Of a DNA stretch of 64,000 nucleotides, positions 1-64,000 are shown piece by piece. Origin of the DNA: an uncultured Verrucomicrobiae bacterium (lineage in GTDB: Bacteria > Verrucomicrobiota > Verrucomicrobiia > Chthoniobacterales > Chthoniobacteraceae); the NCBI GenBank assembly GCA_963769025.1, contig CAVYKI010000004.1, positions 76,984 to 140,983 on the forward strand, given 5' to 3'. The position numbers and the translations under genes were made by a program. The notes below the pieces were generated by a model. That model saw only the letters and a program-made list of their open reading frames with translations. It did not search any database and was not told where the DNA came from. The number at the start of each line of letters is the position of its first letter. Within the stretch, counting starts at the first letter, position 1.

Positions 1-120
1 GGCCACGCGATGATGGGGCTGAGCCTCGGCCCCGTGACCGGGAGGCTGATGGCCGAGGTCTTGTCCGGCGAGAGTCCGTCGCTCGATATCGCGCTGCTCT
101 CGCCGGATCGCTTTGCGTGA
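1..120 (+). CDS. C-terminal end of FAD-dependent oxidoreductase (D-amino acid dehydrogenase family), partial
   Basis: Frame 1 reads GHAMMGLSLGPVTGRLMAEVLSGESPSLDIALLSPDRFA-stop, the typical DAO-family C-terminus. Confidence 0.8.
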   Translation, partial: GHAMMGLSLGPVTGRLMAEVLSGESPSLDIALLSPDRFA

Positions 121-131
121 GCGTGCGTGCG

Positions 132-812
132 CTACAGTCCGAAAGCCCGGAGCGTCGCCGGCAGGTCGCCGAGGTCGTCGAGCAGGACGTCCGGAGTGTG
201 CGGAGCGAGCTTTTCCCTGCGGAAAATCCCGGTGGCGACCGCGACGACACGGGCTCCGATTGCCCGGGCGCATGAGATGTCGTGAGGCGTGTCGCCGATC
301 ACGAACGTCCGCGAAAGGTCGCACGTGTGGCCGCGCTCGCGGGCGCGGGCGAGTGCGAACGGGCCGAGTTCGTCGCGCAGGTGATGGTCGTCGGCGTATG
401 CGCCGAATTCAAAATACTGCCACACGCGGTAGTGGGAGAGTTTGTGCTCGGCACCGCGCGCGACATTGCCGGTCAGCAGCGCGAGCACCACGTCCGTGCG
501 CTGGCGCAGCAGCGGCAGCAGAGTTTCCACCCCTGGGAGCAGGCGGCCCTGCGCCTCCGGAAGCAGAACCGGGAGGTGGCGCAGATAGTTTCCGAGGAGC
601 GCGGCAATTTCCGCATCCGTTTCCGGGCGGCCGTATTTGCGGAGCAGTTGACGCGCGATGCCGGTGTCCGTACGGCCCGCGATTTCGATTTCGCGCAGGT
701 CATCCTCGACGCCGAAAGTGTCGTGCGCAGCCATCCGCAGGGCGCGTTCGCCGCAGCCGCCCGTCGTGAGCAGCGTGCCGTCGATGTCAAAAAGGAGCAG
801 GGTCTTTTCCAA
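132..812 (-). CDS. HAD-superfamily hydrolase
   Basis: Motif I LFDIDGTLL, LLTGN, motif IV IGDTPHD; TTG start. Confidence 0.9.
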   Translation of the reverse strand: MEKTLLLFDIDGTLLTTGGCGERALRMAAHDTFGVEDDLREIEIAGRTDTGIARQLLRKYGRPETDAEIAALLGNYLRHLPVLLPEAQGRLLPGVETLLPLLRQRTDVVLALLTGNVARGAEHKLSHYRVWQYFEFGAYADDHHLRDELGPFALARARERGHTCDLSRTFVIGDTPHDISCARAIGARVVAVATGIFRREKLAPHTPDVLLDDLGDLPATLRAFGL

Positions 813-901
813 GGCGCGTGGTTGTCGGAGCGGCGGGCCGCTTCGTCAAGGCGCGAGCGGATGCCTTGCGCGAACTGCCGCGCGTGGCGATAACGTGGCG
901 C

Positions 902-3493
902 ATGAGCCGAATCCCCCTCGCACTCCTCGCGACCAGTCTCGTCGCATTTGCTGAAACACCGCGAACAACGTCCCCGCCGCCGGCGGTCGCCGGGCCGGAA
1001 ATCCCCGGCCCGCAGGCCGACGGCACCGTGCTGCTTCCGAACCAATGGTCGCTGCGCCCGGCGGGGAAGCAGATTGTCGTCGGCGATTTCCCGGCGAGCA
1101 TGGCGATGCATCCCGAGGGGAAATTCGCGGCGATACTGCACTGCGGTTACGGGCAGCATGAGATCCAGATCCTCGACACGGCGGCGGGAAAAATCATGTC
1201 GCGCGTGAATGTCGCGGAGGCGTTTTATGGCATCGCGTTCTCGCCCGATGGATCGCGGGTGATTTGCAGCGGCTCGGGGGACGAGGTGCTGCATGTGTTC
1301 AAATTCAAGGACGGCTATCTTGGCGAGCCGACCTCGATCACCCTCCGGCCGAAAGCGGAGCGCGGAGTGCCGTGCGGGCTCGCAGTGTCGGCGGATGGCG
1401 CGACGATTTACGTCGCGAATGTGTGGGGGCAGACGGTGAGCCGCGTGCGGATTCCCGCGGGTGGCGGTGCGGCGGAGGTCACCGAGCTTGCGCTGGCTGC
1501 ACCCGGCGTGATCGGCAAGGTCGCGCCGCGCGTGGGCGCTCCGACGGATGACCCGAGCATCACCAAGCGGGCCGAGGCGATCCTGGACACGACCGGGACA
1601 GATGCGCCTTTCCCGTACGCGTGTGTGCTCGATGAGAAGCGCGGGCGGCTTTACGTGAGCCTTTGGGCGCAGGCGCATGTCGCCGTCATTGATTTGAAGG
1701 AGTGGAAGGAAATCGCGCGCTGGAATGCGGAGGAACACCCGAATGAAATGGTGCTCTCGAAGGGCGGTTCGCATCTCTTTGTCGCGAATGCGAACCGGAA
1801 TTCCGTCTCGGTGATTGATGTCGAGACCGGCAGGACGGTCGAGACGCTCGTCGCGGAACTCACGCCGAATGCGCCGCCGGGCAACACGCCGAACTCGCTC
1901 GCGATTTCACCGGATGGTGAGCGGCTGTTCGTCGCGAATGCGAACATCAACACCGTCGCGGTGTTTGAAATCGAGAAGCCCGGCCACTCGCGTTCGCTCG
2001 GGTTCATCCCGAGCGGCTGGTATCCCACGAGCGTGCGCGTCGTGAAGGACGGGAAACTTCTCATCGCAAATGGCAAGGGCATGGTGAGCCGCTCGAACCG
2101 CCACCTCACGCAGCCCGGCAGGAAGAGTCCGCCGGCGGGCGTGACGGAATACATCGGCGGCATTTTGCAGGGCACCCTGAGCATCGTTCCGCTGCCGGAA
2201 GGCGAGGAGCAATTTGCGACCGAACTGAAAAAGCTGAGCGCGGTCGCGTATTCCTGCATGCCGAAGGCAGCGTCGCGCATTGATGAAGCGGCGCTGAAGG
2301 GGAATCCGATCCCGCGGAAGGTCGGCGATCCGTCGCCGATCCGATATGTGATCTACATCGTGAAGGAGAACCGCACCTATGACCAGGTGCTCGGCGATCT
2401 CGGGCGCGGGAATGGCGATCCGTCGCTCTGCATTTTCGGCGAGGACGTGACGCCGAACCACCACGCGCTGGCCCGCGACTTCGTGACGCTGGACAATTTC
2501 TACGTCGAGAGCGAGGTGAGCGCGGACGGGCACGAGTGGAGCATGGGGGCGTACGCGACGGACTTCGTCGAGAAGACGTGGCCGCTGAGCTACGGGCATG
2601 GGTCGAAGAAATTTCCCTATCCGAGCGAGGGCGTGTTCCCCATTGCCGTGCCGGCCGGCGGATACCTGTGGGACCGCGCGGCGGAGGCGGGTGTGAGCTA
2701 CCGGAGCTATGGGGAATTCACGACGAGCCCCACGGCGAAGGGCCCCGGCAAGGCGAAGGTGAAGGCGCTTGAGGGGCACTTCGATCCCGAGTATCACACG
2801 TTCGACATGAACTATCCGGATGTGAAGCGCGCCGAGCGGTTCATCTCGGAACTGCAGCGTTTTGAAAGGGAGGGCGAGATGCCGCGGCTGCAGATCGTGC
2901 GTCTGCCGAACGATCACACGAGCGGAGCGAGCCCCGGCAAGCCGACGCCGACCGCGCACGTCGCGGACAATGACCTGGCGTTTGGGATGCTCGTCGAGGC
3001 GGTGAGCAAGTCGAAGTTCTGGGCGAAGACGGCGATTTTTGTCGTGGAGGATGACGCGCAGAACGGGCCGGACCATGTGGACGCACATCGCACTGTGGCC
3101 TATGCGATTTCGCCCTACACCCGCCGCGGCGTCGTGGATAGCACGCTGTATTCGACGGCTTCGATGCTGCGGACGATGGAACTGATCCTCGGGCTGAAGC
3201 CGATGTCGCAGTTCGACGCTCTGGCGATGCCGATGTTCGCGAGCTTCCAGGAAAAGCCGGACCTCCGCCCCTACGAGCGCAAGATGCCGAAGGCGGACCT
3301 CAGCGAGATCACCAAGAAGACTGCGTGGGGCGTGAAGGAGACGAGCACGATGGACCTGTCGAAGGAGGATGCCGCGGATGACTTGCTGCTGAACGAAGTC
3401 ATCTGGCGGAACGTGCGCGGTGCGGACAGCCCGATGCCTTCGCCGGTGCGTCGGGCGTGGGTGCTGGCGGGGGATGCGGACGATCCGAAATAG
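902..3493 (+). CDS. Secreted YncE-like beta-propeller fused to phosphoesterase/alkaline-phosphatase-like domain
   Basis: Signal peptide MSRIPLALLATSLVAFA; YVTN-type repeats; YIVKENRTYDQVLGD, SADGHEW and EDDAQNGPDHVDAHR motifs. Confidence 0.9.
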   Translation: MSRIPLALLATSLVAFAETPRTTSPPPAVAGPEIPGPQADGTVLLPNQWSLRPAGKQIVVGDFPASMAMHPEGKFAAILHCGYGQHEIQILDTAAGKIMSRVNVAEAFYGIAFSPDGSRVICSGSGDEVLHVFKFKDGYLGEPTSITLRPKAERGVPCGLAVSADGATIYVANVWGQTVSRVRIPAGGGAAEVTELALAAPGVIGKVAPRVGAPTDDPSITKRAEAILDTTGTDAPFPYACVLDEKRGRLYVSLWAQAHVAVIDLKEWKEIARWNAEEHPNEMVLSKGGSHLFVANANRNSVSVIDVETGRTVETLVAELTPNAPPGNTPNSLAISPDGERLFVANANINTVAVFEIEKPGHSRSLGFIPSGWYPTSVRVVKDGKLLIANGKGMVSRSNRHLTQPGRKSPPAGVTEYIGGILQGTLSIVPLPEGEEQFATELKKLSAVAYSCMPKAASRIDEAALKGNPIPRKVGDPSPIRYVIYIVKENRTYDQVLGDLGRGNGDPSLCIFGEDVTPNHHALARDFVTLDNFYVESEVSADGHEWSMGAYATDFVEKTWPLSYGHGSKKFPYPSEGVFPIAVPAGGYLWDRAAEAGVSYRSYGEFTTSPTAKGPGKAKVKALEGHFDPEYHTFDMNYPDVKRAERFISELQRFEREGEMPRLQIVRLPNDHTSGASPGKPTPTAHVADNDLAFGMLVEAVSKSKFWAKTAIFVVEDDAQNGPDHVDAHRTVAYAISPYTRRGVVDSTLYSTASMLRTMELILGLKPMSQFDALAMPMFASFQEKPDLRPYERKMPKADLSEITKKTAWGVKETSTMDLSKEDAADDLLLNEVIWRNVRGADSPMPSPVRRAWVLAGDADDPK

Positions 3494-3544
3494 GGCGCGT
3501 CAAAGACCGACCGCAGCCGCGCGTTTCAGATCGCGGTCACGACT

Positions 3545-6001
3545 TCAGGCCGGGATGACGGGCTTCTCACTCTTGACCTTCACCTCGGTGCGGAGGTTGC
3601 GGCCGCCGCGGCCGCTCCACCAGAGCACGATGGGGGCCGCGATGTAGATGGAGGAGAAGGTGCCGACTACCACGCCAATGAAGATGGTGAAGGCGAAGTC
3701 GTTCAACACCGGGCCGCCCAGGAAATAGAGGGCGGCGAGCGCGAGGAGCGTCGTGCCGCCGGTGAGGATGGTGCGGCTCAGCGTGTCGTTGATGCTGCGG
3801 TTCATGATCTGCATGATGCTCCCGCTTTCACCGTTTCGGATGCCTTCACGGATGCGGTCAAAGACGACAATGCTGTCGCTCACGGAATAGCCGGCGACCG
3901 TGAGCACTGCGCCGACAAAGATGAGCGAGATCTCGTGCCCGGTGAGGGAGAAGATCCCGACGGTGATGAGAACGTCGTGGATCACTGCGACGAGAGCCGA
4001 GATGGCGAAGGATACCTCGAACCGTAAGGCGACGTAGATCATGATCCCCAAGAGGCCGAGGCCGAGCGCGATGAGCGAGCTGTGCATGAGTTCGTCTCCG
4101 ACGACGCTGCCGACCTTCTCGGTGGCCTCGGTGCGGAATTTCGCCTCGGGGAATTTTGCCTTCAGGTGGGATTCCACCGTCTGGCCGGTGTCGATGGGCG
4201 AACGGACGGTGAGGAACTCGGCGGTCGCGGATTTTTCCGTCTGCACCACGCTGTCGGCAAGCTTCAGCTCGTCGAGCGCTTCGCGGACCTTAGAGTCGCT
4301 GACCTTGGGACCCTGTGCCTCAAGCACGAGGCGGTCGCCGCCGCGGAAGTCCACACCGAAATTCGAAGCTCCCCTCATCGCGAAACCCACCGACAGGGCG
4401 GCGATGAGGATGACCGAGGCAGAAATGGCCACCCGGCGCTGACCCATGAAGTTGACATTCGTCTTCCCGATGAGGTCCGCCATGGTGATCTTCTTCAGGA
4501 TGTTGAAGTGGAACATCCAGAGGAACAGATTGCGCGTGATGACGAGCGCGGTGAACATCGAGGCCACGATGCCGATGGTGAGCGTGACGGCGAATCCCTT
4601 CACCGGACCGGTGGCCTGCCAGTAGAGGATGGCGGCGGTGACCAGGGTGGTCACGTGCGAATCGAAGATGGCGGAGAATGCCTTGCTGTAGGAGGTGTCG
4701 AGGGCGGCCTTGAGCGACTTCCCGGCGGCGATTTCAGTGCGGAGGCGCTCATAGATGAGCACATTGGCGTCGATCGCCATGCCGAGGGTGAGGATGGTGC
4801 CGGCGATGCCCGGCAGGGTGAGCACGGCGCCGAACATGGCGAGGATGCTGAAGAGCAGCAGACCCTCGATGGCCAGCGCGATGAGGGCCACGAGGCCGGC
4901 CAGCCGGTAATAGAAGAGCACGGCCACCCAGATGAGCAGCATGCCCACCACGCCGGACCAGATGCCGCTGGAGATTGAATCCGCGCCGAGCGATGCGGAC
5001 GCGCTGCGCTCCTCCTCGATCTTCACCGGGTTTTGCAGCGGGTTCAGCAGCGAACTGGCGAGTCCGCGTGCTTCCGCCTCGGTGAATTTGCCGGTGATGC
5101 GGCAGCCGCCGCCGGCGATGCCGCCATGCACCTGCGTGGTGGGGGCGGAGATGATCTTGTTGTCCAGCACGATGGCAAAGCGATCCGTGCCGACGCGCAT
5201 GGCCCGCGTGAGTTCGAAAAATTTGTCTCCCGCCTCCTTGTCGAACTGGATGCTGATGAACCAGCCCTCGAGATCGTAGCCCGCGTATGCGGACTTGATG
5301 TGATCGCCCGTGATGTCGGGCACGCGATGGACGAGCAGCTTGCGCTCCGCAGCCTCGGGATCCTTATCCGCCTTGAACGGCAGAACCGTCCACGTTGGAT
5401 CGAGAATCCTCTGCTTTGCCTCAATGGCGGGCAGCAGGGCGCTGCTTTCTGGATGCACCATCCGGAAGTCCAGCTTTGCCACCTCCTGGAGCTGCTTGCG
5501 CGTGTCTTCGAGTTGCTCGGGTGCAAGACCGGGAATCTGCACGAGCACCCGGTCGCCTCCGGACGGCGTGATGACCGGCTCGCCTGTGCCCATCTTGTCC
5601 ACGCGGGTCCGGATCACCTCGACGGCCTGATCGAGCGCCTCACGAGTGACGGGCCGCTTTTCCCCCGTGATCGGGTCCTCGGCAGGCTGAATCCGGATCA
5701 GGAAAGTGGTGCCGCCCTTCAGGTCGATGCCGAGCGGAATCCGACCCTTCTTTTCGATCTTCTCCCTCCCGGTCTCGGGATCGATGATGACCTGGCCGGT
5801 CACGGGATCCTTTGCGATCACGTCGAACGGCGGATAAACGAAGACCACACCAATCGTGACAGCGAGGACGGTCAGCAACGTCCCGAGGATGCGCTTTGCC
5901 CTCTCCCCATCGGTGATGAGATAGGCCAAGCAGAGGATTAGCAGTACGAGGCCGTAGGCGAACGTCGCGTACGGATGGGTGAGGGATTCGAGGAACTTCA
6001 T
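3545..6001 (-). CDS. secDF: Protein translocase subunit SecDF (fused)
   Basis: LGIDLKGG, LTLPGIAG..LGMAIDANVLIYER, FGVDFRGG, GYSVSDSIVVFDRIRE. Confidence 0.97.
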   Translation of the reverse strand: MKFLESLTHPYATFAYGLVLLILCLAYLITDGERAKRILGTLLTVLAVTIGVVFVYPPFDVIAKDPVTGQVIIDPETGREKIEKKGRIPLGIDLKGGTTFLIRIQPAEDPITGEKRPVTREALDQAVEVIRTRVDKMGTGEPVITPSGGDRVLVQIPGLAPEQLEDTRKQLQEVAKLDFRMVHPESSALLPAIEAKQRILDPTWTVLPFKADKDPEAAERKLLVHRVPDITGDHIKSAYAGYDLEGWFISIQFDKEAGDKFFELTRAMRVGTDRFAIVLDNKIISAPTTQVHGGIAGGGCRITGKFTEAEARGLASSLLNPLQNPVKIEEERSASASLGADSISSGIWSGVVGMLLIWVAVLFYYRLAGLVALIALAIEGLLLFSILAMFGAVLTLPGIAGTILTLGMAIDANVLIYERLRTEIAAGKSLKAALDTSYSKAFSAIFDSHVTTLVTAAILYWQATGPVKGFAVTLTIGIVASMFTALVITRNLFLWMFHFNILKKITMADLIGKTNVNFMGQRRVAISASVILIAALSVGFAMRGASNFGVDFRGGDRLVLEAQGPKVSDSKVREALDELKLADSVVQTEKSATAEFLTVRSPIDTGQTVESHLKAKFPEAKFRTEATEKVGSVVGDELMHSSLIALGLGLLGIMIYVALRFEVSFAISALVAVIHDVLITVGIFSLTGHEISLIFVGAVLTVAGYSVSDSIVVFDRIREGIRNGESGSIMQIMNRSINDTLSRTILTGGTTLLALAALYFLGGPVLNDFAFTIFIGVVVGTFSSIYIAAPIVLWWSGRGGRNLRTEVKVKSEKPVIPA

Positions 6002-6019
6002 GGCAGGGGTCGGGGAAAA

Positions 6020-6361
6020 TCAGGCTGCGGGAGCCGCTTCCTTCGGGAGGACGACGACGACGGACGCCTTGTCCACGGTCAGTTTGCAATTGTCATCCAC
6101 CTTCAGCACCAGCGTCGGGCCGTCCTTCACATTCGTCACCACGCCGTGGATGCCGCCATTGGTCACCACCCGGTCGCCCGTCTTCAGCCCCGCGATGCGG
6201 GCGATCAGTTCCTTCTGTTTCTTCTGCTGCGGGCGGATCATGAACAGCCACATGATGACCATGATGGCGCCGAACCAGATGAAGGTATTCCACATCTGGA
6301 GGCTCGGATCGCCTCCCGGTGCCGGTGCCTGCGCGAGGATGTGGGTCAGTGGGATATTCAT
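6020..6361 (-). CDS. yajC: Preprotein translocase subunit YajC
   Basis: TM helix then IRPQQKKQKE..LKTGDRVVTNGGIHGVV; directly upstream of secDF. Confidence 0.95.
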   Translation of the reverse strand: MNIPLTHILAQAPAPGGDPSLQMWNTFIWFGAIMVIMWLFMIRPQQKKQKELIARIAGLKTGDRVVTNGGIHGVVTNVKDGPTLVLKVDDNCKLTVDKASVVVVLPKEAAPAA

Positions 6362-6519
6362 AGAGTAAAAAAGGGCGCACAGGCTATGCGGCTCGCGGTG
6401 ATTGTCCAAGGTTTTCCGTGGCCCCGCTCGCCTGCGGACCGTGCGGGAGCATCAATGTCGCCATTCCGGCCCTGGGCGTCGCCTCGGGCGTCGTTCGGAA
6501 TACGCGATGGCGCCGCCGA

Positions 6520-7733
6520 TCATTTCCCGGAGTCCTTGCCGTCGGTGAGCCATTCGAGGTTGAAGCGCGCGAGCGTGAGCGCGGCGCCTGCGAAGCCGGG
6601 CTGTGTGCCGCGGCCGTAGAAGCAGAGGATGGTGCCGGCGTGCGTGACGGCGATGTCGCTGTACATGCTCGGGCCGGGCTCGATGGGTTTGTTGACGGTC
6701 CACGTCCGGCCTTCGTCGTAGCTGAGCTTCACGGAGACGTTCTTGCGGTCGCGGTTCTTGCCGGGCTCCTCCTTGCCGTCGGCGCGCGAGAGGTTGTCGG
6801 GATTGGAAAAGAGGATGCGGTTTTTGCCTCCGGTGGCTGCGGTGGAGAAGCGCACGATGCCGGCCATGCAGATGGGTTCGAGCAGCGCATCGTCAAATTT
6901 CGGCGTCGCTCCAGCCGGTCGCGCCGTCCTTGCTCGTCGTGACGAGGCGGCGGTGGGCCTTGGATTCGCTGCGCACGTTCAGCATCACGCGGCCGTCGGC
7001 GAGTTCGATGGCGACGGTTTCATTCGGATTGATCCATTCCTCGGTGCAGGGAATGGCGATGTCGCCGGCGTGCCAGGTCGGCGCCGTGGTCGTCGCTGAA
7101 GATGGTCGCGGTGACCGACGGGCGGTGCGCATTGCCGCCGGTGCCGGTGGAGAGCCACACGGGAACGACGAGGCGGCCGGTGCGGAGCTGGATGCTGTGG
7201 TCGGGGCCGGTCGCGAGGACCTTCCAGTCGTAGGCGGATCTGAATTTTTCAAACGTGCCGGTGATCTCCACCGGCGCGCTCCAGCTCACGCCGTCGTCGG
7301 TGCTGCGCTGGTAGAATGCGCGCATGTATTCGAGGCAGAAAAGCATGTGCACCGTGCCGTCGCTGTCGGCGATGAGGACGGGGTTGTTGTACGTCACGTC
7401 GTTCGGATCCACGTTTTTCATCCGCAGCGAGAAGGGATTCTTCGCCTTCGGGCCCGGCACGTCGGCGATGCTCTTTGGTTCGCTCCAGGTCTTGCCGTCA
7501 TCGGTCGAGCGGCGGAGCAGGATGCGGATGTCGTCCCAGTCGCCGCCTTTCCTGCGCGCCTCGCACCACGCGAGCACGGTGCCCTTCGCGGTCACGACGA
7601 TGCCGGGGATGTGGTAGATCTTATATGCGGGATTGTCGCCGACCGTGAAGAGGTCGAGCTTTTCGATGAAGGGCTCGGCGGCGGTGGCTGCGACGGCGAG
7701 CAGGGCGAGGACGGCGATGAGGCGGGATTTCAT
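6520..7733 (-). CDS. Secreted sialidase-family (BNR/Asp-box, GH33-like) protein, split by ~2 frameshifts
   Basis: Signal peptide, YHIPG (RIP-like), Asp boxes STDDGKTWS, STDDGVSWS, SKDGATGWS, SYDEGRTW spread over ORFs 7020-7733, 6893-7252 and 6520-6867. Confidence 0.85.
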
Positions 7734-7864
7734 GGCGGAGCAGCGTGTGCGGACGGTTGGGGTTTTGACTCGGAGACGCAGAGAGGGGATGGAGAGGCAG
7801 GCGGAGGAAAGAAGAAAAATGAGTCCCGCGATGACGAGCGGAAGGGCGTCGCGTTACACGCACT

Positions 7865-8013
7865 GCGCCTTGGACTGCGGCGGCTTGCCGCCGCTTTGTG
7901 GTCGGCGAGCCTTGGCGAACGTGGGGGGGCATCGGGACACACGGGATCGCTCGCCATCTTCTCGGCAAGCCTCGAAGCGGAAAGCGGCGGCAAGCCGCCG
8001 CAGTCCAGGGCGC
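7865..8013. repeat. REP-like inverted doublet (family A)
   Basis: TGGACTGCGGCGGCTTGCCGCCGCTTT (7871-7897) and its exact reverse complement (7981-8007); each arm is internally palindromic; intergenic. Confidence 0.85.
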
Positions 8014-8023
8014 CAGTCGCGCG

Positions 8024-8788
8024 TCACCACTCGCCGCCGCGCTTGAACTTTGCCTTCGCGTTCTTCCCAAACTGCGCGGCGGCGGCACCGATGCCGCTGA
8101 GGATTTCCTGCAAGCTGAAGCCGGCCGTGTCGCGGGCGGCGGGGATGATGGTGTCGCACTCGTTGGCGTCCATGAATCGCGCGGCATCGAGCAGACCCGC
8201 CTGTTCCTCGGGCGCGACGACGAGGAAGCCGTGCTTGTCCGCGTGGATCAGATCGCCGGGCGACACCTTGCGGCCAAAGACCTCGACCTCGCAGCCCCAG
8301 CGCACCGGATGCGAGAACGCGTGCCCCACGCACATCCGCCGGGCGAGCGCCTTGAAGCCGGCGTTGGTCATTTCATCGACGTCGCGAATCGCGCCGTCGG
8401 TGATCGTGCCGACGCAGCCGAGCGCGCGGTGGATGTTGCTGTTCACCTCGCCCCAAAACGCGCCGATCATGCGCGGCTTGTCGAGGTCCTGCACGACGAC
8501 GATCTTCGGCCCGGGCGCCATCGCGACGTATTCGCGATACTCGGTCCACGCGTTCGGGTTCGTGTCGCGGTGCGCCTTCTTGCTCGGCTCAAAGACGACG
8601 GTGACGGCGTAGCCGACCATCGGGCCCATCTGCGGCATGAAGTCGCGCGTCTCCTCGAGATTGAACGCATCGGCGGCGGGGTCGTGTTTGGTGATTTGCT
8701 CCCAGCCGTTGTAGATGGTGGGCGTATTCCAGCGTTTGAGCTGGAGGAGGTCGGCGTGGGAAAGGCGCGCGGGGGTGTCGTTGCTCAT
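8024..8788 (-). CDS. RraA-family protein (HMG aldolase-like)
   Basis: PMVGYAVT, AFWGEVN, GTITDGAIRDVDE, PGDLIHADKHG. Confidence 0.9.
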   Translation of the reverse strand: MSNDTPARLSHADLLQLKRWNTPTIYNGWEQITKHDPAADAFNLEETRDFMPQMGPMVGYAVTVVFEPSKKAHRDTNPNAWTEYREYVAMAPGPKIVVVQDLDKPRMIGAFWGEVNSNIHRALGCVGTITDGAIRDVDEMTNAGFKALARRMCVGHAFSHPVRWGCEVEVFGRKVSPGDLIHADKHGFLVVAPEEQAGLLDAARFMDANECDTIIPAARDTAGFSLQEILSGIGAAAAQFGKNAKAKFKRGGEW

Positions 8789-8888
8789 GGCTGCGCGCAT
8801 TCGTCCACATTTCCACAGCACCGCACAAGCCGGAGGTCCCGCTGTTTTCACTCCCCGGGTTCCCAATCGGCGGCCTGGCAGCCGGGCC

Positions 8889-9443
8889 TTACTTGGCCTG
8901 GAGGGCCTTCAAGGCATTGAGCCCGCCGGGGGCGCTCGCAGCGCTCGTGGCGGCTCCGCGGGTCGCCTTGCGAACGGCGTTGTCGAATTCCTTGTCCATC
9001 GGATGGCCGCTGAAAATGAGCGCGCCGGTCGTGTCGAAAATGAACGCGTGCGGGATGCCGCTGAATTTCACGGGTCCGCTGACGCCGCCGGTAATCGTAT
9101 AGGCGAGCTGGTTCTTCTTCACCACCTGCTTCACCTCTTCATCGCTTGCGTTCTGCGAGTGCGCTCCAAAGACGACCATCTTGCTCTTCTCGCGTTTCGC
9201 GATGGAATTGATGTGCGGGAGGCTGGCGATGCACGGGCCGCAGTGCACGCCCCAAGCCTCGATGAGCACGGCCTTACCTGTTGTGTCCGCGAGGCTCGTC
9301 TGGGGGCCCGTGATGAAACTGCCCAGTTTGAACTCGCTGAGCGTGTGCGGCGGCGCGGAACCCGCGGATTTCTTGGTGTCGGCGGCGATGAGCGCGCCGC
9401 ATGTGAGCAGGAACGTGAGTCCGATTCCGGGAAGGGTTTTCAT
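8889..9443 (-). CDS. Exported TlpA/thioredoxin-like disulfide oxidoreductase
   Basis: Signal peptide; WGVHCGPC CxxC motif; GIPHAFIFD cis-Pro loop. Confidence 0.85.
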   Translation of the reverse strand: MKTLPGIGLTFLLTCGALIAADTKKSAGSAPPHTLSEFKLGSFITGPQTSLADTTGKAVLIEAWGVHCGPCIASLPHINSIAKREKSKMVVFGAHSQNASDEEVKQVVKKNQLAYTITGGVSGPVKFSGIPHAFIFDTTGALIFSGHPMDKEFDNAVRKATRGAATSAASAPGGLNALKALQAK

Positions 9444-9591
9444 GGCGGCAGGGAGGGTGATGCGTCCGCGTACCGGGTTCAAGTCACGATTCCGTGCATC
9501 CTGGGCGTGCCCCGCTGCCCGGCAGTGGTGGCGGAAGCGGGCCGCTCCTCTCGCGGGACGCAGCCCCTCGGAATTCGGATCGTGATTCCCG

Positions 9592-10748
<1,157 letters not shown>

Positions 10749-11007
10749 GGGAGTGGGTGGGTTTTGGGTTTGAGAGGGGCGGGAGTTCAGCAAAGCGCCG
10801 CGCGTGTTGCAATCGCCGAGCGGCATCATTTTGCAGGATTGCGCGGGAGCGCGGGCGGCGGGGGGAAATCTCACGTTTGGCAGGCGAGGCGGGGTTTGCG
10901 TGCCGGGGACTCCGTCACGAAAATCTCGCGCTGCAGATGAGTGCCGGACAAACCTGCGGCTTCAATGCCGATTTCCGTTTCGACGATCTCCGCACACCAC
11001 GAACCAC

Positions 11008-11907
11008 ATGCAAAATCTTAACCGGACCGACATGCCCGCGCCGATGCCGGTGATCGTCGGTGCCCCGCGCTCGGGCACCACGCTCCTGCGGCTGATGCTC
11101 GATGCGCACCCGGACCTCGCGATTCCGCCGGAGACCGGATTTTTCTGCGGGCTGCCGGAAGCGGGCGGGCCTTCCGGATGCACGCGGGAATGGTTCATGG
11201 ATTTCATCACGACCTGCCCGCCCGGCGCGCCCGCGTGGGGCGACTTCGGCGTGTCGGCCGACGCTTTGCGGGAGAGCCTGGAAGCGATCCAGCCGTTCAA
11301 TCTTGCGGATGCTTTTCGCTGCTTCTACCGGCTCTACGCCGAGCGGCACTCAAAGCCGCGCTCGGGCGACAAGACTCCCGTCCACGCCCTCCACATCGCT
11401 GCCATTGCGCGGTTGCTGCCCGAAGCACGCCTCGTCCATCTCATTCGCGACGGGCGCGACGCCGCGCTTTCCATCCGCCCGCTCTGGTTTGCACCGGCGC
11501 AGGACTTCGCCGGGCTCGCGGCGCATTGGCAGCACATCGTCCGCACGACGCGCAGCCAGGCAAGGGAGTGTCCGCACTACCGGGAGGTGCGGTACGAGGA
11601 CCTCATCCGCAAACCGGAGCGGGAGCTGCGGGCGCTCTGCGAATACCTCGAGCTGCCATTTGATCCCGCGATGCTCGCTTATCACGAGCGCGCCGGGGAG
11701 CGCCTGCGCGAACATCGGGATCGCAGTGCAGCCGACGGGACGCTGATCGTCTCGCATGAGACTCGCAGGAGCACGCACGCACTCACGTCGCGTCCGCCGG
11801 ACGTCACGCGGATCGGCGTGTGGCGCTCGGAGATGCCGCCGGAAGCGCAGGCCAAATTCGGCGCGGTGGCAGGCGATCTTTTGCGGGAACTCGGCTACGG
11901 CGACTGA
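11008..11907 (+). CDS. Sulfotransferase family protein
   Basis: 5'-PSB IVGAPRSGTTLLR, GDKTP, 3'-PB HLIRDGRD, VRYEDL. Confidence 0.92.
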   Translation: MQNLNRTDMPAPMPVIVGAPRSGTTLLRLMLDAHPDLAIPPETGFFCGLPEAGGPSGCTREWFMDFITTCPPGAPAWGDFGVSADALRESLEAIQPFNLADAFRCFYRLYAERHSKPRSGDKTPVHALHIAAIARLLPEARLVHLIRDGRDAALSIRPLWFAPAQDFAGLAAHWQHIVRTTRSQARECPHYREVRYEDLIRKPERELRALCEYLELPFDPAMLAYHERAGERLREHRDRSAADGTLIVSHETRRSTHALTSRPPDVTRIGVWRSEMPPEAQAKFGAVAGDLLRELGYGD

Positions 11908-11958
11908 TAAACGATCGCCCCGTTGCATTGGGGAGTTTGCACCTTATGGTGCGCGTGA

Positions 11959-12756
11959 ATGACCGACATCGAGTTTCCGTGGCAGCAACGCAGGGCGGCG
12001 CTCGTCGTGGCTCATCCGGGGCACGAACTGCGTGTGCATCATTGGATGGAACTGGCGCGGCCGCTCGTACTCGTGCTCACGGATGGCTCGGGCCGCACGA
12101 CGCAGTCGCGCCTTTCCTCGACGACGCGAGTCATGGACGCGACCGGGGCCAGGGCGGGGGAAGTGTACGGCCGTTTCACGGATGCGGGGATCTACGCGGC
12201 GGTGCTGAACGGCCGGCAGGAGGAGTTCACGGGCGTGATGCGCGAGATGGCGCGGATCTTTGATGGTGAGGGAATCGACTATGTCGCGCACGACGCGATA
12301 GAGGGCTACAATCCGTCGCACGATCTTTCCTGGCACCTCGCCGGTGCGGCGACCGCGCTGGCGCGGAAAATCAGCGGCCGCGAGATACGGCGCTTTGATT
12401 TTTTGCTGACCGGGCGGCCCGATCAGTGCCCCGCGGAAGCGCAGCCGGCGGCCATTTGTGTCACGCTCGACGATGCGGCGCTCGAACGGAAACTGTCCGC
12501 CGCGGAGACGTATCCCGAGCTGAAGACCGAGGTGGACGCCACGCTCGGAAAATTTGGGAAGGCACCGTTTGCGGTGGAATGGCTGCGGCCCGCACCGGAC
12601 GCGGCACCGGATCTCGCGGACCTGGATGAAATTCCATTTTACGAAAGCCACGGCGAGGCGCGCGCGGCGTCGGGCCATTATTCGGACGTGATTCGTGAGC
12701 GGGAGCATGTGCTGCCGATCGCCAGGACGCTGTGGAGAACCGCCATGGAAGGCTAG
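11959..12756 (+). CDS. Hypothetical protein, PIG-L/LmbE-like deacetylase fold
   Basis: VVAHPGHE (variant of AHPDDE), LTDGS, EGYNPSHD. Confidence 0.6.
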   Translation: MTDIEFPWQQRRAALVVAHPGHELRVHHWMELARPLVLVLTDGSGRTTQSRLSSTTRVMDATGARAGEVYGRFTDAGIYAAVLNGRQEEFTGVMREMARIFDGEGIDYVAHDAIEGYNPSHDLSWHLAGAATALARKISGREIRRFDFLLTGRPDQCPAEAQPAAICVTLDDAALERKLSAAETYPELKTEVDATLGKFGKAPFAVEWLRPAPDAAPDLADLDEIPFYESHGEARAASGHYSDVIREREHVLPIARTLWRTAMEG

Positions 12757-12760
12757 GGGC

Positions 12761-13930
12761 ATGCGGGTTCTCCTGACCAACAATACGCTGGGTGCGCGTG
12801 CCGGGTCCGAGATGTACGTGGTGGATGTCGCCCGGGAATTGAAGCGGCTCGGGCACGAACCGGTGGCCTACAGCCCGAGTCTGGGCGCGGTTGCGGAGGT
12901 GCTCCGCGAGGCCGGCATCCCGGTGGTGGGAAATCTCGCGGAACTGCCATTCCGGCCGGATGTGATTCACGGGCATCACCACCTCGAGACGATGACGGCG
13001 CTGGCGTCGCTGCCCGGCGTGCCGGCGGTTTACTTTTGCCATGGCGCGAAGCCACTCGAGGAAATGCCGCCGGTCTTTCCGCGGATCCTGCGCTACGTCG
13101 CGGTGGACCTGGCGTGCCGGGAGCGCGTGGCCCGCGAGACGGGAACGCCGGAGGAGGCGATCCGGATGGTCCTGAATTTTGCGGACACCGGCCTGTTCAA
13201 GCCCCGGCAGCCGCTGCCCGAGCGCCCGGCGCGCGCGCTTGTCTTCAGCAACTACGCGACGGAGGCGAACTACCTGGCGCCGGTGCGCGCCGCGTGCGCG
13301 CAATGCGGCATCGAAATCGACGTGAGGGGCCAGGGCGTAGGGAACCAGACCGACGAGCCGCAGAAACTGCTCCCGCAATACGATCTCGTTTTTGCAAAGG
13401 CGCGTGCGGCGATCGAGGCGATGGCGGTGGGGTGCGCAGTGGTGTTGTGCGACGGGACGGGGCTCGGGCCGATGGTCTCCACTGCAAACTTCGCGGAACT
13501 GCGGCCGGACAACTTCGGTTTCCGCACGCTGCGCGATCAGCCGACGGTTGAAAACGTGATGGCGGCGATCCGCGCTTACGACGCGCGGGATGCGGAAGCG
13601 GTCGGCGAACTCGTGCGCGCTCAGGCAGACATGAGGAATGCCGTCGGCGAAATCGTGCGGATTTACGAGGAAGTCGTCGCGAAGAACGCCGGACGTCCGA
13701 CCGATGAAGTTGCGGAATTGCGGGCGGCTGGGGCGTATTTGCAGACGCTCGATACGGTCATCAAACACGTGCCCTTCAAGACGCCGATCATCGTGCCTGC
13801 CGAGATGATTCCGGATGCCGTCGCTCTCCCGCCGGTCGTGAAAAAGTCGTGGCTGGAACGACTGCTGGGCAAGCCGAGAAAGCGGCCACGCACGGTGGCC
13901 GGTGCCGCCGGGCGGGATGATCGCGGGTGA
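12761..13930 (+). CDS. Glycosyltransferase (GT-B, family 4-like)
   Basis: AGSEMYVVDVARELKRLGHE, PDVIHGHH, AIEAMAVGCAVV. Confidence 0.85.
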   Translation: MRVLLTNNTLGARAGSEMYVVDVARELKRLGHEPVAYSPSLGAVAEVLREAGIPVVGNLAELPFRPDVIHGHHHLETMTALASLPGVPAVYFCHGAKPLEEMPPVFPRILRYVAVDLACRERVARETGTPEEAIRMVLNFADTGLFKPRQPLPERPARALVFSNYATEANYLAPVRAACAQCGIEIDVRGQGVGNQTDEPQKLLPQYDLVFAKARAAIEAMAVGCAVVLCDGTGLGPMVSTANFAELRPDNFGFRTLRDQPTVENVMAAIRAYDARDAEAVGELVRAQADMRNAVGEIVRIYEEVVAKNAGRPTDEVAELRAAGAYLQTLDTVIKHVPFKTPIIVPAEMIPDAVALPPVVKKSWLERLLGKPRKRPRTVAGAAGRDDRG

Positions 13931-14017
13931 ACGCTTTCCGGCAAGCCCGGCTCGCTCCGCGGAGGGGCGGCCTGTGATCGCCGGGGCTTGCAGCAAGCGC
14001 GGTTGCGCGGCTTCATC

Positions 14018-15382
14018 ATGCGCATGCGCTCCACGTTGCTTCCCGCCGTGTTCGTCCTGTGTTTCCAAGCGATCGTCTCCGCGGCCGATGTCGGAGACTA
14101 CGGTGCCATCGGCGATGGCGTGGCGGATGACACCCATGCGATCCAGGCGGCGGTGGACGCGGGGGAGGGGAGCGTCCGTTTCGACAAGGGCATCTACCGG
14201 CTGACAAAGACGATCACCGTGAAGCTCGACGACCTTGGCCCCACTTCGCTCGTCGGCGATGGCACCGCGCGAATCGTGATGGCCGGGGCGGGTCCGGCAT
14301 TTCACATCATCGGCACGCATGGCGGCACCGCGGACCCGGCTTCGGTGAAGCCCGAGGTCTTCGAGCGGCAGACGATGCCGATCGTGGACGGGTTGCAAAT
14401 CGTGGGCGCGCACGCCGAGGCGGATGGCATCGAGGCCACGGGCACGATGCAGCTCACGATCACGCGCGTGAACATCCGCGACTGCCGCCATGGCATCCGC
14501 CTCACGCAGCGCAACCGCAACGTCATCATCTCAAACAGCCACGTGTACAAAAACCGCAGGATCGGAATTTTCTACGACGCGGTGAACCTGCACCAGTCGA
14601 ACGTCACCGGCTGCCACATCAGCTACAACGCGGGCGGCGGCATCGTCTCGCGCGGCGGCGAGGTGCGGAACGTTCACATCACCGGCTGCGACATCGAGTC
14701 GAACATGTCGGCCGACGGGCCGCCTTCGGCGAACGTCACCCTCGACAGCCGCGGCGGATCAATCGCGGAGGTCGCCATCACCGGTTGCACGCTCCAGCAC
14801 ACGGGCAAGGCGCCGGGTAGCGCGAACGTCCACATCATCGGCCCCGGCGACGACAAGCGCGTCACCTCCGAGTCCGGCGAAGGCAAGACGCGCGAGGGAA
14901 ACATCAGCATTTCGAGCAATGTCTTCAGCGACGTGCGCATCAACGTCCACATCCAGCACGCGCGCGGAGTCGCGATTCTCGGCAACACCTTTTGGGAAGG
15001 CTTCGACCACGATCTGCTCGTGGAGAGCAGCAGCGATATCGCCGTGACCGGCAATGTATTCGATCGCAACCCGCGCTATGCGCTGTGGCAGAAGGAGGCG
15101 CCGAAGCAGGGGATTCTCTTCCGTGACAGCGCGGACTGCACGCTCAGCGGCGTGCATATCAACGGCGTGCGCGGGCATCCTGCCGCGCTCCATTTGAAGG
15201 ACTGCAGCCGCTTCCTCATCACGGGCTGCAGCATCCTCGACAGCGACGGCGCCGGCATCCTCCTCGATAATGTCCGCCGGTCGCGCATCGGCGCGTGCCT
15301 GATCGACGACGCGAGGCGCAAGGGTGAATACCGCGGGATCCACGAACGCGGCGGCGGAGGCAACGTCGTGGACGTTCGCTGA
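14018..15382 (+). CDS. Secreted right-handed beta-helix protein (pectate-lyase superfamily)
   Basis: Signal peptide, DYGAIGDGVADDTHAIQAA, repeated ITGC/ISSN/VTGN rungs. Confidence 0.88.
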   Translation: MRMRSTLLPAVFVLCFQAIVSAADVGDYGAIGDGVADDTHAIQAAVDAGEGSVRFDKGIYRLTKTITVKLDDLGPTSLVGDGTARIVMAGAGPAFHIIGTHGGTADPASVKPEVFERQTMPIVDGLQIVGAHAEADGIEATGTMQLTITRVNIRDCRHGIRLTQRNRNVIISNSHVYKNRRIGIFYDAVNLHQSNVTGCHISYNAGGGIVSRGGEVRNVHITGCDIESNMSADGPPSANVTLDSRGGSIAEVAITGCTLQHTGKAPGSANVHIIGPGDDKRVTSESGEGKTREGNISISSNVFSDVRINVHIQHARGVAILGNTFWEGFDHDLLVESSSDIAVTGNVFDRNPRYALWQKEAPKQGILFRDSADCTLSGVHINGVRGHPAALHLKDCSRFLITGCSILDSDGAGILLDNVRRSRIGACLIDDARRKGEYRGIHERGGGGNVVDVR

Positions 15383-15388
15383 GCCCCG

Positions 15389-16315
15389 CTACTTCTTCGG
15401 CTCGAGTTTTCCGAGCAGGTAGAGCTTCGCGAAATCCACGATGCCGTCGGCCACCTTTTCGGCGACGGCGTTGATCGAGTCCTTCATTCGGAAATCCATC
15501 CCGAACTCGAACTGCACGGCGCCGATGCCGGCGTGTTTGCCGTAGGTCTGCACGATGTGCCCGCCCGTGAAGCCGGCGGCCTCAGCGCTCGTGTCGGTGG
15601 GCTTCATGCTGATGCCGCGCGCGTTCAGCAGGCCGGCGAGGCTCTGCGGACCGGCATGCACTTTCGCGCCGAACAGCTTTGCGAGCATCGCGTCGGTGCC
15701 CCCGTTCTGCGTGCCGCGAAATACGGTGTCGCGCGCGGAAGCCTGGCCGTGGACATCGATCAGCAAGCCGCGGCCGAAGTGCGTGTGCACGTCGTCGCAG
15801 AATTTCGCGAGCGTGCCGCGGTAAAGGTCGTACACCTCGCGTGCCCTCGGGTGCTCGACGGCGATTTCCGGCGGGCGGTTCGCGTCGATGTATTTTCGGT
15901 GAAACCGGGCGATGACGAAATGCGGCTTCTTTCCCAGGCGCGATTCGAGCGCGCGTGCGATGGCCGCGGTGAGCAGTTCGGTGTTTTCGTCACGCCCGGT
16001 GAAGAACCCTGCGCCTCCTTTTTTCATCCCTTCGCCGACGCGCACCGGCACGCCGGGAATCGGCAGCAACCCGCCATGCGGCGCGGACAGGATGATCGGC
16101 AGGTCGCCGTGCTGGACGGAGATGAAATCGGCTGCGGCGAATTCCGTCCCGTCTGCCGCAATCGCGGCGATGCGAAGCAGCGGCGCGGCGATCAGCGCGG
16201 CGATGGAACGTCGAAATAATGCGCGCCTGGAGAGGGGCCGGGGGAGTGCGCAGGCAGGACGGGAATTGCTCACGGTGGTGTCGTGTACCGGCAATGCGCC
16301 GGGGCGTGAAGCCAT
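15389..16315 (-). CDS. N-formylglutamate amidohydrolase-like protein, possible Tat substrate (start uncertain)
   Basis: IILSAPHGG, HRKYIDANR, LLIDVHG, VQFEFG; SRRALF twin-arginine-like signal. Confidence 0.75.
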   Translation of the reverse strand: MASRPGALPVHDTTVSNSRPACALPRPLSRRALFRRSIAALIAAPLLRIAAIAADGTEFAAADFISVQHGDLPIILSAPHGGLLPIPGVPVRVGEGMKKGGAGFFTGRDENTELLTAAIARALESRLGKKPHFVIARFHRKYIDANRPPEIAVEHPRAREVYDLYRGTLAKFCDDVHTHFGRGLLIDVHGQASARDTVFRGTQNGGTDAMLAKLFGAKVHAGPQSLAGLLNARGISMKPTDTSAEAAGFTGGHIVQTYGKHAGIGAVQFEFGMDFRMKDSINAVAEKVADGIVDFAKLYLLGKLEPKK

Positions 16316-16330
16316 TCTTCGCGGCCTCGA

Positions 16331-17038
16331 CTACGCCGCCTTGCCGGGCGGGAGCGTGAGGTAAAGCGCGGCGGCGCCGGCTCGGCCCGAAAGGGTTGAG
16401 TCGAGCACCGGGATCGGTTCAAAGCCGGCGGCTTTCAGCGCGAGGTAAGTCTCGGCGGCGTCCTTGGCGACCGGCAGTTCCGGGACGGCGAGTTCGAGGG
16501 CCTTGCTCGCGGCGCCGGGGGCGACCGCGTCCGGCCCGTGGACCGTCCAGCCTGCGCCTTCGAAGATTTCCTTGAACCATGCGGCGTGCGCGCCGGCGAT
16601 GGAATCGCCCGCGGGGATTCGAATGGTGATCTCCTTCGTCGTCACAGTGCCCAGATTGTGCGCGAGGGCGCGGGCGCGTTCCGGTGAAAATTCCTGCGCC
16701 TGATCCGTCGCGCCGGCAACCCATTGGAGTTTTTTCCGGTCGATGACAACTTCCGGGCCGGGCGTCGCGGCGGGCGTGCCTGCGAGGGTTGCTTCGATCG
16801 CGGCGACCCGCGCTTCGAGGGCTTCGATGCGGGCGTGATCTTTCGCCGGGTCTGGTGCGGGGGCCGGGCGCTGCTTCTTTGCCGGCTCCGGCTCGGGAAG
16901 GTTCTCGATGATCACCACCTCGCGGCATTTCGGGCATTGGACCCGACGGCTGCGCGGGGACGGCGGCGTCTTGATCACGGCCCCGCACGATGGGCAGGTC
17001 ACCTCGCGGTTGTCGGGCGGAGTGTAAGTCTTGACCAT
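16331..17038 (-). CDS. Hypothetical protein with N-terminal Zn ribbon and short coiled coil
   Basis: CPSC..CPKC, then RIEALEARVAAIEATL, then a globular C-terminal domain. Confidence 0.7.
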   Translation of the reverse strand: MVKTYTPPDNREVTCPSCGAVIKTPPSPRSRRVQCPKCREVVIIENLPEPEPAKKQRPAPAPDPAKDHARIEALEARVAAIEATLAGTPAATPGPEVVIDRKKLQWVAGATDQAQEFSPERARALAHNLGTVTTKEITIRIPAGDSIAGAHAAWFKEIFEGAGWTVHGPDAVAPGAASKALELAVPELPVAKDAAETYLALKAAGFEPIPVLDSTLSGRAGAAALYLTLPPGKAA

Positions 17039-17044
17039 CGGGCG

Positions 17045-17500
17045 CTAGGAAACCGCCCCGGGATTCGCCATTGTCGCTTCGCTCAGAAATGCAATCTCGT
17101 CCTCGCTGAGTTTCAGCGCCGCCGCGCCGCCAGTTGCGGACGCCTTGCGGACCGGCGGCGTCTCCGCTTCATCGCCCATGTCCGCCCAGCGAAGACCCGC
17201 AGACCACCTAGGGACGCCGATCTTTTCGCTACAGACCGGGCAGACCACCGAACGGCCTTCCCAACGCGCATCCGCTCGGAGCCGGTGGTTGCACGAGCTG
17301 CAAAGGAACTTCACTTCCAGATCGAGGACCTCGGGCGGGAAGACGGGCGGGCAATGCGAGAGCCGGCTTGTGAGACCCACGGGCCCGGGCACCGGTACAG
17401 ACCGCGAGCAGGACGGGCATTCGACGATATTTTTCGGCGAATCCGACGGGGCGTGGAGCGCGGTCCCGCAGATGACACAGAAGAAACGGATCGTGGGCAT
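17045..17500 (-). CDS. Double Zn-ribbon protein
   Basis: IRFFCVIC..CPSC and VKFLCSSC..CPVC. Confidence 0.75.
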   Translation of the reverse strand: MPTIRFFCVICGTALHAPSDSPKNIVECPSCSRSVPVPGPVGLTSRLSHCPPVFPPEVLDLEVKFLCSSCNHRLRADARWEGRSVVCPVCSEKIGVPRWSAGLRWADMGDEAETPPVRKASATGGAAALKLSEDEIAFLSEATMANPGAVS

Positions 17501-17675
17501 TGGGATGAAGCTCGAATCTGGGCGCGGGAGAAAACGCCCATCGGGCTTGACTCTGGGAGAGTGTCACGCCATTACTAGCGGTCAAGGTGAAACTATCACC
17601 ACCACATCTTGTGGTCGCCACTCGCGAAACCAATCTCGCCACCGCGAGATTTCGGCTGCCTCCACCACCCATCCC

Positions 17676-18707
17676 ATGACCAGTCCCGCGCCCTCTCCCG
17701 CCATATCGCACACCACCACCCCACCGCGCCTGATTGGGCAGGCGCAGGCCCAATTCATCGAGCAGACTTTCGGTGAATTCCTCGGCGAAGCGCGCCCGGA
17801 CGATCGTTCCGTGGGCGCCCGCCGCGCCGAGCTCGTCCGCTGGATTCACCACCGGCTGTTCGAGGATCGCGTCTCCGTCTCCACCGTGCGTTCGGAGTTG
17901 CAGAAAGCCCGCAAAAACACGCGCATGATCGCGGTGACGAGCGGCAAGGGCGGTGTCGGGAAAACCACCTTCTCCGTGAATCTCGCGGTCGCGTGCGCGC
18001 AGCTCGGGCGAAAGGTGCTCCTCTTCGACGCCGATCTCGGCATGGCGAACGTCCACATTTTCGCCGGCGTAAATCCGACCGCGACGCTGCTCGATGTGGT
18101 GGATGGCCGCTCGGCGCTCGACGATGTGATCACTCCGGGGCCGTGCGGCGTTCACCTGATCTGCGGTGCATCCGGGATCGGCCGCATGGCGGAACTCGGC
18201 GCGCCGGTGCTCGAAGCCCTCGGACGCGAACTGCTCCGCGTCGCCTCGGAATTCGACGTCCTCATCATGGACACGGGCGCGGGCATTTCGACGGCCGTCA
18301 CGCATTTCCTCGCGCTCGCGCAGGACACCGTCGTCGTGGCGACGCCGAACCTCGCGTCCACGCTGGACGCGTACGGCGTCATCAAGCTCGCGCACGAGAG
18401 CCAGCTCGCGACGCGCATCCACGTACTCATCAACCAGGCCGAGAACGAACACCAGGCGGCGCGCGTGATGGACCGGATCGCCGGCTGTGCAAACCGTTTC
18501 CTGAATTCCTCGCTCGGCACGCTCGGATTCCTCGAGCGCGATCCGTCCGTCGAGCAAGCCAACCAGAGCCGGCGCCCGCTCGCGCTGACCGATCCAGGCA
18601 GTCCCAGCGCGCTTCGCATCGCGGCGATCGCGGCGCGCCTCACCGGTCAGGAAAATCATCCCGGAGCCTCGGCAGACGGGCACGCCGCGGAGCACGCCGC
18701 GGCGTGA
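17676..18707 (+). CDS. MinD/FlhG(FleN)-family P-loop ATPase with N-terminal extension
   Basis: IAVTSGKGGVGKTT, DADLGMANV, DTGAGIS, DAYGVIK. Confidence 0.9.
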   Translation: MTSPAPSPAISHTTTPPRLIGQAQAQFIEQTFGEFLGEARPDDRSVGARRAELVRWIHHRLFEDRVSVSTVRSELQKARKNTRMIAVTSGKGGVGKTTFSVNLAVACAQLGRKVLLFDADLGMANVHIFAGVNPTATLLDVVDGRSALDDVITPGPCGVHLICGASGIGRMAELGAPVLEALGRELLRVASEFDVLIMDTGAGISTAVTHFLALAQDTVVVATPNLASTLDAYGVIKLAHESQLATRIHVLINQAENEHQAARVMDRIAGCANRFLNSSLGTLGFLERDPSVEQANQSRRPLALTDPGSPSALRIAAIAARLTGQENHPGASADGHAAEHAAA

Positions 18708-18744
18708 CGCACCACTCGCTTTTCAACCCGCCATCCACAACGCC

Positions 18745-19698
18745 ATGACGCCACAATCCCAGCCACACGACCATTCGCCAGCACAGCCATTCCAATTGCC
18801 ATCCTCCGGCGGTGATCCGCTGATGGACCTCATCGGTGCCTCGCCAGCATCCGCGGAGGGTCCGGACATCGTCCAATTCGCACCGGCGGGAAATTTCGTG
18901 AGCCAGTTCGGGCTGAAGGAAAACCCCTTCGCCGACTGCGTGCATCCGGCATTTTTCTTCCGCACCGACAGCCACGCGGAGGCCTACCGCAGCATGATGC
19001 TCGCCGTGGATTTCCGCGCTTCGCTCGGCCTCGTCACGGGCCCCAGCGGCACGGGCAAGACGCTCGTGAGCCAGTTGCTGCTCCAGCATTTCGACGAGGC
19101 AAAATGCCGCGTCGTGCTCGTGCTCGTCACGCCCGGCCTCAGTAAGACGGGGCTCCTGCGCGAGATTCTCTCCGAGCTGAACCTCGCGCTGCCCGTCGGC
19201 ATCCCACGCGTGCAGGATCTCGTGAAGCAGCTCGGCAACCACATCATCGAGCTGCACGAGCAGGGCCGGCGCCTCGTCGTCATCGTGGATGAATCGCATC
19301 TCCTCTCGGCGGACTGCCTGCACGTCATCCGCACGATCAGCAACATCGAGACGCCGCAGGAAAAACTCACGACCTGCCTGCTCTTCGGCGAGTCGCGCCT
19401 CGCGAGCCGCCTCGATCACGCGAGCTACGCGTCGCTGCGCAACCGCATCTACATGCGCAGCGAGCTCCAGCCGCTCACGGTTGAGGAGGTCGCGCAGTAC
19501 GTGAAGTTCCGCCTGATGACGGCGGGCCGTCTTGACGACCTCTTCACCGAGCCCGCGCTCAAGGCCATCCACGAACACGCGGGCGGCATCTGCCGCAGTG
19601 TGAATAAGCTCGCGATGCTCAGCCTCATCGAGGCCGCGGACCGGCACAGTCCCGTCATCGACGACACGATCGTCCACGTCGCGGCAAAGCGGATGTGA
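18745..19698 (+). CDS. ExeA/MshM-like AAA+ ATPase
   Basis: FGLKENPF, VTGPSGTGKT, VIVDESH, LFGE, GGICRSVNKL. Confidence 0.9.
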   Translation: MTPQSQPHDHSPAQPFQLPSSGGDPLMDLIGASPASAEGPDIVQFAPAGNFVSQFGLKENPFADCVHPAFFFRTDSHAEAYRSMMLAVDFRASLGLVTGPSGTGKTLVSQLLLQHFDEAKCRVVLVLVTPGLSKTGLLREILSELNLALPVGIPRVQDLVKQLGNHIIELHEQGRRLVVIVDESHLLSADCLHVIRTISNIETPQEKLTTCLLFGESRLASRLDHASYASLRNRIYMRSELQPLTVEEVAQYVKFRLMTAGRLDDLFTEPALKAIHEHAGGICRSVNKLAMLSLIEAADRHSPVIDDTIVHVAAKRM

Positions 19699-19901
19699 TG
19701 TCTGCCCATCCTCACCCTGCCGGCCGCTCGAAGACCGATCTCCGGCGCGGCCGTTTTACTCCGTCGAATCCGGTGGCGCCGGTGCGCGTCGCCCATTCGG
19801 CGCCGAAGGCGACCACCCACGCCGAGCAGGCGCTGCTGTTCAATGAGGCTGCATTGCCGGAAGCCAGTGGCGAGGCGCGTCCCGCCCGCAAGCCGCGCTG
19901 A
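19698..19901 (+). CDS. Small hypothetical protein
   Basis: TGATG stop/start overlap with the ExeA-like gene; 67 aa. Confidence 0.4.
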   Translation: MSAHPHPAGRSKTDLRRGRFTPSNPVAPVRVAHSAPKATTHAEQALLFNEAALPEASGEARPARKPR

Positions 19902-19946
19902 CACGGCCGTCGGCGTACCGTGCGGATTTCCGTTCCGACGGAAAGG

Positions 19947-22577
19947 CTACCTCGCGGTGGAGTTCTCGATCCCGATTTCGTCCAGCCAGCAGTTCGCGGA
20001 TTCCTTTCCGGGGCTGCTGAAGCCGAGCCAGTCGATCTTCTCCATGTGCGTTCCCGCGAACGGGAGCTTCTCAAACCGCAGCGGCTCTCCGCCGGGCAGC
20101 GTGAGCGCAAGGTCGAACGTATTCTCGCGGCCCTCGCCGAGATTTGCGGTGAGTTCCACGTGCAGCCACGCGTTCGCCGGGTAGTCCGCGAGCTTGCGCG
20201 CGCCGATCATCAGCGCGCCCTTTTTGAATTCGATCATCGGCCCGGTCTGATACGCCTTCCCCGCGAGCGGCGTGTTGTCGCGCCACTCGTGGATGAGGTG
20301 GTAGTTCGCGTCCAGCTTCACATCGAATGCGACGCGCGTGGTGCCCTGCTCGTGATTCGGGACGTAGTAAAAGTGCGGCTCATACGCGGCCGGGAGATCG
20401 GCGTTGTCGGTCAGTTGCAGGCAGTGTGAGTCTTTCGAAGCGCCTTCGCCGACGATGCGGATGATGTCGCCCTTTTTGTAGTGCCCCTGCGTCTGCGAAG
20501 GTTTGCCGCCGACAGGCGTGCCCTCGAAGCCCTCCGCGAGTTTCAGTGGCAGCGGCTTGGGCTTCATGCCGTATTTCATGGGGCCGAAATCCTTCGCCGC
20601 GAGCTTGCGCCACGCGTCATCCCCCGTGACTCCGGCGCTGCGCCAGTCAAACGGCTTGAAGCCCAGCTTCAGCGCGGGCGACTCGGGGCGCAGCGTGTAG
20701 TCGCCCTTTTCCGCGGCGACGAAAAGAGGATCGGCGAGCACGCTCTCCGCGTCCTGTCCGAGGAAGCGCCACTCGTCCCAGGTCTTGCCCGCGAAGTCGA
20801 ACGGTTGCCCGCCGGTCTTCCAATACACGTTGCGATTCAGCTGCACGCGGCCGTCGAGCCAGTTCTTGTCGAGCTGGCCGAAGAGCTTCCCTTCGCTGAA
20901 CAGCACGATGTTTTGCTCGAATGAAAACGCCATGAATTCCTCCGGCTTGCTGCGCCGGATCTGCACCTCTTTTTGAAACGCAAAGATGTTGTTCCGGATG
21001 ATGTTTCCGCGTCCGTAATGCTGATGATACCCGCCGTCCTGCGTGTCGTGGACGAGGTTGTTTTCCCACACGATGCCCGTGCTGCCCTCGTCATTGTACA
21101 TGCCCCAGCCGCCGTAGCTCGCGCAGCCGATGTCGTGCATATGGCAGCCGCGAATCACGGTGCCCGGCTGCGGCCCGAGCGTGTACACCGCGCCCATGTC
21201 GCTCAGCTCCGCCCAGCCGAGGTGGTGGAGGTTGCAAAACTCGACCGTGTTGCGCGCGCACGGAGTCGGCTTGTAGCCCCAAGTCCAGCCGATGCTCACG
21301 GCGCTGTAGAAAAAATCACCGATGTCGCAGTGCCGCAGCGTGCAGTCGCTCGCGTGAAAAATGACCGCGCCGATCCCGGCAGGGAACACGCGTCCACCGC
21401 TCTGGATGATGCAGTTTTCCACGAGCACATGGCTCGTGTGGTCCGGCCCGTCGTTCGACACGGCGGGGTCGCCGATTTTAACGCCTGCCGCGCCGAGGTC
21501 GTGGATGTGGCATTTCCGCACGGTGATGTCCTTGCACCCGCGGCGGAACCACAGCGCGTTCGTCATCGTGTGTGCGAATTCGCAATCCTCGAACGTGATG
21601 TCCCGCGCGCCGTCCGCCTCGATCGCCGCGATGAGCAAAGACTCCGCCTGACCGAATGCCGCGCCGTCCGGCGGAGTGATCCACGCCTGATGCTGGAAGC
21701 TCAGCCCGCGGAAAGCGAGCTTGCTCACGAACTCGTTCTTCTTCGGATCGCCGCGCAGCACGATCCACTGCGGCGCGACCGGTGCGCGAACGTCCGTCAC
21801 CGTCTCGCCCTTGCGCGGGATGTAGAGCAGCTTGCCGCTGCGATCCACGAACCACTCGCCCGGCGCATCGAGCGCGGCGCGGTAGTTTTCCAGCCGCATG
21901 TTGTGGTACGGCGCGAGCGAGAAAAACGATCGCCGTTGCCCGCCGGTGAATTGCAGCGTGCCGTCGGCGTCGGCGTTCGCCAGCCGGTGGCGGTTGATGT
22001 CCCACGTGAAATACACCAGCACGTTCACGTCGCGCTTTTCCTCGGACGAAAGCCCCGCGAGGTCCTTTGCATACTGAGGTTCGATGCTCAGCAGCGTCTT
22101 CCCCGCGTCGCCGGTCGGTTTCGCATCGCCCGGCGGTTTTTGCGGCTGGCCTGTCGCCTGGATGAAGCCCTCGTTCGGCGTCCGTGCCCGCTGCGCGCGC
22201 TTGCCGTTCACCCACAGTCCCTCGAAGCGCCACGCCGGGTCCACCTGCGCCGTCCACACCCCGTCCTTCATCGCGCCGTCGATCCTTTGCCCGCCGGTGA
22301 GGATCACTTTTGCCCCCGGCGCCGCCTCGTAGATCACGCTGCTGTCCCGCGGCTCAAAGACGACCGGCTCGGCAATGACATACGTGCCGGCGGCGAAAAG
22401 CACGCGCGCATCGCTCGTATCGCCCGCGTCCCGCGCCTTGCGCACGGCGTCGCGCGCTCCCGCGAGGGATGTCTCGGCGCCATCCTTTCCGTCCGGCGAT
22501 ACGCGCACGGTGAGCGCGTGCGCAGAATGTGTCGCAATCGCGAGGATGCAGGAGACGACCGCGTTGTAGGTTCGCAT
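19947..22577 (-). CDS. Secreted right-handed beta-helix protein (GH141-like putative glycoside hydrolase)
   Basis: Signal peptide, ALDAPGEWF, LSDMGAVYTLGPQPGT, YNDEGS, GYHQHYG. Confidence 0.85.
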   Translation of the reverse strand: MRTYNAVVSCILAIATHSAHALTVRVSPDGKDGAETSLAGARDAVRKARDAGDTSDARVLFAAGTYVIAEPVVFEPRDSSVIYEAAPGAKVILTGGQRIDGAMKDGVWTAQVDPAWRFEGLWVNGKRAQRARTPNEGFIQATGQPQKPPGDAKPTGDAGKTLLSIEPQYAKDLAGLSSEEKRDVNVLVYFTWDINRHRLANADADGTLQFTGGQRRSFFSLAPYHNMRLENYRAALDAPGEWFVDRSGKLLYIPRKGETVTDVRAPVAPQWIVLRGDPKKNEFVSKLAFRGLSFQHQAWITPPDGAAFGQAESLLIAAIEADGARDITFEDCEFAHTMTNALWFRRGCKDITVRKCHIHDLGAAGVKIGDPAVSNDGPDHTSHVLVENCIIQSGGRVFPAGIGAVIFHASDCTLRHCDIGDFFYSAVSIGWTWGYKPTPCARNTVEFCNLHHLGWAELSDMGAVYTLGPQPGTVIRGCHMHDIGCASYGGWGMYNDEGSTGIVWENNLVHDTQDGGYHQHYGRGNIIRNNIFAFQKEVQIRRSKPEEFMAFSFEQNIVLFSEGKLFGQLDKNWLDGRVQLNRNVYWKTGGQPFDFAGKTWDEWRFLGQDAESVLADPLFVAAEKGDYTLRPESPALKLGFKPFDWRSAGVTGDDAWRKLAAKDFGPMKYGMKPKPLPLKLAEGFEGTPVGGKPSQTQGHYKKGDIIRIVGEGASKDSHCLQLTDNADLPAAYEPHFYYVPNHEQGTTRVAFDVKLDANYHLIHEWRDNTPLAGKAYQTGPMIEFKKGALMIGARKLADYPANAWLHVELTANLGEGRENTFDLALTLPGGEPLRFEKLPFAGTHMEKIDWLGFSSPGKESANCWLDEIGIENSTAR

Positions 22578-22686
22578 GCGGCGTTTCTACACGGCGTCAC
22601 CGCTGCGCGACAATGGCGGGTATGGTCTCCGTCGCTCCACATCCGCTCAACTTTCGCCCCATGGCGATGCCCACTTTCCTGAAAAG

Positions 22687-22778
22687 TGGCGGAGAGAGAG
22701 GGATTCGAACCCTCGATACGGTTTAACCCGTATGACGCTTTAGCAAAGCGTTGCTTTCGACCACTCAGCCATCTCTCC
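22687..22778 (-). tRNA. tRNA-Ser(GCT)
   Basis: 92 nt GGAGAGATGGCTGAGTGG..anticodon arm ACGCT-TTGCTAA-AGCGT, long variable arm, GGTTCGAATCC, encoded CCA. Confidence 0.97.
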
Positions 22779-23032
22779 GGTTGCAGTGGTGCGGCGGAGT
22801 AAAGCGGCATGAATTCGGGGCGTCAAAGGGTTTTCCTCCCGCGCGATTTCGCCGGCAAGCTACGGCCCATTTCATATCACGGGAGGTGAAGGTTCAGTCT
22901 TGCCCTTCGCGATTTGATGTGGTGAAAGCCGCACGTGTACGCCCGCTCCGCTCCTCCTCGCGAAGGTCGTAGTGGCGGGCTTGCGCACTGAGACAAATCG
23001 CAGCCCAAAACCAAATCACGGAGATCCAGAGT

Positions 23033-24535
23033 ATGGCACCTCGGAAAAAATCAGCCCTCACCACCCCCAAGGCAGCCTCGGAGTCGGACTATCCCGGGTC
23101 GCAGCCGGATACGGCTCCAACTGCGCGCACCGCGTCCCTTTACGAAGGAACCGCGTGCATCATCACCTGTCACGATTATGGCCGCTACCTCGCAGCCTGC
23201 CTCGAATCCTGCCTGAAGCAGACGGCGCCGTTTGCGAGCATCGTCGTCGTGGATGACGCGAGCAGCGACGACACCGCGGAGGTGGCGCGTCGCTTCGAGG
23301 CCCGTGGTGTGCGCTACGTGCGGGGCGAATGGCGGAACTACAGCGCGGCGCGCATGGCGGGAGTCGAGGCCGCTCCACGCACGCCGTTCCTCCTTTTTGT
23401 GGATGCGGACAATGTGCTCGCGCACAGCTACCATGAGCAATTGCGCGCCACGATGAACGAGCCGAACCTCGGCGCGGCCTACGGCCACCTGCTGCGGTTC
23501 GACGAAAGCGGAACGCTCGGCTTCAGCGTGAGTGTGCGGCCTTTCGACCGGGATGAGCTGCGCCGCGGAAATATCGCGGATGCGTGTTCGCTGGTCCGGC
23601 GCGAAGCGTTCGACCAGGTCGGCGGCTGGAAGACCAACAGCTTCCTGACCGACTGGATGATGTGGCTGGATATGACGCGCCACGGCTGGCAGCTCCGCCA
23701 CGTGCCGGAGGCCGTCCTGAACTACCGCGTCCACGGCGCACAGATGTCGCACGTCCGCTACGGCAACTGGGACATCCACGTCACGCCGCTGCGGATGTCC
23801 TGCATGGTCGCCATCGTGACGCTTTTTTCCGGGCGGCGCTGGGCGCTGGACCGCTACTTCGACTGGCTCGACCAGATCGACTGGCAGCGTGAGAACCTGC
23901 ACATCGTCGCGCTCGACAATTCCAACGACCCGGAATTTTCCCGAGAGCTGAAGGCCCGGCTGGCGGAGCGCGACCTGGCCTACAGCTATGCGCGGGACCG
24001 CAGCCAGGCGCTGACGGAGGTGGGTGCGGCGGACTTTGCGGGCAGCCGCGAACAGCGCAGCCGCCACTCGTACACGCTGGCGACACACCTCGCGCGGCTA
24101 TACTCCGTGGCGCGCCAGCACGTGCCTGACGGTGCGGATTTCATCTGGTGCGTCGAGGACGACATCGAGCCGCCGCCGGGTGCGCTTCATGATCTGTGCA
24201 AGGGGCTCCTCCGTTTCCCGAAAGCCGGCGCCATCACCGGTTGCGCGCGGTCCCGGTTCGAGGATCAGTGGATCCTGTGGCGCAATGGCCGCGCATTCAC
24301 CGAGCCGCCGCAGCCGGAGGAATACACGCCCGTGGACGCGACGGGCTTCTACTGCACGCTGCTGCGCCGCCCGGTGTTCGACGCGCTCGCGTTTCGGCCG
24401 ACGCGCGACTGGTCCTTGAAGAATTGCGCCTACGACTGGGCGGCCATGCACGACATCGTGCAGGCTGGCTGGGAGGTGCGTGCGTCGGGCAGCGTCCGTT
24501 GCAAGCACTGGCAGGCCGACGGCAGTTTCCTATGA
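23033..24535 (+). CDS. Glycosyltransferase with two GT-A (family 2-like) domains
   Basis: IITCHDYGRYL..VVDDASSD..FVDAD; second domain ALDNSND..CVEDDIEP..TGFYCTLLRR. Confidence 0.85.
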   Translation: MAPRKKSALTTPKAASESDYPGSQPDTAPTARTASLYEGTACIITCHDYGRYLAACLESCLKQTAPFASIVVVDDASSDDTAEVARRFEARGVRYVRGEWRNYSAARMAGVEAAPRTPFLLFVDADNVLAHSYHEQLRATMNEPNLGAAYGHLLRFDESGTLGFSVSVRPFDRDELRRGNIADACSLVRREAFDQVGGWKTNSFLTDWMMWLDMTRHGWQLRHVPEAVLNYRVHGAQMSHVRYGNWDIHVTPLRMSCMVAIVTLFSGRRWALDRYFDWLDQIDWQRENLHIVALDNSNDPEFSRELKARLAERDLAYSYARDRSQALTEVGAADFAGSREQRSRHSYTLATHLARLYSVARQHVPDGADFIWCVEDDIEPPPGALHDLCKGLLRFPKAGAITGCARSRFEDQWILWRNGRAFTEPPQPEEYTPVDATGFYCTLLRRPVFDALAFRPTRDWSLKNCAYDWAAMHDIVQAGWEVRASGSVRCKHWQADGSFL

Positions 24536-25110
24536 GTCCTGCCGCAGGCCTTTTCGACAGCGTCGCCGAGATCCCGTTGCTCGCCGCGAGCCTGATCGAT
24601 CTCCCGGGCAAAGCCGTGCTGGCGAAACTCTGCGCCCGCGCGAAGGTGCGCACGGTCATCGAGGTGGGGACGTTTCTCGGGCTTGGCTCGACGACCGTCT
24701 TCCACGACGCGCTGCCGCCCGATGGCCGTTTGTATTGCGTCGATACCTTCTCCGTAAACATGGTGCGCTACCAGCGGCCGCAGGATCCGCATTACCACGC
24801 ATTCCTCTCGAACATGAAGCAGAAGGGCATGAGCTCCAAAATCGTCCCGGTGCGCATGACGTCGCTCGAAGCCAGCCGCGCACTCGCCGTGACGGCGGAT
24901 CTGATTTTCATCGACGGCGATCACAGCAAGGCCGCCGTGCTGGCGGACATCGCCGCGTGGCTGCCGCACGTGCGGCCCGGCGGCATCCTTTGCGGCGACG
25001 ACTACCACACCCCGCAATGCCCCGATGTCGCGCCGGCTGTGCGGCAAGCGATGCCGGGGCATCAGGCCGACGGTCGCATCTGGTGGGTGGAAACTCCCGT
25101 GAACCAATGA
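24532..25110 (+). CDS. Class I SAM-dependent methyltransferase (Methyltransf_24-like)
   Basis: IEVGTFLGLGS, YCVDTF, LIFIDGDHS, GGILCGDDY; ATGA overlap with upstream gene. Confidence 0.88.
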   Translation: MSPAAGLFDSVAEIPLLAASLIDLPGKAVLAKLCARAKVRTVIEVGTFLGLGSTTVFHDALPPDGRLYCVDTFSVNMVRYQRPQDPHYHAFLSNMKQKGMSSKIVPVRMTSLEASRALAVTADLIFIDGDHSKAAVLADIAAWLPHVRPGGILCGDDYHTPQCPDVAPAVRQAMPGHQADGRIWWVETPVNQ

Positions 25111-26888
25111 GCGGCATCGACGGCCGCGTGCTCGGTGAATTCAAGATCCTGACCAAGATCGGCCAGGGCGGGATGGGCACGGTGTACCTCGCCGAACAAC
25201 CCGCGCTGAACCGCCGCGTCGCGGTGAAGGTGCTGCTCGCATCCCTCGCGAGCGATGCGGATTTTCCGAAGCGCTTCAAGCGCGAGGCCATGCTGGCGGC
25301 CAGCATCAATCACCCCGGCCTCGTGCAGGTCTATGCCGCCGGTGACATCGAGGACATCTATTACATCGCGATGGAATACGTCGATGGCGAGTCCCTGCAG
25401 CGCCGCCTGGAGCGCGAGGGCCGCATCAAGCCCGAGGAGGCGCTGGACATCATCCTCCGTCTCGCCCAGGCGCTCGACCATGCGTGGCAAAAGGTGCGCC
25501 TGATCCACCGCGACGTGAAGCCGAGCAATGTGCTCCTTTCCACCGACGGCGATGTGAAGCTCGCCGACTTTGGCATGGCCAAGAACGCCGAACTCGACAG
25601 CACGCTGACCTCGACCGGCATGCACATCGGCACGCCGCTCTACATCAGCCCCGAGCAGGCGCGCTGCCACAAGGTCCTCGATTTCAGCACCGACATTTAC
25701 AGCCTCGGCTGCACGCTCTACCACATGCTGTGCGGTCGCACCCCTTACAGCGGCGAAGCGGCATTCACCGTCATGCTCCAGCACGTGACCGAACCCGCGC
25801 CGACCATCCGCACCCACATGCCGGAGTGCCCGCCGGCCATCGTGAAGCTGCTGGACCGGATGCTCGCGAAAGATCCCGCGTCGAGGCACGCAAGCTACGC
25901 AGAGTTGATCGAGGAGTTGAAGCTTGCGCGCGGGAACATCGGCAAGCCGCCGAAAAACCTGCGCCGCGCCCACCTCGTCGCAGCGCTAGCGACCATCGTG
26001 ATCGCTGTGGTCGGGTGGTGGAGTGTCGCGAAGATGAAGGCGCCACCGGCTCCGGCGACGTCGCTGGCGGTCGCAGGATCTCTCACCCCAGCTCCGACGA
26101 AGCCCGTCGTGCCGGCAAAAGACGCGGCTTTTCTGGAGGCCGTGGCGGCGCTGCCCGCCGAGGCGCAGGCCCGGCGCGTGCTCGAGAAGCTCAAGGAGCT
26201 CAATCCTGGCTTCGAACCGGAAAGCGCGACGTACGTGGTCCGGGATGGCGTCGTCGTCGAACTCGTGCTGAGCATCACCGCGATCAGCGATCTGGCACCT
26301 GTGCGTGCGCTCGCATCGCTTGAGCGGTTGCGCCTCGGCCAGCCTGGCCAGACCGGCGCCCTCGAAAGTCTCGAAGCCTTGCGCGGCCTGTCGCTCACCT
26401 GGCTCGAATGTCACAATTCCCCGATCGGCGACCTCGCCCCGCTGCGCGGGATGCCGCTCACGTGGCTTGTTTGCCCCGGCGCGCACATCACCGATCTTTC
26501 CCCGCTGAAAGGCAGCCCGATCGAGGCTCTCGGGATCAATAACACAGGCGTCACCAGCCTCGAAGCCCTCGCCGGCCTGCCACTCAAATTCCTGAACTGC
26601 GGCTACAACCCAATCCGAGATCTCTCGCCGCTGGCCGGGATGCCGTTGATCGACCTGAATTGCTCCCATACCGAGGTGCGTGACCTCACGCCTCTCAAAG
26701 GCATGGCTATGACGCGGCTGATTTGCAGCCACGCTTCCATCGAGGATCTGAGCCCGGTGGCGGAGATGCCGCTCAAGGAACTGGACTGCGATTTCCGGCG
26801 CGAACGCGACGAAAAAATCCTGCGCGCCATTCCCACGCTCGAGAAAATCAACGGCCTCGCCGCTGAGGATTTTTGGCGGAGCCTGTAG
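25107..26888 (+). CDS. Membrane Ser/Thr protein kinase with C-terminal leucine-rich repeats
   Basis: IGQGGMG, VAVK, HRDVKPSN, DFG; TM helix; repeated DLSPLxGMPLxxL LRRs; ATGA overlap. Confidence 0.93.
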   Translation: MSGIDGRVLGEFKILTKIGQGGMGTVYLAEQPALNRRVAVKVLLASLASDADFPKRFKREAMLAASINHPGLVQVYAAGDIEDIYYIAMEYVDGESLQRRLEREGRIKPEEALDIILRLAQALDHAWQKVRLIHRDVKPSNVLLSTDGDVKLADFGMAKNAELDSTLTSTGMHIGTPLYISPEQARCHKVLDFSTDIYSLGCTLYHMLCGRTPYSGEAAFTVMLQHVTEPAPTIRTHMPECPPAIVKLLDRMLAKDPASRHASYAELIEELKLARGNIGKPPKNLRRAHLVAALATIVIAVVGWWSVAKMKAPPAPATSLAVAGSLTPAPTKPVVPAKDAAFLEAVAALPAEAQARRVLEKLKELNPGFEPESATYVVRDGVVVELVLSITAISDLAPVRALASLERLRLGQPGQTGALESLEALRGLSLTWLECHNSPIGDLAPLRGMPLTWLVCPGAHITDLSPLKGSPIEALGINNTGVTSLEALAGLPLKFLNCGYNPIRDLSPLAGMPLIDLNCSHTEVRDLTPLKGMAMTRLICSHASIEDLSPVAEMPLKELDCDFRRERDEKILRAIPTLEKINGLAAEDFWRSL

Positions 26889-26988
26889 CGCACCGCGTTT
26901 AGCCTCGCGCGCCGCGGTGACGGCAGATCGCAGGACGTTATTGCCGGGGTGAGCAAAGGTCTCGGTCCCGGATTCGGATCCGCCAAAC

Positions 26989-27156
26989 TTAAAACGGAGT
27001 GCGCCGGCTGGAAATCTGCGCGGCTCCGGGCGACTGAATCTGGACTCCGACGCTGCCGTGAAGAATATCGTCGTCGTGCGATCCTTGCCGGGCCGCGCAG
27101 CCGGACAGAATGAACGCAAAGCCGATTGCCACGAGGGGAAGCAACCGTTGGCTCAC
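26989..27156 (-). CDS. Small putative lipoprotein
   Basis: GTG start, hydrophobic stretch, lipobox LSGC. Confidence 0.55.
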   Translation of the reverse strand: MSQRLLPLVAIGFAFILSGCAARQGSHDDDILHGSVGVQIQSPGAAQISSRRTPF

Positions 27157-27169
27157 AGCCTTTTCGCGA

Positions 27170-27598
27170 CTAGTTCTTTTTTGCGGTCGGCGCGGGTCCA
27201 CCGCTCTTTTTTGCCGCCTCCCAGCGCGCTTTCATTGCAGCTGCCAGCTTTGCCCTCACTTCGGGAGACATCTTGCGTTTCTTTTTCGCTGGAGCTGCTG
27301 CTGCTTTGGGCTTTTCCGGAGCCGCGACCTTCGCCTTCGCGGCGGCTGGCGCTTTGTCGCCGGCCTTGACCTTCGCCCAACGCTTTTTCTGAGCCGCCCT
27401 GATGTTGGCAATGGCCGTGGGTGACAGCTTGCGTCGCGCGGTTTTGGCGGCCTTGGCAGGCTTGGCGGCGGGTTCTGCGACACGGGATGCTGATTGCGGC
27501 TGGCTGCCGAGAATGGCTGCGAGTTCCTTTTCGAGTGCCGCGATCTGTTCGGCGAGCTCGAGACCGCGCTGCCATTGAGAGAGGGTGGGGATATTCAT
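27170..27598 (-). CDS. Basic histone-like putative DNA-binding protein
   Basis: N-terminal coiled coil, K/A/P-rich linkers, two copies of RK(L/M)SP...(K/A)RW helix. Confidence 0.75.
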   Translation of the reverse strand: MNIPTLSQWQRGLELAEQIAALEKELAAILGSQPQSASRVAEPAAKPAKAAKTARRKLSPTAIANIRAAQKKRWAKVKAGDKAPAAAKAKVAAPEKPKAAAAPAKKKRKMSPEVRAKLAAAMKARWEAAKKSGGPAPTAKKN

Positions 27599-27695
27599 GG
27601 GGCTGACAGGTATTGCCTAACTGAAAAATAGCAAGCGGCGTTGCAAATGCCCGTGCATGGCCTTGCTTGGAGTGCGGCTGTGAAAGGAGGTTGAT

Positions 27696-28454
27696 TCACT
27701 GGGCCGTCCAGCCGCCGTCGATGACCACATCGGTCCCTGTGACGAAACCTGCATCTTCCGAGCACAGGTAAAGCGCGAGCTTCGCGATCTCCTCCGGTTT
27801 GCCCCAGCGGCCGAGCGGGATCTTTGCGAGGAATTGTTCCCGCAGCTCCGCGTTTTGCATTAGCGGTACGTTGATTTCCGTGTCGCACACGCCGGGGCTG
27901 ATACCATTGACGGTGATTTTTTCCCCCGCGAGTTCGAGCGCGAGCGCACGGTTGAATCCGAGCAGTGCCGTCTTGCTGGCTGAATAGGCGGTGCGGCCCG
28001 GCAGGGAGATGTGGGACATCATGGAGGTCATGTTGATGATGCGCCCGTAACCTTGCCCGGTCATCATGGGGACGAATGCGCGGCAGAGCAGAAACACGCT
28101 GGTCAGGTTGGTGTTCAGCACGCTGTTCCACTCGGCGAGTGTGAAGTCGGTGACGGGTTTGCGGATGTTGATCCCGGCGTTGTTAATGAGGATGTGCAAG
28201 TGGGCGCCGATCCGGGAGGCGAATGCATCGTGCACACCGGCGACCTGAGTTTCGTCGGTGACGTCGGCGACGAAGACCTCGGCGTTGCCGCCGTTGCCCC
28301 GAATCTCCGCGGCGACATCATTCAGCTTCGGTCCGTCGCGGGAGACGAGTGCGACGGTCGCGCCAGCCTCGGCGAGGGCGAGCGCCATCGCCTTGCCAAG
28401 GCCCTTGCTGGCTCCGGTGATCAGTGCGGTTTTGCCGTGAAGTGGTCGAGTCAT
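27696..28454 (-). CDS. SDR-family oxidoreductase
   Basis: TGASKGLG, NNAG, YSASK, DGG. Confidence 0.93.
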   Translation of the reverse strand: MTRPLHGKTALITGASKGLGKAMALALAEAGATVALVSRDGPKLNDVAAEIRGNGGNAEVFVADVTDETQVAGVHDAFASRIGAHLHILINNAGINIRKPVTDFTLAEWNSVLNTNLTSVFLLCRAFVPMMTGQGYGRIINMTSMMSHISLPGRTAYSASKTALLGFNRALALELAGEKITVNGISPGVCDTEINVPLMQNAELREQFLAKIPLGRWGKPEEIAKLALYLCSEDAGFVTGTDVVIDGGWTAQ

Positions 28455-28638
28455 GGCCGGACAATACGGAGTGAACCTGCCGACGTGACACAAAAAACAC
28501 GCTGGCCAGCCCGGATGCTGGCGGGCAACGTGCGGCAGTGAACGCGCCGTCGAGACAGTCCCCGCCAAGCCGGACGGTACCGGACCGCTGTGCTCCGGCC
28601 GCTTTCTGCGAGATACTCGACATCGAAAGGAGACAGCG

Positions 28639-29226
28639 GTGTCCGAACTCCTAGTCAGGGATCGCTGGTATGCGCTGATCGTCGCCGGGCCGAGCGGCTC
28701 GGGAAAGAGCGTGGTGGCCGAGCATGTCGGGCGGGAGCTCAGCCTGCCGGTGATTGATGCCGACGATTACCATAGCCGGGAAGCGGTGGAGCTCATGAAG
28801 CGCGGGACGCCGCTTGCGGACGAATATCGCGAGAGTTGGGCGGAACGCATCATCGGCGGGATGATCGCCTGGCGTCGGCGCGGTGAGAGCGTGGTCATTG
28901 CATGCTCGTGCATCCGCCGCCGCACGAGGGATCGTTTTCGCACCTATGTGAACGAGGCGCGAATCGTGGGCGGTCAGGTGGTCATCGCATGGCTGGATGT
29001 ATCGCCGGAGGTGCTCCGGACGCGCCTTCTGCGCCGGGAGGAGGAGCAGACGCACTTCTTCCCTGCGTCGCTGCTTGGCTCTCAGCTCAATGCCGCGCAG
29101 CCCCCGGATCCGCAGAGCGAACCCGGGGTGATACGGATCGCAGTCGGACCGGAGGCGCCCGACGCTGTCGCTCGAAAGGTTTGGGAATCCGTACCGGCAC
29201 TTCATCCATTCGTTGCCCGCGCCTGA
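28639..29226 (+). CDS. Gluconokinase (GntK/IdnK-like)
   Basis: GPSGSGKS, DADDYH, MKRGTPLAD, IACS, HFFPASLLGSQ. Confidence 0.85.
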   Translation: MSELLVRDRWYALIVAGPSGSGKSVVAEHVGRELSLPVIDADDYHSREAVELMKRGTPLADEYRESWAERIIGGMIAWRRRGESVVIACSCIRRRTRDRFRTYVNEARIVGGQVVIAWLDVSPEVLRTRLLRREEEQTHFFPASLLGSQLNAAQPPDPQSEPGVIRIAVGPEAPDAVARKVWESVPALHPFVARA

Positions 29227-29272
29227 CACCGCGGTGGTCAAACGCACGAGGAGGGGCGGATGCCATCAGGAA

Positions 29273-29294
29273 CCGTCTGGATGAGTCCAGACGG
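29273..29294. terminator. Perfect hairpin between convergent genes
   Basis: CCGTCTGGA-TGAG-TCCAGACGG; no U-tract. Confidence 0.35.
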
Positions 29295-29368
29295 ATGCCT
29301 TCACCCACACATGGGGACTGCGACTTCCGGCGCGTCAGAATGTACGGCTGCGGCCGAAGGACTCCGCG

Positions 29369-30043
29369 CTAGCTTGCCAGGCGGTAGTGTCCCGGGCCGA
29401 CCTTCTTGATATCCTTGAAGTTCTTGCCGGTGGTCGAAAACCACACAAACAGGTTGCGGGGGTTCATGCCAAATTGCTTCGCGAGATCACCGACGCGGGC
29501 ACCGTCCTTGCCAGCGGCCTTCAGCGCGTCCTGAATGCCCGCTGACAGCTCACCGCGCTTGGATCCGACGGACTTCAGCGCCTTGGGAGCCGCCTTCGCA
29601 GGCGTCGGGGCCGCAGGCGCCGCGGCGGGCACGGGTCCGACGAGGCGGTAGCGGCCCTTTCCAGCCTTGCGGATCGCGGGAATGGTCTTCCGCGCAAATT
29701 GAAACCAAGAATGAAGGGCTTCGGGCTTTGCGCCAAGTTCCGCCGCAAGGTCCCGCACACGCATGCCGGCTTTTCCGGCCGCGCCCAGCGCTGCGAAGAT
29801 GCGTCCTTTCAATTCACCCCGCGGGGCGCGTCCCGGTGTCACTGCCGGGGCCGCTTTGCCCGCGACCGGCGCGGCTTTTTTCGCGACCGGAGTCGCAGCG
29901 GTCACTCCGCTGTCGGAAAATAGTGCGTTCTTGATGCGTTCCAGGCGGGCCAGCACTTGATCGAGCTTGCCTTGCAAGGCGGCGCGCTCTTTTTCAATGC
30001 TCATTGCTTCTTTGAACAGGTCGATTCGGGATGGTGAGGACAT
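29369..30043 (-). CDS. Putative DNA-binding protein: coiled coil plus tandem winged-helix domains
   Basis: Two homologous domains RGELKGRIFAAL..VRDLAAELG..SWF..GKGRYRL and RGELSAGIQDAL..VGDLAKQFG..VWF..GPGHYRL. Confidence 0.75.
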   Translation of the reverse strand: MSSPSRIDLFKEAMSIEKERAALQGKLDQVLARLERIKNALFSDSGVTAATPVAKKAAPVAGKAAPAVTPGRAPRGELKGRIFAALGAAGKAGMRVRDLAAELGAKPEALHSWFQFARKTIPAIRKAGKGRYRLVGPVPAAAPAAPTPAKAAPKALKSVGSKRGELSAGIQDALKAAGKDGARVGDLAKQFGMNPRNLFVWFSTTGKNFKDIKKVGPGHYRLAS

Positions 30044-30236
30044 AGGGCTGGATGCTTCATCCATACTCCCGATATTCTCAAGTATTATCTTGCTAGCGTC
30101 AGATTGCGGCACGTCTGGTGGCTTGGTGTGCGCGGACGGCGGAGCGGGCTTCCTGCCCGCGGGACAAGTGCCTTCCCGGATGTGGATCACGATTCCTTTG
30201 CAAAAACCTCCGCCAGCGCTATCGTCCCCAGCCTCT

Positions 30237-30809
30237 ATGGAAAAACGAAACTTCAGCAGCCTGATTCTTGCCCTCGTTGCAATCGGCGTGCTCGCTGGGT
30301 GCGCAACAAAACCGCCGCCGCCGCCGCCCACGCCAACCCCTGCCAAACCCGCTCCGCCCTATACCTGGAATGACACCGGCGCCACCGGCGACCCGAGGAT
30401 CGTGGTGAACGTCTCGAGGCAGCGAGCTTACTTCTTCCGCGGGAACGAATGTGTTGGCGACACGCGGTGCAGCACGGGCAAGAAGGGTTTTGCAACGAAG
30501 CTCGGTGCTTATGCCGTGACGCAAAAGAACAAGGACCATGTCTCAAATCTATACGGCAACTTTGTCAACGAAGCGGGAGAGGTCATCCAGCGCGACGTGG
30601 ACATGAGCAAGATGCAGGTTCCGGAAGGCTGTTCGTTCCAAGGTGCGAAGATGCCATACTTCATGCGCTTCACAGGCGGATACGGGCTGCATGCCGGAAA
30701 AGTGCCGAACTACCCTGCGTCGCACGGTTGCGTGCGGCTCCCGCGGGTGATGGCGGAGCGCTTCTTCGTGAATAGCAGGATCGGCACGCCAGTCCTGGTT
30801 GAAGAATAG
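30237..30809 (+). CDS. L,D-transpeptidase (YkuD family) lipoprotein
   Basis: Lipobox LAGC; GLHAG..PASHGCVRL. Confidence 0.92.
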   Translation: MEKRNFSSLILALVAIGVLAGCATKPPPPPPTPTPAKPAPPYTWNDTGATGDPRIVVNVSRQRAYFFRGNECVGDTRCSTGKKGFATKLGAYAVTQKNKDHVSNLYGNFVNEAGEVIQRDVDMSKMQVPEGCSFQGAKMPYFMRFTGGYGLHAGKVPNYPASHGCVRLPRVMAERFFVNSRIGTPVLVEE

Positions 30810-30811
30810 GC

Positions 30812-31208
30812 GGCGCTGGGGGCGGAGTGCCACGTCCTCGCGCCGTGCCGGCTTGGACGGACGCCGCGAGCGGGTGAAGGCCGACGGGCGCGATGCGGCG
30901 GGGCTGTGCCAGCGGCTGTCGCGCTTTGTGAACGGCAACCGCAGGGAACTGGCTGTCATCAGCGTGGAACGTGGCGCGAATCCGCAGCCTGACCGGCACT
31001 CGGTCCGCACGAAGTGCGACGCCATATTCGAGCGGAGCGAGAAAGACTGGCCGCAGGCCAGCCCGGAGGGTGACGCCGGGAGGCGTCATCAAATTGGACC
31101 GCGCCCCGTTCCGCTTCACCCGCCGCATCCGTCATACGGTGCTGTCCGCCCTGCGGCCAGGCTCAACTCAGTTCACCAAACTTCCATCTTCACCACTTTC
31201 ATAGGGGG
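30812..31208 (+). mobile_element. IS110-family remnant (transposase fragment plus probable right-end non-coding region)
   Basis: Translates ALGAECHVLAP then, after a frame change, RRERVKADGRDAAGLCQRLSRFVNGNRRELAVI (KxDxxDA of the DEDD domain); followed by hairpin-rich non-coding DNA. Confidence 0.6.
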
Positions 31209-31220
31209 TGGGCGTTGCGG

Positions 31221-31748
31221 TCATTCGGGATTAAGTGCTGCGATAGCTGCCTCATGCAGCCACGCGCGCTGATAATGCTCGGCGTAGTAAGCGGAAATAT
31301 TGTCGTCGCCGCGATTGAGGTTGCGTCGCTGCGCCTCCTCGATGTCGCAGGTGATGCCCTGCATCTCGACGCCGTTGCCGATAGCGCGCATGGCGTCGAT
31401 GAGTGCCTTGGTGGGCTCGAAGTCAGAGCCGATAAGCTCGGTGACGATGTGCCGTCGCTCGTCGATGGCCTGGCTCGCGATGATCGGTCCGATAACGTCG
31501 AGAAACTCTGCGAAAGGGCCGGGAAAGTCGAAATACTCGCCACGGCTGAGACTGAGAAACACCTCGGCGGCGTCCACGAGAACATAGCCGGACGAAAAGC
31601 GTTGCTTGCGGACGGTGGTCTTGCCGGCGGCGGGGCCGCCCATGAGGATGACAATGCGCGGCTGAGTGCCGTTCGAGAGTGATGAGTCGTCGAAGTAACG
31701 GTCAATCTCGGCACTGATGTCGAACTGGAAGACGCGTTCTTCTGGCAT
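31221..31748 (-). CDS. Zeta-toxin-like P-loop kinase (gene cassette 2)
   Basis: ILMGGPAAGKTT, VLVDAAE, CDIEEAQRRNLNRG; starts just after the R' box GTTAGCC. Confidence 0.7.
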   Translation of the reverse strand: MPEERVFQFDISAEIDRYFDDSSLSNGTQPRIVILMGGPAAGKTTVRKQRFSSGYVLVDAAEVFLSLSRGEYFDFPGPFAEFLDVIGPIIASQAIDERRHIVTELIGSDFEPTKALIDAMRAIGNGVEMQGITCDIEEAQRRNLNRGDDNISAYYAEHYQRAWLHEAAIAALNPE

Positions 31749-31771
31749 GGCTTTCAGGATGCGCGAGCAAC

Positions 31772-31813
31772 GGCTAACGCACCCAAGCTCAGCGACCACG
31801 GAGCGGTTCGCTG
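31772..31813 (-). other. Integron attC site, 3' half (L' and R')
   Basis: Minus strand CAGCGAACCGCTCCGTGGTCGCTGAGCTTGGGTGC-GTTAGCC. Confidence 0.85.
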
Positions 31814-31882
31814 AGTCGCCGTTAATCGTGGGGTGAACATTGCTGCGGAGCGTATCGCTTCGCAGTGCGAAGATCAAATCCC

Positions 31883-33057
31883 ATGAAGACGAAACTCCAA
31901 CCCAAACCACCAACCAAGAACCCGAAGTATTCCGTCTATGCCGCCCTCGATTTGCACAGCGCCCGCAGCGTGCTCGGCGGCATGGACCATGACGGGAACG
32001 AACTCGGCCAGTCCCGGTTCCCGACCGATGCCGAACATCTCACGCAGGCCGTGCGCTCCCTGGGCGGCACCGGCGTGTGCCTGACCATGGAGGCCAGCTC
32101 GCTGACCCGCTGGGCCGCGGGGCTGGTGCGGCCACTCGTCGAGCGGCTCGTCATCTGCGAGCCGCGGCGCAACCGGCTCATCGCCGAGGACCCGAACAAG
32201 AATGACGGGCAGGACGTCACCAACCTGTGCTTGCTTCTGCGCATCAACCGGCTCAAGGAAGTCTGGATGGGCGACGACCGCCAGCGCCAGATCCACCGCG
32301 AACTGGTCTATGAACTCCTGAACTGGCGCGACGCCCAGCGCGAACTCAAGGCGCTGCATCAAAGCCCGCTACCGGCAGTGGGGCGTGCTGCGCGTGGAGG
32401 GCACCGGCGTCTTTTCGCGCACGCAACGCGAGCGTTATCTCAGCCAGCTCCCCGGCGAGGAGGAAAGGAGGATGCTGCTGCGCGTCTATGCCCAGCACGA
32501 CCACGCCATCGACCAATGGAAGAACACCCTGCGCGAAGTGCTGCCGCGTGGGCCGCCAGTTCTGGGAGGTGGGCGAGTTCAAAAAGATCCCCGGCATCGG
32601 CATCATCGGCGCCCACGTCTTCAGCGCCATCATCGAGGACCCGGCCCGCTTTGCCACCCGGCAGAAGCTCATGAAGTATGCGCGGCTGGCGATCACCGGT
32701 CGCAGCAGCGACGGCAAGCCGCTGGGCTACGAACGGCTCGAACGGCGCGGCCACCGCGAACTCAAGACGCTGAGCTATCACGCCTGGCGCACCGCCTGCC
32801 GCAGCACCACGCGCGACAACGCCGTGCAGCGCTTCTACCGCGCCAGCCTCGAGCGCACCCACGACGTGCGCCACGCCCGGCTCAACACCCAGCGCAAGAT
32901 CCTCGCCGCCATGTGGCGCATGTGGCTCAAACGCGAGGCATGGAAGCCCGAACTCTTTTTCACAGCCACCGACCCGGACGCGACCGCGACCGGGCGAAGC
33001 CAGCCTGAGAACGCCGGCCCGCGTAAAGAGGCACCGCCTCACGCGGCTCAGGGTTGA
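31883..33057 (+). CDS. IS110-family transposase/recombinase (two frameshifts, near 32350 and 32545)
   Basis: DEDD domain ALDLH..MEASS..KNDGQD; Tnp20 domain IPGIG..F..LAITGRSSDGK..GHRELK. Confidence 0.9.
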
Positions 33058-33340
33058 CGACCCCGGCGTCCGCAGCGCAGCGGACTGGGAAAACGCCGGC
33101 CGCACACACCCGGCCATGCGCTTGGGCGGTCTCGATTCAAGGGGGGAACTGCCCCCGCGGGCCCAGCCCCGATTCGCATGAATGGTGCGGCCGGCGACAT
33201 TTCCGCCAGTTCCCCAAGGATGACCCTGGGCGGCCAAGTCAGCAAGTCAGCAAGCTAATAAGCTGACGAGTTAGCAAGTGAGCACAAAGGCCAGCTTCCA
33301 AAGCCTGCATGGAACCCCGACACGTCATCGCAGTCCGCCG
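33058..33340 (+). ncRNA. Candidate bridge/seekRNA in IS right end
   Basis: 12-bp perfect stem 33094-33105/33185-33196; second domain closed by GATGAC/GTCATC; short matches to the donor end and to the attC target. Confidence 0.6.
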
Positions 33341-33493
33341 TCCCGCCGCAGACGCCCGTCCCGCCAGCACCCCAAAGGCACTCCGCCCATCACATCGCCC
33401 GGACTCCGGACGACAAACCCCGATAGTCATCAAAGAAAAATGACGCCACTAACGGGGCGCGTCCCCCCATGCTTTTATGACTTGATTAAAAGC

Positions 33494-33512
33494 CTGCAGC
33501 GCATGGTTCGGC
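33494..33512 (-). other. Integron attC site, 5' half (R'' and L'')
   Basis: Minus strand GCCGAAC-CATGC-GCTGCAG, just downstream of the cassette 1 stop. Confidence 0.85.
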
Positions 33513-33546
33513 GTTGCGGTCACTTGGGATTTTTGCGTCGCGTCGC

Positions 33547-33873
33547 TCACGGAACAATGCGCAATCTCGCGATTTTGCCGTCTCGAAGTGTGAAGGTGTA
33601 GTGAAGCGGAATCGGACTTCCGGGAAAATTGCCGCTGACGGTGGCGGTAACGACCGTATCGTTACCCGCATGTGACAGGTCGGTTACTTTGGCAATTGGT
33701 TTGGCTTCCGCAGTGGCGCGTTCAATCCATTCTTTGATGGCGGTGCCGCGATGATCCTTTGATTCATCGGTGACGTGGGCATCGGCGGTGAACAGCGAGA
33801 GGAAATCTGCAAACTCTCGTGTGTTGGTGGCGTGGAAGAAGGCAGCGATAACCGGTGGGAGTAATACGTTCAT
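33547..33873 (-). CDS. SnoaL-like/NTF2-family protein (gene cassette 1)
   Basis: LPPVIAAFF..FTADAHVTDE..VSGNFPGSPIPLHYTFTLRDGKIARL; bounded by GTTAGGC and attC. Confidence 0.88.
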   Translation of the reverse strand: MNVLLPPVIAAFFHATNTREFADFLSLFTADAHVTDESKDHRGTAIKEWIERATAEAKPIAKVTDLSHAGNDTVVTATVSGNFPGSPIPLHYTFTLRDGKIARLRIVP

Positions 33874-33938
33874 GGCTTTCTTGTGGATGTTAGTGTCGAG
33901 CGAATTCTTGTTCGTTCTGTGGTGGAAGCGCGAGCATC

Positions 33939-33975
33939 GCCTAACATTTTGATTGAGCCGCAGGGGTGCGGCATA
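33939..33975 (-). other. attI-like integron recombination site
   Basis: Minus strand ..GCGGCTCAATCAAAAT-GTTAGGC: GTTRRRY core after an A-rich tract with no attC-type hairpin partner. Confidence 0.55.
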
Positions 33976-34313
33976 TCCACGCGATCTAAATGCGGCATTT
34001 GCGGAGTGGAGCGGGGGCGGTTTACTCGGGCAAGCGGAAGTTTTTCCGGCTGCTGGAGGCCGTCGGCGCGGGGTGGAAGGGTCGTCGCGCTCGGCTCGTT
34101 CGGTGTGCTTGTTTCGATCGTGCAGGTTAATCCGGCCCGCACGCCCGACACCGTCCGCGAAACTGACGCGGGCTCATTGGTCGGGTTTCCGGGAGCGTGT
34201 TTGGATTGGGGTTTGCGTGATTTTCGGAACGTCTGATTCCACCGGCTCCCGGCCGGCGCATGGGCGCGCTTTTTTTACTCGCACCGGGAGGGCGAAGCGT
34301 TTCGAGTCGGAGC

Positions 34314-36320
<2,007 letters not shown>

Positions 36321-36395
36321 GTCCTTTGTGCAAAGGTGGTGCATCGGTACCACCGCTTGAGCATTTGGGAGTTCTGGACCATCGTTCGCGCCAAC

Positions 36396-37406
36396 ATGAA
36401 ACGTCTCGCGCTGTACCTCCTCCTCGCAGTGGCCCTCCTCGGTGTCTCCCAAGCCGTCATCAAGCGCGACTCGATGGACGTGCTGCGCGAAAGCCAGGAG
36501 GCATTTGAAAAGCGCGACTTTGACCGCGCGGCGAAGCTCCTCACGGAGGCGATCGAGGCGAATCCCAAGCTGGTGCCCGCCTACGTGCTGCGCGGTCTCG
36601 CGAATGCCTCGCGCAACAGGTTCGACGACGCGATCGCCGACTACTCGAAGGCCATCGAACTCGCGCCCGAGGACGAGCGCCCGCGGCTGCTGCGCGCGGC
36701 GATCCACCAGATCCGCAAGGAATACGACAAGGCGATCGCGGACCTCGATTTCGCGCTGAAGAAGGAGCCTGGAAACTCGGAGCTGCTCGCGACGCGCGGA
36801 ATCTGCCGCGCGCAAAAGGACGACGACGAGGGCGCGCTGAAGGACTTCGATGCCGCGGTGAAGGCGGACCCGAAGAACGTCCATGGCTGGCAGCTCCGCG
36901 GCTCGGCCTACTCGGAGAAGGGCGAAAAGGACAAGGCGCTCAGCGATTTCAAGGAGGCCATCACGCTCGACCCGAACAACGCCGCGACCTATCTCTACCG
37001 CGCCCACCTTTACCTCGTGGAATCCGAGCCGGAATCGGCGCTCTCGGACCTCGAGGAAGTGATGCGCCGCGCGCCAGATTTCCCCGGCGCGGCCAATGAC
37101 TACGCGTGGACGCTTGCGACAAACCCGAAGGACTCCGTGCGCAACGGACACAAGGCCGTGGAGTTCGCGAAGAAGGCCTGCCACGAGACGGACTACAAAC
37201 ACGCGCCCACCGTGGACACGCTGGCCGCGGCCTACGCCGAGGCGGGCGATTGGGAGCAGGCGGTGAAGTGGCAGCAGGAAGCCATCACGCTCGCTGAGAA
37301 AACGCACCCGGACGACGTGAAGGGCATGAAGGAGCGGCTCGCGCTCTTTAAGGAAAAGAAGCCCTTCCGCGAAGTGCCCGTGCGCGACAGAAAGCCGAAG
37401 CCGTAG
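36396..37406 (+). CDS. Exported tetratricopeptide-repeat protein
   Basis: Signal peptide, ~6 TPRs, AWTLAT..DTLAAAYAEAG. Confidence 0.92.
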   Translation: MKRLALYLLLAVALLGVSQAVIKRDSMDVLRESQEAFEKRDFDRAAKLLTEAIEANPKLVPAYVLRGLANASRNRFDDAIADYSKAIELAPEDERPRLLRAAIHQIRKEYDKAIADLDFALKKEPGNSELLATRGICRAQKDDDEGALKDFDAAVKADPKNVHGWQLRGSAYSEKGEKDKALSDFKEAITLDPNNAATYLYRAHLYLVESEPESALSDLEEVMRRAPDFPGAANDYAWTLATNPKDSVRNGHKAVEFAKKACHETDYKHAPTVDTLAAAYAEAGDWEQAVKWQQEAITLAEKTHPDDVKGMKERLALFKEKKPFREVPVRDRKPKP

Positions 37407-37426
37407 GCGGCTGGCTCGCCTTTGTT

Positions 37427-37571
37427 AAACGCAGAGACGCAGAGACGCGGAGGGAAATGCAGTCGGGATCAGAGCCGCGTTGATGAGGGGCCGCAGTGTG
37501 GCTTCCGCGGTGCGACGTCGTGCATTTTCAAAAGCTGTCTCTTACCTCTGCGTCTCCGCGTCTCTGCGTTT
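37427..37571. repeat. REP-like inverted doublet (family B, ACGCAGAG units)
   Basis: AAACGCAGAGACGCAGAGACGCGGAGG ... CCTCTGCGTCTCCGCGTCTCTGCGTTT between convergent genes. Confidence 0.8.
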
Positions 37572-37615
37572 TCCCATGTCCATTCTTTGCGCAAGTCGGG
37601 CTGGGCAGCCCGAAG

Positions 37616-38614
37616 TCACGCCTCCACCGGCACGAGCTTTGCGACTTCCTCCACAAGGCCCGGGACGCTGAGGTTCTCCGCGAGGCCGTCGTAGTTCAGC
37701 AGGACGCGGTGCGCGAGGACTTCGGGTGCGAAATGGCGGATGTCCTCGAACGCGACATGCGCCCGACCTTCCGCGAGCGCACGCACGCGCGCGGCGCGGA
37801 TGAGCGCCTGCACGGCGCGCGGCGATGCGCCCCATTTCACGAATTTCCTCACCGTGTCGCCGCTCTCGGTCGCCTCGGGATGCGTCGCGAGGACGAGGCG
37901 CACGGCGTAGTCGCGCAACGGATCGGCGACGACGACTTTTTCGAGCACGGTGCGGAGTTCCATGATGCGGTCGCCACTCATGATGCGCGGAACGTCCGCG
38001 TTGCCGCCGAGCGTGGTGCGGCGGACCATTTCATTCAGCTCGGCGCGGTTGAGGAAAGGGACGTTGAGCTTGAACATGAAGCGGTCGAGCTGCGCCTCGG
38101 GGAGCGGATATGTGCCTTCCTGTTCGAGCGGATTCTGTGTCGCGAGCACGAAGAACGGCGGGCGCAGCACGTGCGTCTGCCCGCTGGCGGTGACGCTTCC
38201 TTCCTGCATCGTCTCGAGCAGCGCGGATTGCGTCTTTGGCGTCGCGCGGTTGATCTCATCCGCGAGCAGGAGCTGCGTGAAAATCGGCCCGCGTCGGAAC
38301 TCGAACTGGTAGCGCCCGTCCGGTCCCGCGCTCATGACCGTGGTACCGATGATGTCCGCCGGCATGAGATCGGGGGTGAACTGGATGCGGCGGAAATCGA
38401 GGTCGAGAGCGCGTGCGAGCGTCTTCACCAGCTCCGTCTTGCCGAGCCCCGGCACGCCTTCGAGCAGCACGTTGCCGCCAGCGACGATCGCGGTGAGCAC
38501 GCCGTCCACGACGCGCTGCTGCCCGACGATGACGCGCCCGACGCTGTCGCGCAGCCGCTGGAAGTCATCGCGGAATCGTTGTGCTTCGGCCTGGAGTTGT
38601 GCGGTGTCGGACAT
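37616..38614 (-). CDS. MoxR-family AAA+ ATPase
   Basis: LEGVPGLGKT, RIQFTPDLMPADI, LADEINRA, ATQNPLEQEGTYPLPEAQLDRF. Confidence 0.96.
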   Translation of the reverse strand: MSDTAQLQAEAQRFRDDFQRLRDSVGRVIVGQQRVVDGVLTAIVAGGNVLLEGVPGLGKTELVKTLARALDLDFRRIQFTPDLMPADIIGTTVMSAGPDGRYQFEFRRGPIFTQLLLADEINRATPKTQSALLETMQEGSVTASGQTHVLRPPFFVLATQNPLEQEGTYPLPEAQLDRFMFKLNVPFLNRAELNEMVRRTTLGGNADVPRIMSGDRIMELRTVLEKVVVADPLRDYAVRLVLATHPEATESGDTVRKFVKWGASPRAVQALIRAARVRALAEGRAHVAFEDIRHFAPEVLAHRVLLNYDGLAENLSVPGLVEEVAKLVPVEA

Positions 38615-38638
38615 GGGTGTGGGTCGGTTGATTGTGGA

Positions 38639-41600
38639 TCACTTCTCGCCGTCTTGTCGCTTCCGTTTCCGTGCGAGGAGGCGCTCGGTCGTGGATTGCT
38701 GATCGTCGGCAGCGGCGGGTTCGTCGGGTTTCGGCTGTGGCTTTGAATCGGGATCGGCGGGCCGCGTGACTCCGCCTGCCTTCGCCGGAAGGATGACGGG
38801 CTTCGGTCGCTCGGCGGGCATGGTGGCGGCCTGCACTTCCTTTTTGCGCTGAAGGAGCGCGCCCATCGTCTCAGTCGAACCGGCTTTTCTGCCGAATCCG
38901 AACCAGCCTTTGATCACCTGCCAGTCGAGCTGCACGCGCCGCAACCCGACATCGAGCGGGATGAGGCACGCGAGCGCGATGAGGAACCAGTCGAAGACCG
39001 GCCGCGAGCTTTCGCGCGTCGAGCGTGGCGGATGAAAGAGGTCGATGTCGGAAGGCGACAACACGCGGCCGCCGGTGCGCTCGGCGATTTGTTTCAGCGC
39101 GATCGGGTTGCTTTTGAAGCGCAGGTATTCCGGCGAATACGGCACGGCGAATCCGCCGAACGCCTGCTCGTTGCGCTTCACCGTCTTCTCGCCTGTGCCA
39201 CTGATGCCCACGCCGACGGCGGCGACCTGATACCGGCCTTTTCCCGAGAGCGGAAATTCGCCCTGGTACCGCCGCGGTGCGACTTGCTTCAGCGGCACTT
39301 CGAGCGTCTCGCCGCGCGGACCGCTCACGCGCGCCTTCAGTTCGAGGAAGCTCTCGACCTTTGCGAAATCCTCGACGGTCACGATGCCCTGGCTGCCGGA
39401 CGCAAATGCCGACATCGTGAGATCGCTGCGCTGCTCGACGCGCGACACTTCGGTGGCGAGCTGCTTCACGAATGCGCGGTATTTTTCCCAGCCGACCCAG
39501 TCGCGCGCCCAGTTCGGCGCGAGGTCGCTCGTCCACGCGGCGGTCGTGCCGAGGCCGTAACGCCACGTCGCGAGCACGGGGTCCGGCGAATCGCCCGCGG
39601 CTGTCTCCTGGGCGTCTGGCGGCGCCTTGAGGACGACGCTCGCGCGAGGCTTCGGCGTCGTGAGCACGAAGCCGTGCAACGGCGGCAACGCGTCGATGCC
39701 CTTGAGGATGGGCGAAGGGAATTCGACCTGCGCGCTGAACGTCTTGTTCTGCAGCATCGAGCGCTTCAGCGTCTTCGCCTCCTTAATGAAAATGCTCGGG
39801 AGCTGTGACGGGTCCTGCGGGTAGTAAAAGCGGCCGCCGGTCTTCTGCGCGATGCCTTCCATGAGGTCCACCGTCTGGCCGCCGTGCGGATTGATCGCCA
39901 CGGTGGAGACCGTGATTTTCTCCGCGAGAAACTGATCGAGCAGCGCGGGTTGCGGCGGCGCGGGATCGCCGTCGGAAATGATGATGCAGTGCTTCATCGC
40001 CGCGTCGCTCGCCTTCAGCCCCGTGAACGCCATGGACATGATGTTGTGAAATGCCGGCATGTCCTCAGGGCTCGCGGCGTTGATGAGCGGGATGAGTTTC
40101 GTCTCGAACTGCTTCGCCTTCGTGAGCGGGAACACCCACTGGTCGCCCTTCACGAGTTCGAAATCGAGCAGGCCGACTTCGTCTTCGCCGCCGAGCACGC
40201 GGATGGCTTCCTTCGCGATGCGCTTCGCCCACGTGTTGCCCTCGGCGAACTCGCAGGTGTGCAGGATGATCGCGAGCGCGCCTTTTGGCAGCACCTTCTT
40301 CTGCGTCACGTCCATCGTCACCGGCAGCGCGTCCTCGACGACGCTGCGGTGATAGCCGCCGGGGCCGAATGTCTGGGAACTGCCGAGCATGATGAAACCG
40401 GTGCCCTGATTGTACACCGCATCGTGCAGCGCCTGTAGTTGCACGGCGTCGAAGCCGTCGGCGGGCGCGTTCGGGATGATGATGAGATCGTACGGCAGCA
40501 GCGAGAGCGGGTCGCGCGGGAACTCGTACGCCATGCGCACCTGCACGATGCGCTCGCCCTGCTTGAGCGCGGCGACGAGCGATTCCCAATCGCGCGCATC
40601 GCCGCGGGCGTCGGTGACGACGAGCACCTTGCCCTCGCCTTTCAAAAACAGGTCGCCCATCGCGACATTGTTCTCCGCCCACGAGTCGTCGCCCTTCGCG
40701 GTCTCAATGGTCGCGACGTACTCGTAGTAGCCCGGCCCCCGCTGCGGCAGCGGCAGCGAGAAGCGGTTCTTCCCCGCCTGATACTCGACCTCCCTTTCGA
40801 AGATGTTCTTCCCGTTCTCGGCGAAGCGCAGCTTGCCCTTGCCGGCCTGCAGCGAGGAAAGCAGCACGGTCGCCTCGTAAGTCTCGCCCTGTTTCACCAC
40901 GCGCGGGAGGTCCAGCCGTTCGAGCCAGACCTCCTTTGCAAAATCAAACGCCACCGGCAGCACATCCACCGCGACGCCGCGCGATTTCAATTCATCGAGC
41001 ACGGCCGTGACGTTGCTGTCCGTCTCGTTGCCGTCGGAGATCACCACCACGCGCCCCTGATTCCCCTCCGGCAACATCGCCGCCGCGAGGCTGAGCCCCT
41101 TCGCGAGGTCCGTGCCGTCGCGGTTCACGCGGGAATTGATTGTTTCAAAAGGGAACGACTTTCGCGGCGGCAGTTCCACCGCCGCGTCGCTGCCGAACAC
41201 CACCAGGCCCGCCTCGTCCTTCTCCGGCTTCTGCGCGACGGATTTCAAAATCCACTCCATGGACTTGTCCGAGATTTTCTCGCCCATCGAGTCCGACACA
41301 TCGAGCGCATAGACCATCGAGAGCGTGTCCGACTTGCGCACCGCGCGCGGCTCCGCCAGCAGCGCTGCGAACGTGCCGACGAGCAGCAACCGCGAGATCA
41401 GCGCCGCCTGCGAGCGCCACCCGCTCAGCCCGCTCCAACCTGCAAAGTGCATCCACCAGATCCACGGCGTCGCGAGCATCAGCCAAAACGCCGGCTTCCA
41501 CGTGAACCGCACCAGCCCGCGCAGCTCGCAAACGATCGCTGCGGTCGCGAACACCGCCAGAAACACAAGCAGCGGCAGCAGCGCGAGCAGCGTCACCGGA

Positions 41601-41641
41601 CGTCGTGCGGTCGGGAAGAAACTCTGGAGGACGCGCTTCAT
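38639..41641 (-). CDS. Membrane protein with two vWA domains and a glutamine-amidotransferase-like domain
   Basis: DVSDSM MIDAS, ISDGNE, FGPGGY..LPV, second ISDGD, WRYGLG..AWTSD; N- and C-terminal TMs. Confidence 0.88.
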   Translation of the reverse strand: MKRVLQSFFPTARRPVTLLALLPLLVFLAVFATAAIVCELRGLVRFTWKPAFWLMLATPWIWWMHFAGWSGLSGWRSQAALISRLLLVGTFAALLAEPRAVRKSDTLSMVYALDVSDSMGEKISDKSMEWILKSVAQKPEKDEAGLVVFGSDAAVELPPRKSFPFETINSRVNRDGTDLAKGLSLAAAMLPEGNQGRVVVISDGNETDSNVTAVLDELKSRGVAVDVLPVAFDFAKEVWLERLDLPRVVKQGETYEATVLLSSLQAGKGKLRFAENGKNIFEREVEYQAGKNRFSLPLPQRGPGYYEYVATIETAKGDDSWAENNVAMGDLFLKGEGKVLVVTDARGDARDWESLVAALKQGERIVQVRMAYEFPRDPLSLLPYDLIIIPNAPADGFDAVQLQALHDAVYNQGTGFIMLGSSQTFGPGGYHRSVVEDALPVTMDVTQKKVLPKGALAIILHTCEFAEGNTWAKRIAKEAIRVLGGEDEVGLLDFELVKGDQWVFPLTKAKQFETKLIPLINAASPEDMPAFHNIMSMAFTGLKASDAAMKHCIIISDGDPAPPQPALLDQFLAEKITVSTVAINPHGGQTVDLMEGIAQKTGGRFYYPQDPSQLPSIFIKEAKTLKRSMLQNKTFSAQVEFPSPILKGIDALPPLHGFVLTTPKPRASVVLKAPPDAQETAAGDSPDPVLATWRYGLGTTAAWTSDLAPNWARDWVGWEKYRAFVKQLATEVSRVEQRSDLTMSAFASGSQGIVTVEDFAKVESFLELKARVSGPRGETLEVPLKQVAPRRYQGEFPLSGKGRYQVAAVGVGISGTGEKTVKRNEQAFGGFAVPYSPEYLRFKSNPIALKQIAERTGGRVLSPSDIDLFHPPRSTRESSRPVFDWFLIALACLIPLDVGLRRVQLDWQVIKGWFGFGRKAGSTETMGALLQRKKEVQAATMPAERPKPVILPAKAGGVTRPADPDSKPQPKPDEPAAADDQQSTTERLLARKRKRQDGEK

Positions 41642-41684
41642 CCGTGCAGGAAATCGTCAGCGTCCGGCGATGTGCGGCCCGTGG

Positions 41685-42623
41685 TCACAGTTGCAGGGAT
41701 ACAATGCGGCGGTTCATCGTGTCAGCCACGGTCACGCGCATCCGGGAGTCCATGGTGAGGCCCCAAGGTGTCGCGAATTCCGCGTCGCCCCGTCCGGAAC
41801 TGCCATAGCGGCCGAGCAGCCGGCCCTCGGTCGAGACGCGCGTGAGGCGGCCCGCGCCGTATTCGATGACGTAGAGCGTGCCATCGGGCGCGAGCGTGAT
41901 GTCGTAGGGCAGGTTAAAAGCGGGAGGCTGCGTGCCGCCGAGCGGTCCGATGAATTTCCCCGCGTCGCTGAAGACGAGCACCCGGTTGTTGATGGCGTCG
42001 GCGACGAACACTTTCCCCTCGTGCCAGACGAGCCCGCTCGGTCGCTGGAACTGCGCCTCACCCGTGCCGGGGCCGCCGAATTCGCGCAGCCATTCGCCCT
42101 CGCGCGTGAAGACCTGCACGCGATCGTTGCCGCCGTATTCGCACACGTAGAGATTTTCCGCCGCGTCCTTGCAGATGCCGACCGGGTAGATGAATTCGCC
42201 GCGTCCCTTGCCGTGCGTGCCGAGCGTCTTGAGCACGCGTCCCTGCTGGTCGAACCACACGAGCCGCCGGTAATGCGTGTCGCACACGACGATGCGGTCG
42301 TCCTTCAGCCACACGATGCCCTCCGGTTTCCCAAATCGGACATCGAGCATTTTCCACTGCCGCAGCAGCGTGCCGTTCGCGTCGTAAATGAGCACGCGCC
42401 CCGCGGTGTCCATCACTGCGAGCTGGTCCTGCGGTCCGGCGGTGAGACTGCGGGGCGTCGGCTGCAACGCGCCGTCGGCCGGGAGCATCCACGAGCGCGA
42501 GGATTTGACGGTGATGACGGGTGCCTCGCTGCGCTGCTTGCAGGCGGAGAGCGAGAGCATCGCAAAAAGGACGAGCATTGCGGTGAATGCGAACCGCTGT
42601 GGATGAGTGGGAGCAGTCGTCAC
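41685..42623 (-). CDS. NHL-repeat beta-propeller lipoprotein
   Basis: Lipobox LSAC; repeats GEFIYPVGI, QFQRPSGL, FNLPYDI, EFATPWGL. Confidence 0.88.
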   Translation of the reverse strand: MTTAPTHPQRFAFTAMLVLFAMLSLSACKQRSEAPVITVKSSRSWMLPADGALQPTPRSLTAGPQDQLAVMDTAGRVLIYDANGTLLRQWKMLDVRFGKPEGIVWLKDDRIVVCDTHYRRLVWFDQQGRVLKTLGTHGKGRGEFIYPVGICKDAAENLYVCEYGGNDRVQVFTREGEWLREFGGPGTGEAQFQRPSGLVWHEGKVFVADAINNRVLVFSDAGKFIGPLGGTQPPAFNLPYDITLAPDGTLYVIEYGAGRLTRVSTEGRLLGRYGSSGRGDAEFATPWGLTMDSRMRVTVADTMNRRIVSLQL

Positions 42624-43552
42624 GGGGTTTCGTTTTCTATCCCAAGGTGAATCTGCGCCCCCGCCGGGAGGGGTCCTGGCGGACGATGAATGAACATCCG
42701 GACGGTGCCGTTCGATGCCCGGAGTTCCGTCTCCGCATACGTGCCCAAGAATCGCGAGGACACCACACTGGCACCGGTGTTGGCGGGCGAAATCGTCAGC
42801 CGCTCCGGGCGGATGCAGCGCGCTGCGGGCCACGCCGCGCCGAGCCACGCGGCCGCGTCCGCGGGGGTGATCCAGTTCGCGGGGCCGAGGAAATTCGCGA
42901 GTTCCTCAGAAGCGGGGTGGTCGTAGAGCTGCGAGAGTTTTCCGGTGAAGAGGACCCCGCCATTCCGCAGGCAGATCGCGTGCTCCGTCTCGGCGAGCGC
43001 GATCTCCGCCGAGTGCGTGGCCAGCACGAGCGACGCTCCTGTCCGGGCGACATGCTCCCGGATGGCACGCCAGTATTTTGCAGCGCGCGCGGTGTCCACG
43101 TGGGCCAGCGGCTCGTCCATCACGATCACCGGTGCCTTTTGCGCCAATGCGCGCGCCACGCTGAGGCGCGCCGCTTCGCCGAGGCTGAGGGTCCCTGCGC
43201 GGGCCTCGCCGGCACCCGCGAGATCGAATGCCCCGAGCAGCGCATCGCGTTCCGCTTCCGACGCGCCGACGAGCGTGAGATGTTCGCGGACGGTGTGCGC
43301 GTGCCATAGCCCGTGATCCTGCGGCACCCATGCGAGGCGCGACGGGGCGCGAACCGCGCCACCGTGCGGCTTGTTGAGGCCGGCCAGCACTTCAATGAGC
43401 GAGGTTTTGCCCGCGCCGGACGGTCCCAGCAGCGCGGTGCGTCCGGGCGGGATTGCAAGGTCGATCGGCTCGCGCGGCCAGAGGGTCGGCGGGCCGAAGA
43501 AGCGCACACCGGAAAGTTGCCAGAGGGAATCAGCGGACACGGCGGGCGACAT
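42620..43552 (-). CDS. ABC transporter ATP-binding protein
   Basis: GPSGAGKT, LSLGE, VMDEP, LATH. Confidence 0.88.
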   Translation of the reverse strand: MSPAVSADSLWQLSGVRFFGPPTLWPREPIDLAIPPGRTALLGPSGAGKTSLIEVLAGLNKPHGGAVRAPSRLAWVPQDHGLWHAHTVREHLTLVGASEAERDALLGAFDLAGAGEARAGTLSLGEAARLSVARALAQKAPVIVMDEPLAHVDTARAAKYWRAIREHVARTGASLVLATHSAEIALAETEHAICLRNGGVLFTGKLSQLYDHPASEELANFLGPANWITPADAAAWLGAAWPAARCIRPERLTISPANTGASVVSSRFLGTYAETELRASNGTVRMFIHRPPGPLPAGAQIHLGIENETP

Positions 43553-44855
43553 AGAGGCGCAGCAGGAGGCGGGTCAACCCGAGACACAGCAACGGCGTGG
43601 CGACGGCTACGAAGAGCGTCGCCGAAAGCACCGCGCCCTGCCCGTAGTGCATGAGATTGAAGATGCGCACGAACACCGTCGTGAATTGCGGCGGCGCGAG
43701 CAGCGTGCTCGCCGTGAAGTCGCTGTACGCGACTCCGAAGAGCAGCAGCACCGCGCCCGCCGCCGGTCCGCGCGAGAGAGTCCATTCCGCCGGGCGTGCC
43801 CCGGTGCTGCGCGCGATGTGGAGGGCCGTGCGGTCGGTGCCGGCGGCAAGCAGTGCGCGCAGGAGCAGTGCGAGTGGCAGAAGTTGGAGCACGATGGTGA
43901 GCACCAGCGGGAGCGCAGTGCGGCCAATCGCGCCGGCGTGCTGTGCCGCGGCGGCCACGAGGAGCGCGAGCAGCAGCGGGCCGAGCAATCCGGGAACGGC
44001 GATCAGGATCGCCATTCGCCGGCCCGCAACTGCTGCGAGCAGCCACGCGAGCAGTGCGCAGGTGACCGCGAGCACGAGACTGTTCGTCATCTCGCGGGCG
44101 AGCGTGAGGTTTTGCATCCACGCCGCGAAGCCATCGAACCCCAGCCGCAGGACGAACCACGCGGGCAGGACCACGAAGAGGATCGGCGCGGCGGAGTATT
44201 GGAGCAGCGCCGCCCGTGAGCTGTGCAGGAGCCGACGCTCGCGCACTTTCCTGCGCGGCTGGAGAGCGCGGACGCAAAGGAGCAGGAGCGCGATGACGCC
44301 GAGTTCAACGCAGAGCGCGGGCAGTGCGAGGCGAAGAGATTGGCCGAGCGCGAGCCCGCCGATCTGCGCATCGAAAAGCGCCACGGTCCACGAGCGGATG
44401 CCCCAGCTTGTCGCGAGATCGAATTCCTGGAACGCAAACAGGAACACCACGCCTCCGGCGAGCCACGGCGCTGCGCCGAGCTCGCGCATCCGCCAGCGCC
44501 AGCCGCCGCCGTCGGCCAGCCGCACGCAGTGCGTCGCCGTCGCTCCGGGGCCGGGATTTGCGAACCACAGGGCGAGCGCCGCGATCGGCACGAAGCGCGC
44601 CCAGAGCATCGCGCAGTAGAAGATTTCTCGCGCAGCCGAGCCGCCCGGCCAGCGTGCGACCGTCGGCAACCACCCGTAGCCCGCGAGCATGGCAGGCGTG
44701 AAAAAGACGAGTGCCGTCGCGGCGAATGCGGTTCGGACGGCAAGGGGCGACAGCCCGCGCAGCCATCGGAGCGCAGCGAGTGCGGCAGGTATTGCGAGCA
44801 ATGCGATCACGCACGCGCGCAGCGCCGCAAGGGCAGTGGGGTTCGCGAGAGTCAT
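43530..44855 (-). CDS. ABC transporter permease (FbpB-like, divergent)
   Basis: Polytopic membrane protein with duplicated halves; FTTVFVRIFNLMHYG. Confidence 0.78.
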   Translation of the reverse strand: MTLANPTALAALRACVIALLAIPAALAALRWLRGLSPLAVRTAFAATALVFFTPAMLAGYGWLPTVARWPGGSAAREIFYCAMLWARFVPIAALALWFANPGPGATATHCVRLADGGGWRWRMRELGAAPWLAGGVVFLFAFQEFDLATSWGIRSWTVALFDAQIGGLALGQSLRLALPALCVELGVIALLLLCVRALQPRRKVRERRLLHSSRAALLQYSAAPILFVVLPAWFVLRLGFDGFAAWMQNLTLAREMTNSLVLAVTCALLAWLLAAVAGRRMAILIAVPGLLGPLLLALLVAAAAQHAGAIGRTALPLVLTIVLQLLPLALLLRALLAAGTDRTALHIARSTGARPAEWTLSRGPAAGAVLLLFGVAYSDFTASTLLAPPQFTTVFVRIFNLMHYGQGAVLSATLFVAVATPLLCLGLTRLLLRLYVARRVR

Positions 44856-44898
44856 GCGGTGCCGTCGCGGGACGGGCGGTCCGTCATCGTGCGGAATT

Positions 44899-45912
44899 TC
44901 ATTTCAGGTATTCGCCCTTCAGCCATGCAAGGCATGTATTGCGCGCTTCAAGCAAGCCCGTGAGCGGATAAGCCTGCGCGGCGTGCGCGCGGAGGGCGCG
45001 GACCTCGGCGGGGAGCTGCGATTCGTCCACGGGGCCGAGCGGGATCTGGCGCGACTTCGAGCGCGCGAGGGCGAGCTCGGTCTGCGGCGAGAGGAGGAAG
45101 TCGGCGAGCTTCCTTGCGTCTGCCGCGTGTGGCGCGCCGCGGATGATGGCGACGGTGTTGGGAATGCAGATCGTTTGTCCGCTATCGAGCCGCACGGGAT
45201 GCATCGTCACCGGCTTGCCGTCGTCTTTTGCCTCGAAAAAATCATCCGTGTCGGTGAATGCGGCGTCGCACACGCCCGCGGCCACGGTGTCTTTCGATTG
45301 CGCATTTCCCGGCACTTCGCGCAAGCCGCGTCGGCGTGCGTCGGCGTGCCATTGCTTCAAGCGGGTCGCGCCCCACTCGTGCCACAGCACGGTGTAATGC
45401 GTGAGTGTCGTGCCATAGAGCGGCTTCGCCATCGCGAAGCGGCTGAGGTCGCCTTCGTGCAGGCGGCTGTCGCTCCATGCGGGCGCGTCCTCTTTCTGGA
45501 TGACCACGCGCAGCCGTGCGGCGAAGCCGGTCCAGCGTCCGTCGGGATCGCGGAATTGCGCGGGGATGCGCTGCCAGCCCGTGCCCTTGTGCGGTTCGAG
45601 CAGTCCGCGCGCGGCGAGGTCGAGCGTCCCGAGCAGTTCGTTGTTCCAGAAAATGTCGCAGCGCGGATGCGCGCCCTCGCGGACGATCTGCTCGGTGAGG
45701 CCGAGGGACTTCGTGGCCTCGGTGTCAAACTTTACGACGACCGGGATGCCGCTCTGCCCTTCAAAGTCGCGCAGGATCGCCTCGGCGAAGCCCGCGTCGT
45801 GCGCGCAATAGACAGTGAGCCGGTCACGGTCGAGCGCCTGCCAGACGAGGAAGCCGACGCCGAACAACGCCACAAGAAGGAGATAGCGTTTGGTTTTGCC
45901 GAGGTCCTGCAC
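44899..45912 (-). CDS. ABC transporter substrate-binding protein (Fe3+/FbpA-like)
   Basis: LTVYCAHD, KFDTEATKS, DIFWNNE, GFAARLRV, TDTDD, IPNTVAII. Confidence 0.85.
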   Translation of the reverse strand: MQDLGKTKRYLLLVALFGVGFLVWQALDRDRLTVYCAHDAGFAEAILRDFEGQSGIPVVVKFDTEATKSLGLTEQIVREGAHPRCDIFWNNELLGTLDLAARGLLEPHKGTGWQRIPAQFRDPDGRWTGFAARLRVVIQKEDAPAWSDSRLHEGDLSRFAMAKPLYGTTLTHYTVLWHEWGATRLKQWHADARRRGLREVPGNAQSKDTVAAGVCDAAFTDTDDFFEAKDDGKPVTMHPVRLDSGQTICIPNTVAIIRGAPHAADARKLADFLLSPQTELALARSKSRQIPLGPVDESQLPAEVRALRAHAAQAYPLTGLLEARNTCLAWLKGEYLK

Positions 45913-45997
45913 GCGGGAGCTTTGGCGGAACGGTTGCGGCGCGGCAAGTGCGCGAAGGGCGGCGTCCGACTCGCGGTCCGCGCGGGCACCCCCCCGG

Positions 45998-47638
45998 CTA
46001 CGGCCTTTTCTCCGGGAGCCTGTCGAAGTATTTCTGGATCGCGCCGTGGTATCCGGGCGGCACGCGCTCGTTCCGGATGGCCTCGGCGACGCCCTGTTTC
46101 ACAGCGCGGATCGCGTCGTTGTAGTCGCCGGCCTTCCTGCCAGTTTCACCGACGCCTTCCTCCTTCCATTCCATGAGCAGCTTGCCCGCGCCGAGCTGGA
46201 TTTTGTCCTTCTCCTTCTTGAATTTGGACTCCGCGCTTTCGTCTTCGCCGACCGTGCCGCCCTGTCCGATGCCGGGGTTCGGGCCCGATTTTCCACGTCC
46301 GCCCTGGCCTTTGCCCTGTCCGTCCCCGGTGCCTTCCCCCGCTTCCGCGATGCGGCGCATCGCTTCGTCGTAGAGCTTTTGGTAATCCTGCTGGCTGTTT
46401 GCGCCGGCGTCCTGCGCGTCCTTGCCGTCGAGCTTGCCGAGCTCGTTGAGCTGCTTCGCGGCGGCGAGGTTCTTCAGGGCGTCCTCGAGGTTTTCCATGT
46501 CCTTGAACATCTCTGCCATGCGCTGCGCTTCCTCCTTGCTGAGGTTCAGCGACTCGTTCGCCGCGTCGAGGGCGTCTTTGGAAAGGCCCTTGCCCTTTGC
46601 CATCCCGAGCTGTTCCGCGGCACGGGCGAGCGCTTCGTTCAGCGCCTTGTCGCCGAGCTGTTCGCGGAGCTGATTCGCCATCTGGCCGAGTTCCTTGGCG
46701 AGCTTCTCGAGTTGCTCGTTTTTCTCAGCGCCCTCCGGTTGTTTCGCGATTTGCTCCATCTGCTGGCGCAGCTTTTCCATCGCCTGCTTGAGGCCCTCGG
46801 CGTCGCCTTTTTTTAGCTTGTCGAGCAGTTCCTTCATCGCCTGCCGCTGCTGGGTGTCGCCAAATTGCTGCGCGGCCTTTTCCAGCGCGTCCTTTGGAAT
46901 TTGCGCGGCGGCCTTCTTCCAAAGCTCGCTGAAATCCTGCGCCTCCTCGTTGAGCTTCTTCGCATTCAGCTCGCGCTCCTGCGGTTTCACTTCCTTGAGC
47001 GTCTTGTCGAGTTTTGCGAGCGCCTGATCGACCTGCTCGGAAAGCGTATCGCCTTTCTCCTTCAGCTCCTCCTTGCGAATGGCAGTGATCTTTTTCGTCT
47101 CCGCCAGCCGGGCTTCCTGCTTGGTCACCTCGTTGCGCTTCTCGTCCATCTTGAAAGGATCGAGCCGTGGCAGCCACACAGCGCCTGCGACCAGCACGGT
47201 CAGTGCGAGGGCGATGTTGCGGGCGCCGGGCAGCCAGTTCAGCGGGAAAAGGCGTGGAGCCTGGAGCGTCGCGGCGCGTTCCTCCGCCTGCGAGAGGACG
47301 ATGTCGCGGTACTCGCCGGGCGATTTTTCGATGAGCGCGGCGGTGAGAAAGAGTTCCTTGCTTTGCGCCCGCGCGTCCAACGTCCGGGCAACGAGCGGTG
47401 GTGCGGGCTTGCGCATGAGGATCACGGCCACCGCGAGCGCGAGCGCGGGGACGGCGCAGACCGTGAGCGGCGTGAACCACGCATTCGGCAGCAGCGCGAG
47501 CAGCCGCGCGCAGAGCAGCGCAGCGAACATGAGGGCCGAGAGCGCGAGCGCGGAGACATGGAGCCGGCGGCCAAACGTGGCAGTCTGCATCCGCATGGCG
47601 GCGGAGCGCAGGAGACGGTCGGTGGCGCTGGGAATCAC
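45998..47638 (-). CDS. Membrane-anchored long coiled-coil protein (start uncertain)
   Basis: Three N-terminal TMs, K/E/Q-rich coiled coil, Gly-rich linker, C-terminal VPPGYHGAIQKYF motif. Confidence 0.8.
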   Translation of the reverse strand: MIPSATDRLLRSAAMRMQTATFGRRLHVSALALSALMFAALLCARLLALLPNAWFTPLTVCAVPALALAVAVILMRKPAPPLVARTLDARAQSKELFLTAALIEKSPGEYRDIVLSQAEERAATLQAPRLFPLNWLPGARNIALALTVLVAGAVWLPRLDPFKMDEKRNEVTKQEARLAETKKITAIRKEELKEKGDTLSEQVDQALAKLDKTLKEVKPQERELNAKKLNEEAQDFSELWKKAAAQIPKDALEKAAQQFGDTQQRQAMKELLDKLKKGDAEGLKQAMEKLRQQMEQIAKQPEGAEKNEQLEKLAKELGQMANQLREQLGDKALNEALARAAEQLGMAKGKGLSKDALDAANESLNLSKEEAQRMAEMFKDMENLEDALKNLAAAKQLNELGKLDGKDAQDAGANSQQDYQKLYDEAMRRIAEAGEGTGDGQGKGQGGRGKSGPNPGIGQGGTVGEDESAESKFKKEKDKIQLGAGKLLMEWKEEGVGETGRKAGDYNDAIRAVKQGVAEAIRNERVPPGYHGAIQKYFDRLPEKRP

Positions 47639-47765
47639 AGGCAGAAACCTAGGGCCGCCCGCGTCGGCGGGCAATGTCGCTTTGCCAGCCGTGCAACGCA
47701 TCCTGCGGGGAGGCATTCGACACTTCCTTCTGTCCATGCGCACCGCCGCATTTTAGCTTTTTCTC

Positions 47766-49068
47766 ATGACCGCTCTCTCCCACATCGCGCCCGAAGGGAC
47801 AAATCTTTCCACGACGCAGGCCCGCGAATTCATCGCGAAGGCGTGTCCGCCTGACGAATTCCGCGGGAAGAAAGTGCTGCTGATCGTCCCCGACGCCACG
47901 CGCACGTGCCCGCTGGACGTCATGTTCGCCGGCGTCTTTGACCAGATCGGCGGCGTCACCGCGGCGCTCGATGTGATGATCGCGCTCGGCACGCACCAGC
48001 CGATGAGCGAGGAGGCGATCTGCGAGCGCCTCGGCATCACGCTGGAGGAGCGCCGCTCGATTTTCGGCAGCGTACAGCTTCTTCAACCACGAGTGGGACG
48101 ACGAATCGCGGCGCTGCGGAAAATCGGCAGCATCAGCTGGAGGAAAGCGCGCGAGCTGAGCGGCGGGCTGCTCGAGATGGAAGTGCCGGTCGAAGGTGAA
48201 CGCGCGCGTCTTCGACTACGATCAGCTGCTCATCATCGGCCCGGTGTTTCCGCACGAGGTCGTCGGATTCAGCGGCGGGAACAAATACCTCTTCCCCGGC
48301 GTGAGCGGTCCGGAGGTGCTGAACTTTTTCCACTGGCTCGGCGCGCTCGTGACGAACCCGATGATCATCGGCAACAAGTGGACGCCCGTCCGCAAGGTCG
48401 TGGATCACGTCGCGTCGCTGGTGACGGTGCCGAAGCTCTGCTTCTGCATGGTCGTGCGCCCGGCGATCACGCGCACGGCGGCGGCGCGGCGCTCTTCATC
48501 GGCGACCCGGAGGGCGCGTGGGATGCGGCGAGCGAGCTCTCGAAGCGCGTCCACATCACCTACAAGGATCGCCCGTTTCACACCGTCCTCTCGTGCGCGC
48601 CGAAGATGTACGACGAGATGTGGGTCGGCGGAAAATGCATGTACAAGCTCGAGCCCGTCGTGGCCGACGGCGGCGAACTGATCATCTACGCGCCGCACAT
48701 CCACGAGATCTGTCCGTCACGCACGGGCAGCTACATCCGCGAGATCGGCTACCATTGCCGCGACTATTTCATCGACGCAGTGGGAGCGTTTCGCGCACAT
48801 CCCCGCGGGGTACATCGCCCACAGCACGCACGTCCGCGGCATCGGGACGTATGAGGACGGCGTGGAGAAATGCCGGGTGCAGGTGACGTTCGCGACCGGG
48901 ATTCCGGAGGATGTGTGCAAGGCGATCAACCTCGGCTACCGCGACCCGCGCAGCATCAATCCCGCGGACTACGCGAATCGCGAGGACGAAGGCATCCTCT
49001 ACGTCCCGAAGGCGGGCGAGATGCTCTACCACCTCAAGCAGCGCCCGGCGTGGGCGCGGGAGATGTAG
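47766..49068 (+). CDS. Lactate racemase (LarA)-domain protein, multiple frameshifts
   Basis: IVPDATRT, IALGTH, VFPHEVVGFSGGNK, KLEPVVADGGELIIYAPH across frames. Confidence 0.85.
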
Positions 49069-49170
49069 GTAGGGCGCTTTCGCCGAAAGCGCCCTTTCAG
49101 TGAAGCCGTGGCGACCACGGAATTCTTTTGAGTCAGGCCGTTGTGGGCGCTTTCGGCGAAAGCGCCCTAC
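49069..49170. repeat. GTAG-type REP doublet (family C)
   Basis: GTAG-GGCGCTTTCGCCGAAAGCGCC-C (49069-49094) and exact inverted copy (49145-49170). Confidence 0.9.
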
Positions 49171-50182
49171 CCTCGATGCGTCCTCGCGCCCAATGCGCGT
49201 GCTCGGCGATGAGCGGGTCGGGATCCTGTGCGGCGCATTCGAGCGCGGGCAGGTCGTCCGCGGTGCCGGTGTTGCCGAGCGCGACGCACACATTGCGGAG
49301 GAAGCGCGCGCGCTTGATGCGCTTGATGGGCGAGCCGCGGAAGAGCGTGCGGAACGCCTCGTCGTCGAGCGCGAGGAAATCGCGCAGGAGCATCCCGACA
49401 AACTCCCGCGCGGCAAAGCGCGCCTCGTGGGATTCCTGCGCAAAGCGGTTCCACGGGCACGCGTCGAGGCAGTCGTCGCAGCCGTAGATGCGGTCGCCGA
49501 GCAGCGGGCGGAGATGCTCGGGGATGGGGCCCTTGTTTTCGATGGTGAGGTAGGAAATGCAGAGGCGCGCATCGAGCTTCTGCGGCGCGGTGATCGCGCC
49601 GGTGGGGCAGGCGGTGATGCAGCGGGTGCATTTGCCGCAATGGTCGTGGGACGGCTCGTCCGGCGGGAATTCGATCGTCGTGAGGATCGTCGCGAGGAAG
49701 AGCCACGTCCCGAGCTTCGGGTGGATGAGCATCGTGCTCTTGCCATGCCAGCCCGCGCCGGCGCGCGCGGCAAAGTCGCGTTCGAGGACCGGGCCGGTGT
49801 CCACGTATTGCCGCTGCCTGCCGCCGTGAGTCTGGAGCCATGCATCGAGCTCCCACAGGCGCGGCTCGATGATGTCGTGGTAGTCGTCTCCCCAAGCGTA
49901 GCGCGCGATCCGGCCGGCGGCGGAGTGCGGCGCGAGGTCGCGCTGCCAGTAGTTCATTCCGAGCACGATGATGCTGCGCACGCCGGGCAGGACGAGTTGC
50001 GGGTCGGTACGGCGGTCTGCGTTTCGCGCGAGCCACGCCATGTCGCCGTGTTTTTCCTCGCCGAGCCATTCGCGAAACTCCGCAGCGTGCGGCGGCTTTT
50101 CCGCGGAAGCCACGCGGCACACGTCGAATCCCCGCGAGCGTGCCTCCGCGAGGAGTGCCGTCTTCAAATCCGTCGCGTTCAT
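49133..50182 (-). CDS. queG: Epoxyqueuosine reductase
   Basis: IARYAWGDDYH, VDTGPVLER, CGKCTRCITACPT, CISYLTIE, GCDDCLDACPWN. Confidence 0.96.
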   Translation of the reverse strand: MNATDLKTALLAEARSRGFDVCRVASAEKPPHAAEFREWLGEEKHGDMAWLARNADRRTDPQLVLPGVRSIIVLGMNYWQRDLAPHSAAGRIARYAWGDDYHDIIEPRLWELDAWLQTHGGRQRQYVDTGPVLERDFAARAGAGWHGKSTMLIHPKLGTWLFLATILTTIEFPPDEPSHDHCGKCTRCITACPTGAITAPQKLDARLCISYLTIENKGPIPEHLRPLLGDRIYGCDDCLDACPWNRFAQESHEARFAAREFVGMLLRDFLALDDEAFRTLFRGSPIKRIKRARFLRNVCVALGNTGTADDLPALECAAQDPDPLIAEHAHWARGRIEGRALSPKAPTTA

Positions 50183-50188
50183 CGGCCT

Positions 50189-50755
50189 TCAGGTCCGTGT
50201 GGGCTTCGGCCAGCGGAAGACGTTGCACGCCTCGTCCACGATTTTCGCGGTCACGTCCTCGTGGCGCAGCCGGGTGCTGTCCACTTGGAAATGCGCCACG
50301 CTTTCGTAAAGCGGCTGGCGTTCGGCCATCATGTCCAGCACGCGCTTGCGCGGATCCTCGACCTGCAGCAGCGGGCGTTCGGAATTTCGCGAAACGCGGC
50401 GGTAGATTTCCTCCGGGTCGGCCTTGAGCAGCACGACTAGTCCGAGCGCGCGCAGCAGCGGGATGTTCCCTGGCACGGTCACGATTCCGCCGCCGGTCGC
50501 GAGGATGTGCCCCTGCAAACCGCGCACGGAATCAAGCGCCGCCGTTTCGCATTCGCGAAAATGCGCTTCGCCGCGCTGCGCGAAAATCTCGGGGATGGTC
50601 ATGCCTTCGCGTTCCTCGACGAGCTTGTCCGTGTCGAGAAACCGGAACCGGAGTTGCCGAGCCAGCATGCGGCCGACGGTGGACTTGCCGCTGCCCATGA
50701 ATCCGACGAGGACAATATTCTCCGGCAAATCCGGGTTGTTCGTTGCGTCGGTCAT
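50189..50755 (-). CDS. aroK: Shikimate kinase
   Basis: LVGFMGSGKSTVG, GEAHFR, ATGGG, RPLL. Confidence 0.95.
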   Translation of the reverse strand: MTDATNNPDLPENIVLVGFMGSGKSTVGRMLARQLRFRFLDTDKLVEEREGMTIPEIFAQRGEAHFRECETAALDSVRGLQGHILATGGGIVTVPGNIPLLRALGLVVLLKADPEEIYRRVSRNSERPLLQVEDPRKRVLDMMAERQPLYESVAHFQVDSTRLRHEDVTAKIVDEACNVFRWPKPTRT

Positions 50756-50894
50756 CCGCGCAACATTCCGCGAGGCGCGCCGGGTGACTAGGGGAAAGTG
50801 AGCGCCCTGCCTGATGTATGCGGTCCTGATGGCGGAAGCGGGGCATGCGAACATGGGATTTGAGAAACACGCGCGCATTTGCGATAATGTGCGC

Positions 50895-52661
50895 ATGGGA
50901 TCTCCAAAGCGCATTCTCGGCGTCGAAGGCGGCGGCACCAAGACCGAGTGGATGCTGCTTTCCGGGGAGGCCGACGAACACCGGATCCTGGACGAAGGCA
51001 AGCTGCCGGGCTCGAACCTCCGGCTCATCACCGACGAGGCGCTCATGCGGCTTTTTTCGGTGCTGCCGAAGGACGTCACCCACGTCGGCGTATTTCTCGC
51101 GGGCTGCGCCACCGAGCAGGATCGCGCACGGTTGCGCGGGCTTGCGGAGAAGGCGTGGCCCGGGGCAGTGCTCGCGATCGGCAGCGATCGCGACTCGGGG
51201 CTTGCGACGTCGTCGGGTGCGGAAGACGGCATCGCGGTCATCGCGGGCACGGGCGCGGCGGTGTACGGGCGGCGAGGGGACCGTTTGGAAAAGGCGGGCG
51301 GCTGGGGGCATCTCCTCGGCGATCGAGGCGGCGGCTACGATCTCGCGATGCAGGGGCTTCGCGTGGTGCTGACGCATTACGACATGAACCAAAAGATCAC
51401 CCCGCTGGCTGAGGAAATCCTGCGCGCGCTGGCCCTGAACCGGCTCCCGGACCTCGTCGGGTGGGTGATGCAGGCCGACAAGATGAGCGTGGCCCGGCTC
51501 GCTCCGGCGATTTTTCACGCCGCAAAAAACGGGGAGCCGGAAATGATGGCGACGGTGCAGGCGGGCGCGGACGTGCTGGCGGAATTCACGCGCGCGGTGG
51601 CACAGCGGCTGGATTTCGCGAATGCGCCCGTGAAGCTGATCGGCGGCATCTTCACGCATCACCCGGAATACGTGGCGCGTTTCAAGTACCGGCTGGGCAT
51701 CCTGCTGCCGGATGCGGTGGTGAGCGTGTGCGGGACGAGCGGCGCGCTCGGCGCGGCGTGGCTGGCGGGCCGGGAGGCTGAAATCCGGAACTGGGAATAC
51801 GGAAGGGATTTGATCGGAATGGGTGCCGTGGCGGACGACGCGCCCGACCTTGCCAAGGCGACGACGGAGCAGGCGAATCCGCGGGCGGTGAATCTCGAGG
51901 AGCGGTCGACGGCGGAACTCGTGGACCTTTTTGCGAGCGAGGAGGACTGCGTCGCACGGGCGCTGACGGCATGCCGGGCGGAATTGATCGCGGCGATCGA
52001 CCTCACCGGCACGGCGCTGCTGGCCGGCGGCAGGCTTTTTTACATCGGCGCGGGAACGAGCGGGCGGCTCGGCGTGCTGGATGCGAGCGAGATTCCGCCG
52101 ACGTTCGGCGTGCCGCCCGATCTGGTGCAGGGAATTGTCGCGGGTGGTTTCACGGCGCTGCACCGCGCCGTGGAAGGTGCGGAGGATCAGCCGGCCGCGG
52201 GCGCACTCACGCTGCTGGATCGCGGCGTGCGCGCGGGCGATGTGGTCTGTGGCATCGCGGCCAGCGGCCGCACGCCCTTCGTGCTCGGCGCCCTGGCGCG
52301 TGCCCGCGAACTGGGCGCGCGGACGATCCTGCTGACGTGCAATCCCGAGCGGCATCGCGCGGAGCGGCCTTGGGACGTGGAGATCGATCTGCCGGTCGGG
52401 CCGGAGATCATCACCGGCTCGACCCGGCTGAAGGCGGGCACGGCGACGAAGGTGGCGCTGAACCTCCTTTCGACCTGCGCCATGATCCGCCTCGGCCACG
52501 TGCGCGGCAACGCGATGGTCGATCTGCACATCTCGAATGCCAAACTGCGCGACCGCGGCGTGCGGATCGTGAGCGCAGCCCTCGGCCTCGACTACGCAGA
52601 GGCACAGGCCCGCCTGGAGCGCGCCGGGTGGAATTTGCGCGCGTGTCTGGACTCGAAATAG
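50895..52661 (+). CDS. murQ: Fusion of BadF/BcrA-type N-acetylhexosamine kinase and N-acetylmuramic acid 6-phosphate etherase
   Basis: GVEGGGTKT..IAGTG..GGWGHLLGD; then TTEQANP, GAGTSGRLGVLDASE, GSTRLKAGTATK. Confidence 0.92.
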   Translation: MGSPKRILGVEGGGTKTEWMLLSGEADEHRILDEGKLPGSNLRLITDEALMRLFSVLPKDVTHVGVFLAGCATEQDRARLRGLAEKAWPGAVLAIGSDRDSGLATSSGAEDGIAVIAGTGAAVYGRRGDRLEKAGGWGHLLGDRGGGYDLAMQGLRVVLTHYDMNQKITPLAEEILRALALNRLPDLVGWVMQADKMSVARLAPAIFHAAKNGEPEMMATVQAGADVLAEFTRAVAQRLDFANAPVKLIGGIFTHHPEYVARFKYRLGILLPDAVVSVCGTSGALGAAWLAGREAEIRNWEYGRDLIGMGAVADDAPDLAKATTEQANPRAVNLEERSTAELVDLFASEEDCVARALTACRAELIAAIDLTGTALLAGGRLFYIGAGTSGRLGVLDASEIPPTFGVPPDLVQGIVAGGFTALHRAVEGAEDQPAAGALTLLDRGVRAGDVVCGIAASGRTPFVLGALARARELGARTILLTCNPERHRAERPWDVEIDLPVGPEIITGSTRLKAGTATKVALNLLSTCAMIRLGHVRGNAMVDLHISNAKLRDRGVRIVSAALGLDYAEAQARLERAGWNLRACLDSK

Positions 52662-52759
52662 CCGGGGCTCCCGCTGAGGCTGGGAAGGCCGAATAATCAT
52701 CTGGCGATCCTCACTCACCACTCGACACCCGCCGCGCGCCGCTTTTCACTCCGCGCCAC

Positions 52760-53248
52760 ATGAAATCAGGTCCGCTTGTCGCTGTCATCATGGGCAGCAA
52801 GTCCGATTGGGAAACGATGAGGCACGCCGTGGAATTTCTCGAAAAATTCGGGATTCCCCACGAGGCGCGCGTCGTGTCCGCGCACCGCACCCCGGCGCTC
52901 ATGGCGGATTACGCATGCGGCGCGGCGGGGCGGGGGATCCACGTCATCATCGCGGGTGCGGGAGGCGCGGCGCATCTGCCGGGGATGGTCGCGGCATTCA
53001 CGCATCTGCCCGTCCTCGGCGTGCCGGTGCAGAGCCGTGCGCTCAAGGGGCTGGATTCACTGCTGAGCATCGCGCAGATGCCTGCGGGGATTCCGGTCGG
53101 CACGCTCGCGATCGGCGAGGCGGGTGCGAAAAACGCGGGCCTGCTCGCGGCGGGCATCATCGCGCTGCACGACGAGCGCGTGCGCAAAAAGCTGATCGCA
53201 TTCCGCCGGAAACAAACTGCCGACGTGAAGGCCCAGAAGCTTCCATGA
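52760..53248 (+). CDS. purE: N5-CAIR mutase
   Basis: [31 protein letters not shown]. Confidence 0.97.
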
Positions 53249-54393
53249 GCGACGGACGGACGATTCTTCCCGGAGCCACGCTGGGTGTCATGGGCAGCGG
53301 GCAGCTCGGGCGCATGTTCGCCATCGCCGCGCGCCGCATGGGCTATCGCGTGCATACGTTTTCGCCGGACTACGACACGCCGACCGGGCAGGTCGCCGAC
53401 CGCGAGGTGACCGCGGGCTACGGTGACGAGGCCGCGGTGCGTGATTTCGCGAAAGGGATCGCCGTGCTCACCTTTGAATTCGAGAACGTGCCCTCTCAGA
53501 CCGTCGAATGGGCGTCCGAACACTGCCCGGTGCGGCCTTCCGGGAAGGTGCTGCACATCTGCCAGCACCGGTTGCGGGAAAAGGAATTCCTCGCCGGCGC
53601 GGGCATTCCCGTCGCGCCATTCCGGAAAATCGAGAGCGCAGCGCAGCTCGCGTCTGCCGCGGCGGAAATCGGAATGCCCGGCGTTCTGAAGACCGCGGCA
53701 TTCGGCTACGACGGCAAGGGGCAGCGCAAGCTCCGCGCCGGCGACGATCTCGCGGAGGCATGGCGGCCGTTCGAGGGCCAGCCGGCGGTGCTGGAAAAGT
53801 TCATCACATTTGAACGCGAGATATCGGTGATCGTCGCGCGCGGGATCGATGGCTCGGTGACGACCTGGCCCGTGTGCGAAAACGAACACGCGAATCACAT
53901 CCTGGACGTGACCGTCTGCCCGGCGCGCGTGCCGGATGCCGTCGCCGCGCGTGCAAGCGAGCTCGCGCGTTCCATCGCTCTCGCGCTGGATCTGGTCGGC
54001 GTCCTCGCGGTGGAGATGTTTTTGATGAATGACGGCGGCATCGTCGTGAACGAACTCGCGCCGCGTCCGCACAACAGCGGGCACTTCAGTTTCGACGCGA
54101 GCGTGACGAGCCAGTTCGAGCAGCAGGTGCGCGCGGTGTGCGGCCTGCCGCTCGGGAGCACGGAGTCGCTGCGCCCCGCGGCGATGGCGAATCTGCTCGG
54201 GGATCTGTGGGCCGGCGGGGAACCCGACTGGGCGGCGGCGGCTGCGTTTCCGGATGTGAAGATTCATCTCTACGGCAAGACCTCGGCGAAGCCGGGGCGG
54301 AAAATGGGGCACCTCACCGCATTCGGAGCCACGATCGAGGAAGCCGCCGCCACGGTCCGTGCCGCCCGCGCGGCGCTCCCGCGCAAGCCATGA
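53245..54393 (+). CDS. purK: N5-CAIR synthase
   Basis: [39 protein letters not shown]. Confidence 0.97.
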
Positions 54394-55386
54394 AGACGCA
54401 CACGGTCCCCACCGCCACGCCCTCGCAGATCCAGGACGCCGTCGAGTCCGCCGTGTATCTGCTCAGCGGCGGTTTCCCGGTCGCACTGCCGACGGAGACG
54501 GTGTACGGCCTCGCGGCGTGGGCGACGAATCCCGAGTGCGGTGCTGCGGGTTTTCAATGTGAAGGATCGGCCGAGTTTTGATCCGCTTATCGTGCATCTG
54601 CCGGATGCGGACTGGCTGGACGGCGTCGCGGCGATTCCCCCGCGCGATCGTCCGCTGGTGGACCGGCTCGTGAAAAGATTCTGGCCCGGCCCGCTCACGC
54701 TCGTGCTGCCGAAGAAGGATTTGATCCCAGACGTCGTGACCTCCGGACTCGAGACGGTCGCGGTGCGGATCAGTGCGCATCCGGTTTTCCGAGAGGTGAT
54801 TCAGGCGTTCGGCCAGCCGCTGGCGGCGCCGAGCGCGAACCGCTTCGGACGCATCAGCCCGACGACTGCGCGGCACGTGGCGGAGGAACTTGGCGGCAAG
54901 ATCCACATGATCGTGGACGGCGGCCCGACGATGCACGGCGTCGAGTCCACGGTGATCACGTTGCGGGAGGACAGCATCTGGATTCTCCGCAGCGGGCCGG
55001 TCACCGCGGAGGAACTGCGGCCCTTCGCCGCGCACGTGTCGGTCGCGAACCGCAGTTCGCTGCCGAATTCGCCGGGGCAATTGAAGAGCCACTACGCGCC
55101 GACAACGCCGCTGAAGCTCCTGAAGCAGGGCGTGCAGCCTGTGGCGGATGGCGCCGTCCGCACCGGCCTGCTCGCGTGGTGCAGCGACGATGATACCGAG
55201 GGTTTCAGCAACGTGGAGATTCTCAGCCGCACCGGCGATCTCAAGGCGGCGGCGGCGTCGCTTTTCGCGAAGCTGCGGCGGCTCGACAGCGCGGGGCTCG
55301 ACCTCATCGTGGCGGAGGCGGTGCCGGAGGAAGGCCTGGGCATCGCGATCATGGACCGTCTCCGGAAGGCCGCCGGACATGGCTGA
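54390..55386 (+). CDS. tsaC: L-threonylcarbamoyladenylate synthase (Sua5 type), one frameshift near 54540
   Basis: VALPTETVYGL / KDRPSFDPLIVH, WPGPLT, AAPSAN, PGQLKSHYAP. Confidence 0.92.
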
Positions 55387-56998
55387 AAAACTCCCCCGCA
55401 CAGGCAGGGCGACGGCGATCGTGGGTGCCGCGGTGATGTGCTCCCGGTTGCTCGGGCTCGCTCGGGAGATTCTGTTCAACGCGCTCTTCGGCACGAAGAC
55501 GCTGCAGTATTTCATCACGGCTTTCCGCGTGCCGAATCTGCTGCGCGACCTGTTCGCCGAGGGGGCGCTCTCGACGGCGTTCATCACCGTCTTCTCAAAG
55601 AAGATCGCCACCGAGGGCGAGCCGTCTGCGTGGAAACTCGCGAACCGCGTCGCCACGCTCACGCTGGTGGTGATGGGCCTCATCACGCTGGTCGGGATGC
55701 TCTTCGCGCCGCAGCTCATCGGCGTGCTCGCGGGCGGCTTCACGGGCGACGACGCGAAGCTCACGTCGCAGCTCACGACGGTGATGTTTCCCTTCATCCT
55801 CATGGTGTCGCTCGCGGCGCAGGTGATGGGGATGCTGAACTCCAAGCACGTCTTCGGCTGGCCCGCGATGGCCTCGTCGTTCTTCAACATCGGCAGCATC
55901 GCCGGCGGGCTGACCCTCGCGTGGTGGATGGATCACGGCTTCGGCCGGCATGCGCTGTTCGGGCTGGCGTGGGGGACGCTCATCGGCGGGTTTCTCCAAC
56001 TCGTGATCCAGTTTCCCTCGCTGCGCCGCATCGGCTACCGGCCGCGGCTGGATTTCAATTTCCGCGACTCGGGCGTGATGGAGGTGCTGCGCACGATGGC
56101 GCCGGCCGTGGTGGCCGCGAGCGCCGTGCAGGTGAACGTGATGGTGAACACGAGCTTCGCGACGCACTGCGAGGACGGCGCGGTCACGTGGCTGAACAAC
56201 GCGTTCCGCCTCATGCAGCTCCCGCTCGGCGTGTTCGGCGTGGCCATCGGCACCGTGACGCTGCCGTATCTCTCGCGCAGCGCGGCGCTCGGGAATCGCG
56301 ATGAATTCCGCGGTTCGCTGGCCCGCGGAATCCGTCTCGTGTTTTTTCTCACCGTGCCCGCGAGCGTGGGGCTGTGGATGCTCTCGGAGCCGATCCTGAG
56401 CGTCATCTACCAGCATAACAAAGTGACGTGGACGGACATCGAGCAAAGCGCCGCCGCGCTGCGCTACTACTCGATCGGCCTCGCGGCGTACGCGGGGATG
56501 AAGGTGCTCGCTCCGGCATTCTACGCCATCGGACGGCGCAAGACGCCGATGGTCGTCAGCTTCTTCGCCATCGGCCTCAACCTCGGGCTGAACTCGCTTT
56601 TCATCAGCCTCGGATACGGACACCGCGGCCTCGCGCTGAGCACGGGCTGCGTCGCGCTGTGCAATTTCTGCCTGCTCTACTGGTTCATGCGAAGGGAGGT
56701 CGCGGGCATGGAGACGAGGAAGCTGTTCCTGTCGCTGGCAAAAATCTTCCTCGCGAGCGACGCGCTGGCGCTCGTGTGCTGGGGTGGAAAGTGGCTGTTG
56801 CTCGAACGCTGGGAGACGATGGGGTTCCTCATGCGCACGAGCGCCCTCGGCCTCACGATAGGCGTCGGTCTCGCTGCGTTTTGCGCGGTCGCGTCGATGC
56901 TCGGGCTCCGGGAAATGCGCGACATCCTCGGTGCGGTCCGCGGGAAGCTTTCGCGCCGCGGCGCGCGCGGCGGATCGTCAGGCGAGGAAGCGCCCTAG
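55379..56998 (+). CDS. murJ: Lipid II flippase
   Basis: SRLLGLARE, AFRVPNLLRDLFAEGA, RLMQLPLGVFG. Confidence 0.95.
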   Translation: MAEKLPRTGRATAIVGAAVMCSRLLGLAREILFNALFGTKTLQYFITAFRVPNLLRDLFAEGALSTAFITVFSKKIATEGEPSAWKLANRVATLTLVVMGLITLVGMLFAPQLIGVLAGGFTGDDAKLTSQLTTVMFPFILMVSLAAQVMGMLNSKHVFGWPAMASSFFNIGSIAGGLTLAWWMDHGFGRHALFGLAWGTLIGGFLQLVIQFPSLRRIGYRPRLDFNFRDSGVMEVLRTMAPAVVAASAVQVNVMVNTSFATHCEDGAVTWLNNAFRLMQLPLGVFGVAIGTVTLPYLSRSAALGNRDEFRGSLARGIRLVFFLTVPASVGLWMLSEPILSVIYQHNKVTWTDIEQSAAALRYYSIGLAAYAGMKVLAPAFYAIGRRKTPMVVSFFAIGLNLGLNSLFISLGYGHRGLALSTGCVALCNFCLLYWFMRREVAGMETRKLFLSLAKIFLASDALALVCWGGKWLLLERWETMGFLMRTSALGLTIGVGLAAFCAVASMLGLREMRDILGAVRGKLSRRGARGGSSGEEAP

Positions 56999-57842
56999 GA
57001 TCGGCCGGAGCTTCGCCACCGTCTCCGCGGGCCAGATGCTGCGGTCGGTGATGAGTGCGCAGTCGAGCGCGCGATGTTCGGGCCAGTCGGCGTCCGCCGG
57101 GATGTGCTGGATCGCGCGGGCGATGATCTTCTTCGCAGCCGCGGCGTTCGCGTGGAGGTGCGCGATGACGGCATCCGCCGTGACGGGCTCCTCCTCGATC
57201 TTCCAGCAGTCGTAGTCGGTGATCATCGCCATCGTCGCCATCGCGATCTCGGCTTCGCGGCAGAGCTTGGCCTCGGCGAGATTCGTCATGCCGATTACGT
57301 CGAAGCCGAGCTTGCGGTTCGTCTCGCTCTCGGCGCGCGTGCTGAACTGCGGGCCGTCCATGTTCACGTAGGTGCCGCCGTCGTGGGCCTGTGCATCCCG
57401 CGGCTTTTGCTTCGCGGAAAAGAATCTCCCGGAGGGAAGTGGACAGCGGCTCGGCGAACGCGACGTGTCCGACGATTCCGCCGCCGAAGAACGTGTGGAT
57501 CTGGCTCGTGCGGTCGAAGAATTGGGACGGGATGACGATGTCCTCCGGCGCGTATTTTTCCTGCAACGAGCCGACCGCCGTGACGCAGATCACGAACCGC
57601 ACCCCGAGCGAGCGCAGCGCCCAGATGTTTGCGCGGTGCGGCAATTCGTGCGGCAGGATGCGGTGCCCGCGCGCGTGCCTCGGGAGGAAAAACACCTGCC
57701 GTCCTTCGAGCTGTCCGCCGATGATGACGTCGGACGGCGGGCCGAACGGGGTTTCGACGCGATGCTCCGTGATGTCGGTGAGGCCTTCGATCTGGTAAAG
57801 GCCGCTGCCGCCGATGATGCCGATGTGTGCTGGTTCTGACAT
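56978..57842 (-). CDS. mtnP: S-methyl-5'-thioadenosine phosphorylase, frameshifted near 57390-57440
   Basis: IGGSGLY, TPFG, LPRH, AVGSL / GPQFSTRAES, IGMT, TDYDCW. Confidence 0.92.
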
Positions 57843-57886
57843 GCGCCGAGCAAAGCAGACCCGGGCGCTCCGGGGGAAGGGCGGAG

Positions 57887-58775
57887 TTATTTTTCCGACG
57901 CGCCCTTCAGCAGCGCGATGAATTCCTTCATGCCCGGCGGGCGCGGGCGGTTGCGGCTGACGATCGTTGCGAGCGGGCGTGTCATCTTCGGCGATTCCAC
58001 TTCGATCGCTGCAAGCTGCCGGCTCGCGACTTCCGCGGCGACGGTGCGCGCAGGGACGATGGAGACGCCGCTTCCGATTTCCACCGCGCGCTTCACGGTC
58101 TCGATGTTGTCGAACTCGGTGACATGCGTGACCTTCACCCCGGCCTTCCGCAGGTAGCGGTCCGTCATCTTGCGCGTCGGCGTGTCGGGCTCGAATCCAA
58201 TGAAAGGCTCGCCGGCGACGGCGGTGAGCGCGATGCGCTTTTTGCCCGCGAGCGGATGCTTCGGATGGCAGATGACGACGAGTTCGTCCTCGTCGAAAAT
58301 CTCAAACATAATGCCCGGGCGCTTTGAGGGGAACGAGACGAGTCCGATGTGGGCCTCGCCGGATTCGATCATCTCGTACACCTGCACGGAGCGGCGGTAA
58401 TCCACCTGCACCGCGATGTCCGGATAGCGTTTGCGAAACACCGCGAGCCGCGGCGGGAAGCTCGTGGAGGCCGATGCTGAAAATCGAGGCGATGCGCAAT
58501 TCGCCCGAGAGCTCGTTTTTCAACTCGCTCAGCCGTCCCTCGAACGCGCTCCACGACGCGAGCATCTCCTTGCACGTCGCGTAAAAGGCGTGTCCCTCCG
58601 GCGTCGGCGCGACTCCGCTGCGGCTGCGTTCCAGCAGCGCGCAGCCAAAGCGCGTCTCGAGCGCGCGCACCTGCTGGCTCACGGCGCTCTGCGTGATGCC
58701 ATGCGCCGCTGCCGCCTTTGAAAAGCTGGCGGCATCGACGAGGTCGCAGAAGACCTTGAGAGAATCTACGTGCAT
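57887..58775 (-). CDS. LysR-family transcriptional regulator, frameshift near 58440
   Basis: SFSKAA..ITQSAVSQQVRALE HTH; DNIETVKRAVEIGSGVSIVP. Confidence 0.92.
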
Positions 58776-58808
58776 TTTGAAAATCGCTTGGGCAACAAGC
58801 GCGCGACC

Positions 58809-59577
58809 ATGAACCCGAGCGCTGAAACCGGCGAACAAAATCCCGGCGGATCGTCCATCGAGAGCCGCCTGGCCGCCGTGCAGGACCGAATCGCCGAGGC
58901 TGCGGCAAAGGCCGGGCGAGATGCCGGCGAGGTCACGCTTGTCGCGGTTTCAAAGACGCACCCGCCGGAGTCCGTGAGCGCGGCGCTGGCCGCGGGGAAC
59001 TCCATTTTCGGCGAGAGCCGCGTGCAGGAGGCGCGGGCAAAAATCCCGCTCGTGCCGGGCCGCGCACGCTGGCATTTCATCGGCCATCTCCAGCGCAACA
59101 AGGTCCGCCACGCGCTGCCGCTCTTTGAGCTCTTCCACGGCGTGGACTCGCTCGACATCGCCCGCGACATCGAGCGCATCGCCGCCGAGGACGGTGCGCG
59201 GCCGAATGTGCTGCTGGAGGTGAATGTCGCGGGCGAGGGGAGCAAGTTCGGCTTTTCGCCGGAGAAGCTCCGCACGCAGATCGAGGAACTGCTCGACGCT
59301 GAAGCGTCTGACCATCGAGGGCCTCATGTGCATCCCGCCGCCACAGCCGCGTGCGGAGATGGCGCGCAGGTTTTTCACCGCGCTGCGCGAATTGCGCGAC
59401 CAGTTGGAGAAGGAATTCCGCATTTCCCTGCCGCAGCTTTCGATGGGGATGAGCGGCGATTTCCCCGTGGCCATCGAGGAAGGCGCCACGCTCGTGCGCG
59501 TGGGGACGGCGATTTTCGGCGAACGCAGCGGCAAGACGTGGAAGCCCGAGCCAGGTGCTGCGAGCTACGACGACTGA
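58809..59577 (+). CDS. yggS: PLP homeostasis protein, frameshift near 59300
   Basis: LVAVSKT, FGESRVQE, WHFIGHLQRNK / LSMGMSGD..GATLVRVGTAIFG. Confidence 0.93.
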
Positions 59578-59716
59578 CGAGTGGCGGGTGGCGTGGCCAA
59601 TGGTAGCCGCCGACGGAACGAGGGGGCTGATCGGAATGCAGGAAGATGCTCGCGACCCTATTTGCACTCGCTCCCCGTAATCACTTGCCACGCCACCCGC
59701 CACCCGCCACTCGTCA
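59575..59716. repeat. Inverted heptamer-repeat element (family D)
   Basis: TGACGAGTGGCGGGTGGCGTGGC ... GCCACGCCACCCGCCACCCGCCACTCGTCA. Confidence 0.7.
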
Positions 59717-59721
59717 TCCCC

Positions 59722-60033
59722 ATGCCCGAACGCCTCCTGCCCGTGAATGTCGCCGTCATCGGCGGTGAAATCGCCATCGCCTGGAGCGACGGGCGCGAGT
59801 CGTATCTGCCTTTGCAAAGGCTCCGCGAGTCCTGCCCCTGCGCCGCGTGCTGCGGCGAGCCGGACGCGATGGGCAACGTCGTGAAGCCGCTGGTGCAGCA
59901 CTCGCCCGCGAGCTTTGAACTGCGCGGCTGGCAGCCTGTCGGCGGCTACGCGCTCCAGCTCACATGGGGCGACGGACATTCCACCGGCCTCTATTCCTTC
60001 CCGTATCTGAGACGGCTGGCAGACGGCGGATAA
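59722..60033 (+). CDS. DUF971 / GBBH-like N-terminal domain protein
   Basis: WSDG, LRESCPCAAC, VGGYAL..WGDGHSTGLY. Confidence 0.9.
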   Translation: MPERLLPVNVAVIGGEIAIAWSDGRESYLPLQRLRESCPCAACCGEPDAMGNVVKPLVQHSPASFELRGWQPVGGYALQLTWGDGHSTGLYSFPYLRRLADGG

Positions 60034-60062
60034 ACCTCCAGACGAGGGGACTGGCCGCTGGC

Positions 60063-60734
60063 TTACGCGCGCCTGCGCCGCCGCAACGCTGCGACCCCGA
60101 CGCACGCAATGCCGAACAGCGCCGTGCCGGGCTCGGGGACGGCCTCGATGGTGAGGCTGGCCGAATCCACGAAGCCGGGGTTACCCCCCAGCGGTGCTGC
60201 GTTGTAAGTGACTTGGGATACAAGCCAGCTCGTGTTGACGGGGATGGCTCCAGTTGCCGTGATTTGTTGCCACGTCGAATCGTCACCATCGAGCGTGAGG
60301 CTTCCATAAATGGTACTGATTTGGTCGGTATTGAAGTTGGTCCCGCTCAAAAAAGTCAGGCTTACGCCGGCTACAGCCCCGGTCACCAGATCTGAGGTAT
60401 TGAACAGGGCGTTGAGGTTGACGATTGCGCCGCCGGAGATGATGAGACCTGCGTACAGACTCACATCGGTGACTTGGGCGGTTTGGTAGGTGCCTCCGCT
60501 TCCAGTCATGCTGAGCATCTTCGTGCCCCCGGCCGGGGTGACGCCGGTGGTGGCAAGGGTGATGGTCGCCGCTTCAGCGCCCCATTCGCCCTGATTGGCG
60601 ACGAAATTGGAGAGCACGGTGGAAAAGCCGGACAGCGGATTGTTCTCGAAGCCGGGATCAACGATCAGGCTCGCTTGGGCCGTGGTCGCCGCACAGAAGA
60701 GTGCGAGGATGCGGGTGTGGATGTTGGGTTTCAT
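60063..60734 (-). CDS. PEP-CTERM sorting-domain protein
   Basis: Signal peptide; C-terminal VPEPGTALFGIACVGVAALRRRRRA. Confidence 0.93.
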   Translation of the reverse strand: MKPNIHTRILALFCAATTAQASLIVDPGFENNPLSGFSTVLSNFVANQGEWGAEAATITLATTGVTPAGGTKMLSMTGSGGTYQTAQVTDVSLYAGLIISGGAIVNLNALFNTSDLVTGAVAGVSLTFLSGTNFNTDQISTIYGSLTLDGDDSTWQQITATGAIPVNTSWLVSQVTYNAAPLGGNPGFVDSASLTIEAVPEPGTALFGIACVGVAALRRRRRA

Positions 60735-61163
60735 TTGGATGGATGGTTTCGGGGGTTGTCTATTTCTGTGTTAGCGATGGTTCAGGCTGGGAGACTTCGC
60801 GCTGCCACCGCCGCAGCGAGAAGGGAAGGGGGTGAAGGAGGTTCATGGAGGCGGCAAGTCGTGGGCCGCACCGCACCGGCGCAGACGATGGCTTGGAAAA
60901 AGCCCGCCCCGGTGAATCCGTAAAATGCCACCGCGGTGCCTCAGCGGAACTCGCGCACTACCCCGGGAGAACCCGGCCCACCGCGCAAGCCCCGGCAATT
61001 CGCCAGAGAAGAAATCTTAAGAAGACGGGCGGGAGAATGTCGCCTTCGCGTCACGTAACAAGATCAATAAGGAGTTAATTTCAGGCATGCTTGTGCGTGT
61101 GCTCTTCGAAAGGGCCCGGCGAGCCGTTGCTGCCGTTGCAGGAGCGGTGCATCTTGGAGGTCG

Positions 61164-61371
61164 TGGAGCGCGGCGGCTTGACGCCGCTCAGGCCTCGGGC
61201 GGGCACGTGCGGCCCAAAAAGCAGAGTAGCTCTCCAGAGCTGCGACGCACTTGTTTGCGGAGGGAAGAAGATCGCAGTTCTCAAGAGCTGCGCTACGGGC
61301 ACGCGGCAGGGCGCGACAATTCGCACGCTCGGCGATGCGAAGGAAAAGCGGCGTCAACCCGCCGCCTCCCA
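61164..61371. repeat. Degenerate REP-like inverted doublet (family A)
   Basis: TGGAGCGCGGCGGCTTGACGCCGCT ... AAAGCGGCGTCAACCCGCCGCCTCCCA, related to 7871/7981. Confidence 0.7.
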
Positions 61372-61480
61372 AAAGGCTTGAGCCAATCCCACCGGGAAAA
61401 AAACCAATGCGGACGTCGCAGGCGTTTCGCGGCTCTTGCGAAAAGGTTTCGGGCGTGCTGTTGTGCCAGCCCATTTTCCC

Positions 61481-62469
61481 ATGAAACCACCAATCCGCAT
61501 CGCAGTCACCGGCGCCGCCGGCCAAATCGGCTATTCACTCCTGTCCCGCATCGCGTCCGGCGCGATCTTCGGGCCGCATCAGCCGGTCATTCTGCACCTC
61601 ATCGAAATCGAGCCCGCGCTGCCGGCGCTCGGCGGCGTGGTGATGGAACTCGATGACTGCGCGTTTCCGCTGCTGAAGGGAATCGTGGCGACGGCGGATC
61701 TGAATGAAGGATTCCGCGGCGTGAACTGGCGATGCTCGTCGGCAGCGTGCCGCGCAAGCAGGGCATGGAGCGCAAGGATCTGCTCGGCATCAACGGCAAG
61801 ATTTTCATCGGCCAGGGCAAGGCCATCCAGGCGAATGCGGCGAAGGACGTGCGCGTCCTCGTGGTCGGAAATCCGTGCAACACGAATTGCCTGATCGCGA
61901 TGAACAACGCGAAGGACGTGCCGGCGGACCGCTGGTTTGCGATGACGCGCCTCGACGAGAACCGCGCGAAGACGCAGCTCGCGAAGAAGGCGGGCGTGGA
62001 CGTGACCGAGGTGACGAACCTCGCCATCTGGGGCAACCACAGCTCGACGATGTATCCCGATTTCTACAACACGCGCATCGACGGCAAGCTCGTGCCGGAC
62101 GTGATCAAGGACGAGGCGTGGCTGAAGGGCGAATTCATCACCACCGTGCAGCAGCGCGGCGCGGCGATCATCAAGGCGCGCGGCCTGAGCAGCGCCGCGA
62201 GCGCGGCCAATGCGGCGGTCGACACGGTGCGCACGTTGCTCGCGCCTTCGGCGGCGAACGAATGGAACAGCGTGGCGGTCTGCTCGCGCGGCGACTACGG
62301 CATCGAGAAGGGCCTCATCTGCAGCTTCCCGATCCGCGTGCCTGCGGCCGGCCAGTGGGAGATCGTGCAAGGCGTGCCGGTGAATGACTTCAGCCGCTCG
62401 AAGATCGACGCGACGGTGAAGGAGTTGCAGGAGGAGAAGGCGCTCGTCTCGGAATTGCTTCCCGCATAG
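61481..62469 (+). CDS. mdh: Malate dehydrogenase, frameshift near 61730
   Basis: [21 protein letters not shown] / [31 protein letters not shown]. Confidence 0.95.
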
Positions 62470-63454
62470 TTGCCGCCTCGCGCCGCCGCTGTCCAACGTC
62501 CCGTTGGATTGGGCATTGGCGCTGTTGGCGAGGTTTCTGTCGGCTGCGCAGTTGCAGCATCTGCGATGGTGGTTCCGGCAGGAACGCCCGCGCCGCGCTT
62601 GGATCGTGCCCGGACTTGTTGCCCTCCGGCTTACGGTGGGACGAGTGCCGCGGTGCCTCGCCGTCCGGCGTGTCCGGCAGGTGTACCGGTATTTTTTCAG
62701 GAAATAATCCACGACCTCCCGGTTGTGGTGCGGCTTGTTCAGCTTGCGAAGCAGCTCGCGCTCGTCGGGCTCCACGCGCCAGCCGCGGATGACGGGCTTG
62801 ATGTGCGGCTTGATGGTGTCGCGCACGGTCGCGGAAAACGACGTGGGTCGTCCGCCGTCCGGCGCATGCATCCAAAGCGTGAGATAGCCTTCCGCGTAAT
62901 CGGAGCCGGTGTCGTGGGACGTGTAGCGGAACGTGAGGCTGCGCGGCCAGTCGTCCTCGAGCAGGTGCGAGTGGAAGGAATGCCACGAGGATTCCCTGCG
63001 GGCTGAAATTGCGGCCGTTGAATTCGAGCGCGCCATTGCGCCAGCACAGTTCGACTACGCCGACTTCGATGTGGCCGTCGCGTTGCCGGACGATGTCCAC
63101 CCAGTCGTCGCAGGCCTGCTTTCGGAGGAGATTGTAGCGGGAGATCGACGCCGTGGTGATTTTGGCTATGAGCAGCCCGGCTGCGATGATGCCGACCCCG
63201 GCCTGGATGCACGCGAAGAGGCGCGTAGCCCAAGCGGCTGTAAGTCGCCGTAGCCGATAGTGGATTGGGTGACGATCGAGAAGTAGATGTAGTCATACCA
63301 ATGCCTCGCGGCTTCGGACATGGGAGAGGTGAGCCCGTGGCCCGGCCAGCACGCCGTAGATGATCGCGAACAGGAGATTGGCCCCCATGTTCACCGCGAG
63401 GATCGCCCAGAACGAGACGCGGTCGAGCAGCAGCGGTGAGGTGCCGAGCGCCAT
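62470..63454 (-). CDS. Potassium-channel-family (two-TM pore) protein, several frameshifts; 3' end uncertain
   Basis: TM helix, then YDYIYFSIVTQSTIGYGDLQPLG selectivity filter near 63230-63300, second TM. Confidence 0.7.
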
Positions 63455-63461
63455 GGCGCGG

Positions 63462-64000
63462 CTACTTCAGCGTCTGGAGATACTTCAGGGTCTGCGGGAT
63501 TTGCTTCTCCGCATCGGGATGCTCGTCCTCGATGAAGTAGTGCTTCACGCCGGCCCTCGCCGCGGCGCTCAGGACCGCGGGCCAGTTGCCCGGGCCGGTG
63601 CCGAGCGCGACGCTCTGCTCATTCGGCGCGTGGCCGGTGTAAACGCCGGTCCGCGCGCCTTTCGCGATGTCTTTCAGGTGCATGAGCTGCCAGCGGCCCG
63701 GATACTTGCTGAGCAATTTCACCGGGTCCGCGCCGGGGTGCGCGACCCAGAAAACGTCCATCTCGAAGCCGACGAATTTCGGGTCCGTCTTTTCCATGAG
63801 CACGTCGAGGAACGTTTGTCGGAGCCTTCGGCGACGGGCTTAAATTCGTAGCCGTGGTTGTGGTAGGCGAAGGTGATTCCCTCCTTGGCAAAGGCCTCGC
63901 CCGTTGAAGTCCGCGGCGGCCTTTTCCGTGCTCTCCATCCCGAACATCGCCGGCACGTGCGGAATCCACGGGCACGCGACGTATTTCAGCCCGAGCGCCT
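63462..64000 (-). CDS. Sugar phosphate isomerase/epimerase (AP endonuclease 2 TIM barrel), partial and frameshifted
   Basis: FAYHNHGYEF, FEMDVFW, MHLKD, YFIEDE. Confidence 0.85.

Follow-up and report, generated by a model that had tools for sequence, protein, structure and literature searches.

The window analysed here, a stretch of 64 kb, carries an insertion sequence that splits what looks like an integron attC site. What is this element, and is attC its regular target? A first-pass annotation had read the locus as an IS1111-group element inserted precisely inside attC. The element and the two parts of the site are laid out as follows.

31814..33496, plus strand: insertion sequence, 1683 bp; its ends match those of relatives L001-L021
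31814..31882, plus strand: non-coding left end, 69 nt; a 7-nt extension, then the subterminal repeat
31883..33057, plus strand: IS110-superfamily (DEDD) transposase pseudogene in three frames (PF02371, NF033542, tblastn frames)
33058..33496, plus strand: long non-coding right end, 439 nt, 3' of the transposase frames
33481..33496, plus strand: right tip; subterminal repeat, 3-nt extension and right CTG
31772..31813, minus strand: larger part of the attC-like site (rejoined sequence; covariance model R1)
33497..33512, minus strand: smaller part of the attC-like site (rejoined sequence; nhmmer on the excised window)

The trinucleotide CTG occurs at 31811-31813 (left junction) and at 33494-33496 (right junction), exactly where the first-pass annotation had put it. 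Because CTG is common to both junctions, the element boundaries can be moved by up to 3 nt, and the lengths of the terminal extensions shift with this choice by as much. The right end could be aligned with the right ends of 12 other elements. No second copy of the element was found in the 64-kb window.

The IS1111 group is described in sections of PMC11187229 and PMC11208160 as having a short left end, a long non-coding region 3' of the transposase, and subterminal inverted repeats that are 11–13 bp long and near-perfect, or 7–17 bp long. The window's element has this layout (69 nt on the left versus 439 nt on the right, the long tail having been noted in the first pass) and the 7-bp left and 3-bp right extensions of the group when CTG is counted as a shared core outside the element. 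The imperfect repeats proposed earlier, two 10-mers lying 7 nt and 3 nt inside the ends, are real at those positions under the same provision. They are weak: 7 of 10 positions match (counted by eye), and the exact core inside them is only 6 bp (31822-31827 versus 33484-33489), beginning 8 nt into the left end and stopping 7 nt before the right end, CTG included. The best exact repeat was 5–6 bp in 8 of 9 complete elements, short of the lengths described for IS1111; in the ninth, L003, it was 7 bp and at another place. Thus, membership in the IS1111 group proper is suggested by the layout and finds no support in repeat length.

Joining 31772-31813 to 33497-33512 reproduced, letter for letter, the 58-nt minus-strand string of the first-pass annotation. 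In the sense of the cassettes, the smaller part supplies the R'' box, a 5-nt spacer and the beginning of the inner left arm; the larger part supplies the rest of that arm, the loop, the right arm, the spacer and the R' box, and its final three bases (31811-31813) are the left CTG. When the rejoined site was laid on the consensus pairing of 48 sites from cassette arrays (see below), 14 of 15 core pairs formed. A T and a C stayed unpaired, in register with the two unpaired positions of the array sites; the arms do pair apart from two extrahelical bases, as had been claimed. The attC box consensus is RYYYAAC/GTTRRRY, from which each R box of the window's site differs at one position. The structural features listed for attC in sections of PMC4889954 (R''/R' boxes with AAC/GTT triplets, L boxes, unpaired spacers, extrahelical bases and a variable middle) are all present in the rejoined site.

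We built a covariance model, R1, from the 48 array sites. In the window, R1 matched 31772-31828 at the left junction (23.8 bits, E 1.3e-4), the sole match below E 0.8. With the element excised in silico, a check proposed with the first-pass annotation, the E-value of the HMM match spanning the junction fell from 7 to 0.0022 (nhmmer, 14.4 bits). The rejoined 58-mer folded no better than its dinucleotide shuffles (z +0.43 and −0.62; 324 of 500 and 121 of 500 shuffles folded at least as well), and folding energy is therefore no evidence for the site. The window holds this one attC-like site and no other. A crude scan for AAC...GTT hairpins returned 40 candidates, on inspection mostly in coding sequence and forming no array, and an inverted-repeat search of 26–35 kb found no further site. 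No empty-site allele of the locus was found.

The site lies between two genes on the minus strand:

33547..33873, minus strand: SnoaL-like ORF (PF12680, E 8.1e-10); its stop is 34 nt before the attC-like site
31221..31748, minus strand: P-loop kinase ORF, zeta-toxin/CPT-like (PF06414, E 7.9e-7; PF07931, E 4.7e-6)

The SnoaL-like ORF is the cassette-like gene that owns the interrupted site, and the P-loop kinase ORF, which starts 23 nt after the site, is the next one. Homologues of the window's cassette-like genes were absent from the related loci except for one SDR (34%). No integrase or Phage_integrase match was found among 102 ORFs of at least 60 aa (23–39 kb) and 39 long ORFs elsewhere in the window, which thus shows neither a nearby integrase nor the two or more attC sites of an integron or CALIN. 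A MoxR ATPase encoded in the window is 83–87% identical to proteins named Chthoniobacteraceae or Chthoniobacter, in agreement with the Verrucomicrobiota host suspected at first pass.

We then looked at the relatives of the element. Among 491 candidate proteins, 354 were related at E ≤ 1e-3, the closest at 87–95% identity. In species-representative genomes, the relatives occupy 21 loci, 18 of them titled Verrucomicrobiota, and the best match on these contigs is 68% identical; the left-end and right-end motifs are kept in relatives of 62–68% protein identity. The left junction reads CTG in 18 of 19 cases. The right tip ends in CTG in 13 of 16 elements and in CTT in the other three, and a GTT follows 9–11 nt past the junction in 14 of 15 right flanks. 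Uninterrupted array sites contain the core once. No target duplication is thus seen, and a short core is common to donor and target, as in the IS110 superfamily.

R1 found 82 plus-strand sites in 16 of the 21 loci, all in one orientation, with attC-type clusters of 22 matches in L013 and 16 in L004; its one minus-strand match mirrors a plus-strand match. All 82 distinct matches share the orientation of the transposase. Applied to 19 left junctions, the model matched 14 at E ≤ 0.01 and 2 weakly, 1 was untestable, and 2 (L001 and L015 (13132)) had no attC-type site. Position and orientation are fixed across these junctions, as in the attC-targeting subgroup. The view that the element is attC-specific thus gains support from its relatives; the expectation that other copies would have the same ends and attC-type flanks was borne out at most left junctions.

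The arrays themselves are organised like cassette arrays. Their repeats, 95–175 nt long, have AAC...GTT ends, unpaired spacers, two unpaired bases and a variable middle. The 48 array sites fold into an R box, spacers, a 3-bp L box, an unpaired base, 6 bp, a second unpaired base and a stem, with compensatory changes in 13 of 20 predicted pairs. Between the repeats lie single small ORFs, every one on one strand, and those with Pfam matches are on the strand opposite to the transposase. A search of 98 ORFs (230 aa or longer) in L003-L009, L011-L017 and L019-L021, with L018 left out, turned up no integrase, and because of this we call the arrays attC on structure and organisation alone.

The transposase gene of the window's copy is broken by two frameshifts into three frames (31883-32356, 32358-32540 and 32536-33057), a split that had escaped the first-pass annotation. 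Both frameshifts are single-base insertions in similar 5-nt contexts. PF02371 matched the C-terminal piece (32488-33054, E 1.4e-12). NCBIfam model NF033542 matched relatives along its full length (positions 1–343), with scores of 84–90 bits against a cutoff of 140, and the window's two pieces cover positions 1–123 and 222–341. Residues D23, E70, D108 and D111, which we take to be the DEDD residues, are invariant across 34 relatives. These matches place the protein in the IS110 superfamily, whose transposases have an N-terminal DEDD/RuvC-like and a C-terminal IS116/IS110/IS902 domain. Intact relatives are 376–379 aa long and read through without a frameshift. Given the two frameshifts and a lineage-specific insertion in loop 2 of the tail (see below) that is lacking in L001-L003, the window's copy is probably inactive on its own.

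The non-coding tail contains a conserved two-loop module. One of its segments is complementary to the right flank, another repeats the left flank, and a third repeats the right tip of the element itself. In the window the module comprises:

33094..33196, plus strand: loop 1, which would bind the target in a seekRNA/bridge RNA (RNA fold, duplex tests)
33114..33122, plus strand: 5' guide segment, 9 nt, exact complement of the right flank 33498-33506
33172..33180, plus strand: 3' guide segment, copying the left flank up to the junction (5 nt, one extra base, TG)
33300..33307, plus strand: loop 2 segment, proposed donor guide, identical to the element's own right tip 33489-33496

Loop 1 is closed by a 12-bp outer stem (33094-33105 with 33185-33196) that encloses both guide segments and an inner hairpin, and it folds better than all of 200 shuffles (z −3.36). 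Loop 2 of the window folds no better than shuffles (z −0.38). The 5' guide segment occurs at the same position in 17 other elements. In all 18 elements the guide positions lie inside a stem-bounded loop with an outer stem of 7–12 pairs, and the right-flank complement precedes the left-flank copy, which is the guide order of IS1111-type elements at the sequence level; the outer-stem energy was reached by at most 2 of 200 shuffles in 11 of the 18. RNAalifold on MAFFT alignments of the module recovered 3 pairs only, because the stems are out of register, and we assessed them by per-sequence folds and duplex tests. Rfam, run at gathering thresholds on the window and in E-value mode on 31000-34500, returned a tRNA and four chance-level matches, and no bridge or seek RNA family. 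Exact matching and inspection by eye revealed no consistent guide in the left end.

Do the segments follow their flanks? In the window alone, the 9-nt complement is not significant, being reached by 171 of 2000 shuffles. In L001, both guides have changed in step with its own flanks. When own and swapped flanks were compared in 10 elements, own flanks fitted better (5' guide, p 0.0013; 3' guide, p 0.009), although these significances are inflated because the 10 elements are related. The match is imperfect in L004b, L007, L010 and L013, where exact runs reach no more than 5 nt for the 5' guide and 3–6 nt for the 3' guide. The loop 2 segment equals the right-tip 8-mer in 12 of 15 elements and differs at the last base only in the other three, and tip and segment vary together across elements. 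As predicted from sequence, the module is a seekRNA/bridge-RNA arrangement, and the first-pass suggestion that target and donor can be read from one locus holds at this level.

The elements with a CTT tip indicate where the strands may be exchanged. L014 and L015 have CTG at the left junction, CTT at the right, and CTG in their own loop 2 segment; L016 has the same CTT tip and CTG loop 2 reading, its left junction lying off the contig. The pattern in L014 and L015 is what a CTG donor and a CTT target would give if they recombined after CT, and it does not suit a duplication.

Taken together, these results lead us to regard the window's element, with good confidence, as a decayed copy of an RNA-guided IS110-superfamily element of IS1111-type layout, from a lineage that lives in the attC sites of Verrucomicrobial cassette arrays. 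Three other readings of the locus bear on its target and its state. CTG might be a 3-bp target-site duplication of the ordinary kind, left by staggered cuts, with the tail matching by chance; CTG does stand on both sides of the element, and the window's 9-nt match carries no significance by itself. This reading is scarcely credible when the two CTT-tip elements with both junctions (L014 and L015; L016 shows the right one only) have CTG at one side and CTT at the other, the loop 2 segment itself includes the tip plus CTG, the guide positions are conserved and co-vary, and no duplication is reported for this element family in sections of PMC11187229. Alternatively, the target could be another repeated extragenic palindrome, making the element a REP-type targeter like ISPa11 or IS621 with no integron attC involved. 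The first unpaired base of attC on the folding strand is usually G; it is C here, and this would suit such a target, as would the single site in the window, the lack of an integrase in the window and the stretches of loci examined, and a rejoined hairpin no more stable than shuffles. We consider it very unlikely all the same: single small one-strand ORFs separate the array repeats, compensatory changes support their pairing, their length, AAC...GTT ends and two unpaired bases match the attC description in sections of PMC4889954, and according to the same paper there are integrons in Verrucomicrobia, and many attC clusters have no integrase. That the copy is intact and active, the frameshifts being assembly errors or read through, is unlikely. 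The like context of the two single-base insertions speaks for it, and an adjoining FAD oxidoreductase gene (34260-36320) is likewise split, into at least three frames, which could point to assembly errors confined to this region, if it is repeated or was sequenced at low coverage. Against it, long genes elsewhere in the window are unbroken (891, 818, 876 and 1000 aa, for example), the relatives need no frameshift to be read, and loop 2 has the insertion lacking in L001-L003.

A fourth possibility, to which we give nearly an even chance, is that the lineage is a separate branch of the IS110 superfamily, outside the IS1111 group and its attC subgroup, that acquired layout and target independently. 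By BLASTP, a full-length relative aligned with an IS5075 transposase over 79 residues only (28% identity, E 2e-4). By tblastn against 72,556 plasmids it matched 39 records, every one below 60% identity (22–30% among the 30 matches listed), and at E ≤ 1e-5 it matched none of the thousands of plasmid copies of IS5075/IS4321, whereas these copies were matched when another IS110-type transposase of the arrays served as query; plasmid searches with this second transposase and with that of IS5075 were saturated by IS5075/IS4321. The very short inverted repeats and the merely generic names of the nearest other clusters also argue for a separate branch. On the other side, the layout, the 7-nt and 3-nt extensions, the guide order, the orientation and the choice of attC end all conform to the IS1111-attC pattern. 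The lineage is apparently distant, new and, as the first pass had suspected, uncatalogued and Verrucomicrobial; its mechanism, as far as sequence can tell, is already known.

The IS1111-attC group is mainly Proteobacterial. Here the host is Verrucomicrobiota, the transposase very divergent and the exact repeats 5–6 bp. ISPa21, ISPst6, ISKpn4 and ISPa25 belong to this group (Tetu & Holmes 2008 and Post & Hall 2009, via PMC3001079 and PMC11187229), whose members, as sections of PMC3001079 describe them, run antisense to the cassettes and sit close to the 5' end of attC. Our elements share with this group one fixed place near the 5' (ORF-proximal) end of attC, antisense orientation, a long non-coding region after the transposase, RNA segments (predicted in our elements) matching both target strands, and the lack of a duplication. 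Group IIC-attC introns are described there too as homing to attC near its 5' end, antisense to cassettes; they are retroelements with a ribozyme and no DEDD transposase.

Other IS110-type systems share the RNA guide. As treated in sections of PMC11187229, ISEc11 and ISXne4 with their seekRNA also have a downstream non-coding region with a top-strand complement followed by a bottom-strand match, are naturally retargeted by changed segments, and form a junction promoter from joined ends; their target is short and linear, whereas ours is a structured attC, known here from its sequence. IS5075/IS4321, of the IS1111 family, agree in superfamily and in the layout described for them, and their target is the inverted repeats of Tn21-type transposons rather than attC. 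The core of IS621 is CT, the core that L014 and L015 (both junctions) and L016 (right junction) indicate here. The IS621 bridge RNA, in the account of sections of PMC11208160, likewise has two stem-bounded internal loops for target and donor; it is encoded upstream of the gene, in the left end, whereas ours would lie in the right end.

What the loci display directly is anatomy, conserved ends, an attC-type target in the relatives, and guide-like segments with their co-variation. From these, and by analogy with ISKpn4, ISPst6, ISEc11 and IS621, we infer an RNA, a circle, a promoter and whatever activity the lineage has. The element would leave its donor as a circle, whose joined ends may form a promoter: the right tip would bring a −35-like hexamer (the proposed −35 half) and the left end a −10-like one (the proposed −10 half), 16 nt apart. 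This junction promoter would yield transcripts for the transposase and for the right-end RNA. One internal loop of the RNA would pair with both strands of the inner-arm/spacer region of attC, and the second with the element's own right tip. The transposase would then swap strands at the common CT(G) core, so that no target is duplicated. The element lies in the ORF-proximal (R''/L'') half of attC, adjoining one of the two unpaired bases, with its transposase gene directed against the cassettes.

To the covariance model, the attC arm together with the first ~15 nt of the element makes a complete attC, with full-length alignments at 14 of 19 left junctions. Conceivably, the left end mimics the displaced attC half, the hybrid stays an integrase substrate, and the element rides along with its cassette; we think this quite unlikely. 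If integrase did accept the hybrid site, the lineage could spread by cassette exchange in addition to its own RNA-guided recombination.

The window's copy is probably a dead relic and of little importance in itself. For elements of IS1111 type that target attC, and for their guide RNAs, a handful of examples have been known, clinical and Proteobacterial ones, and this locus leads to a large environmental lineage acting likewise in the cassette arrays of Verrucomicrobia, with a transposase that pairwise searches barely tie to the named IS1111 member IS5075. From the lineage's many naturally occurring guides and targets, some of them mismatched, the pairing rules of IS1111-type RNA could be derived. 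Three of its natural insertions end in CTT on the right and locate the crossover; both junctions are available for two of these. In soil Verrucomicrobiota, cassette arrays apparently also serve at least two distinct IS110-type lineages as landing pads.

We searched for relatives of the inserted element (31814-33496, plus strand) by indexing words of its N-terminal 159 transposase residues. Of 491 candidates, 354 proteins reached E <= 1e-3; most are 361-392 aa long and encoded on short metagenome contigs. The best full-length relatives are 87-93% identical, and both frameshift sites of the window gene are read through in them. The window gene itself is disrupted, in three different frames, a feature that the first-pass annotation had overlooked:

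31883-32356, plus strand, transposase piece 1, aligning with residues 1-158 of intact relatives
32358-32540, plus strand, transposase piece 2, aligning with residues 159 to about 219
32536-33057, plus strand, transposase piece 3, aligning with the remaining C-terminal residues

The window copy of the element is a relic, and the window contains no second copy. A nearby gene for a FAD-dependent oxidoreductase (34260-36320, plus strand; domains PF12831 and Golvesin_C) falls into three ORFs. Its frame changes at least three times, near 34605, 34720 and 35160-35200, which makes it either a pseudogene or the product of local assembly error. This has a bearing on the reality of the transposase frameshifts.

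A single scan across species-representative genomes, with an alignment of 34 relatives as query, yielded 21 loci (L001-L021) at 52-68% protein identity, 18 of which are titled as Verrucomicrobiota lineages. The elements in these loci keep both ends: the left end starts right after CTG (18 of 19 junctions), and the right tip ends in CTG in 13 of 16 cases and in CTT in three. The L010 copy (junctions 323 and 1869) shows CGG rather than CTG on the left, and its right flank begins with T rather than C; either the element entered an off-consensus site or a mutation changed the site afterwards. The 2712-bp L002 contig carries a right tip at 1-110 and, after 1133 bp, another copy that runs off the end (1244-2712), reflecting either two copies flanking one cassette or an assembly wrapped round a repeat.

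The flanking DNA of the relatives is non-random. A box ending in TAAC lies about 50-110 nt upstream of the left junction, and GTT lies 9-11 nt past the right junction in 14 of 15 cases. This two-part site recurs many times, uninterrupted, in the same loci. Alignment of 48 uninterrupted sites (95-137 nt) gives a single layout: the R box, spacers (unpaired, about 8 and 5 nt), the L box (3 bp), one unpaired base, a 6-bp helix, an unpaired T and finally a stem and the variable middle. Compensatory changes occur in 13 of 20 predicted pairs, and the layout is the attC plan of PMC4889954. A covariance model built from the 48 sites (R1) found 82 plus-strand matches at E <= 0.01 in 16 of the 21 loci, with up to 22 in one locus (L013) and 16 in another (L004) and single small ORFs between them; the one minus-strand match mirrors a plus-strand match. 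Array ORFs with Pfam matches run opposite to the transposase, and only IS110-type transposases share its strand. Thus, these are cassette arrays in which every copy of the element family has the same orientation, antisense with respect to the cassettes.

The claim that the element targets attC is borne out by the flanks of other copies: R1 matches 14 of 19 left junctions at E <= 0.01, the window included. Two more are weak (E 0.011 and 0.027), one has too little flank for testing, and R1 gave no match at the left junctions of L001 and L015 (13132). At the matching left junctions (window 31772-31828, L021:9830-9951, L019:9821-9943, L013:9847-9969 and 10 more), the R1 alignment is full-length, without truncation. 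The model places about the first 15 nt of the element where the attC end is missing, so the left end resembles the attC half that it displaces. R1 found no such match at right junctions, and a sequence-only HMM gave this resemblance no support.

In the window, CTG is indeed present at both junctions (31811-31813 and 33494-33496), and joining 31772-31813 to 33497-33512 gives exactly the 58-nt minus-strand string that had been proposed as the original site. Its arms had been described as paired apart from two extrahelical bases; set against the consensus of the 48 array sites, the rejoined site makes 14 of 15 core pairs, and the unpaired bases, one T and one C, keep the register of that family. 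The folding energy of the rejoined 58-mer is not better than that of its dinucleotide shuffles (z +0.43 and -0.62), so hairpin stability does not count as evidence. With filters off, the sole R1 match in the window below E 0.8 was 31772-31828 (23.8 bits, E 1.3e-4). After in-silico excision, an HMM of the 48 sites matched across the junction (14.4 bits, E 0.0022), versus just E 7 on the intact window. The side bearing the unpaired bases marks the folding 'bottom' strand of attC, and we assigned that strand from this side and from the computed ORF orientation. Read in the cassette direction, the insertion point falls next to the first unpaired base, within the ORF-proximal half of the attC. The overall reading of the locus as a precise insertion of an IS1111-type element in an attC is supported, and the finding is real.

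Two ORFs flank the interrupted site with cassette-like spacing:

33547-33873, minus strand, SnoaL-like ORF, stop 34 nt before the attC-like site
31221-31748, minus strand, zeta-toxin/CPT-like P-loop kinase ORF, start 23 nt after it

R1 found no further attC-type site in the window, and no tyrosine recombinase was found among the window ORFs scanned; the locus is neither an integron nor a CALIN under the IntegronFinder definitions. The minus strand carries one 13-nt string twice: at 31211-31223, where it begins at the kinase-like ORF's stop codon, and at 33510-33522, where it overlaps the R'' box of the interrupted site by the box's first 3 nt. Allowing up to 1 mismatch, 0.35 chance matches are expected, and 2 were reached in 2 of 100 shuffles. 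The string could be what is left of another attC, now decayed, behind the kinase-like ORF, where the covariance model gave no match. The stretch 27000-34200 has a lower G+C (0.59-0.61 versus about 0.65) and carries small ORFs in mixed orientation (SDR, AAA_33 kinase, YkuD transpeptidase, kinase-like and SnoaL-like); it resembles a small island with the interrupted site inside it. The remaining window is chromosomal housekeeping (SecDF, MurJ, PurK, Sua5), and one window protein, a MoxR ATPase, shares 83-87% identity with proteins named Chthoniobacteraceae or Chthoniobacter, which supports the Verrucomicrobiota host that had been suggested.

The three CTT right ends locate the crossover. They belong to L014, L015 and L016; the left junction is CTG in L014 and L015 and off the contig in L016, and the segments of all three that would specify the donor (loop 2, below) read CTG. 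A CTG donor and a CTT target exchanging just after CT account exactly for the L014 and L015 junctions. Target duplication as the source of the two CTG copies is incompatible with a CTG left and a CTT right junction. Thus, donor and target share CT as the core, and in most of them the next base is G. When the ends are joined, TTGATT of the right tip stands 16 nt upstream of GTTAAT or ATTAAT of the left end in 9 of 9 complete elements, a putative junction promoter like that of ISEc11.

A conserved core can be aligned among the non-coding right ends of 13 elements, and 18 elements share a module of two proposed loops resembling a seekRNA or bridge RNA, loop 1 for the target and loop 2 for the donor. 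The outer stem of loop 1 has 7-12 pairs in all 18 (in the window, plus strand, 33094-33105 with 33185-33196). Its energy was reached by at most 2 of 200 shuffles in 11 of the 18, and its sequence varies between subgroups with changes matched on both sides; the window region folds with z -3.36. The 5' side of loop 1 is complementary to the right flank: window 33114-33122 pairs with 33498-33506 (9 nt), and in L001, 11 nt pair with that locus's own, different flank. The 3' side repeats the end of the left flank, as 5 nt and TG separated by one extra base, and in L001 also changes in step with the flank. Own flanks matched better than swapped ones in the 10 elements with both flanks known (p 0.0013 and 0.009, values that are generous because these elements are related); in four elements the matches span just 3-6 nt. 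The 9-nt window match by itself was reached by 171 of 2000 shuffles, and its weight lies in position and co-variation, not length. On its 3' side, loop 2 repeats the right tip of the element itself (window 33300-33307); the match to the tip 8-mer is complete in 12 of 15 elements and fails only at the last base in three. No guide for the left end was found, and window loop 2 folds no better than chance. It carries an insertion with short direct repeats (33226-33290, plus strand) that is absent from its nearest relatives, L001-L003. The guide order is the same as in IS1111-type seekRNAs, for which PMC11187229 gives the top-strand complement first and the bottom-strand match second.

A different IS110-type element inhabits the same cassette arrays:

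L004:6576-8250 and L004:10890-12560, second element, two copies 98.7% identical over 1638 nt
L021:12403-13655, second element
L015:6828-7853, transposase of the second-element type

In the three copies with junctions read, it directly precedes the attC GTTAG box, about 9-10 nt from the site of the first family and in the same orientation. Its 376-aa transposase scores 192.9 bits on NCBIfam NF033542 ('IS110 family RNA-guided transposase'), above the cutoff, and finds IS5075/IS4321 in searches at 25% identity, whereas the transposase of the first family does not find them.

For the first family, both window pieces and full-length relatives align to NF033542 in an alignment that spans the whole model but scores 84-90 bits, under the cutoff of 140, and the C-terminal piece matches PF02371 (E 1.4e-12). 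A short left and a long right end define the IS1111-type layout (PMC11187229, PMC11208160), and the element has it as claimed, with 69 nt ahead of the start codon versus a non-coding right end of 439 nt. Group membership is less certain than layout. The reported subterminal inverted repeats exist but are short, with an exact core of just 6 bp (31822-31827 versus 33484-33489); exact repeats measure 5-6 bp, whereas PMC11187229 and PMC11208160 give 11-13 or 7-17 bp for IS1111. Just 79 residues of a full-length relative align with an IS5075 transposase (28% identity). In a tblastn search of 72,556 plasmids, this relative found 39 records, all below 60% identity (22-30% among the 30 matches listed); IS5075/IS4321, with thousands of copies, were absent from that search, whereas the second array transposase did find them. 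Neighbouring protein clusters bear generic names only. Within the limited literature examined, we found no report of IS1111-attC-type elements in Verrucomicrobiota. The family resembles IS1111-attC elements in layout, orientation, the attC end targeted, guide order and the lack of duplication; the kind of element is already known, and the lineage appears to be new.

Follow-up and report, generated by a model that had tools for sequence, protein, structure and literature searches.

Positions 33087-33334 on the plus strand of the window (by which we mean the whole stretch of DNA analysed, 64 kb in length) probably hold the gene of a bridge RNA, or long seekRNA, belonging to an IS110/IS1111-type element inserted in an attC-like site. 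Judged from sequence comparison, the most likely description of the whole is a divergent attC-seeking insertion sequence with a real bridge/seekRNA gene, that is, a distant and undescribed branch of a known kind of system. The original prediction had read the right end of this element as an attC-programmed guide for its recombinase, and this reading is supported by comparison with relatives; seekRNAs of the same kind have already been published (ISKpn4, ISPst6). Comparison established a conserved RNA structure, co-variation of guides with the target flanks and with the element end, empty target sites and a recombinase fold in the transposase.

The element, its attC-like target and its transposase

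The insertion and its surroundings comprise the following features:

31772-31811, plus strand: left half of the interrupted attC-like site, with the GGCTAAC box at 31772-31778 and the left target GGTTCGC at 31805-31811
31812-33496, plus strand: IS110/IS1111-type element, inserted in the integron attC-like site
31812-31813, plus strand: core dinucleotide TG, left copy
31814-31882, plus strand: element left end, starting AGTCGCCG TTAATC, where TTAATC (31822-31827) is -10-like
31883-33057, plus strand: IS110/IS1111-type transposase gene (PF02371), readable in three frames only
33482-33494, plus strand: element right end, TTGATT (-35-like and part of the short subterminal repeat) followed by AAAAGCC
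33495-33496, plus strand: core TG, right copy
33497-33512, plus strand: right half of the attC-like site, with the right target CAGCGCATGG and the GTTCGGC box

The dinucleotide TG is present at both junctions (31812-31813 and 33495-33496), and empty sites carry a single copy of the core, either TG or TT. Across related loci the left junction is kept as ..GGTTSGC TG AGTCGYC.TTAAT.. (15 loci) and the right one as ..CTTGATTAAGARCC TG CAKCG...GGTTAG, with a right-end consensus that can also be written AAGARCC. Both the insertion point and the orientation are fixed, the window and 15 loci having the same junction. Six loci contain uninterrupted sites that read GTTSGC-TG/TT-CATCG..GGTTAG, and one of these loci (L013) has five such sites at intervals of about 500 bp, the spacing of a cassette array. 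These empty sites fold into attC-type hairpins in which CCTAAC pairs with the GTTAGG box and one arm bears two single-base bulges, the second of which is the insertion point. The folding of the empty sites, taken together with the junctions, identifies the target as an arm of attC in which the core dinucleotide occurs once before insertion.

Read by eye, and if TG is counted as part of the left end, the terminal extensions measure 7 nt on the left (TGAGTCG) and 3 nt on the right (GCC/ACC), and the subterminal repeat TTAATC/GATTAA is imperfect and only about 6-8 bp long. A scan of 18 ORFs lying between 19.9 and 44.9 kb of the window revealed no integron integrase. The interrupted site is flanked by two small genes on the minus strand, one encoding a protein with weak similarity to Zeta/CPT-like P-loop proteins and the other a SnoaL-like protein.

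The transposase gene of the window copy is broken by two +1 frameshifts, near 32357 and 32545. Its C-terminal piece matches PF02371 (E 1.4e-12), its N-terminal piece gives a weak match to PF01548, and the NCBIfam model NF033542 ('IS110 family RNA-guided transposase') aligns from end to end at 89.5 bits, below its cut-off of 140. When the unbroken C-terminal piece was used as query, 920 of 1458 candidate proteins reached E ≤ 0.001, with an identity of 89% for the best. Those intact relatives whose length was noted are mostly 365-392 aa long, and relatives share the conserved serine motif ..L.IT.RSSDGKP... From a 38-sequence protein alignment we retrieved 20 loci from genome contigs, whose hosts are mostly soil MAGs of Verrucomicrobiota type, along with one Burkholderiales and one Acidobacteria MAG.

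A PDB search with the 38-sequence profile gave no match at E ≤ 0.01, IS621 appearing only at E 0.015, and because this sequence match is marginal a comparison of folds was needed. The AlphaFold (AF2) model of one relative, P0001 (pLDDT 79.4, pTM 0.73), has as its top Foldseek matches ISCro4 (9t56) and IS621 (8wt9/8wt6), with E of about 1e-12 over some 350 columns; TM scores against these chains are 0.57-0.72 at 16-18% identity. The predicted fold of the transposase therefore matches that of the IS621 and ISCro4 bridge recombinases. Against 72,556 plasmids, tblastn with P0001 returned IS110-family hits of 22-30% identity only. As for the window copy itself, with its frameshifted transposase the most it could do is to provide RNA, or to move with the help of an intact copy located elsewhere.

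A conserved, predicted two-domain RNA downstream of the transposase gene

The 3′ non-coding region of the element is 437 nt long (33058-33494). Within it, the predicted RNA and its helices are placed as follows:

33087-33334, plus strand: predicted bridge/long-seek RNA, a full-length match to the covariance model (model positions 1-179)
33094-33105, plus strand: P1 5′ strand, outer stem of the target-binding domain, pairing with 33185-33196
33124-33169, plus strand: H1, variable inner hairpin of domain 1
33185-33196, plus strand: P1 3′ strand, with compensatory changes in the homologous helix
33209-33213, plus strand: P3 5′ strand GTTCC, closing domain 2 and pairing with GGAAC at 33311-33315
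33219-33224, plus strand: P4 5′ strand GATGAC, pairing with GTCATC at 33324-33329
33228-33297, plus strand: H2, inner hairpin of domain 2, about 45 nt larger in the window, containing GGCGGCCAAG
33311-33315, plus strand: P3 3′ strand GGAAC
33324-33329, plus strand: P4 3′ strand GTCATC

All the strings on which the original prediction was built occur where it had placed them, and the perfect 12-bp stem that it described, formed by CGCCGGCCGCAC (33094-33105) and GTGCGGCCGGCG (33185-33196), is complementary at 12/12 base pairs (100%). Statistics drawn from the window by itself are modest. The fold energy of 33058-33340 is unremarkable (z-score -1.47, with 16 of 200 shuffles folding as well); the lengths of the two best guide matches, those of CCATGCGCT and AAAGCCTG, were reached in 34/2000 and 38/2000 dinucleotide shuffles of 33058-33450 respectively, and two other matches are not significant. 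A scan of 31000-34200 against Rfam with E up to 10 gave no family at its gathering score, the three matches at E 2.5-7.7 being unrelated (miRNA, RtT), at chance level and far under that score, and Pfam gave no match on the 5 mechanical ORFs that overlap the RNA region. These modest values and the weak fold z-score are in keeping with short matches and generic hairpins arising by chance in DNA of 63-65% G+C; the shortness of the matches in GC-rich DNA was a caveat of the original prediction. Since the window-only statistics are at most suggestive, the case depends on the homologous elements.

The window was aligned with 19 loci over the 3′ non-coding region; L018, which has unrelated sequence downstream, was omitted. 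Two conserved domains are seen in the alignment, with variable hairpins between them. Comparison across the loci brought out the conserved RNA and its compensatory changes, and upheld three of the four guide matches originally proposed. RNAalifold found 0 pairs on the plain MAFFT alignment of all 20 sequences, since the register of the helices differs from one subgroup to another; with 8 closer sequences the result was 29 pairs, 7 of them compensatory. A covariance model, R1, was then built from four distant loci only (L005, L007, L009 and L012), with a structure set by hand and with the window excluded. R1 gave 20 full-length matches, the window included, one partial match (L001) and none in L018. 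In the 64 kb of the window it has a single hit, 33087-33334 (33.4 bits, E 6.2e-7), which speaks against chance, as does the covariation of the helices.

Because the structural alignments were fitted to the proposed structure, which biases counts towards it, and because the loci are related, the following counts, like the permutation counts given further on, are supportive and are not true probabilities: in the R1 alignment 88.9% of cells are paired, compared with 75.3% in shuffles (0/500 as high), changes on both sides are seen in 18 of the 23 pairs against 8.6 expected, and pairing drops to 26-53% of cells when the 3′ partner is slid by 1-3 columns; a second model in which P4 replaces P3 performs equally well (89.3% of cells paired, 17/22 pairs compensatory); compensatory pairs make up 6/6 of the helix homologous to P1, 3/3 of the base of H1, 4/6 of P3 (82% of cells paired) and 3/5 of P4. 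The duplex energy of a locus's own strands was compared with that of strands swapped between loci, and permutations as good numbered 0/20000 for P1, 0/20000 for P3 and 1/20000 for P4. H1 varies among loci in both length and sequence. The register of P3 in the window was read by eye, the covariance model placing it one base off.

The helix GATGAC (33219-33224)/GTCATC (33324-33329), put forward at the outset as the stem of a second domain, is thus real and corresponds to P4, but a second covarying helix, P3, crosses it. The two form either a pseudoknot or alternative folds. A further pairing that we considered, CATG with CATG across domain 2, was dropped, its variable bases varying independently. 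Domain 2 echoes domain 1 motif by motif, in the order yTCCCsAyC ... TGG[hairpin]CC ... TG.ATG.

Proposed guide segments and the sites they match

In the proposed mechanism, domain 1 (33094-33196) would be the loop that binds the target and domain 2 (about 33209-33329) the loop that binds the donor. The segments that match target or donor are:

33114-33122, plus strand: right-target guide CCATGCGCT, reverse complement of the right flank AGCGCATGG
33171-33184, plus strand: left-target guide position, GATTCGC followed by the conserved ATGAATG
33300-33309, plus strand: left-donor guide AAAGCCTG, identical to the right end together with the core, the identity continuing through CA

The left guides match the top strand and would hence pair with the bottom one; the right guide is complementary to the top strand. 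From locus to locus the guide segments vary in step with the flanks and the right end, and this concerted change supports a role for the RNA as a guide.

Support is strong for CCATGCGCT, on the 5′ side of domain 1. Its assignment as a guide to the right target flank stands, since it covaries with that flank: in a permutation test covering 10 distinct guide-flank pairs among 14 loci (L017, with a truncated right end, was excluded), own flanks beat swapped ones and only 34 of 20000 permutations were as good. The guide agrees with its own flank at 9/9 positions in the window and in L003. Scored against the 11-nt right flank, the alignments range from 11 in L001 down to 3 in L020, with most loci at about 7, and the poorest scores after that of L020 belong to L019 (5) and L011 (5.5); most matches amount to about one mismatch per 9-nt guide. 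In L001 the guide CAATGGCGCTG equals its own flank at 11/11 positions, an extra base included. Co-variation of this sort, added to the recovery of the window by a model built without it and to the covarying helices, contradicts the caveat about short matches in GC-rich DNA as far as the homologous elements are concerned, and makes chance a scarcely credible explanation.

For the left side of the target support is weaker. The segment GATTCGC (33171-33177) has the position and sense expected of a left-target guide and agrees with GGTTCGC (31805-31811) at 6/7 positions, so this much of the original claim holds, but no significant covariation with the flank emerged, 2928 of 20000 permutations doing equally well. 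The exact run in the window is only 5 nt and is not significant against shuffles. Across loci the position of the guide is conserved, 4-6 of its 7 positions are like the top-strand left flank, and the fifth base, which varies, is that of the flank in 10/15 loci and a different one in 5/15; in L001 the segment TTCTC matches its own flank. The proposed mechanism has GATTCGC, which belongs to the 3′ part of domain 1, pairing with the bottom strand left of the core. When occupied and empty sites were compared as guide matches in four loci, the occupied site came out ahead in L004 and L013, drew level in L011 and fell behind in L019. It had also been cautioned that CATGCG could simply pair with CGCATG. 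This is true in the free RNA, and similar pairing is predicted in relatives, where it is invariant; it stems from repeats that the attC arm contains, and speaks neither for nor against a guide.

On the donor side, AAAGCCTG (33300-33307), which lies on the 3′ side of domain 2, had been recognised as identical to the right end plus TG (33489-33496). The identity in fact runs for 10 nt, AAAGCCTGCA, and tracks the true right end. The hexamer preceding the core falls into three classes (AAAGCC, AGAGCC and AGAACC) and equals the true right end in 14 of the 15 loci whose right end is intact, the exception, L020, agreeing at 5/6 positions by manual count. When own right ends were compared with swapped ones, 71 of 20000 permutations were as good.

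An identity of 10 nt between 33300-33309 and the integrated right junction also invites an explanation at the level of DNA, according to which this internal copy of the right end and the neighbouring palindromes are alternative ends or transposase-binding sites; in this respect, several kinds of circle have been reported for ISPpu9. The identity is nevertheless limited to the length of the guide, and the TTGATT repeat that adjoins the true right end is missing at the internal site. The target-matching segments are opposite in strand sense with a hairpin between them, which is the layout of a bridge RNA and not that of a captured site. Moreover, pairing is maintained through compensatory changes and through G.U intermediates (26 helix cells, compared with 15 of A.C), the pattern of a folded single strand; the excess of G.U over A.C is only modest, so that the assignment of the strand comes mainly from context. 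We consider the DNA-level explanation very improbable and retain that of a guide RNA.

The match proposed for the left end is not supported. The segment GGCGGCCAAG (33229-33238), which agrees at 7/10 positions with GGCGACTCAG, lies in a hairpin stem, corresponds in relatives to the inner-hairpin stem GGAC...GTCC and does not covary with the left end; L002 and L003 have the same bases as GGCGGCCAAG, yet a different left end. The best exact match in left-end sense is another 7-mer, CGGCGAC (33192-33198), whose length was reached in 318/2000 shuffles and is not significant. Scans by k-mer and by pairing against the core plus left end gave no column that was consistent across loci. Three segments were tried as left-end guides, namely GACTC (5′ junction of domain 1), CCCCA (upstream of domain 2) and AUGAC (two registers), and none covaried with the left-end variants (AGCC, AATC, GCCG). 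The 5′ strand of P4 (GATGAC) occupies the domain-2 equivalent of the right-target guide position and is for this reason the only candidate for a left-end, or right-donor, guide. In most relatives its AUGAC is complementary to GTCAT at the left end; there are mismatches in the window and in the L004 group, where the candidate reads ACGAC.

A rival reading makes a guide of domain 1 only, as in the short seekRNA of ISEc11, where 82 nt of RNA are enough. Domain 2 would be a structured tail, co-transcribed for the sake of processing or stability, and recognition of the ends would depend on the target sequence that flanks them and on contacts with the protein, with no donor loop. The failure of our scans to yield a left-end guide and the unusual pair of crossing helices in domain 2 agree with such an arrangement, and the short seekRNA of ISEc11 is described as supporting transposition alone, with the role of the long form open (Siddiquee et al. 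2024, PMC11187229). However, a purely structural role does not explain why a segment of domain 2 tracks the right end plus core in its three classes, and it is at odds with the motif-by-motif parallel between domain 2 and domain 1. A guide confined to domain 1 is on this evidence unlikely, and a two-domain guide is preferred.

The position of AUGAC also permits a more specific reading of the donor domain. The segment due to read the left end may be held by the RNA's own 3′ tail, GUCAU, which copies the left-end GTCAT of most relatives, in which case donor binding would need a conformational switch. That this pseudoknot-gated donor loop would go together with a deep undescribed clade centred on soil Verrucomicrobiota and with an independently acquired targeting of attC is, as a combination, rather doubtful.

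How the RNA would be expressed is suggested by the ends of the element. The circle junction deduced from them brings together TTGATT, a 17-nt spacer and TTAAT[T/C/G] in 12/12 loci that have both ends, and a scan for sigma-70-like promoters found none inside the integrated element. The RNA would be co-transcribed with the transposase from a promoter that forms only in the circle (in the window TTGATT, 17 nt, TTAATC); once loaded onto the recombinase, it would join the attC arm with the circle junction, and recombination would take place at TG. This transcription we infer, as well as RNA processing, protein binding and catalysis. That the guide is 'reprogrammable', as first suggested, we likewise infer, the natural co-variation of guides and targets being its sole footing.

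Relation to known systems and significance

In the literature on attC together with bridge RNA or IS110, we found no paper on the present clade. Insertion sequences whose seekRNAs are aimed at attC are already established in ISKpn4, ISPst6 and ISPa25, as described by Siddiquee et al. 2024 (PMC11187229). As in these, the present element has the sequence for its RNA downstream of the transposase gene, and in the RNA the segment pairing with the top strand lies 5′ of the one pairing with the bottom strand. Insertion is into one end of an attC site, closure of the circle is predicted to create a promoter, and there is no target duplication beyond the common core; the likeness is drawn from published descriptions. 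There are also differences. The transposase is not close, judging indirectly from the plasmid hits of P0001, which are 22-30% identical and of which none is listed or tallied under Klebsiella or Pseudomonas; within the published IS1111-attC group (ISKpn4, ISPst6, ISPa21 and ISPa25) transposase identities are given as 46-89% (PMC11187229). In addition, the subterminal repeat here is only about 6-8 bp and the hosts are soil MAGs of Verrucomicrobiota type.

As regards membership of the IS1111 group, the features point both ways. For that group, the published descriptions give a reversed guide order, in which the top-strand match precedes the bottom-strand match (Siddiquee 2024, PMC11187229), subterminal inverted repeats of 11-13 bp (PMC11187229) or 7-17 bp (Durrant, PMC11208160) with extensions of 7 bp on the left and 3 bp on the right, and a transposase of about 330-350 aa with the motif GL-P----S(T)G (PMC11187229). 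The location of the RNA, the guide order and the extensions of 7 and 3 nt fit the group and the repeat is marginal; the length of the relatives (365-392 aa instead of 330-350 aa) and the serine motif, RSSDG in place of GL-P----S(T)G, do not fit.

The bridge RNA of IS621 (Durrant 2024, PMC11208160; see also Hiraizumi et al. 2024) resembles the present RNA in having a pair of paralogous internal loops, of which one serves the target and the other the donor. Its left guides are described as pairing with the bottom strand and its right guides with the top strand (PMC11208160), the geometry found here, and the core dinucleotide common to donor and target and the recombinase fold are also alike. Unlike IS621, the present RNA lies in the right end and not in the left, the order of the guides in each loop is reversed, and the core is TG and not CT. 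The right-target guide ends short of the core, and the left-target guide reaches it with a 1-nt bulge. The donor loop contains crossing helices, its right-donor guide was not found in scans, and similarity of protein sequence is marginal (E 0.015 with the 38-sequence profile).

With ISEc11, for which long and short seekRNAs are known, the present element has in common a 3′ non-coding region of about 150-250 nt that holds the guide, and natural retargeting among relatives through changes confined to the guide segments. The arrangement of the promoter at the circle junction has been published for both ISEc11 and IS621. However, the target of ISEc11 is a short linear sequence, compared with the folded attC arm used here, and its short form has no donor loop, whereas in the present RNA the match to the donor end covaries.

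What, then, does this element add? It provides a natural example of RNA-guided recombination far from the studied branches, at 16-18% identity to IS621 and ISCro4 and below the cut-off of the curated family, with at least 920 relatives that come mostly from environmental sequence. Understanding of how such systems work is unchanged, unless the crossing helices of the donor domain prove functional. Because guides can be read against many natural attC subtypes, the relatives amount to a collection from which the tolerance of mismatches and the course of natural retargeting can be studied. As to the biology of integrons, the finding means that the chromosomal cassette arrays of soil bacteria harbour their own attC-seeking insertion sequences, which split attC sites and bring with them predicted outward and junction promoters.

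Gene array and transposase gene

The element, an IS110/IS1111-type insertion at 31812-33496 in an attC-like site, lies within a succession of small genes separated by imperfect palindromes:

~27000-35000, minus strand: small genes encoding an SDR, hypothetical proteins, a weak Zeta/CPT-like P-loop protein and a SnoaL-like protein

By its sequence organisation, this run looks like a cassette array without an integrase nearby. An ORF at 29372-30346 has a weak match to HTH_Tnp_1, which suggests a further mobile element.

The transposase gene (31883-33057) carries two +1 frameshifts, at 32345-32372 and 32532-32560, whose local context (..GCTGC..) is identical; this shared context, read in one copy, could reflect a systematic sequencing or assembly error instead of decay. 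In the alignment of 38 family proteins, the conserved serine region is Y..L.IT.RSSDGKPLG, at positions 265-281 of the relative P0001. Neither G--P----SG nor GL-P----S(T)G, the forms of the motif cited for IS110 and IS1111, is present. Model confidence is low in this stretch, with pLDDT <50 for P0001 residues 270-289.

Element ends and inferred circle junction

When the right end (33482-33496) is joined to the left end (31812-31827), as in the inferred circle, TTGATT and TTAATC would be separated by 17 nt, and this spacing is kept in all related loci having both ends (12/12). On the basis of these hexamers and their distance, the arrangement is likely a junction promoter. The same two hexamers double as the short subterminal repeat of the element. 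Inside the right end, at 33443-33460 on the minus strand, there is also a terminator-like hairpin followed by a T-run, oriented against transcription arriving from the cassette side; at the same place, the relatives carry a conserved block that combines an A-run with a hairpin.

The predicted guide RNA and its copies

At 33236-33289 in the predicted bridge/seekRNA (33087-33334, plus strand), the inner hairpin of domain 2, the probable donor-binding domain, exceeds that of every relative by ~45 nt and is made of imperfect CAAGTCAG / CAAGTGAG-type repeats. One related locus, L004, contains a second RNA copy (1210-1403), which has a right end at ~1569; both copies lie in one cassette array, the second one upstream of the main one. 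Another locus, L018 (2926-4300), is a truncated copy: its left junction is normal, the transposase gene gives way to unrelated sequence after two-thirds of its length, and there is no RNA match.

Guide overrun and core variation

Both left guides extend beyond the core into the sequence that neighbours it after insertion. The left-donor guide, AAAGCCTG-CA (33300-33309), is identical to the integrated right junction, and the left-target guide of domain 1, TTCGC-(A)-TGA (33171-33181), is identical to the integrated left junction if one bulged base is allowed. This overrun may be tied to the 'handshake' idea of IS621, although the strand sense is not the same.

The core itself varies. Three elements (L014, L015 and L016) have TT instead of TG at the right junction; the only left junction recovered among them, that of L014, is TG. 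The left junction of L010 has GG as the core, and TT is found in some empty sites (L006:1470 and L004:4878). The mixture of TG, TT and GG fits the pattern expected where the donor core differs from the target core, and such variation may reveal the strand whose core passes to each junction.
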